Program-made: the position numbers and the translations under genes | Source of the DNA: a virus | Taxonomy: Duplodnaviria; Caudoviricetes | Virus record (IMG/VR): IMGVR_UViG_3300012665_000361 | Coordinates: 1 to 27,672 of that record | Length of the DNA stretch: 27,672 nt | Reading direction: 5' to 3' (one strand) | Notes under the pieces: generated by a model | Database searches by the model: none | What the model was told of the DNA's origin: nothing | What the model saw: only the letters and a program-made list of their open reading frames with translations | In this document: positions 1-27,672 of the stretch, piece by piece | Layout: every line of letters begins with the position of its first letter | How positions within the stretch are numbered: position 1 is the first letter of the stretch

Positions 1-23
1 CCTTCGGGGCGGGGGGCTTTTTT
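1..23 (+). terminator. Intrinsic terminator, 5' arm truncated by the window edge
   Basis: C-TTCG-G tetraloop at 2-7, G-rich 3' arm GGGCGGGGGGC, then T6 (18-23). Resembles the intact terminator at 4411-4444. Confidence 0.7.
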
Positions 24-34
24 CATGCCCTCGC

Positions 35-49
35 GCTCGGATTCCGAGC
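35..49. repeat. Dispersed palindrome copy 1 (GCTCGGATTCCGAGC)
   Basis: 6-bp arms GCTCGG/CCGAGC with an ATT centre; starts 11 nt after the terminator T-tract. Confidence 0.95.
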
Positions 50-87
50 AGACCGCTTGCCCGCGAAAATCGCAAAAATCGCGCCAC

Positions 88-153
88 GTTTGTGTCGGAG
101 AGTTTGTGTTGGAAGGTTTGTGTTGAGGGTTTGTGTCGGGGGTGTGTGTGTCA
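88..153. repeat. Tandem 13-14 bp direct repeats with GTTTGTGTY core (iteron-like)
   Basis: GTTTGTGT at 88, 102, 116 and 129, a degenerate GTGTGTGT at 142, and an isolated copy at 218. Confidence 0.85.
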
Positions 154-279
154 GCCGTCATCGCAATTCGTCACTAATTCAGCCCTCGGCGGGATGTTCT
201 TTTGCTACGCGAAAAAAGTTTGTGTCGGCGAGGACAGCCATCGGCGCTACGCACTGCTCCAGCCACCGGCGCTAGGCGT

Positions 280-308
280 TTGACTCTGCCACCGGAATCG
301 AGTAAAAT
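280..308 (+). promoter_or_regulatory. Sigma70/SigA-type early promoter
   Basis: -35 TTGACT (280-285), 17-nt spacer, -10 TAAAAT (303-308), upstream of the + strand operon. Confidence 0.8.
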
Positions 309-345
309 AGTACCACTGGGGATAACTATGTCCTCATCCACCGGC

Positions 346-360
346 GCTCGGATTCCGAGC
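346..360. repeat. Dispersed palindrome copy 2
   Basis: GCTCGGATTCCGAGC in the predicted 5' leader, 10 nt upstream of RBS GAAAGG (371-376). Confidence 0.95.
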
Positions 361-383
361 ACGGCAACCCGAAAGGTAATCTC

Positions 384-536
384 ATGTATATAACCACGCT
401 AGATATGCTCGCTGTAATGATTGCGCTAGTCGTATCTGTAACGCTAGTCATCACAACGGCTATCGCTAATGCTCGCCTCACCGCATCCCGCGATGAGTGG
501 CGACAGGCTTATTACACACTCAAGGGTCGTGAATAG
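384..536 (+). CDS. Small single-pass membrane protein (50 aa; below ORF-track cutoff)
   Basis: GAAAGG RBS, then MYITTLDMLAVMIALVVSVTLVITTAIANARLTASRDEWRQAYYTLKGRE; stop lies 2 nt before the next ATG. Confidence 0.8.
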   Translation: MYITTLDMLAVMIALVVSVTLVITTAIANARLTASRDEWRQAYYTLKGRE

Positions 537-538
537 CC

Positions 539-2035
539 ATGCCCGACATCATCCAAGTTGAAATCGGCTTCGGATACTTAGGCGTACAGATGTGCGCCTC
601 ATGCTACAAGCCTAATCATGTGTTCGTGGAATCTCACCACAGAAACGAATACTGCCTCAGATGCCACAATGATTACACATTGACCAACCGACAAGGGCTA
701 CCTGCTCGGATTCCGAGCACTGAAACCCACGCTATCTTGGCTGAGGATATTCCACGATGCCAAGCCTGTGAGAATCCAGAACTTCCAACCACAACCCAGT
801 GGCGCTTCACTCAAGCGATGTTAGCGGATTCATCACTCATCACAGTTCACGAGTCTTGCTCTCGCAAGATATGTGACAAGTGCGATATCCGTTATGCCTA
901 CAATGGCAACCGCAACTGGCGTGAACCTCATGCCATATCTAGCAACCTGTTTGCTGGTACAACAGTCATCGAAGGAGAGAACTACTGTGACTCATGCGAA
1001 TCTACTTTCTGGGAAGAAAACGATGACTCGGACTACTTCTCTTGTGACTGCTGTGAGTCGCAGACCCATTACGATAACAGCGGATGGTTTGACGGCACCC
1101 GATACTGTGCAAACTGTATCGAGAACAATGTCTACGACTGTCGAGACTGTGGCGTCACCTGCTGGGATGGTGCAGACCACTATTGTGAGGATGACAATGA
1201 CGATGACGAGTCGCTCATCCATAACTACGCATACCGACCTTCTCCCTTCTTCTTTGGAGAGGGAAAGTATTACTTCGGCTTCGAGTTAGAAGTTGAGTCT
1301 CGTGGTCATGGGCGCTATGACGGCGCACAGATTGCACAGAATACTCTCGGCGGTCATGCCTATCTCAAGGATGACGGCTCTCTATCAGACGGCTTCGAGA
1401 TTGTCACACATCCGCATACCCTAGAGAAGTATCACACTGACTTCAACTGGGAAGTATTGGAGAAGTTACAGTCTCATGGCTATCGGTCATGGAATACCCG
1501 TACATGCGGACTTCATGTCCATGTCTCACGCACTGCCTTCGGCGATGGTGGCGACCCTTGGCGTTACGATATTACGCAAGGTACGCGTTCACAGATTATT
1601 CTCAAGCGCCAGTCTCATGAGTTGCGCTTCATGAAGTTAATCTATGACAATCAACGCCAAGTAGAGCGTATTGCTGGGCGTAGCAATAATAACTATGCAA
1701 CCTTCCAAGATAAGGGCAACCTTGTCCGGAAGGTCAAGGATGGATACCAACTTAGCGGTAGGTATTCGGCTATCAACACCGAGAACGATGCAACTATCGA
1801 GGTGCGTGTGTTCAAGGGTTCACTGCGTAAAGAGCGTGTGCTATCTGCACTAGAGTTCGTTCATGCTGCGGTGGAATATACTCGCGACATCAAGGTGAGT
1901 ACCAAGAACCACGCCTTATCATGGCTCAAGTTCACAGGGTATGTCTCTGCCAATGCAGAACTGTATCCCAATCTAGTAACTATCATGAGCGAATCGTTCG
2001 CAAGTGACGACAACCCTAATGAAACAGACAACTAA
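539..2035 (+). CDS. Putative amidoligase (COOH-NH2 ligase, Amidoligase_2-like) with Cys-rich N-terminal half
   Basis: Motifs FGFELEVE, DDGSL..GFEIVT.P, TCGLHVHVS, RYSAIN and TIEVR.FKGSL; about 8 CxxC pairs in aa 19-205. Confidence 0.85.
   Translation: MPDIIQVEIGFGYLGVQMCASCYKPNHVFVESHHRNEYCLRCHNDYTLTNRQGLPARIPSTETHAILAEDIPRCQACENPELPTTTQWRFTQAMLADSSLITVHESCSRKICDKCDIRYAYNGNRNWREPHAISSNLFAGTTVIEGENYCDSCESTFWEENDDSDYFSCDCCESQTHYDNSGWFDGTRYCANCIENNVYDCRDCGVTCWDGADHYCEDDNDDDESLIHNYAYRPSPFFFGEGKYYFGFELEVESRGHGRYDGAQIAQNTLGGHAYLKDDGSLSDGFEIVTHPHTLEKYHTDFNWEVLEKLQSHGYRSWNTRTCGLHVHVSRTAFGDGGDPWRYDITQGTRSQIILKRQSHELRFMKLIYDNQRQVERIAGRSNNNYATFQDKGNLVRKVKDGYQLSGRYSAINTENDATIEVRVFKGSLRKERVLSALEFVHAAVEYTRDIKVSTKNHALSWLKFTGYVSANAELYPNLVTIMSESFASDDNPNETDN
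703..719. repeat. Dispersed palindrome copy 3 (intragenic, read as A-R-I-P-S)
   Basis: TGCTCGGATTCCGAGCA with 7-bp arms. Confidence 0.95.
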
Positions 2036-2036
2036 G

Positions 2037-2053
2037 TGCTCGGATTCCGAGCA
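2037..2053. repeat. Dispersed palindrome copy 4
   Basis: TGCTCGGATTCCGAGCA, 1 nt after the amidoligase stop and directly followed by RBS GAAGGAG. Confidence 0.95.
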
Positions 2054-2067
2054 GAAGGAGTAAGCCA

Positions 2068-2919
2068 ATGTGTATGTTATGCGTAGTTCCACCCAATGTA
2101 ATTCCGTCTCGTGAGAAGTTAGAGAACTCTGCTCTCAACAATCCACACGGATTCGGGTTTGCTATCGCTATCCCAAGCGAAAAGCGTATCCATGTCGAGC
2201 GTACTATGAACGCCGATACATCTATCAACCGCTTCATCGAGATGCGTGGTAGATATCCAGAAGGCTATGCCACATGGCACGCCCGCTTCGCAACTCATGG
2301 CACTACGACAGTAGATAACTGCCATCCATTCAAGGTAGGTAATGACTCACTCACCTATCTCGCTCACAATGGCATCCTGCCTATTGTAGAGCCTCAAGGA
2401 GATACCCGTAGCGATACTCGTATCTTTGCCGAGGACTTACTACCTGCTATCGGTGGTGTTGCATCACTAGATAACCCACAGGTACAGAATCTTATCGAGG
2501 ACTTTACCACTGGCTCTAAGGTGTGCGTACTTACTGTGCATCCAGATGCTAAGTATCAGTGCTACCTATTCCACGAGGAGAAGGGCTGGCGCGATGACTC
2601 TAATGTGTGGTGGTCTAACGATACCTGCTATCTACCCAAGCCTTACTCGTACAAGTCTGACTACGACAGCAAGTGGTATTCCAAGAAGCCACTCGACTTC
2701 GTAACCAAGCATGACGCATCCTTATTCTATGAGTGCAAGGTCTGTGACCTTATTGTAGATGAGGACCAATTATGGGAGACTAATCTCGGAGATGACTACT
2801 GCCCACAATGCGGATGCTGTTATCAGTGCAACGCTTATATGACTGATGACCTATGCTACAAGGGTAGCAACGCAGATGCTAAATGGTGGTCAAAGACTGA
2901 CGGGGGGTGGGGCTGGTGA
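2068..2919 (+). CDS. Class II (Ntn) glutamine amidotransferase with C-terminal Cys-rich tail
   Basis: N-terminal M-C nucleophile, N.HGFG, HARFATHG, NCHPF, AHNG and SDT motifs; C-terminal CKVC/CPQC/CYQC; AAGGAG RBS. Confidence 0.9.
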   Translation: MCMLCVVPPNVIPSREKLENSALNNPHGFGFAIAIPSEKRIHVERTMNADTSINRFIEMRGRYPEGYATWHARFATHGTTTVDNCHPFKVGNDSLTYLAHNGILPIVEPQGDTRSDTRIFAEDLLPAIGGVASLDNPQVQNLIEDFTTGSKVCVLTVHPDAKYQCYLFHEEKGWRDDSNVWWSNDTCYLPKPYSYKSDYDSKWYSKKPLDFVTKHDASLFYECKVCDLIVDEDQLWETNLGDDYCPQCGCCYQCNAYMTDDLCYKGSNADAKWWSKTDGGWGW

Positions 2920-3107
2920 GTAAGAAGCACAAGCCTGTACCACCTACGCCCTTTTACTACGGCAAGAGGGCAGAACTATTCTTGCACGATGCAGAGATTG
3001 CATTAGCGCAAGGAGATACAACTAAACACGCACAACTCTTGCTCCGAGCCACGGAGTACGAGGAACTAGCGGGGCAACTGCCTCGCGAGGAAGGTACGCA
3101 TGGTTAA
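2916..3107 (+). CDS. Hypothetical helical protein
   Basis: GTGA overlap with the GATase stop gives a likely GTG start at 2916; tight operon packing. Confidence 0.7.
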   Translation: MSKKHKPVPPTPFYYGKRAELFLHDAEIALAQGDTTKHAQLLLRATEYEELAGQLPREEGTHG

Positions 3108-3252
3108 ATATAAAGAAGCAACATGCTCTAAGTGTCTCGGTGAGTTACTGGTGCCGGAATACGATAAGAGTGATGACTTCTACTGTAATTCATGTGCTTG
3201 GTCTAAGGTTGGGTGGTGCTCGGATTCCGAGCACTCCCCAATTAAGGAGTAG
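3100..3252 (+). CDS. Small zinc-ribbon protein (50 aa; below track cutoff)
   Basis: GAGGAAGG upstream; MVKYKEATCSKCLGELLVPEYDKSDDFYCNSCAWSKVGWCSDSEHSPIKE has two CxxC. Confidence 0.75.
   Translation: MVKYKEATCSKCLGELLVPEYDKSDDFYCNSCAWSKVGWCSDSEHSPIKE
3216..3234. repeat. Dispersed palindrome copy 5 (read as C-S-D-S-E-H at the end of the zinc-ribbon gene)
   Basis: GTGCTCGGATTCCGAGCAC with 8-bp arms, 9 nt upstream of the whiB RBS AAGGAG. Confidence 0.95.
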
Positions 3253-3256
3253 GCAT

Positions 3257-3598
3257 ATGAGTCTTAGTAAGGACAATCCAACCTTCTCTACATATGGAGA
3301 CTGCTCTAGTGAACAGTATGACCCTGAGTGGTGGTTTCCTATCGAGAAGGCAGGTCGCGTAAGTTGGTCTCATACATACGAGGCTAACGCTGCTCGCAAT
3401 ATCTGCAAGTCATGTCCATTACTAAAAGAGTGTCTAACTTATGCTCTCCAGTATGACGGACTAACTGGGATATGGGGCGGTACAGATAGACACGAAAGGT
3501 ACAAGATGCAAAATGAACTAGGCATAACTCCAACCCCATGGGAAAAGAGTTATGGAAGCCCTTTATGGGGGGATTACAGCCCTCAATGGGGGAGTTAA
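3257..3598 (+). CDS. whiB: WhiB-family Fe-S transcription factor
   Basis: C..DPEWWFP..ARNICKSCP...ECL.YAL......GIWGGT...ER signature; start moved to ATG 3257 after AAGGAG. Confidence 0.95.
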   Translation: MSLSKDNPTFSTYGDCSSEQYDPEWWFPIEKAGRVSWSHTYEANAARNICKSCPLLKECLTYALQYDGLTGIWGGTDRHERYKMQNELGITPTPWEKSYGSPLWGDYSPQWGS

Positions 3599-3602
3599 AC
3601 AC

Positions 3603-3722
3603 ATGGACAATGATGATTGGGACCACTTCGTAGGAAGTGTATCCGAGCAATTATTGCTCATGTTCTGGACTGCGCTATTTACAGTAGGTGGCGTAGGGTT
3701 TATACTAATGCTCGCACTGTGA
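3603..3722 (+). CDS. Small membrane protein (39 aa)
   Basis: GGGGAG RBS; MDNDDWDHFVGSVSEQLLLMFWTALFTVGGVGFILMLAL. Confidence 0.7.
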   Translation: MDNDDWDHFVGSVSEQLLLMFWTALFTVGGVGFILMLAL

Positions 3723-3723
3723 C

Positions 3724-3740
3724 TGCTCGGATTCCGAGCA
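3724..3740. repeat. Dispersed palindrome copy 6
   Basis: TGCTCGGATTCCGAGCA, 1 nt after a TGA stop and upstream of the next RBS/ATG. Confidence 0.95.
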
Positions 3741-3763
3741 TCACCCGACTAGAAAGAAATAAA

Positions 3764-3958
3764 ATGCCAAAATACAATGTACAAGTACAACTATCAGGCG
3801 AGGATGGCAACGCATTTGCTATCATCGCAAAGGTAAATCGTGCTCTACGCAACGCTGGTGCAACTCCTGAGGAGATGTCTCAGTACCAACAAGAGTCAAT
3901 GAGTGGGGATTATGATAATCTCCTACGCGTGGCTTCTGATTGGGTAGAAGTAGCATGA
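3764..3958 (+). CDS. Conserved small phage hypothetical protein (64 aa)
   Basis: L.GEDGNAFAI...V..AL..AG...SGDYDNLL motif typical of a widespread small phage protein; start moved to ATG 3764. Confidence 0.8.
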   Translation: MPKYNVQVQLSGEDGNAFAIIAKVNRALRNAGATPEEMSQYQQESMSGDYDNLLRVASDWVEVA

Positions 3959-4119
3959 GTAATGAGTTTCCACCTGACGGGTGGATTACTCTTACACGCT
4001 TAGATGATGGTGAACAAGTAGTCTATGGACTATTTGACACTAAAGAACGAGCCGAGTACTTCGGCTCTAAACTAATCAACGCGGTTATACATCCAATGTA
4101 TCCGCCTACATTACACTAA
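3955..4119 (+). CDS. Hypothetical protein (54 aa)
   Basis: ATGA overlap; MSNEFPPDGWITLTRLDDGEQVVYGLFDTKERAEYFGSKLINAVIHPMYPPTLH. Confidence 0.75.
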   Translation: MSNEFPPDGWITLTRLDDGEQVVYGLFDTKERAEYFGSKLINAVIHPMYPPTLH

Positions 4120-4128
4120 GGAAAAGAT

Positions 4129-4266
4129 ATGAGTGAACCACGCTTAGAAGATGACATCGCCATCGGAAAGAATCAGGACTGCGATGAATGTGAAGAATCA
4201 GAGGATGAATGTACCTGTGCTGATTCTGCATATGACACACTAGAGGAGATGTATGACAACTTTTAG
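4129..4266 (+). CDS. Very acidic Cys-containing small protein (45 aa)
   Basis: AAGGA RBS; MSEPRLEDDIAIGKNQDCDECEESEDECTCADSAYDTLEEMYDNF. Confidence 0.7.
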   Translation: MSEPRLEDDIAIGKNQDCDECEESEDECTCADSAYDTLEEMYDNF

Positions 4267-4390
4267 TGTGAGTGTAGAAGTCGAAGACGATATAGACCCA
4301 TTATCTGTGGAGGGCATGATGGACTATATCTTGCTTCGATTAGAGTCGCAGAAAGTGTTACGAGTTACTAACATCGTACGCGACTACTGA
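4253..4390 (+). CDS. Hypothetical protein (45 aa)
   Basis: GAGGAG RBS; MTTFSVSVEVEDDIDPLSVEGMMDYILLRLESQKVLRVTNIVRDY. Confidence 0.7.
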   Translation: MTTFSVSVEVEDDIDPLSVEGMMDYILLRLESQKVLRVTNIVRDY

Positions 4391-4391
4391 C

Positions 4392-4408
4392 TGCTCGGTT
4401 TCCGAGCA
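4392..4408. repeat. Dispersed palindrome copy 7 (variant centre TTT)
   Basis: TGCTCGGTTTCCGAGCA, 1 nt after a TGA stop and 2 nt before the terminator. Confidence 0.9.
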
Positions 4409-4410
4409 CT

Positions 4411-4444
4411 AGCCCCTCATCGCTTCGGCGGTGGGGGGCTTTGT
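4411..4444 (+). terminator. Terminator of the early operon
   Basis: 13-bp stem AGCCCCTCATCGC/GCGGTGGGGGGCT with 2 G-U pairs, cUUCGg loop, then TTGT. Confidence 0.85.
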
Positions 4445-4583
4445 CATGCCTATTTTTTATGCCAACCTTCGCCAGTCTTATGCTGGCACACGCACCCTGT
4501 ACACTGTTCATGCAATCCAATAGCGATGTAAGTTTCTTTAAGGCTATTAGCCACGCCACCTGCGGTACACTTATCGCATATCA

Positions 4584-4946
4584 TTATTTTGTCCCTTGAG
4601 CAACATCAAATGGTGTTTTTTTCTTTTTCTCTTGCGCCCTGCGGTCAGCACGATTTGAACCCGCGGTAGCGGAAGTTTGTGTTGGAGAGACATTGGCGTC
4701 ATTCTGTTCAGGCTGAACAAAGTCGGGACTAAAGATAGCAGCCGACTGAACAAGGTCAATGTACTGGTGGAACAAGTCAATAAAAACATACACTTGGCTG
4801 ATAAGGTTGCCAGACATCACAACGACATCTTGAAGAAGTTTAATATCCTCTTCTGCTAAAACATCAGTCCAGACTTGTGCTTCCATCTTCGTCTGAAAGT
4901 TCTGGTGTGTCTCCAGTACTTCGTCTATCTTCATTATTCTGCTCAT
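4584..4946 (-). CDS. Hypothetical protein
   Basis: GAGGAG RBS before ATG 4946; helical core and basic NRADRRA..KKKK tail; overlaps the sigma factor 3' end. Confidence 0.7.
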   Translation of the reverse strand: MSRIMKIDEVLETHQNFQTKMEAQVWTDVLAEEDIKLLQDVVVMSGNLISQVYVFIDLFHQYIDLVQSAAIFSPDFVQPEQNDANVSPTQTSATAGSNRADRRAQEKKKKTPFDVAQGTK

Positions 4947-5568
4947 TAACCTGCTCCTCTGTATAGTCACGCTCCTTGCGTGGACGTTGCCCACCAAGGT
5001 AATTCAAAAGATTATTTACTGCACGATTGACACGCATACGTGCTGCATCCTCGCTGATGTCAAGTTCTTTAGCGAGGGTCACATTGTCACATCCATCACC
5101 GAATCGTAGATAGATGATAGTCAGTTGCTCATGTGTTAAACGAGCCAAGCCACGCTCTATGTCAGCCATCATGGCAAACCAATTGCCACCCTCAGAGGCG
5201 ACCTTTTTACTATTAGTAAATCCTAAATCGTTCATAGCAGGTGCAACTCTATCTCCACGCAATACTGCAGGAAGCAACGCTTCTACAATCTCGCGGTCAT
5301 AGTAGTAGTTGTCCTCTACCTTGTACCCTACAGCCTGTGCCTTCTGCTTCTGACAGTAGTCTTTGGCTGCGTTACGCAGTGACCTAGCAATCAGTTTGAT
5401 GGACTGCTTACCTTCTAACTGCTCCCATGTCTTAACCTTATTGGGATGCTCCAAGAACCATATCCATAGTTCCTGACGAATATCATCGGCATCACACATG
5501 TGATACTTACGTGAGTATTCGTAGGCAATAGCAGCCACTACACCTGAATAAGTTTCAGTAACTACCAC
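4864..5568 (-). CDS. Phage RNA polymerase sigma factor (sigma70/ECF-like)
   Basis: Region 2 DADDIRQELW...RNAAKDY; region 4 L..LT.EQ..IIYLRF.......LAKELDIS....RMRVNRA. Confidence 0.85.
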   Translation of the reverse strand: MVVTETYSGVVAAIAYEYSRKYHMCDADDIRQELWIWFLEHPNKVKTWEQLEGKQSIKLIARSLRNAAKDYCQKQKAQAVGYKVEDNYYYDREIVEALLPAVLRGDRVAPAMNDLGFTNSKKVASEGGNWFAMMADIERGLARLTHEQLTIIYLRFGDGCDNVTLAKELDISEDAARMRVNRAVNNLLNYLGGQRPRKERDYTEEQVNEQNNEDRRSTGDTPELSDEDGSTSLD

Positions 5569-6302
5569 TTAAAAGTCTTTCCATCAACAGTAAACGAATT
5601 GTTAATGATAGGAACTAACTGTGGTGTTACGTTCTTACCATCGACATGCAAGATACCAAAGCCCTGTTGCCATGTGAATAGCCCTGCCTTGATATATTTT
5701 GCATTACGATAATCCATTAGATTACCAAGTTCCATGCCCCAGATAGTGCGTGGCTTACCACCACGATATGTCTGAGTCTGATGTGTCAAGCCCATACGAT
5801 GCGTGTGACCACACACGACACTCATGCCTGAGCGTTTAGCCAAGCCCAATGCGGTAGCACCGGCAGTAGGCTGTACGTTGCCCTCATCACCATGCATAAG
5901 CAACCAGCCAGGGGCTAGTTCATAAGGGTCTTTGTGATACTTAATCTCAAGTTCATCGAGACCAAGAAAGTTTTCTAATTCTAATTCAGGAAGTCCAAGG
6001 AATCCTGGCGCTCTCATAGCCACTGTGTTAAACAAGCGGTCAGTATGATTACTACGCACCATGTGTTCAACTGTTAAGTCATACAACACTTTGCGTGTAA
6101 GGTCACGGTCACGACCAATAGAGCGTTCATACTCTAGTTCAGTACCCTTTGACCACTTACTGATTGTCTGCATATCCATTTCATCTCCACAAGAGACGAC
6201 AGTCTCAGGTTGATACCATTGGATAAACTTAGCCACTGCCTTCGTGGCTTCTACATCGTGGTACGGGACCTGCAAGTCGGAAATGCAAACTATGTTTTTC
6301 AT
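5562..6302 (-). CDS. Calcineurin-like metallophosphoesterase
   Basis: ISDLQ.P, GDE.D, SNH, HGD and GHTH motifs. Confidence 0.88.
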   Translation of the reverse strand: MKNIVCISDLQVPYHDVEATKAVAKFIQWYQPETVVSCGDEMDMQTISKWSKGTELEYERSIGRDRDLTRKVLYDLTVEHMVRSNHTDRLFNTVAMRAPGFLGLPELELENFLGLDELEIKYHKDPYELAPGWLLMHGDEGNVQPTAGATALGLAKRSGMSVVCGHTHRMGLTHQTQTYRGGKPRTIWGMELGNLMDYRNAKYIKAGLFTWQQGFGILHVDGKNVTPQLVPIINNSFTVDGKTFKW

Positions 6303-6595
6303 GGTTTCTTTTTCGTCGCTTTCTTAGCACGTCGCTTGTTCTCAAGACCAACATTCTTTTTCTTGCTAATGGTACGAAGGTTAGAAATACGGTCATCACC
6401 TGCACGACCTTTGTTATTCTTGTGGTCTACTTCTGTTCCCTTTGGTAAGGTTTTTCCTGTGGCTTTTTCATAATCCACGCGAGCCTTATTGCTAGAAGTA
6501 GTAACGGTAGTACCATCTTTTTTCTTACGCTTGAAGACATAGATTGGTCTCCCACCATTTTGTTTGCTGCCTTTATAGGGTCCAAAGATTTTCAT
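6299..6595 (-). CDS. HNH endonuclease-like basic protein
   Basis: EVDHKNN.....D.ISNLR.IS...N; probable start ATG 6595 (ATGA overlap). Confidence 0.75.
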   Translation of the reverse strand: MKIFGPYKGSKQNGGRPIYVFKRKKKDGTTVTTSSNKARVDYEKATGKTLPKGTEVDHKNNKGRAGDDRISNLRTISKKKNVGLENKRRAKKATKKKP

Positions 6596-6942
6596 TCTGT
6601 TGGCCATTTACCTTTCAGTACGAGTATGGAAATAATAGCATAGTTTGCTAAATCTCTAAAGGAATCCTCAAGGGATTCGTGTGCTGGTGTGTCGTGACGA
6701 TTGCTGTCTAGCAAGTGATTGATGCGAGCCAACTTGTCATGCATACGTACACGTAATCCATTGAGAGGACCACCAGGGGCTAGAGAAATGTTTGTCGGAC
6801 CATAGTCACGATGCTTAGATAGCAGTAGATTATTCAACTCATCTGAGACTGCCCACACCTCTAACTCTAGGTCATTAGGTTCATGCTCATCCATATCAGA
6901 CACGTTAAAACCATTGTACAGCACTGCTTTTACGGCACCCAT
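6592..6942 (-). CDS. Nucleotide-modification-associated domain 1 (Nmad1/DUF1599-like) protein
   Basis: K..DYG....RM.DK.AR......ES..DS..DLANYAII motif; start uncertain (6942 or 6957). Confidence 0.75.
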   Translation of the reverse strand: MGAVKAVLYNGFNVSDMDEHEPNDLELEVWAVSDELNNLLLSKHRDYGPTNISLAPGGPLNGLRVRMHDKLARINHLLDSNRHDTPAHESLEDSFRDLANYAIISILVLKGKWPTE

Positions 6943-6943
6943 C

Positions 6944-7297
6944 TCAGTCTTTTCCATTCTCTCGTAGCATCCTCTCGATGTTTCTAATTCCCATATCTGC
7001 TTCGTCAGCCACAATGGACTCCTCAATGAAGTCATCTAGTTCATCACTAGAAGCGTTGACGAAAAGGAAAGCGGTATCTTGTATGATTTGATATGCATCT
7101 TCAAGGTCTCCATGATTGACTGCATCAGAGATGACTTGAAGGAACTGGAATAAATCAAATGAGTGCTTAGGTGTGACCCTTACATCCCATGTGAACTCAA
7201 CGCCACAGTGGTCAAGGAAGTCAAACAAGTCAGTAGCATCGTACTCACAGCCTGCTGTCTCACAGTGGAGCAGCCCATCCTTATCAGGAAACAACAT
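6944..7297 (-). CDS. Acidic hypothetical protein, possible Zn site (C-x4-C...H)
   Basis: ORF fills the gap in the operon; probable start MLFPD at 7297. Confidence 0.65.
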   Translation of the reverse strand: MLFPDKDGLLHCETAGCEYDATDLFDFLDHCGVEFTWDVRVTPKHSFDLFQFLQVISDAVNHGDLEDAYQIIQDTAFLFVNASSDELDDFIEESIVADEADMGIRNIERMLRENGKD

Positions 7298-7919
7298 CGA
7301 TAACACTTCCAATCTTTTGTTGAAAGAATTCTACACCATGTTTGAGATACATGCTGTTTACATCCTCGCCATCAGGCATCTGTACTATCACTAGGTTAGA
7401 CAGTTCTTTAGCAAGATGCTTAGAGAAATCAGTACCGGCGCTATCACCATCAGCGAAAAGAAAAACTTTTTCGAAATCTTGCAGAAGGCGTGTGTAATGT
7501 TTCTTCCAGTTGTTGACTCCGGGCACGCCCACCGAAGGTATACCACAAGCCATATCAAGCGTAATCGTGTCAATCTCACCCTCACAGATAGAAATATATG
7601 AGGAGGCTCGGAAGAACGCACCCACGTTGTAAAGATGCGTGGTCGCGCCTGTGAGACCCATGTACTTTGGCTCTGATAAGTCCATCGAACGGAATCTAAG
7701 GTCAACCACCCCCGAGCGTGTGATGTACGGAATTGCAAGTCTATTGGTGTAGTTTTCATGACCCGTCAACGGCTCTAGCACGACGCCCAATCGAGCGCGA
7801 GTTGCCTGCTCTAGAGTTATTCCCCGTTCTGCGAGATAGTCCTCCGCCTCGTGTAGAGCGCTGTGGTAGAACTTTGCCGCTTTGGTTAAAGATTCTCTCT
7901 GCGATATTGATTGCTTCAC
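7284..7919 (-). CDS. DNA primase catalytic (TOPRIM) subunit
   Basis: YL..RGI, RL.IPY, PKY, ICEGEID, FADGDSAG and DVN motifs; GAAGGAG 9 nt before GTG 7919. Confidence 0.9.
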   Translation of the reverse strand: MKQSISQRESLTKAAKFYHSALHEAEDYLAERGITLEQATRARLGVVLEPLTGHENYTNRLAIPYITRSGVVDLRFRSMDLSEPKYMGLTGATTHLYNVGAFFRASSYISICEGEIDTITLDMACGIPSVGVPGVNNWKKHYTRLLQDFEKVFLFADGDSAGTDFSKHLAKELSNLVIVQMPDGEDVNSMYLKHGVEFFQQKIGSVIDVVS

Positions 7920-8130
7920 GAAATTCAACTCCTTCTTTCTGCATAATTATAGCATACCCATCGCCCTTCATCTGGCAAGCGAAGCAGCAGAAAGCATTGT
8001 CGTCCCTAGTTGCTGATGCAGATGCGTGACTATCATTGTGAAACGGGCACTTCATTCCAAACCAACCACGTCGAGTCGGAACGTTAGCGCCATAATATTC
8101 TAAAATAACTGCGATATCGGGTTTATCATA
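7756..8130 (-). CDS. DNA primase zinc-binding (CHC2) subunit
   Basis: CPFH.D...S........F.CFAC..KGD.....EGV.F.EA. The ORF track starts it at GTG 8136 (GTGA-type junction region); exact start uncertain. Confidence 0.85.
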   Translation of the reverse strand, partial: YDKPDIAVILEYYGANVPTRRGWFGMKCPFHNDSHASASATRDDNAFCCFACQMKGDGYAIIMQKEGVEFREAINIAERIFNQSGKVLPQRSTRGGGLSRRTGNNSRAGNSRSIGRRARAVDGS

Positions 8131-8132
8131 TT

Positions 8133-8474
8133 TCACTTATCAAGAACCTTTCTGAGTAAATCAATCCATACATGTACAGGCATAGTAGCATACCAATCTC
8201 CAGGATTCCCCCGTCCCTTTCGCTTGTGCACTACTACGCCTGTCCACGCCTTGTCGTTAGTCATCTCGACTATCAACTCTTCTACCCAGCCAGCCAAATC
8301 CATCTTGGCATGGTTTTTAATCTCGATGGTAACTCCAGGAATCCCAGAGATATCACCTTTGTCGAGGGTCGCGCCAGCAAGTCTACGGTCTACATATGGA
8401 AACCATTCCTTGAGGTATTTTACTACATCTCGTTCGGCTCCTGCACCCTTAGCCTTGGCAGCGCGACCACCCAT
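8133..8474 (-). CDS. Holliday junction resolvase-like PD-(D/E)XK nuclease
   Basis: KAKG...ER.V..YL, GDI and IEIKN motifs. Confidence 0.8.
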   Translation of the reverse strand: MGGRAAKAKGAGAERDVVKYLKEWFPYVDRRLAGATLDKGDISGIPGVTIEIKNHAKMDLAGWVEELIVEMTNDKAWTGVVVHKRKGRGNPGDWYATMPVHVWIDLLRKVLDK

Positions 8475-8477
8475 TAT

Positions 8478-8912
8478 TTAGTACCAGCCATTACGATTAT
8501 GGAAGGCTAATGCCCTCGATGGAGTTCCGTAACGGTGTTGGATATATTGCAATCCTAATTCAATCTGACGTGCCATAGGAGTTTTCTCATCCATGTTTAA
8601 CATCTGAGGTATTCCGTAGGCGGTTGAGCGAGGGTTGTCTGCTGTATAATCCCAGCGAGATTCCCTATGCCACAAGGTGAAGAGTGCTCTCCACTCGTAT
8701 TCACTTTTGTATATTGCAAGCGTTTCTTGTCTGCCAATCTTCTTGGCAAGTTTCTTCATATCTCTAAGAGATACAAACTGCAAGTTCTTGCAACTATCGG
8801 TTGCTCCAATAACCACTGCTTGACTCTTCTGGAACATCGCACCCACAGCGTGAGGCAAGGTTCCCACAAAGACTACAGCAGCCATTATCCAAGCGTATGT
8901 TGTCAGTTTCAT
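8478..8912 (-). CDS. Secreted lytic transglycosylase (SLT/lysozyme-like)
   Basis: N-terminal hydrophobic signal; ESRW...A.NP.STAYGIPQ, QI..GL.YI..RYGTP..A and C-terminal GWY. Confidence 0.85.
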   Translation of the reverse strand: MKLTTYAWIMAAVVFVGTLPHAVGAMFQKSQAVVIGATDSCKNLQFVSLRDMKKLAKKIGRQETLAIYKSEYEWRALFTLWHRESRWDYTADNPRSTAYGIPQMLNMDEKTPMARQIELGLQYIQHRYGTPSRALAFHNRNGWY

Positions 8913-8914
8913 TA

Positions 8915-9121
8915 TTACTCCTCAATTGGCGCGGTTGCCTGTGTTCCACAGTCAGCACACTCCATATCTAGAAAATACATGCTGATAGCACCATACTCAT
9001 CGAATGATACTTTCAGGTTCCATATGAAACTCCCACAAATGCACACAGTGGTAGGTTCACCACGTATGTCCATCGCCCTTGTATAATCTGGTCTTAGTTC
9101 TGTTATATGTTTAGTCATCAT
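8915..9121 (-). CDS. Small zinc-ribbon protein
   Basis: C.CGS and CADCGT. Confidence 0.7.
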   Translation of the reverse strand: MMTKHITELRPDYTRAMDIRGEPTTVCICGSFIWNLKVSFDEYGAISMYFLDMECADCGTQATAPIEE

Positions 9122-9200
9122 CTTCCCACTCGTCTGGGTCTACTGTAGTAGTAGGAAGTCCCCAGTCGGGGATTGGGACGATGGGTTCAAATATACTCAT
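9111..9200 (-). CDS. Small acidic peptide (29 aa)
   Basis: ATGA overlap with the helicase stop; MSIFEPIVPIPDWGLPTTTVDPDEWEDDD fills the gap. Confidence 0.5.
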   Translation of the reverse strand: MSIFEPIVPIPDWGLPTTTVDPDEWEDDD

Positions 9201-9988
9201 ATTAACCTTTCAGCGATGTCAGAAACATCCATATATTCGGGGTTAAAATTAAGCCAATAGGCAGTGTTGCCTGATGGGTCTGCCTTACCATACCGATTCT
9301 TCACTGGTGCTATGGCGATAAAGCCGGGAGCATCAGTACCCACGGTACAAATAAGAGCAGGTAACTGTGCAACCATGCCCTGCAAAGCAGAGCGTGGCTG
9401 ACACGGTGTACCTGTGTAGGACTCCTTCGTATGATGAAGTACTACAACAGCAGCGTTGGTATCTCTTGCGAGGTACTTTAGTTCTTTTAGAGTTGAGCGC
9501 ATGTTTGCAAACTCTTCTCCGCCATCGTTAGCAATATCCATAAGGTTATCAATAACAATGAGAGTCGGCGAACAGCCCCACAACTCCTCGAAAGCAGATA
9601 CTTCTTGGTCAAGGTCATCAAGCGTTGGGCTTGACTCGAATGACCAGAAGATATGCCCCGAGTTCTCGTTAATGGTCTTACGACTACCAGCAACATCAGT
9701 CTCCAGCATGTGTTCTGCATCGGACTGAGGCTTGCCAGTAATCATAGACAGCAGGCGCATAGCCATAGTGTGAGCATTGGTATCAGCACTCACGTATAGT
9801 GTTGGAACCTTGGCACGAAGCGCAAGGGCTAAAGCAACGGAAGACTTGCCAGCACCGGGAGTACCAGCAATCATCGAAATTTCGGCACGTCGAAATACGA
9901 TTTTGTTAATATCAAAGGTACGAAAGACAGTTGGAAGCGGTTCGCCACCAATGTCCTTTGTACCTACGGCGCGGGCAAGTGTTCTCAT
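9197..9988 (-). CDS. DnaB-like (RecA-fold) helicase, C-terminal domain only
   Basis: Walker A GTPGAGKS, Walker B LIVIDNL, VVVLHH and KNRYG. Confidence 0.88.
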   Translation of the reverse strand: MRTLARAVGTKDIGGEPLPTVFRTFDINKIVFRRAEISMIAGTPGAGKSSVALALALRAKVPTLYVSADTNAHTMAMRLLSMITGKPQSDAEHMLETDVAGSRKTINENSGHIFWSFESSPTLDDLDQEVSAFEELWGCSPTLIVIDNLMDIANDGGEEFANMRSTLKELKYLARDTNAAVVVLHHTKESYTGTPCQPRSALQGMVAQLPALICTVGTDAPGFIAIAPVKNRYGKADPSGNTAYWLNFNPEYMDVSDIAERLI

Positions 9989-9991
9989 TGT

Positions 9992-10417
9992 TTAGAAACT
10001 ATTCCATTCTGCATCGCCACGGCGAAGCCATACTGGTTCACACTGGTCAGGAGTTCCCTTTGGTGAAGGGCACATATATGCCTTCCAAGGACCCTTAGCA
10101 CCAGAGCCTGTACGCTGTGACATTACACCATGCTTACAGGACTTGCCAGTTGGACCTACAGTTGATGCAGTTTGTGTTGGATGAGCAGTGTGGTCCACTG
10201 TAGCGTTAGGAAACGCTGCACGGATATTCTCTGCTGCTTGTGAGAGATTAGCAGGTGCGCCACCTAGTGACTTACCCATCTCTGCTAGTAGGTCTTGTGA
10301 TTCTGTCACACCGACCACTGATTCAAGTGCCTCACAGAATCCTGCGTAAGTCTCATGTGCGACTACGAAGATTCTGCCGTCAGGCAACTTGCTACTGACT
10401 TGGAAATTACCAGTCAT
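9992..10417 (-). CDS. Actinophage-type hypothetical protein with C-terminal Zn-finger-like motif
   Basis: CKHG.M..R.G....GPWKAYMCP.PK....QC..VW; AAGGAG RBS. Confidence 0.75.
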   Translation of the reverse strand: MTGNFQVSSKLPDGRIFVVAHETYAGFCEALESVVGVTESQDLLAEMGKSLGGAPANLSQAAENIRAAFPNATVDHTAHPTQTASTVGPTGKSCKHGVMSQRTGSGAKGPWKAYMCPSPKGTPDQCEPVWLRRGDAEWNSF

Positions 10418-10527
10418 TAGTCTTTCTCCTTTTCTTGTTCATGGTTGAACCCTATGTTGTCCCAAGCATCTACCATATCATCGATACTGCGAAGTATCGG
10501 TACGATGCTGCTAAGAAACGTGTCCAT
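10417..10527 (-). CDS. Small hypothetical protein (36 aa)
   Basis: MDTFLSSIVPILRSIDDMVDAWDNIGFNHEQEKEKD; TAATG coupling to the next gene. Confidence 0.55.
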   Translation of the reverse strand: MDTFLSSIVPILRSIDDMVDAWDNIGFNHEQEKEKD

Positions 10528-11251
10528 TGACATACTTGCAGGATGATACTACACCACATCGACCACAGTTGGACAAGTTAGGCAGGAAGATAGTTTCTTT
10601 CCTAGCCTTATCAAAAGTATTGAGGATATCCTCTACGCGTTCAGGGTGCAGGTTGTCAAGGCTCCATAGAGTCACATGACCAGTACGTGCATCCCAGAAG
10701 CCCGCTCTGGAAACGGAAATCCCTTGCTTCTGCAGAGCCCACGCATAGACTGCTAGTTGCAAAGGATGCCTCTGGGATGACGCACCTGTTTTGATATCGA
10801 GGAGCACCCGATTCCCCTCGAAGTCGACCATAACGCGGTCAATTGCCATCTTGACTGTCGCGTCATCTATCTCTATCTCGTACTGCTTTTCAATAAAATC
10901 TTCATAGATAGACCAGTTCTTGCGGAACTCAATCCACTTCTCTAGCATCCAGATGCCCTCACCATACCACCAAGACATGTCTTCTTTCTTGGCATACTGC
11001 CAGTGTTGCATGTCTCCGTGCAGTGCTTCGTCCTCGGCTACTTGGTCAAACCAGACCTTGTTCCAGATGCTCTCGGCATCTCCGCCTTCAATGTCATAAA
11101 CTTCTGTGGCTTTATGCACGGCAGTACCGCCAGTGAACCACACAGCATGAGGTTCTGAAACGCCCTCAATCTTAGTTAGGTAATACTTCCAACCACATTC
11201 TTGCCATGTGTTGAAAGAGGAATATGAAATATGCTTAGGTAATTCGTTCAT
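10511..11251 (-). CDS. RecB/Cas4-like PD-(D/E)XK exonuclease
   Basis: ISYS......C..KY, GTAVH, IDRV, DIKTG, QL.VYA and terminal C..C.....C (1+3 Cys); start moved to ATG 11251. Confidence 0.9.
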   Translation of the reverse strand: MNELPKHISYSSFNTWQECGWKYYLTKIEGVSEPHAVWFTGGTAVHKATEVYDIEGGDAESIWNKVWFDQVAEDEALHGDMQHWQYAKKEDMSWWYGEGIWMLEKWIEFRKNWSIYEDFIEKQYEIEIDDATVKMAIDRVMVDFEGNRVLLDIKTGASSQRHPLQLAVYAWALQKQGISVSRAGFWDARTGHVTLWSLDNLHPERVEDILNTFDKARKETIFLPNLSNCGRCGVVSSCKYVNGHVS

Positions 11252-11257
11252 GAAAGC

Positions 11258-11268
11258 AGTGTAACACA
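11258..11268 (-). promoter_or_regulatory. Extended -10 promoter for a leaderless replication transcript
   Basis: Minus strand TGTG-T-TACACT, 6 nt, then ATG 11251; no RBS. Confidence 0.65.
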
Positions 11269-11300
11269 CTCACTTTAACCCCGCTTGTTATACGACACGG

Positions 11301-11338
11301 GTTTCTTAAATCCTGCCTGAATCCGGATTTTAAGAAAC
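11301..11338. repeat. Imperfect inverted repeat in the divergent intergenic region
   Basis: GTTTCTTAAATCC ... GGATTTTAAGAAAC with one bulge. Confidence 0.75.
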
Positions 11339-11463
11339 GCCCCCCTACCCCCCAAAAAAAAGAATTGGTGGTTCAGGGGAGCGATGCTGTACTCAGGCAT
11401 TTGCCGTCATCCATCATTTGAAGTTTCCGCCCCACGGAGTGTCCGCATGCAAACGATAACACA

Positions 11464-11474
11464 TGTGGTACGAT
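11464..11474 (+). promoter_or_regulatory. Extended -10 promoter for a leaderless transcript
   Basis: TGTG-G-TACGAT, 6 nt, then ATG 11481; no RBS. Confidence 0.65.
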
Positions 11475-11480
11475 TCCTGC

Positions 11481-11600
11481 ATGATAGATTATGATGAAGA
11501 TGACGTGACCGTATGTGACCGCTGTGGAGACACAGTAGGCACTGAAACAATAATTAAACTAGGCGAGAATATCTGCGAGATATGTTGGGACGATATGTAA
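11481..11600 (+). CDS. Small acidic zinc-finger protein (39 aa)
   Basis: MIDYDEDDVTVCDRCGDTVGTETIIKLGENICEICWDDM; TAATG coupling. Confidence 0.7.
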   Translation: MIDYDEDDVTVCDRCGDTVGTETIIKLGENICEICWDDM

Positions 11601-11776
11601 TGGCGACATACGAATACGAATGCCCCGGAGATGGTCAGATAATAACCATCACTAGGTCAATGTCGGCACCGGAAGGTGAATATGATTGCCCTATCTGTGA
11701 GGCTCCACTACGGCGTGTCTATACTGCGCCACCTGTGAAATTTAACGGCACTGGTTTCTACTCAACAGGGGGATAA
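11600..11776 (+). CDS. FmdB-family zinc-ribbon protein
   Basis: MATYEYEC...CPIC...LRRVY.APPVKFNGTGFYSTGG signature. Confidence 0.85.
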   Translation: MATYEYECPGDGQIITITRSMSAPEGEYDCPICEAPLRRVYTAPPVKFNGTGFYSTGG

Positions 11777-11777
11777 T

Positions 11778-11939
11778 ATGAAAAATTGGATTGCTGAGGG
11801 TATTCTTAACCTTGGAGAATGGCTTTTGGAAAAAGGTAATGATTTACGCAAACTTGAGTACAACAACTTCTGTGATGCTAACCTTGATTGTTTATGTGAT
11901 GACCCGTTCTGCATAGAAATGCGAACTGAAATGTTTTGA
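11778..11939 (+). CDS. Small Cys-containing hypothetical protein (53 aa)
   Basis: GGGGGA upstream; MKNWIAEG...FCDANLDCLCDDPFCIEMRTEMF. Confidence 0.6.
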   Translation: MKNWIAEGILNLGEWLLEKGNDLRKLEYNNFCDANLDCLCDDPFCIEMRTEMF

Positions 11940-11947
11940 GGCGTTGT

Positions 11948-11997
11948 AAAAACAAGAAAAACCCCCCATCTTAGTATCTCTACTAAAACAGGGGGTT
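11948..11997 (-). terminator. Terminator after the lysis cassette, between convergent genes
   Basis: Minus strand AACCCCC..TTAGTA-GAGA-TACTAA..GGGGGTT followed by a T-rich tract. Confidence 0.75.
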
Positions 11998-12011
11998 AGG
12001 GTAGGCGAAGC

Positions 12012-12200
12012 CTACTTCTTTAAGCCAAATTCCTTTGCTGACTTATCAAGATACTTAGCAGCAGGTCCAACAAAGCCAGCGATGAAAGCGTAAGCCAACA
12101 CCTTTGGGTCTGTTTCTCCTGCCATGTATAACGCTACTACTGCTGCACCTGCTGCACGAGCATAGGTGAGTCCTACTTGCTTGAGTGTGTTGATATCCAT
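12012..12200 (-). CDS. Putative holin
   Basis: 62 aa with two hydrophobic segments and a charged C-terminus; follows the endolysin; AAGGAG RBS. Confidence 0.7.
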   Translation of the reverse strand: MDINTLKQVGLTYARAAGAAVVALYMAGETDPKVLAYAFIAGFVGPAAKYLDKSAKEFGLKK

Positions 12201-12234
12201 GGTTCTCCTTTACCTAAGGTTTCTTAGCCTTTAC

Positions 12235-12747
12235 TTAAGATTTAAATACAGGCTTGCCGAATCCTACCACAGTTACGGCTTGAGAGCGGCGTAACTTGCT
12301 GCCATTCTTCTTCTTAAATGCACGGACCTTGAGACATACCTGACCACCATTACGCTGGTCGCCCTTCTTATCTGGGGCTGTATTGCCTTCTAGGCAGGTG
12401 ACTGTTCCATCTCCGTTGTCCTTGACAACAATCCCAACATGTGAGATTCGGTCTAACCCATCATTTGGGAAGTCCATGAAACAGATATCTCCTGGAAGTG
12501 GTGTTGCTGTGTCGCTAGCAATCTCCCACTGACCCTTCTTCTCGAAAGCCTTAGCACCGACGACAGTAGAGACGACTGAAGGAATCTTCAGCCCTACTTC
12601 GTTAGCACACCAGTTTACGAATGAGCCACACCAAGGCAAGAAGTTAGCCTTTGTGAATGCTCCGTACTTGGTCTCGTTATCCTTAGGACCTTCGATTACT
12701 CCAAGTTCCCCTTTAGCAACTGCAATAAAATCTGCACGTTGTCCCAT
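12235..12747 (-). CDS. Endolysin, CHAP-domain amidase/peptidase
   Basis: PWC..FV.W, PGDI, HVGIV and EGNT. Confidence 0.9.
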   Translation of the reverse strand: MGQRADFIAVAKGELGVIEGPKDNETKYGAFTKANFLPWCGSFVNWCANEVGLKIPSVVSTVVGAKAFEKKGQWEIASDTATPLPGDICFMDFPNDGLDRISHVGIVVKDNGDGTVTCLEGNTAPDKKGDQRNGGQVCLKVRAFKKKNGSKLRRSQAVTVVGFGKPVFKS

Positions 12748-12989
12748 TATTCACTCGCTTTCTTGTCAACCTTGGCAAAGGCTGCATTGATTTCTTCTGC
12801 TGTCAGACTTCCGTCTGCTAGATAGAAGCGGGCTAGGGCTTCAAGTACTCGTGCTGCACCAAGTGCACCAGCGAGAGTTGCTGCCTGCCATACTTCAATT
12901 CCTACTAGGGAACCTGCCCCAATAACTCCAAGAGATTCTGCTGCGATTACAGCAAAAATTCTCATGAGTACGTTCTTTAATGTATCCAT
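12747..12989 (-). CDS. Membrane protein (holin-like)
   Basis: Two hydrophobic helices; TAATG couplings on both sides. Confidence 0.75.
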   Translation of the reverse strand: MDTLKNVLMRIFAVIAAESLGVIGAGSLVGIEVWQAATLAGALGAARVLEALARFYLADGSLTAEEINAAFAKVDKKASE

Positions 12990-13102
12990 TATTCGTCATC
13001 CTTTGTAAAGAAAATTATTGCCTCTGCTAATAGCCAAGAGACTGCAGCAAGAGCGAGTAGGGTTGTAGCGACCATCAGACCTAATTTGACAGTAGGGTCC
13101 AT
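12989..13102 (-). CDS. Small single-pass membrane protein (37 aa)
   Basis: MDPTVKLGLMVATTLLALAAVSWLLAEAIIFFTKDDE; coupled at both ends. Confidence 0.7.
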   Translation of the reverse strand: MDPTVKLGLMVATTLLALAAVSWLLAEAIIFFTKDDE

Positions 13103-13272
13103 CATTCGTCTTTCGGGTTGCGTAGTTTGAAGGTGACTGCCCAGATAACTGTTGAGCCTACAATTGCGTAGCCAACGATTGTCTTGGCAGAACCATCAAG
13201 GACTACCCAGGCAATAAACATGCCCAGGAGAGTCCAAAGTTGATTTGCTATGTCTGAAAAGAAGTTCTTCAT
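13102..13272 (-). CDS. Small two-pass membrane protein (56 aa)
   Basis: GGAGG RBS and ATGA overlap; MKNFFSDIANQLWTLLGMFIAWVVLDGSAKTIVGYAIVGSTVIWAVTFKLRNPKDE. Confidence 0.75.
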   Translation of the reverse strand: MKNFFSDIANQLWTLLGMFIAWVVLDGSAKTIVGYAIVGSTVIWAVTFKLRNPKDE

Positions 13273-14723
13273 GGATTCCTCCGATACGTGGCGGCTGCAC
13301 TAGCAGCGGTTACTGCGGCTTGAGCCGCGATTTGTCCCACGATAACTGCAGCGACGATTGTCTTTTCAGATTCTGCACGTTCTTCGGGGCTCATGTCAGC
13401 ACCAATGCTTCCTAATGCTAGGAGTGCTTGGGCTGGGTCTGTAAAGATTGCATTAAGAAGTTCCGCAGGATTCTCCAGAACTAACAATGCAGCAGCAACT
13501 TCTGCTGTAATAACTACTTCGTTTCCGTTCTCATCTTGACGAACTTCAACTGGTGTTTCGGGTGGTAAATCTGAATAGGTCAAACCAGCGTCAACAATTG
13601 CTTGTGCAGTTACTGGCTCGTCGCCTGCTGCTTCAATGATTGCCTGTGCTACAATTGCTTTTTCTTCATCAGTAGCATTCTTATCAGCAACAGGAGGTTC
13701 ATCTTGCGGTATTGGTTCTTCTACTGGAGGGTTAGGCTCTGGGGCAATATCCTCCACAGGTACTGGCGCTTCCGCTGGTGGCTCTTCCTCAGGAAGTGGC
13801 GGTAATGGAGCGACATCTACGATTGGTTCCTCCGCTGGAGCAGGAGGCTCTTCCGCTGGAGCCGGTGGCTCCTCAGGTAAAGTCTCTGGTTCCGGTGCGG
13901 GTTCGGGCGCTGGTTCAGCAACTGGCTCTGGCGGAGCAACTGGCTCTGGACTTGGAGCGGGAACTGGTTCAGGGGCTGGAGCAGGGGCTTCAACTGCCAC
14001 AGGTGCTGGTTGAGGACTTGGTTCTGGTGCGGGCTGAGGCGCAGGACTTGGTTGGGGTGCTGGCTCGGGTTGCGATTCTTGCACGGGTACTGGAGCAGGA
14101 GTAGGCTCAGGTTCCACCGCAGGAGGCGTTGGAGGGGTCACAGGGACGTTTACAGGCTCCTGTGGTACACTTGGCTCACTAACTACTGTAGTCGTATCTA
14201 AAACCGTGGAGGTGTCAGATGGAGTTGCTAATACTGTTGGGGTTTCTACTGGGCTGGGCGACGTGCTGGATTCAACAGTCGCGGTACTTGAATCAGGTAC
14301 AGGAGAGGTCGACGGAGACGGCGAAGGGCTTGACGAAGCAGTTGCACTCTCACTTGGAGACGGTTGCGGTTCAGGAGATGGAGATTCTGAAACTGTCGGA
14401 GAAGGTGTTGGCTCAGGAGCGGGAGTTGGACTCACTCCGTTATAAAATCTAAGCGGTCCATCAGGGACTGATGTAGATACGAATATTGAATATCCATCAG
14501 GTGCGTGACCACCCTCACAGAATAAACGAGCAATATCACCCTTACCATTAAAGTAAGCGTTGCTGTTATCCCACTGTACATTGAAGGCTCGCTGGGTTCC
14601 ATCATTTTTAGCACAAGTAATAGTTGCAGGACCTGTGCTCACAGCCACTGCTGAGGGACTCATAAAAAATGAGGTCCCAAATAAGATAAAGAGTACGGCT
14701 AGTTTACTTGCTTTCTTTCTCAC
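13269..14723 (-). CDS. Secreted or surface-anchored Pro/Ser/Glu-rich protein
   Basis: Signal-like RKK-hydrophobic-AVA (probable GTG 14723), small 2-Cys domain, about 245-aa PS/PE/PA linker, acidic domain and C-terminal hydrophobic stretch followed by RR. Confidence 0.8.
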   Translation of the reverse strand: MRKKASKLAVLFILFGTSFFMSPSAVAVSTGPATITCAKNDGTQRAFNVQWDNSNAYFNGKGDIARLFCEGGHAPDGYSIFVSTSVPDGPLRFYNGVSPTPAPEPTPSPTVSESPSPEPQPSPSESATASSSPSPSPSTSPVPDSSTATVESSTSPSPVETPTVLATPSDTSTVLDTTTVVSEPSVPQEPVNVPVTPPTPPAVEPEPTPAPVPVQESQPEPAPQPSPAPQPAPEPSPQPAPVAVEAPAPAPEPVPAPSPEPVAPPEPVAEPAPEPAPEPETLPEEPPAPAEEPPAPAEEPIVDVAPLPPLPEEEPPAEAPVPVEDIAPEPNPPVEEPIPQDEPPVADKNATDEEKAIVAQAIIEAAGDEPVTAQAIVDAGLTYSDLPPETPVEVRQDENGNEVVITAEVAAALLVLENPAELLNAIFTDPAQALLALGSIGADMSPEERAESEKTIVAAVIVGQIAAQAAVTAASAAATYRRNP

Positions 14724-14907
14724 AGAGTAGGAGATAGATTTGGTCAACTCGGGATTCCAATCGATTAACTTGGTCTTTCACGGAACCGCCCCCGTTTGGC
14801 TTTAATTCAGCCAGATAATGCTTTACTAACCAGCGTACTGCAGCGGAAAACCCGCCCAGTATTGTCATGACGGCTACAATAAGTGCAGCCCAATCTGTTG
14901 CACTCAT
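14704..14907 (-). CDS. Membrane protein of a type common in actinophage lysis regions
   Basis: N-terminal transmembrane helix, then ELKPNGGGSVKDQVNRLE coiled coil. Confidence 0.75.
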   Translation of the reverse strand: MSATDWAALIVAVMTILGGFSAAVRWLVKHYLAELKPNGGGSVKDQVNRLESRVDQIYLLLCEKESK

Positions 14908-17147
14908 TATGAGACAGTCCTAACTGTGATAAGCAGAACACCACCGAATCCAGAAAAATTACCGGATGGTGGAGTCTTACGGGAGAATTGAATCTTCTCA
15001 ATAACCCCTTGTACGCGTTCTTCTATTGTGAAGTCTTGAATGTTGATAATGTCACCGACTGCTTCAAGGTTTTCTAGAGTTTCAATACGCTCCCACGCAC
15101 GACCATCATATCCAGCCTTTACATTATATCGGTCAGTTTCTACGTCAAAGCACCAGACAGGAAACTGAATCAATCTCTGTCTCTTGGTAGCAGGTAGAGC
15201 CTTTGCTTGGTAGCCCTTAAAAATAGGACCCAGGGTGGTATCGGTTGCGCTGCGTGAGAGCGTAAACTTGTAGGATACAAACTCATGCGAACCTTCTGGA
15301 TTCGTTGTAGCAGACTCTGGAGAGCCAGTAGCCGAGTTGTATGTAATGACATTGTAAGTAAGTCCGTCATCAGAAATGATTGCTATATCCATGGCTCCAT
15401 GAATAAATTCTCCACGAGCACGGATAAGTTTGTAGTGCTTAGGTTCTAGTGTTCCATAGCGGATAGCACCAGTAGTTAGATAACCAGAACTTACTAATTC
15501 TGTTGCTGACTCAAGATAAACAGCACCGTCGGTTGCTTCATAGGCAGTACAGAAAGCAAGACGTGAGGTTGCTCCAAGGAAGGCTACGCCAGTTGTATAG
15601 TGTTCAGCGGTTTGAACTGCCTGTAGGTCATTGGCATACGCAAAGCGCAAAGGTTCATTCTCAACTGTTTGACCAAGGTCAATACGTGTAAGACCGGCGT
15701 CTAAAGCGCCAATTCCTGTAGTAGCCCAGATGAATCTATCCCGACCAGCAAAATCATAAACTGGCTGAGAGGTTTCCACAATAAGCGGACCGTATCCAAT
15801 AGAGCCATCCTGGTCATTTACGATAGCAACACGGACACCCTTGTTGGTGCCGATACACATATATCCAAGGTAGTAGTAAAGTTTTTCAACTATTTCGCCA
15901 ACGGGAAGTTCTGCAGCAACAGCAGCCTGCGACAAAGTAGGCATAGCGCCAGTAGTAGTAACAAGCGTGTACTTCTGAATTGTAGAGTAAATACCTGAGT
16001 GACCGGCTGTGTAGATAGCAGGACCTGAGGCAGACACGCTTGTGTAATGGTAGTTAGTATTAGGGTTAGTATATGTAGCAGTAGGAAGCGATGTGGCAGT
16101 AGGTGAGATTTCATATACTACGTTATTAATGCAGGCTACAATACGGTCCTTAACGAACTCCATGGTTGCATGAGTAACAACAACACCCGTTGCATTAAAC
16201 ATTAGTGACACATCGCCTGTAAGGCTAGGGTATGTAGAACCGCTTACAGAATCACCAGTTAGTGGCTTCTTAAAGAAATGCATCTTATTCGCACCACCAG
16301 CAGTCTGGTTTGTAATCCAGTATGCATTTACACCATCATCACAGATAGCGTAGACCTTCTCAGATGTGCCAGCGTTGTAGTCGATAAAGTGAATTACTGG
16401 GTTGGTTACACCAGCACCAACTGGAGACACAGCAGCAGATGTTACGTTAGATGCAGTCTTAGCATAGGTAAAAGTAGTTGCTGTGGGTACAGTTGTAATA
16501 CGGTACTCACCATTGAATGTGGCATCTACGCCTGTAATTGTAATAGTCATACCCACTGTAAGTCCGTGGGCAGCAGATGTAGTCAGTGTTGCTACGTTAG
16601 ATGTCAAAGCCTTGTTGCTAATCGATACTGTAATTGCTGGGCAAATCTTGTCAACGTCATATTCATCATGCAGTAATACACCATTGACACCGCCCCATTG
16701 GATAGAACGCATGTGCTGGTTAGTATGCTGATGGTCTGTACCTGTTATGGGACCAGTTGTAACGTGAGTATCTGCAACACTTTTTAGCAGTGTTGCCTGT
16801 CCCTTAGTCCATACATCTATTCCACGAGAGTCATTAAAGCGGTATGGTGTTGTCTCACCGCTAGATGGGTCGTAGAACTTAATGCCTGAACCTACATGGA
16901 AAGATGACTGTGAACGAATCCACCAGCCAGTAAGTGATTGCTCACCTGGCTCCTTGCCATTGTCAAACTGGTCCTTACGATAGGGAGATGTTTCTCTTTG
17001 GTAAGGCACTGTATCTGTAGGAGCCATAAGAAATGGGAGTCCACCGATAGCAACGTCATAGCCTTCTGCGTTGTTTGTCCAAAAGCCAGAGACTCCAGGA
17101 TTACCTACGTTTAACGGGATATTGTCCGTAATATCTGGTGATGCCAC
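14907..17147 (-). CDS. Large beta-rich virion tail protein (nozzle/stabilisation-like)
   Basis: 746 aa, beta-rich, last gene of the tail module; AAGGAG RBS with GTG start. Confidence 0.7.
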   Translation of the reverse strand: MASPDITDNIPLNVGNPGVSGFWTNNAEGYDVAIGGLPFLMAPTDTVPYQRETSPYRKDQFDNGKEPGEQSLTGWWIRSQSSFHVGSGIKFYDPSSGETTPYRFNDSRGIDVWTKGQATLLKSVADTHVTTGPITGTDHQHTNQHMRSIQWGGVNGVLLHDEYDVDKICPAITVSISNKALTSNVATLTTSAAHGLTVGMTITITGVDATFNGEYRITTVPTATTFTYAKTASNVTSAAVSPVGAGVTNPVIHFIDYNAGTSEKVYAICDDGVNAYWITNQTAGGANKMHFFKKPLTGDSVSGSTYPSLTGDVSLMFNATGVVVTHATMEFVKDRIVACINNVVYEISPTATSLPTATYTNPNTNYHYTSVSASGPAIYTAGHSGIYSTIQKYTLVTTTGAMPTLSQAAVAAELPVGEIVEKLYYYLGYMCIGTNKGVRVAIVNDQDGSIGYGPLIVETSQPVYDFAGRDRFIWATTGIGALDAGLTRIDLGQTVENEPLRFAYANDLQAVQTAEHYTTGVAFLGATSRLAFCTAYEATDGAVYLESATELVSSGYLTTGAIRYGTLEPKHYKLIRARGEFIHGAMDIAIISDDGLTYNVITYNSATGSPESATTNPEGSHEFVSYKFTLSRSATDTTLGPIFKGYQAKALPATKRQRLIQFPVWCFDVETDRYNVKAGYDGRAWERIETLENLEAVGDIINIQDFTIEERVQGVIEKIQFSRKTPPSGNFSGFGGVLLITVRTVS

Positions 17148-17204
17148 GTTACTCCTTAGATAGAAAAATTAGTGGGTAGTTTCCGTCCATACCCAGGGAA
17201 CTTT

Positions 17205-17462
17205 TTAGATAACTAGTGTTGCTGCTTCTTCTTCGGTAAGTGGTGTTCCTGCTACCAACTTAGCCTTAGCAGATGCCTTGAGCGCAGCAAGTGCTTCTGC
17301 TGCTGCATCTTCTTCTGCCTTGCGTACTGCTGCTGCTGCAGCATCTACTTCACGCTGTGCAATTTCTTCTGCTGTAAGTAGGCGCTGAGTGACTTCGCCT
17401 GTCTCACAGTTTACTTCAATAGCCATAGGTCTTTCTTCGACAGACATAGGTGTCTCTATCAT
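17205..17462 (-). CDS. Small tail-associated hypothetical protein
   Basis: IEVNC.TGEV..R.LT.EEIA...AKL..G.PLT.EEA; AAGGAG RBS. Confidence 0.7.
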   Translation of the reverse strand: MIETPMSVEERPMAIEVNCETGEVTQRLLTAEEIAQREVDAAAAAVRKAEEDAAAEALAALKASAKAKLVAGTPLTEEEAATLVI

Positions 17463-17490
17463 TGTATTGCTCCTTAGTTGTTGTTATGAT

Positions 17491-18024
17491 TTAAGAATTA
17501 GAAATTCCATAAAGATATGCTGTGCTATACTGCACAAAAGAAGTTGCGTTTTGACTAAAAATCTTTATTGATGTTACGGCTGAACTGCTGTTCCATATCC
17601 CAGAAGCAAAGCCCGACTGAACATCATTTGTTGAGTTAGTTTCAGAAACTCCGTCTGAACCAAAAGATTTAGCGCTTGAACTTGTGTAACTTGGAATGTA
17701 GAAGTCTCCATTTGCAAATGCACTAGTAGTTGCATTGCCTGCATTTCCTGAATAAATATCCAGGAATGAAGTTGTAGTAGTTTTGTTTGAAGCAACCGAA
17801 CCTTCTCTCGCTCTAAGAGATATGCGAGAATAGTTGGTACCAGTATCCCCATTCAATCTTACACCTAGGTCATCGAAGTAATACGGCCCACCTGAAAGAT
17901 TTGTTCTTAATGAATAAACAACTTTCAAGTCTTTGTATGTATTAGGAATACTTGTAAAGTCAATGCTTGAAACAGCCGTTGAGCCAACTGTGCTAGAGGC
18001 AATTAATGTATATGTATCTGGCAT
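17491..18024 (-). CDS. Minor tail/fibre-tip protein, paralog 3
   Basis: FTSIP.TY.DL, R.NGDT..NYS, G.W....A.TSI, LYGI. Confidence 0.75.
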   Translation of the reverse strand: MPDTYTLIASSTVGSTAVSSIDFTSIPNTYKDLKVVYSLRTNLSGGPYYFDDLGVRLNGDTGTNYSRISLRAREGSVASNKTTTTSFLDIYSGNAGNATTSAFANGDFYIPSYTSSSAKSFGSDGVSETNSTNDVQSGFASGIWNSSSAVTSIKIFSQNATSFVQYSTAYLYGISNS

Positions 18025-18033
18025 ATGTGCTCC

Positions 18034-18525
18034 TTAAGCAGCGGTGATTCCGTATAGGGTAAGGGTCGTACCTACCTGATAATTTGAACTTGGGTTAGTG
18101 ATACTGATGCTATTTATAGCAGCCGTACTTCTCCAGATGCCAACAGCGGCACGGACGTAACCGCCGCCATCATTACCTCTCGCTAAAATTGTTTTGTAGG
18201 TTGATGTATTTTTATAACTTTGAAAGTTAAAAATTGAACTAGATTGACGCGTTCCTGCTAGAACTCCAATATTTAGATTTGAAGCATTTGTTTCTCGGTA
18301 CGAAGCGACAGAAGTTCCATCACCATCTAGTTGCGTGCAAGAATAATTACTAGTATCGCCGTTTACACGGATGCAACATCCTTGAGTTCCTGCTGAACCT
18401 ATAGTTCCCTGTACTACTAGAATTAAATCTGTATAAGTACTTGGAATGGAACTAAAGGTGTACGTTGCGACCGCGCTACTGAGAGTCGCTGTCATAATTG
18501 GTGTATAGGTGCTACCTGCTGCCAT
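18034..18525 (-). CDS. Minor tail/fibre-tip protein, paralog 2
   Basis: FSSIPSTYTDL, RVNGDT.NYS, GIWRSTAAINSI, LYGI. Confidence 0.75.
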   Translation of the reverse strand: MAAGSTYTPIMTATLSSAVATYTFSSIPSTYTDLILVVQGTIGSAGTQGCCIRVNGDTSNYSCTQLDGDGTSVASYRETNASNLNIGVLAGTRQSSSIFNFQSYKNTSTYKTILARGNDGGGYVRAAVGIWRSTAAINSISITNPSSNYQVGTTLTLYGITAA

Positions 18526-18531
18526 TGGTCG

Positions 18532-19122
18532 TTACCCCTTAATTCCGTAGAGAGCGAATGATGAACCAGCAACATAATTTCCTTCTGCAAAAATTCTTAT
18601 CGAAGAAACTGCTGCTGTATTTCTCCATAAACCGCTAAACAACCCAATGCCTCCAGAGCCGTTCTTGTCGGAGCCACCAAATGCTTTTGTTGTTGTGTAT
18701 TTATTTGTATCTGAATAATCAAGAATATCAACAATAGACGCAGCAAAAGTGTTTGCTTGTGATTGAGCGTCCGTCAAATCCCAAGTTCCCCAAATTGTTG
18801 TTCCTGGATATGCACTAAATTGCGCAGAGCTACCATTTGCAGTCATTGTATGTACATTGTACGTGCTTCCAGTATCACCATTAAATCGCAGATACATCGT
18901 ATCTACTGAAGCATCTGAACGGGTCGATTTTGCTAAGACACGAATTTGCAAATGCTTGTAAGTAGACGGAATAGATGAAAATGTTACGTCACTGCCACTG
19001 GGTGTTACAGTGGCAATAGATTCGTACGAACTAGGTAAAGGGAGTGCAGCACTCTGGTCCCACACTTTGCTTCGCTTAGTACCAGTAGAAATACTGGCTG
19101 ACTTTAGACTACGAATTCCCAT
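18532..19122 (-). CDS. Minor tail/fibre-tip protein, paralog 1
   Basis: FSSIPSTYKHL, RFNGDT, GLWRNTAAVSSI, LYGI. Confidence 0.75.
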   Translation of the reverse strand: MGIRSLKSASISTGTKRSKVWDQSAALPLPSSYESIATVTPSGSDVTFSSIPSTYKHLQIRVLAKSTRSDASVDTMYLRFNGDTGSTYNVHTMTANGSSAQFSAYPGTTIWGTWDLTDAQSQANTFAASIVDILDYSDTNKYTTTKAFGGSDKNGSGGIGLFSGLWRNTAAVSSIRIFAEGNYVAGSSFALYGIKG

Positions 19123-19681
19123 TGGCTAGTTCCTTTGTTTGTTCAACTTCAATTTGTTCTGGACTTGGAATTGCAAACTCTCCTGCTTGGCGCAGTGCAT
19201 CAAGTGATGCCCAGCCAACCTTGCCACCAGAACCCATTGCTTCTAGTTGGGCTTGACGGGTAAGACGGGCAGACCAATACTCAGGCTGGAGTTGTTCCAT
19301 TTCTTCATAGGTGTACTTGTGTTCAAATGATTCCCAAATTTCAACAAGGTCTCTAAGTTCACGCTCTGCACCAATCATAGTAAGGCGTGTCTGTTCTGCA
19401 CCTAGTTCTTTAATCTGTGCATCAATAGCATCTATCTCATCACCACTAGCCTTAAGGCGAGCAATCTCAATCTCTTGTTTTTTAAGTTCCAACTTAACTA
19501 CTTTGATTGTATAAAATAGATTTTGAATCTCAAGCAATGCTTGTCGGTATTGCTGGTCATCTGTGTCATGCTGCCCAACTACAAACTTTTCCAATTGAAA
19601 ACGTGAGCGTGGTTTTTGAATCTCAGCCAATGCAAGAAAGATTGGATGTGATTCTTCTATGATTGCTACCGAGTTATCCAT
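19109..19681 (-). CDS. Coiled-coil hypothetical protein (possible chaperone)
   Basis: 190 aa, charged and helical, adjacent to the propeller gene. Confidence 0.7.
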   Translation of the reverse strand: MDNSVAIIEESHPIFLALAEIQKPRSRFQLEKFVVGQHDTDDQQYRQALLEIQNLFYTIKVVKLELKKQEIEIARLKASGDEIDAIDAQIKELGAEQTRLTMIGAERELRDLVEIWESFEHKYTYEEMEQLQPEYWSARLTRQAQLEAMGSGGKVGWASLDALRQAGEFAIPSPEQIEVEQTKELANGNS

Positions 19682-19689
19682 TGTGTCCC

Positions 19690-20676
19690 CTAGATTGATA
19701 GTTCGTTTGAAAATGATGAAGGTGAATTGTTTCCGTAAGAAAGCGTTGCGGTAACAGCGCTAACAGTTGAAGTTGCAAAATCAAACTTTTCAATGCTAGT
19801 GGTATATGTGCCACCTGGAATAATTCCACCCATTGTAAAACCAGCAAAACTTTTAGACTGACCAGCAGCATGTGCATTTCTTTTGGTTGCTAACGTACCG
19901 CCAAGCGTACTCATTGATTCACCTGAAAATGTAAATTTAAGAATACGATTACCATAAGTAGATGCATCTTGGTCTCCCATAATGTACATAGCAGTTGCGG
20001 TATCTACTACTGATGGAACTTGACCACCATTTGTTGGAAGCGTTGCTCCAATAGTAGTTCTTGCTTCTGTTGAAAATGTAAGTTTTTGTCCAACATTTGT
20101 CCAACTTGAAGTGTAACCACCAAAAACATATCCAGCATTATTTTTATCTCCACCTTGGACAATTTCTCGTCTTGCTGCATCAAGAGTTGCACCAAGGGTA
20201 GAGTTAGCATCATTGCTAAATAAAACTTTAGAAATTTGTGCAAGGTTTCCAGAGTTGTATCCACCAGAAGAATACCCAGCAGTTCCACTATTAGACATAC
20301 CAGTTCTGTTGCCACCGTGTTGAGTAAGTCCAGTACCAGTATTTGTTCTAGCATCTGTTGAGTATGTAAGTTTGTTTGAATAGTTAACACCAGGTGGTGT
20401 ACTCGGCTCTGGACTCATTACATAACCAGCAACATTAGAGTTTGAAACACCAGAACCATAGTAGTAAGCCTGGTCAAGTGTCGCTGCAATTGTTGCTATT
20501 GTTGTTAAATTCATATCAAATTTTTGAATTTCGTTACGGCGTGTACTACCATCGTAGCCACCAGCAACATAAGCGTAACCTTTGGTTCCACCAAGTACTG
20601 TTACGCCGTCATAAATATCTTGATACTTTGGCAATCCTTGCGCCAAAGTAGATGTTTTAAATCTACTGAATGCCAT
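19690..20676 (-). CDS. Kelch-like beta-propeller tail protein (candidate receptor-binding protein)
   Basis: About six 45-48 aa repeats of GY..GG........I.K..F....S...ATL. Confidence 0.75.
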   Translation of the reverse strand: MAFSRFKTSTLAQGLPKYQDIYDGVTVLGGTKGYAYVAGGYDGSTRRNEIQKFDMNLTTIATIAATLDQAYYYGSGVSNSNVAGYVMSPEPSTPPGVNYSNKLTYSTDARTNTGTGLTQHGGNRTGMSNSGTAGYSSGGYNSGNLAQISKVLFSNDANSTLGATLDAARREIVQGGDKNNAGYVFGGYTSSWTNVGQKLTFSTEARTTIGATLPTNGGQVPSVVDTATAMYIMGDQDASTYGNRILKFTFSGESMSTLGGTLATKRNAHAAGQSKSFAGFTMGGIIPGGTYTTSIEKFDFATSTVSAVTATLSYGNNSPSSFSNELSI

Positions 20677-20688
20677 CGTATCCTCCTA

Positions 20689-21018
20689 TTAGGAAATCTC
20701 TGAGCCGTATGCGTTGAATGACATTGTTGCAGATGATGCGTAAACTGTTACAACGTCTGTTGTTGCTAGCGTAAGACCAAGTGTAATTGCAGTTGTATCG
20801 TTAGCAGCGATTACTACATCGTATGCAACATAGTGCTTTGCAGCAAGTGACTCTGCTGCAGGGCGTACTGCAATACGGAATGAACCAGCAGATGCTGCTT
20901 GATTACAAACTGTTACAGTTGAGATTACTGTTGATGTTGATGATGGTACTGTGTATAGTGTTGTTGCGGTTGTAGCACTTGGGTTGGACTGCGCTAGCAC
21001 CTTGTATGTTGTTGGCAT
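20689..21018 (-). CDS. Small beta-rich virion protein
   Basis: T.LYTVP....VIS.V.VCN ... L...DV..VYAS....F...GSEI. Confidence 0.75.
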   Translation of the reverse strand: MPTTYKVLAQSNPSATTATTLYTVPSSTSTVISTVTVCNQAASAGSFRIAVRPAAESLAAKHYVAYDVVIAANDTTAITLGLTLATTDVVTVYASSATMSFNAYGSEIS

Positions 21019-21031
21019 TTATTTCTCCTAG

Positions 21032-21358
21032 TTACATTCCACCCAGTAAGAATACTGTTGGTGTTGGGTCGGTTGTGATTGTTGCCCACGAAGCGGCTGT
21101 TCCGTTTGTGGTTAGATATTTACCAGAGTTGCTTGTCTGTGATGGCAAAGCATCTACTGTTCCCCAAGAAGCAGCGCTACCATTGGTAGTCAGGTACTTG
21201 CCTGAGTTGCTAGCCTGTGCTGGGATTACATATACAGATGCTGTATCGAGGGCTACTGAGACAGTACCCGATGTTCCACCACCTGTTAAACCTGTTGAAG
21301 CCGTAACCCCTAAAATATCTGCTGCGTGGTTATCGGCATTTGTTCTTGCTTTTGACAT
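21032..21358 (-). CDS. Short fibre protein with a duplicated 20-aa motif
   Basis: TGLTGGGTSGTV, then PAQASNSGKYLTTNGSAASW / PSQTSNSGKYLTTNGTAASW. Confidence 0.75.
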   Translation of the reverse strand: MSKARTNADNHAADILGVTASTGLTGGGTSGTVSVALDTASVYVIPAQASNSGKYLTTNGSAASWGTVDALPSQTSNSGKYLTTNGTAASWATITTDPTPTVFLLGGM

Positions 21359-23403
21359 TATGCTCCCATCATCATGAAGATGTCAGATAGTGCAGCACCG
21401 CTTGCGCTTGGGGCTGCCCACTTAACACCTGTGGTTTGAGTTGAATCTGCGGTAAGTACATAGGTGTTAGTTCCTACAGCAAGGCGTCCCACAGTGTTAT
21501 CTGCTGTTGCTACAAGTAAGTCACCCTTAGCATCTACAATTGTGGTTGTAAGAGCATTAGATACGCTGTATGGAGTCCATGAAAGAACTTCTACTACATC
21601 GCTTGCAGCCAGTGCTGGAGATAGTCCAGTAATTGATGTTCCAGTTGATGCAGTGTAATCAAGACCACGAGCAAGAAGAACACCGTTAAGGTATACCTGC
21701 TCATAGCCAACTGTGTAAGAAAGGCTTACGCTTGAATCATCTGTTCCAGTAAGAGTTGTTTCTCCACCGGCAACTGTTTTGCTCCAGCGTGTTGATGATA
21801 CTGCGGATGTAATTCCTCCCCAAGCAGAACCTGACCAGACCTGCATAGCAGATGTTGTACTGTTCCAGTAAAGAGCACCAGTAGCCAAAGCATTTCCATC
21901 ATTATCTACAGATGGAGCAGAAGCCTTGGCTCCTAAGTAGCGGTCATCAAATGAGTCATATGAAGCGGCTGCAGCGGTAGCAGCAGCGGATGCAGTAGCG
22001 GCATCTGCAGCAACTGTCGAGGCGTATGAATCTACATAAGCCTTAGTTGCAGCGTGTAGGTTAGAACTTGGTGCTCCTGATAGAGTAAGCGCACCAGTCA
22101 TTGTTGAGCCAGACTTTAGCACTACTGTATCTGAGAAGTTTGCTGTATCAGCCAAGGCTGCTGCAATCTCGTCAAGAGTATCAAGTGTTCCAGGTGCTCC
22201 GTTGATAAGGTTAGAGATAGAAGTATCTACATAAGCCTTGGTTGAAGCATCTGCATTTGAAGTTGGTGTGGCAAGGTTTGTAATCTTTTGGCTATTCATT
22301 GAGAATGAACCAGTAGGTGCAGTAAGGTCAGTTACCTTAGATGTGCGTACCTGTGTATCAAAGTCTGAGATTGTTGATGCTGTTTGAGTTCCAGTGTGGT
22401 TAGCACGAGCAAGCGGGTCTGTAGCCAACTTGCTAAGGTCAATTGCTGCACCTGATGCAATATCAGCATTTACGATAGTTGAGTTAGCAATCATCGCTGA
22501 TGTGACAGTTCCTGTATCAGCCTGTGTTACGGCCGTTCCAGTTACCTTAGTTGGTGCAATTGAACCAGCAAGCATTGTGTTTGTAACTGTGCCTGTATCG
22601 GCAGCGGTTATTGCTGTACCAGAAATTTTTGTAGCAGCGATTGCAGCAGAAGCATTGATATCTGCGTTGACGATTGTACCGTCTAGAATCTTGGCAGATG
22701 TTACTGCTCCGTCTGCTAAGTCACCAGCAACGATTGTTCCATCAGCAATCTTAGCCGAAGTAACAGCACTATCTGCGATATCTGCTGTGGCAATTGTGCC
22801 ATCAGCAATTTTGGCTGAGGTAATAGCGCTATCAGCAATCTTGCCTGTAGTAATAGCAGAATCAGCAATCTTGGCAGTGGTTACGTTAGCATCTGTAATT
22901 TTAGCAGTTGTTACTGAGTCAGTAGCCAACTTTGCAGCAGTTACATTTGCATCAGTAATCTTAGCGGTAGTTACAGCGTTAGACTGTAGCATCGCTGTAG
23001 TAATCATGTTTGTATCTGTTGTCTCAAGGACGTTAGCAATTGTCAAACCGTGTGCTGTGGTTACATTCTCAATGTGGTTATTAGCCTCACGGAAGTCACG
23101 GCCAATAGCCATGTGACGAACCTTGGCTCCAGCAGAGTGAGCAATCGCTGTAGTGCCATCAACGCCTGCTCCGCGTGTAATCGTGAGTGTTGTACTTGAA
23201 GGAGAACTTGGATAAATTACATCAACAATTTCTTCAAGCGATGTATCTGGGTCAATAACAACAGTAAATGTTTCACCTGATGCTGGCGTGATACCGCTAA
23301 GTAGAGAAGACGCAGAAGAAACCACCATTGTTGTAGCACTGTTGCTAAGTGCCGAGGTAAGTGTTACTTCCTGGGAAGTTGAGGAGTATTTTCTAACTGT
23401 CAT
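21358..23403 (-). CDS. Tail fibre protein
   Basis: AD..VT.AKI decapeptide repeats, ARANHTGTQ, A.TKAYVD twice, AP.TLDTL.EIAAAL and KGDLL......RL.VG fibre motifs. Confidence 0.88.
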   Translation of the reverse strand: MTVRKYSSTSQEVTLTSALSNSATTMVVSSASSLLSGITPASGETFTVVIDPDTSLEEIVDVIYPSSPSSTTLTITRGAGVDGTTAIAHSAGAKVRHMAIGRDFREANNHIENVTTAHGLTIANVLETTDTNMITTAMLQSNAVTTAKITDANVTAAKLATDSVTTAKITDANVTTAKIADSAITTGKIADSAITSAKIADGTIATADIADSAVTSAKIADGTIVAGDLADGAVTSAKILDGTIVNADINASAAIAATKISGTAITAADTGTVTNTMLAGSIAPTKVTGTAVTQADTGTVTSAMIANSTIVNADIASGAAIDLSKLATDPLARANHTGTQTASTISDFDTQVRTSKVTDLTAPTGSFSMNSQKITNLATPTSNADASTKAYVDTSISNLINGAPGTLDTLDEIAAALADTANFSDTVVLKSGSTMTGALTLSGAPSSNLHAATKAYVDSYASTVAADAATASAAATAAAASYDSFDDRYLGAKASAPSVDNDGNALATGALYWNSTTSAMQVWSGSAWGGITSAVSSTRWSKTVAGGETTLTGTDDSSVSLSYTVGYEQVYLNGVLLARGLDYTASTGTSITGLSPALAASDVVEVLSWTPYSVSNALTTTIVDAKGDLLVATADNTVGRLAVGTNTYVLTADSTQTTGVKWAAPSASGAALSDIFMMMGA
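22620..22985 (-). repeat. 30-bp / 10-aa coding tandem repeat in the tail fibre
   Basis: About 11-12 units of (A/T)D.(A/N/S/T)(V/I)T.AKI. Confidence 0.85.
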
Positions 23404-23406
23404 GGT

Positions 23407-24312
23407 TTAGTACCTCGTGTAGTGGATTCGGGTTGGGTAAAGGTCTTTGAGTCTTGCAGATTCTTCTTTAAGTCTCTGGGTGTATAGCGCCAAGAAGAAG
23501 CGCGAGTTAGATGCACCAGAACCATATTGAATCTTTGTATCTGCATTGTCTGCTTCTGCAGATGAATAGTTAAGACGACCAGCATCCATAAACGCTGCAA
23601 GTCGATAAGCAGCACCATAGACAACAACATCTTTGACCGAAGAGCCAAGTCCTGTTACTGTCTCAAATACTGCCTCAGGAGCAGAGTTTGACAATGATGC
23701 CGGTATCTTTGTATATGTAATCTGGATTGTTCGTCCAGCATCTACATTGTCATAAATTGTAAGCGTATTTCCAGTAGAGAAAGTTGCTACGTTAGCGTTT
23801 GAATCTTGTCGCCAGTTGCGTAGTGGAAGCCATTCTTTTGTAGGCCCAATTGTAGACCATGAGATACTTTGAATAGACTGGACTTCTGCAGGAATTGCGT
23901 AGGTGTTAACTGTGGTGTTATATGTGAATGAGTATGTACCGATTCCATAAAGGGAAGGATAGAGCCCCTCTATGGTTTCGTTAATAGCAGTCTTTACCGA
24001 CTGTCTTGGGAAGGTAGGAGCAATAACTACTTTTTTATTAGTAGCATGTGCTGCTGCAGTAGTTCCCTGATAGCCACGCCCGTAAGGTGCTATCACTGCT
24101 GTAGAAGAAACTCTATCGTATGAATCTATCCAGATAAGTTCGTCTTCAATTTCAATAGAACCTTTGCCGATGTTTTGCACACTGCCAAGGCTCAAAGAAA
24201 GCCCGCTAGATGTCAAGTCAGCAGTTAAGTGAGTTGTACGGTCTTGCCTTAAGGTATATCCTGATAGTTTAAGTAGAACATCGTCTACTAAACCGGCATA
24301 GGTTATTGTCAT
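23407..24312 (-). CDS. Head-tail adaptor / tail tubular-like protein
   Basis: AIN.....LY, Y..P and V.YGA.YRL adaptor-like pattern; lies between head and fibre genes. Confidence 0.65.
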   Translation of the reverse strand: MTITYAGLVDDVLLKLSGYTLRQDRTTHLTADLTSSGLSLSLGSVQNIGKGSIEIEDELIWIDSYDRVSSTAVIAPYGRGYQGTTAAAHATNKKVVIAPTFPRQSVKTAINETIEGLYPSLYGIGTYSFTYNTTVNTYAIPAEVQSIQSISWSTIGPTKEWLPLRNWRQDSNANVATFSTGNTLTIYDNVDAGRTIQITYTKIPASLSNSAPEAVFETVTGLGSSVKDVVVYGAAYRLAAFMDAGRLNYSSAEADNADTKIQYGSGASNSRFFLALYTQRLKEESARLKDLYPTRIHYTRY

Positions 24313-24331
24313 TGTTATCCTTCTTTAAGGT

Positions 24332-24769
24332 TTACTTAATTTTTTGCTGTGTATAACGGTTGTACTTTGGTGCTGCTGGTGTTGCCTTAGGCTTAGACTT
24401 TGGCTTTGGTGCAGCCTTTGGTGTTTCCTTATAAGTAATTTTTTCACCTGTCAAGCGGTTATACATAGTCTTTGTTGGTGCTGGTTTAATAGCATTTGGT
24501 CCTTTAGCATCTACCATCTTTGGCTTTGATGTGTTGTTTGGTGTCCCGTATTTACGACGTGTGCTTGGTGCTGCCTTTGCAGCGCCTGCAGAAGCCTTTG
24601 CTGTAGCGGCATCTAAACGGCTTGAACCGTACATGCGCTTAACACCTTCAAGGAATTCTGCTTCGCCTTTTCCACCTTTAGCCTTGAGTTCACCTGCACG
24701 CTTTAGCGCTGCAGCCATACCCTGGTTCTTAATAAAATCAATCATGTCCTGCTTAACTTTAATTGCCAT
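24332..24769 (-). CDS. Lys/Ala/Pro-rich basic protein
   Basis: TAATG coupling gives ATG 24769; KAAPKPKSKPKA tail. Confidence 0.7.
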   Translation of the reverse strand: MAIKVKQDMIDFIKNQGMAAALKRAGELKAKGGKGEAEFLEGVKRMYGSSRLDAATAKASAGAAKAAPSTRRKYGTPNNTSKPKMVDAKGPNAIKPAPTKTMYNRLTGEKITYKETPKAAPKPKSKPKATPAAPKYNRYTQQKIK

Positions 24770-25047
24770 TACCATTTCACCTTATCTGCCCAATATGCGG
24801 CACTCATTTTTCCTTTAGCGATATTGCTTGCATGACGCGCCTTAAAGGATTTGCGACGCGCTGCGTATGATGCAGACTCTCCTGCCTTCTTAGGTGAGCC
24901 AGAAACGCCTTGCTGTCCAAAGCGAATGGTTTTTACTTGGCTACCTACCTTAGCCACAACTACGTGTGACTTAGTAGGGTGGCTTGGAGTACGCTTAGGC
25001 TTGTTATAGCCTGCTACCCCAGCCCGAGTTAATCTTGAGTCTTTCAT
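24769..25047 (-). CDS. Basic small phage protein
   Basis: NKPKRTP.HP.KSH.V....IRFGQQG...RKSFKARH....KGKMSAAYWADKVKW. Confidence 0.8.
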   Translation of the reverse strand: MKDSRLTRAGVAGYNKPKRTPSHPTKSHVVVAKVGSQVKTIRFGQQGVSGSPKKAGESASYAARRKSFKARHASNIAKGKMSAAYWADKVKW

Positions 25048-25280
25048 CTGTAACCTGCTGTCTTCTTTGCGATTGCTTTAGGTTGCTTTACGAACTGCTT
25101 ACCCTTTGCGTTACCCTTGGCCTTAGCCTTATTGGTAGCGGCTTTTTCTGCAGGACTTAATGCAGACCAAGCAGCAGAAGGTAAATATCTTTTCTTGCCC
25201 TTCGACGGCTTGCCATCAGAAGTCTTCCACTTCTGTGCAGTCCACTTCTTGAGTGACTGCTGAGATTTAGCAAGTGCCAT
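25044..25280 (-). CDS. Basic protein, DUF5872-like C-terminal half
   Basis: Q.SLKKWT.QKW.T.DGK....RYLP..AW..LS..EK..TN..K....GKQFV. Confidence 0.75.
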   Translation of the reverse strand: MALAKSQQSLKKWTAQKWKTSDGKPSKGKKRYLPSAAWSALSPAEKAATNKAKAKGNAKGKQFVKQPKAIAKKTAGYR

Positions 25281-25462
25281 TATTTGTAGCCTCCGCCTGC
25301 CTTTTTATATTGAACAGCAAGTAACTGTGCTTTACGCGCAGACCATTCTCCAGGGTCTCCACCTTTTGAACCAGCCTTAATCTTCTTAAACAAAGCAGCA
25401 CGCATACCAGGCTTGGTATAGTTACCAGCAGCGTTTACTTTAGACTTGGCTGCTTTCTTCAC
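25280..25462 (-). CDS. Basic protein resembling the N-terminal part of DUF5872-containing proteins
   Basis: YTKP.MR......KGG.PGEWSARKAQLLA..YKK.GGGY. Confidence 0.75.
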   Translation of the reverse strand: MKKAAKSKVNAAGNYTKPGMRAALFKKIKAGSKGGDPGEWSARKAQLLAVQYKKAGGGYK

Positions 25463-25716
25463 TTCTTCTTAGCCTTAATCTGCTTCCCGGTTTTGTCATC
25501 ATAACGACGACCTTGGAGAAGTGCACCAAATAGTTGACCAAATGCTTTGTCATTTTTATTTGCAGCGTTAGTAGCAGAAACCTGGTCAGCAGGATTTTTA
25601 ATTCCCATTGTGCCATAACGAGCCTTATAGTTTGCACGAGACAACTTATCTGATGCTTGGCTCTTCTGTGACATTTCTTTCTTAAGATTATCTAGATATG
25701 AGATTTTCTTAGCCAT
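25459..25716 (-). CDS. Basic hypothetical protein
   Basis: GGAGG RBS; Lys-rich, 85 aa. Confidence 0.75.
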   Translation of the reverse strand: MAKKISYLDNLKKEMSQKSQASDKLSRANYKARYGTMGIKNPADQVSATNAANKNDKAFGQLFGALLQGRRYDDKTGKQIKAKKK

Positions 25717-25718
25717 GA

Positions 25719-25880
25719 TTACATACCTCCAAATAGTCCGCGCTTTGCAGACTTCTTCGCTGTCTTCTTTGCAGCCTTCTTCTTAGTGCCGTATTCTTTC
25801 ATACGCATAGCAGGTCCCTCTGCCTTTTCATGCTTCTTCTTGGCAGCCATTGACTTGTACTTCTCGCCTTTAACTGACAT
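25719..25880 (-). CDS. Lys-rich peptide (53 aa; below track cutoff)
   Basis: MSVKGEKYKSMAAKKKHEKAEGPAMRMKEYGTKKKAAKKTAKKSAKRGLFGGM. Confidence 0.8.
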   Translation of the reverse strand: MSVKGEKYKSMAAKKKHEKAEGPAMRMKEYGTKKKAAKKTAKKSAKRGLFGGM

Positions 25881-25882
25881 GA

Positions 25883-26023
25883 TTACATGCCCTTCTTGCG
25901 GTTCATAGACTTCTTAGCAGTCTTCTTGACTACCATCTTCTTGCCGGTCTTCTTAGCCGCTGCCTTAGCCATAGCCATACCCTTAGCGGTGTATGCGTAT
26001 TCTTTTCCGTTTACCATTGGCAT
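25883..26023 (-). CDS. Lys-rich peptide (46 aa; below track cutoff)
   Basis: TAATG coupling; MPMVNGKEYAYTAKGMAMAKAAAKKTGKKMVVKKTAKKSMNRKKGM. Confidence 0.8.
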   Translation of the reverse strand: MPMVNGKEYAYTAKGMAMAKAAAKKTGKKMVVKKTAKKSMNRKKGM

Positions 26024-26460
26024 TATATTGCTCCCACTTCCTTGAGTTTAGATACTGTATTGTTCTGGATTATTTCTGTACTACCCATGGTGTTAGCATC
26101 AAATGCCTTACCCATGACGTCAGAAGCACGACGTGCTTCCTGAATCTTTGCCATGCTTGTACCTTCGGGTTGGATTCCCTGTGCTCTTGCCTCGCGGTAA
26201 GCGTTCAGTTCACCCTCCCACTTCTTATTGCTCATGCCCTTGGCGCTATGAGCGTCTCCAGTGCTTAACTGGAGTCCTGCTGCCTTGCAGCCAAAGCAGA
26301 CGTCTGGACCGCCACATTTGGTGTGGTCTACAAAAACGTCTCCCGACACAAACGGAACTGGGGAAGTTTCATCGCAGTTCACACACCCGTACTTTGTAGC
26401 CTTAAAATCGTGAGTGTCAGTGAATCCCCATTCAAGCACCTTACTGATATGTTCACACAT
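26023..26460 (-). CDS. Hypothetical protein with Cys/His metal-binding motifs
   Basis: CEH, CVNC, H..C and CFGC; W..EL.AY..AR.QGIQP.GT. Confidence 0.75.
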   Translation of the reverse strand: MCEHISKVLEWGFTDTHDFKATKYGCVNCDETSPVPFVSGDVFVDHTKCGGPDVCFGCKAAGLQLSTGDAHSAKGMSNKKWEGELNAYREARAQGIQPEGTSMAKIQEARRASDVMGKAFDANTMGSTEIIQNNTVSKLKEVGAI

Positions 26461-26712
26461 TTATATCGTCTCCACCGTATATCCTGCTGCTTCTAGGGCA
26501 GCCTTTTCTCCAGCGCTTACCTCATAGGAGTAGCCACCAATATAAGCAACCTCAGCAGCCTGTACCTCTTCTGATGATGGGTAGCGCATCTCGTAGTACT
26601 CGCCATCTATCTTCAAGACTGAAACGCCTCGTACGAGCCTGTAACGGCTGAATAGACGCCCTTCGCCAGCAGGTCCTTCGCTGATTGTGGGGGTTGTAAA
26701 TCTGTATGCCAT
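26461..26712 (-). CDS. Hypothetical protein downstream of the capsid gene
   Basis: AGGAGG RBS; 83 aa. Confidence 0.8.
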   Translation of the reverse strand: MAYRFTTPTISEGPAGEGRLFSRYRLVRGVSVLKIDGEYYEMRYPSSEEVQAAEVAYIGGYSYEVSAGEKAALEAAGYTVETI

Positions 26713-26732
26713 TTGACCTCCTAAGCCGTTTT

Positions 26733-26768
26733 ATGGATAAGGCTAGAGTTTCCCCTAGCCCCACCCAT
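26733..26768 (-). terminator. Long RNA hairpin after the major capsid gene (attenuator or stabiliser)
   Basis: Minus strand ATGGGTGGGGCTAGGG-GAAA-CTCTAGCCTTATCCAT: 16 bp with 4 G-U pairs and a GNRA loop; no U-tract. Confidence 0.7.
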
Positions 26769-26781
26769 CTAAATACTTAGA

Positions 26782-27672
26782 TTATGGACGGACTGATGAT
26801 GCGGTCTCAATGCGGTATAGCGCATCTTGACGGTACACAGCCCAGTTGATGATACCGTGCCAGCCGACTGGACGGAAACGGTTCAACTTGTCTACGACGT
26901 TACCAAACTCAATGCCTGGTTCCTTCCATACTGCTTCAGCAAGTGCTTGCTGTCCGAGTACGTAAGTGTTGTAAACGCGGCACTTTGGAGTCACTGTAAG
27001 AGTGTTTGTTCCAACTGTACCTGAGTTAGCGACAGATACACCAAGTGTTGTATTTGTTGTACCAACTGTGATAGATGTAATCAAAGCACCTGAACCTACG
27101 TTAGTACCTGAGATAGCATCTCCAACTTCAGCGAGTCCACCAAATGCGCCGTTTGCAACGACGATTGTTGATGCTCCTGAAGCACCTGATACTGCTGGTG
27201 CAGTTGCAAGTGCTGTCTGAGCAGCACCTGTGTTTGAACTTGTCATACGTGGTGTCTCGATGAAACGGACACCTTCCCATGCGCCAAGTTCACCAGCGAA
27301 TAGTGGACCAGCATTCTGGTACTCATGTGGTGTACGCCAGATGTTGTTGCCTGTCTCTGTGCGAAGGTCGTGTGATACTTCTGGGTGGATGTATGAAACA
27401 TACATTCCGCCACGAGTTACAACGTTAGCAGCGCGTAACTTTGTTACAGCGTAGCGAACATCGCGTCCCTTGAAAGTATCTGTTGTTGTGATTGTTGACT
27501 TTGCTGCACTTGTAGAAAGTGAGCCAGCAGCCTCACGGATGACGTTTGTACCTGCATCAAGGATAGCAGCAACACCGTTGTCGAGTGTAGTTGCCATGTT
27601 GAATGCAACTGCGTTAGCAATCCATGGGTCAACATCAGCAAGTGACATAAGTGACAACTTGCGTGTTGGAAG
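26782..27672 (-). CDS. Major capsid protein (5' end outside the window)
   Basis: Frame open to the window edge; L...NV.....YV..IHP.V..DL, GE.G..EGVRFIETP, DKLNRF..VGW and RIET pattern of HK97-fold capsids. Confidence 0.88.
   Translation of the reverse strand, partial: LPTRKLSLMSLADVDPWIANAVAFNMATTLDNGVAAILDAGTNVIREAAGSLSTSAAKSTITTTDTFKGRDVRYAVTKLRAANVVTRGGMYVSYIHPEVSHDLRTETGNNIWRTPHEYQNAGPLFAGELGAWEGVRFIETPRMTSSNTGAAQTALATAPAVSGASGASTIVVANGAFGGLAEVGDAISGTNVGSGALITSITVGTTNTTLGVSVANSGTVGTNTLTVTPKCRVYNTYVLGQQALAEAVWKEPGIEFGNVVDKLNRFRPVGWHGIINWAVYRQDALYRIETASSVRP

Follow-up and report, generated by a model that had tools for sequence, protein, structure and literature searches.

Dispersed palindromes in the early operon of a WhiB-carrying podophage, and a predicted dimeric protein as their candidate binder

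The early operon and its palindromes

The window analysed here, a stretch of 27,672 bases, is a fragment of an uncultured, WhiB-carrying podophage. An early operon at its left end carries the palindromic sites and faces a long converging operon (Table 1). The first early gene, c37 (encoding ~205 aa), lies just left of the window. Contig L135 matches window positions 1–63 at 62 of 63 bases and carries a c37 gene (E 4e-51) flanked by two GCTCGG sites. This copy is provisionally taken as the window's own c37, the overlap being only 63 bases.

Table 1. Features of the early region and their positions in the window.
Feature	Position	Strand	Basis
Terminator-like hairpin and T-run, ending the c37 gene	1..24	+	overlap with L135
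Dyad site, 10 nt behind terminator	35..49	.	pattern match
P2, predicted sigma-70-type promoter, TTGACT-17-TAAAAT	280..308	+	consensus match alone
Dyad site, ~+32 from predicted P2 start, in leader before SD of 50-aa ORF	346..360	.	pattern match
50-aa hydrophobic ORF, no family	384..536	+	homologues in 62/81 loci
Amidoligase_2 protein, N-terminus Cys-rich	539..2035	+	PF12224, E 2e-5
Dyad site within amidoligase gene (read ARIPS)	704..718	.	pattern match
Dyad site between amidoligase stop and GATase SD	2038..2052	.	orthologous sites in relatives have other arms
Class II glutamine amidotransferase-like protein (GATase)	2068..2919	+	PF13230, E 8.5e-5, below cut-off
Non-site position inside GATase gene	2691..2705	.	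full dyad in GTTAGG-type relatives; window matches that spelling at 9/15 bases
66-aa ORF, no family	2907..3107	+	ORF list, family searches
50-aa Cys-rich ORF, 3' end holds dyad (read CSDSE)	3100..3252	+	ORF translation
Predicted extended RNA stem around 3218 dyad, just before whiB SD	3208..3242	+	-24 kcal/mol, z -4.65
Dyad site before whiB	3218..3232	.	pattern match
WhiB-family regulator	3257..3598	+	PF02467, E 1e-14
39-aa membrane-like ORF	3603..3722	+	ORF
Dyad site after a stop, before an SD	3725..3739	.	pattern match, relatives' alignment
64-aa phrog_1933 protein, no assigned function	3764..3958	+	E 2e-23
Three small ORFs, no family	3955–4119, 4129–4266, 4253–4390	+	family searches
Last dyad site (centre TTT), before terminator	4393..4407	.	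pattern match, relatives' alignment
Terminator-like hairpin closing early operon	4412..4445	+	hairpin prediction
Phage sigma-like gene, last of converging long operon	4864..5568	-	family matches; rejected as binder

A pattern scan for GCTCGG-N3-CCGAGC returned exactly seven matches, none with a mismatch, compared with a mean of 0.47 and a maximum of three in shuffled sequences (0 of 100 shuffles reached seven). No further copies with up to two mismatches are present in the window. The initial annotation, which had reported seven identical-armed palindromes confined to this region, is thus confirmed in this respect. The A following every copy, the terminator-like hairpins adjoining the outermost two, the SD-like words downstream of four (346, 2038, 3218 and 3725) and the translation of two copies within ORFs were likewise re-found. 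The centre is ATT in all copies except the last. Three copies had been placed 1 nt after a stop codon; this holds for a 17-mer that counts the outer T, while the 15-bp core begins 2 nt past the stop. The layout is Y-[6]-WWW-[6]-R with S one position further out, equivalent to 7-bp inverted arms around a 3-nt A/T-rich spacer. The exact 17-mer of the window is present in no other viral contig. Its 15-mer occurs at 54 viral loci, nearly all single chance copies, the exception being L135. A metagenome scan covering 21 of 64 parts (117 loci) yielded no additional GCTCGG array and no additional c37. No RNA data set is listed as a holder, which carries no information on expression.

Sites and c37 in related phages

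Related phages carry their own, differently spelled 15-bp dyads at matching places in 44 of 80 loci, and only in the early region. Among 45 dyad-bearing sequences, 332 perfect dyads fall within early regions (245 kb) and none in the 282 kb outside; in all five complete genomes, the 7–11 copies form one cluster of 4.8–5.7 kb. At least eight spellings occur. The (T/C)GCTCGG arm of the window is one base apart from the TGTTCGG arm of L005, L010–L012 and L016. The arms differ while their flanks align, i.e. the spelling changes in place, and the GATase of these phages is 81–87% identical to that of the window. The earlier view that the dyad is a cis-acting site, with selection acting on nucleic acid, is supported. 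Two other regularities noted at first are not general. Both centre orientations occur in relatives (ATT 27 : AAT 11 in the GTTAGG type and TAA 51 : TTA 31 in the GTACGA type), and the GTTAGG spelling holds TAG and TAA, so that the absence of stop codons in any frame is a property of the window's spelling only. In the Cluster S phage Marvin, which also has the amidoligase–GATase pair, the right 15 kb contains no repeated dyad.

Among the genes tested, only c37 varies in step with the spelling, and the gene and the sites share one pattern of presence and absence. The c37 gene was found in 32 of the 44 dyad-bearing loci and in none of the 36 dyad-free loci; the other 12 dyad-bearing loci are cut short, each less than 2.5 kb upstream of the GATase gene. 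No c37 was detected by a profile search of 22 dyad-free records, of which six have a completeness of 90% or more. On the c37 tree (31 rows; L025, whose c37 is truncated, was excluded from trees), seven spellings require six changes, which is the minimum (shuffled mean 18.3, minimum 15), compared with one to seven excess changes on each of 23 other gene trees. The closest of these, with one excess change, are the Cys-rich ORF, which itself contains a site, and a helicase (20 rows). Long branches and open forks mark the c37 tree, in which GTACGA does not form one resolved clade.

Between L135 and L005, whose spellings differ, the c37 N-domains are 32% identical and the C-domains 77%; between L005 and L016, which share a spelling, the values are 86% and 57%, respectively. 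These proteins are taken as natural chimeras. All 11 GTACGA proteins have T103-I104-Q105 in one c37 helix, as do all 6 (5 distinct) from contigs that the motif alone had identified. Q105 accompanies arms ending in GA, and Q104 arms ending in CGG. As the rows are related, this residue-base link may reflect just one or two events.

The c37-type family comprises 126 representatives at 50% identity; a tblastn comparison with cultured phages gave no convincing match. One divergent member, P0081, is known from a single contig that ends 140 bp past the gene and has a single GTCTGA-type dyad upstream of a promoter match; for another, P0145, no locus was found.

Structure prediction indicates that c37 forms a dimer, with a score of 0.83 compared with 0.35 for the best control, contact agreement of at least 91% between runs and pLDDT of at least 83; 20 of 30 solved pairs reach the mark applied to this score, as does 1 of 23 single chains. 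Predicted contacts involve residues 12–71 and 143–197, which would leave residues 72–135 free, including the helix in which residues vary with the inner arm bases. No match to c37 was found in Pfam, PHROG or PDB, including the helix-turn-helix of the gp71 family; a family not listed there is possible. Fold searches produced no convincing match either (best VIA Z of 6.0 for the full-length protein and 6.3 for the N-domain; no Foldseek row at E ≤ 0.001). The top viral row in both is A0A6G6XMX5 (243 aa, probability 0.97 and 0.89), and the named ESM Atlas neighbours (DUF3102 and phage repressor c, 0.78–0.79) serve as leads only. With neither a family nor a clear fold match, DNA binding by c37 is argued from genomic covariation alone.

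Possible functions of the sites

Based on these observations, the seven palindromes are probably operators for c37, the phage's own first early protein and a predicted dimer, which would block RNA polymerase in the early operon and thereby turn down the early genes, including its own. Of the initial suggestions, the multi-site operator or roadblock and the protein-binding sites on early DNA form the best reading, and c37 is the candidate binder. Its binding and function are inferred. Host polymerase would make c37 first, from c37's own sigma-70-type promoter; the dimer would then load 25–35 bp downstream of both early starts, as well as farther along the operon, and form a roadblock. Of 22 strict matches to the promoter consensus, 19 have a dyad that starts at +25 to +35. 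Most sites are distant from promoters, which may argue against control of initiation, as Cresawn et al. reasoned for Cluster O phages. The many spellings would represent specificity groups, which could arise because the c37 of a resident phage would also silence an incoming relative of the same spelling. However, tyrosine and serine recombinases (PF00589 and PF00239) are absent from all five complete genomes, so that the classical purpose of lysogeny is missing, which counts against this explanation.

It is conceivable, if rather unlikely, that c37 binds the duplex for a non-repressive job, either anchoring, coating or protecting the genome end that enters first, similar to ParB-parS, or activating or antiterminating transcription. 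The covariation and the dimer prediction apply equally here, many sites lie within genes or beside terminators, and a non-initiation role was preferred for the Cluster O repeats in the available sections of Cresawn et al. (PMC4351075). Model residues 34–126 of c37 weakly match a ParB domain (5k5d_B, Z 4.2, rmsd 3.8, 88 aligned, rank 32), but this Z is within the background for helical proteins. Moreover, autoregulation fits the fixed placement behind promoters and the presence of a site in the leader of c37 itself, a structural role offers no obvious reason for at least eight spellings, and 36 of 80 relatives do without both protein and sites.

Repeated hairpin-capable elements are familiar from podovirus early regions, for example the N4 virion-polymerase hairpin promoters and the early RNase III sites of T7. 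Unlike those elements, the dyad arms are fixed in sequence within a genome and vary between genomes, neither of which a structure-only signal needs. The family search assigned no RNA polymerase match to the 1969-aa protein of the complete relative G002 or its neighbours. An element acting as RNA, with a 6-bp stem and 3-nt loop bound by c37 on the mRNA and controlling translation or processing of the next gene, is in our opinion improbable as the general explanation. All seven window dyads fold as hairpins, the centre orientation is biased, and SD-like words follow 157 of 333 sites, compared with a background of 24%, which would also fit an RNA-level role. The stem before whiB is extended in 20 of 29 contexts (-16.8 kcal/mol, compared with -11.7 with shuffled flanks and -13.4 on the opposite strand) and that before c37 in 10 of 28. 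However, the remaining seven site classes gain at most 1.1 kcal/mol over shuffled flanks. Outer positions pair no more often than shuffled ones at ±1 (146 vs 146) and ±2 (74 vs 95), which favors a duplex rather than a hairpin reading; pairs at ±3 exceed chance (82 vs 65, 3 of 1000). The pairing and folding analyses exclude L015, whose spacer is 4 nt. At the first outer position of the sense strand, C.A mismatches exceed G.U by 82 to 21, and of 9 one-mismatch copies just 2 are compatible with G.U pairing. In L050, L052 and L053, the first dyad lies upstream of the promoter match and would thus not be transcribed from it. Of the RNA hairpins proposed initially, only the copy before whiB is supported, where an mRNA stem is likely as an added second function.

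A host regulator, the phage WhiB or the sigma-like protein might occupy the sites with c37 merely co-travelling, which we consider very improbable. The whiB and sigma-like genes are in or beside the region, and spelling could follow the host. However, the Cluster O site is absent from M. smegmatis and M. tuberculosis according to Cresawn et al. (PMC4351075, available sections), and both phage genes also occur in dyad-free relatives. The WhiB and sigma trees, with five and three excess changes, make these earlier candidates unlikely binders. The exact 17-mer of one spelling occurs at just 42 places in 185,579 prokaryote genomes, none of them with a second copy within 3 kb.

In integron- or PeSL-like systems, variable genes begin and end at the recombination sites. 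Such cassette shuffling, also raised initially, is largely refuted and hardly credible here: the ends of one 198-bp indel lie 1 nt from one site and 13 nt from another (L050 vs L046 and L053) and two similar cases are described in Cluster O (PMC4351075, in part), but of 492 indel ends only 29 (6%) are found at most 20 nt from a site compared with 8.6% at random (12 of 114 in same-spelling pairs), no recombinase was found in the five complete genomes, and no site-to-site joints are listed in the DNA contigs of four runs.

Comparison with known systems and implications

The element was initially called undescribed, which is too strong. Cluster O mycobacteriophages (Corndog, Ryadel) carry an unexplained 17-bp dyad repeat with the arm TGTTCGG (Cresawn et al. 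2015, PMC4351075). The available sections of that study assign it no function and predict a dimeric binder. As in the window, the repeat has invariant 7-bp arms and a 3-nt A/T-rich spacer, is both intergenic and intragenic, and occurs, as far as those sections show, without an integrase. Relative to the window, its consensus has one different base in each arm, and L005, L010–L012 and L016 share the consensus exactly. Cluster O phages have more than 30 copies of one spelling over a 70-kb siphovirus genome, whereas here 7–11 copies occupy ~5 kb, in at least eight spellings. Our literature search, limited to main texts and few subscription papers, found neither a published binder of the Cluster O repeat nor such arrays in freshwater actinophages. 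The available part of PMC6802176, in which whiB serves as an actinophage marker, contains no mention of repeats of this kind.

Ryadel has a lone 237-aa gene, gp132 (GenBank Corndog gp122), at its genome end, found in 34 of 34 matching records and preceded by two SOS-box-like dyads. A profile comparison of c37 with Ryadel proteins showed no homology; hhalign E values against gp132 (0.19–0.52; gp132 alignment of five rows only) are not significant, and a 237-aa Ryadel protein appears as a weak Foldseek row (rank 8, E 0.52).

The stoperators of Cluster A phages (L5 gp71) provide another parallel. In the available sections of Mavrich and Hatfull (2019, PMC6550527), many short sites lie inside and between genes, and their motif diverges alongside a phage-encoded protein, giving specificity groups. 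A multi-copy site co-varying with a phage-encoded protein is found here as well. However, the Cluster A sites are described there as asymmetric 13-mers oriented along transcription, up to ~30 per genome. In these temperate phages, which have an integrase or a partition system, an HTH repressor binds the sites, stops transcription and confers superinfection immunity. The sites studied here are 15-bp dyads in both centre orientations, limited to the early operon, with no HTH family detected, no integrase found in the five complete genomes and no partition gene among the annotated ORFs of the window or G002.

Of 23 dyad-bearing loci, 9 have SOS-box-like dyads upstream of the first early promoter, compared with none of 18 dyad-free loci. 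These boxes lie ~200–500 bp upstream of c37 in a stretch outside the window, are missing in most GTACGA-type phages, and fit, as sequence matches, the actinobacterial LexA box tCGAAC-N4-GNNCGa (PMC9380542, in part). The tectivirus GIL01, which likewise has such dyads, is controlled by host LexA and a small phage protein, as stated in the available part of PMC4551915. Unlike GIL01, the boxes here are distant from c37 and rare in one type, and a latent state is hypothetical.

On a speculative view, which we hold only tentatively, c37 would be a new fold of DNA-reading dimer running an integrase-free immunity switch. It would silence the early operon, be tied to host LexA through the SOS boxes in many lineages, and allow latent persistence of apparently lytic freshwater podophages in at least eight immunity groups; Ryadel gp132 would be the analogous binder of the Cluster O repeats. 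Dispersed dyad repeats have been on record in actinophages since 2015, with neither binder nor function assigned. Here a candidate binder can be named on the strength of its presence pattern, its phylogeny, the chimeras and a single helix; as at least eight protein-site pairs occur naturally, the idea is testable without phage culture. If correct, c37 would represent an unclassified DNA-binding family with natural orthogonal specificities, integrase-free phages would possess kin-specific gene silencing, and the Cluster O repeats would gain a concrete candidate binder in a culturable system.

Distribution of the dyads in the window and its relatives

The seven 15-bp palindromes described in the initial annotation (dyads spelled GCTCGG-N3-CCGAGC, positions 35 to 4407) are all present where it placed them, with invariant arms, against a chance expectation of 0.47. 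Its statement that the rest of the window has none also held, as no extra copy was found in the window with two mismatches allowed. The array is real.

The window, which is the entire virus record (completeness 67% by CheckV), shows a podovirus-like gene plan, with capsid, adaptor, tail, lysin, exonuclease, helicase, primase and sigma-like genes on the minus strand. A short plus-strand region, presumably early given its host-type promoter and gene content, carries an amidoligase, a class II glutamine amidotransferase-like protein (GATase), WhiB and small ORFs. WhiB serves as an actinophage marker in freshwater metagenomes, according to PMC6802176, and the host is probably an actinobacterium. 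The amidoligase and GATase-like pair (539–2919) has Cys-rich extensions, and its nearest cultured matches are from Cluster S mycobacteriophages (~31% identity). TTTGTGT(T/C)GG words, repeated at 89–145, 219–226 and 4676–4685, just within both ends of the early region, occur in dyad-free relatives too.

The exact window motif is almost private to the window phage in a motif scan of viral contigs. Searching with the GATase identified 95 relatives, and 80 were retained; 44 of these have their own dyad, in 3–11 copies each, with arms GTTCGG, GTTAGG, GTACGG, GTACGA, GGTCGG, GTCTGA, GTAGGA or GGTAGG, and 36 have none. The early regions of the 45 dyad-bearing sequences hold 332 perfect copies versus none in the 282 kb outside them, and a single 4.8–5.7 kb cluster holds every copy in five complete genomes. 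The sites are orthologous by alignment, with conserved flanks and arms altered in place, and GTTAGG phages have gained an additional site within the GATase gene, at a position that the protein could accommodate. The spellings do not group together on the GATase tree, in which four dyad-free loci are nested among dyad-bearing loci. One spelling gave 42 single matches and zero arrays in 185,579 prokaryote genomes. A lone GTACGA-type 17-mer on a contig from a Candidatus Planktophila bin (L560) lacks matches to c37 and to early genes within 3 kb and is likely a chance occurrence. Locus L238 encodes a 1969-aa protein between the portal and scaffold genes (4988–10897); family searches were uninformative, and it is probably an ejected internal virion protein.

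A candidate binder of the dyads

When all ORFs were clustered, c37, a protein of ~205 aa, turned up in 32 loci with dyads and in 0 of the 36 without. Its gene is the first on the plus strand, flanked by the terminase gene and the terminator that opens the window. The 12 dyad-bearing loci without c37 are incomplete at that end, with a partial copy in one. When 22 of the 36 dyad-free records, six of which are at least 90% complete, were searched with a c37 profile, no copy was detected. The c37 tree requires six changes for seven spellings, the fewest possible; each of 23 other genes, those between sites among them, requires one to seven more, the near misses being an ORF that contains a site and a helicase with 20 rows only. 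Since the c37 tree has long branches, this evidence is strong but not clean. Such comparisons lend good support to c37 as the candidate binder; its function in these phages is inferred.

In two dyad-free loci nested among dyad-bearing phages (L039, 1–720; L036, 3400–4050), the first genes upstream of the amidoligase apparently lie on the opposite strand, and a different gene apparently occupies the expected place of c37. At 1017, 2207 and 3183, locus L015, which does not include its c37, spells the dyad GGTAGG-N4-CCTACC, with 4 nt between the arms.

The window's own c37 is represented by L135, a contig found by motif scan that is identical to window positions 1–63 at 62 of 63 bases. It encodes a 203-aa c37, preceded by a promoter match (TTGACT-17-CATAAT), with a GCTCGG site on either side, and forms a separate branch of the c37 tree. 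The c37 proteins of L135 and relative L005, whose spellings differ, are 77% identical in the C-terminal part and 32% in the N-domain, whereas L005 and L016, which share a spelling, show the reversed pattern (57% and 86%, respectively). Taken alone, the N-domain tree and the C-domain tree both need seven changes for eight spellings, which is the minimum, so the argument for the N-domain depends on these two pairs. The triplet T103-I104-Q105 of one helix does not vary among the 11 GTACGA proteins, nor among the 6 additional ones discovered solely via the motif; Q105 co-occurs with arms ending GA, and Q104 with arms ending CGG. Glutamine is a textbook reader of adenine. Because the rows are related, this residue-base link is only a lead.

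With 126 representatives at 50% identity, the c37 family is large, and it has no Pfam or PHROG name. Its models are all-helical (mean pLDDT 82 at full length, 94.7 for the N-domain), and neither PDB nor BFVD gave a clear match. The predicted homodimer scored 0.83 versus 0.35 for the best control, with contact agreement of at least 91% and pLDDT of at least 83 among runs. Of 30 solved pairs, 20 attained the dimer mark, compared with 1 of 23 single chains. The predicted interface comprises residues 12–71 and 143–197, plus residue 97; the motif-tracking residues 101–108 are not named in it. The model supports c37 as a putative two-headed reader of the dyad.

Possible roles: early shut-off, RNA hairpins and host stress

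The best reading, which we hold with some preference, is that c37 would autoregulate early shut-off as a roadblock at the dyads. A strict promoter pattern gave 22 matches in 20 of 46 sequences, and a site starts 25–35 bp past the predicted transcription start in 19 of the 22; three related loci have the first site upstream of the promoter. One site lies in the c37 leader and another in that of the following operon, which fits autoregulated shut-off by roadblock. Outer pairing, pooled over 253 distinct site contexts, equals shuffled pairing at the first outer position (146 versus 146), falls below it at the second (74 versus 95) and exceeds it at the third (82 versus 65; 3 of 1000), and sense-strand C.A mismatches number 82 versus 21 for G.U. 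This fits half-sites read in duplex DNA.

The proposal of RNA hairpins is supported for the site before whiB, where the predicted sense-strand stem is extended in 20 of 29 contexts (−16.8 kcal/mol, versus −11.7 when the flanks are shuffled; −24 kcal/mol in the window), but not for most other classes: extension is seen in 10 of 28 contexts for the site before c37 and is lacking in the other classes. Shine-Dalgarno-like (SD) words follow 157 of 333 sites versus a 24% background. Stem extension and SD-like words together make an RNA role likely at one site, and possible at more. The long predicted window stem around the dyad (3208–3242) lies directly before the whiB SD, and is conserved with differing sequences and G.U pairs. 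Cassette junctions, also suggested initially, find no enrichment, with indel ends near sites in 29 of 492 cases versus 8.6% at random (one 198-bp event is the sole exception at sites) and no tyrosine or serine recombinase in five complete genomes.

Of the loci reaching the terminase start, 9 of 23 with dyads, and 0 of 18 without, have an SOS-box-like dyad upstream of c37. It matches the Streptomyces LexA consensus given in PMC9380542. The boxes hint at host-stress control, with the caveat that these loci are related to one another and that the window lacks this stretch.

SOS-box-like dyads upstream of c37 and of Ryadel gp132
Locus	Position	Sequence	Location
L008	2563–2577	CGAAC-N4-GTTCG	terminase–c37 interval
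L005	3943	CGAAC-N4-GTTCG	terminase–c37 interval
L009	3373	CGAAC-N4-GTTCG	terminase–c37 interval
L011	2888	CGAAC-N4-GTTCG	terminase–c37 interval
L016	3576	CGAAC-N4-GTTCG	terminase–c37 interval
L019	3638	CGAAC-N4-GTTCG	terminase–c37 interval
L022	3840	CGAAC-N4-GTTCG	terminase–c37 interval
L031	2161	CGAAC-N4-GTTCG	terminase–c37 interval
L032	4108	CGAAC-N4-GTTCG	terminase–c37 interval
L035	2835	CGAAC-N4-GTTCG	terminase–c37 interval
L037	656	CGAAC-N4-GTTCG	terminase–c37 interval
L522	9667	CGAAC-N4-GTTCG	terminase–c37 interval or upstream of gp132
L522	9739	CGAAC-N4-GTTCG	terminase–c37 interval or upstream of gp132
L522	9791	CGAAC-N4-GTTCG	terminase–c37 interval or upstream of gp132
L233 (Ryadel)	31600	CGAAC-N4-GTTCG	upstream of gp132
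L233 (Ryadel)	31649	CGAAC-N4-GTTCG	upstream of gp132

Relation to known phage systems

Cluster O mycobacteriophages carry more than 30 copies of TGTTCGG-N3-CCGAACA, a spelling also found among the window's relatives. In PMC4351075, its function is given as unknown, a dimeric binder is predicted, control of initiation is doubted and lysogens are reported as not found. The coordinates and strand of 'gp122' in that paper differ from those of GenBank gp122, so nothing was drawn from its proteomics. The last gene of the Cluster O phage Ryadel, gp132 (237 aa), is preceded by a promoter-like sequence of its own and by two SOS-box-like dyads. All 34 matching records contain gp132, and HTH-bearing clusters are among its Atlas neighbours (0.88–0.89). 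Comparisons with c37 did not establish homology, so gp132 serves as an analogy and a candidate binder of the Cluster O repeat. The annotated Ryadel gene 131 (30872–31606) has a low-complexity, repeat-derived translation that runs across dyads, and may be spurious.

A literature search, in which subscription papers were mostly outside coverage, returned no named binder and no account of these arrays. For Cluster A stoperators, site and repressor diverge together, as described in PMC6550527. Unlike the dyads of the window and its relatives, stoperators are asymmetric and come from temperate phages. By analogy, the window system would act like a repressor with dispersed operators, outside the stoperator family.
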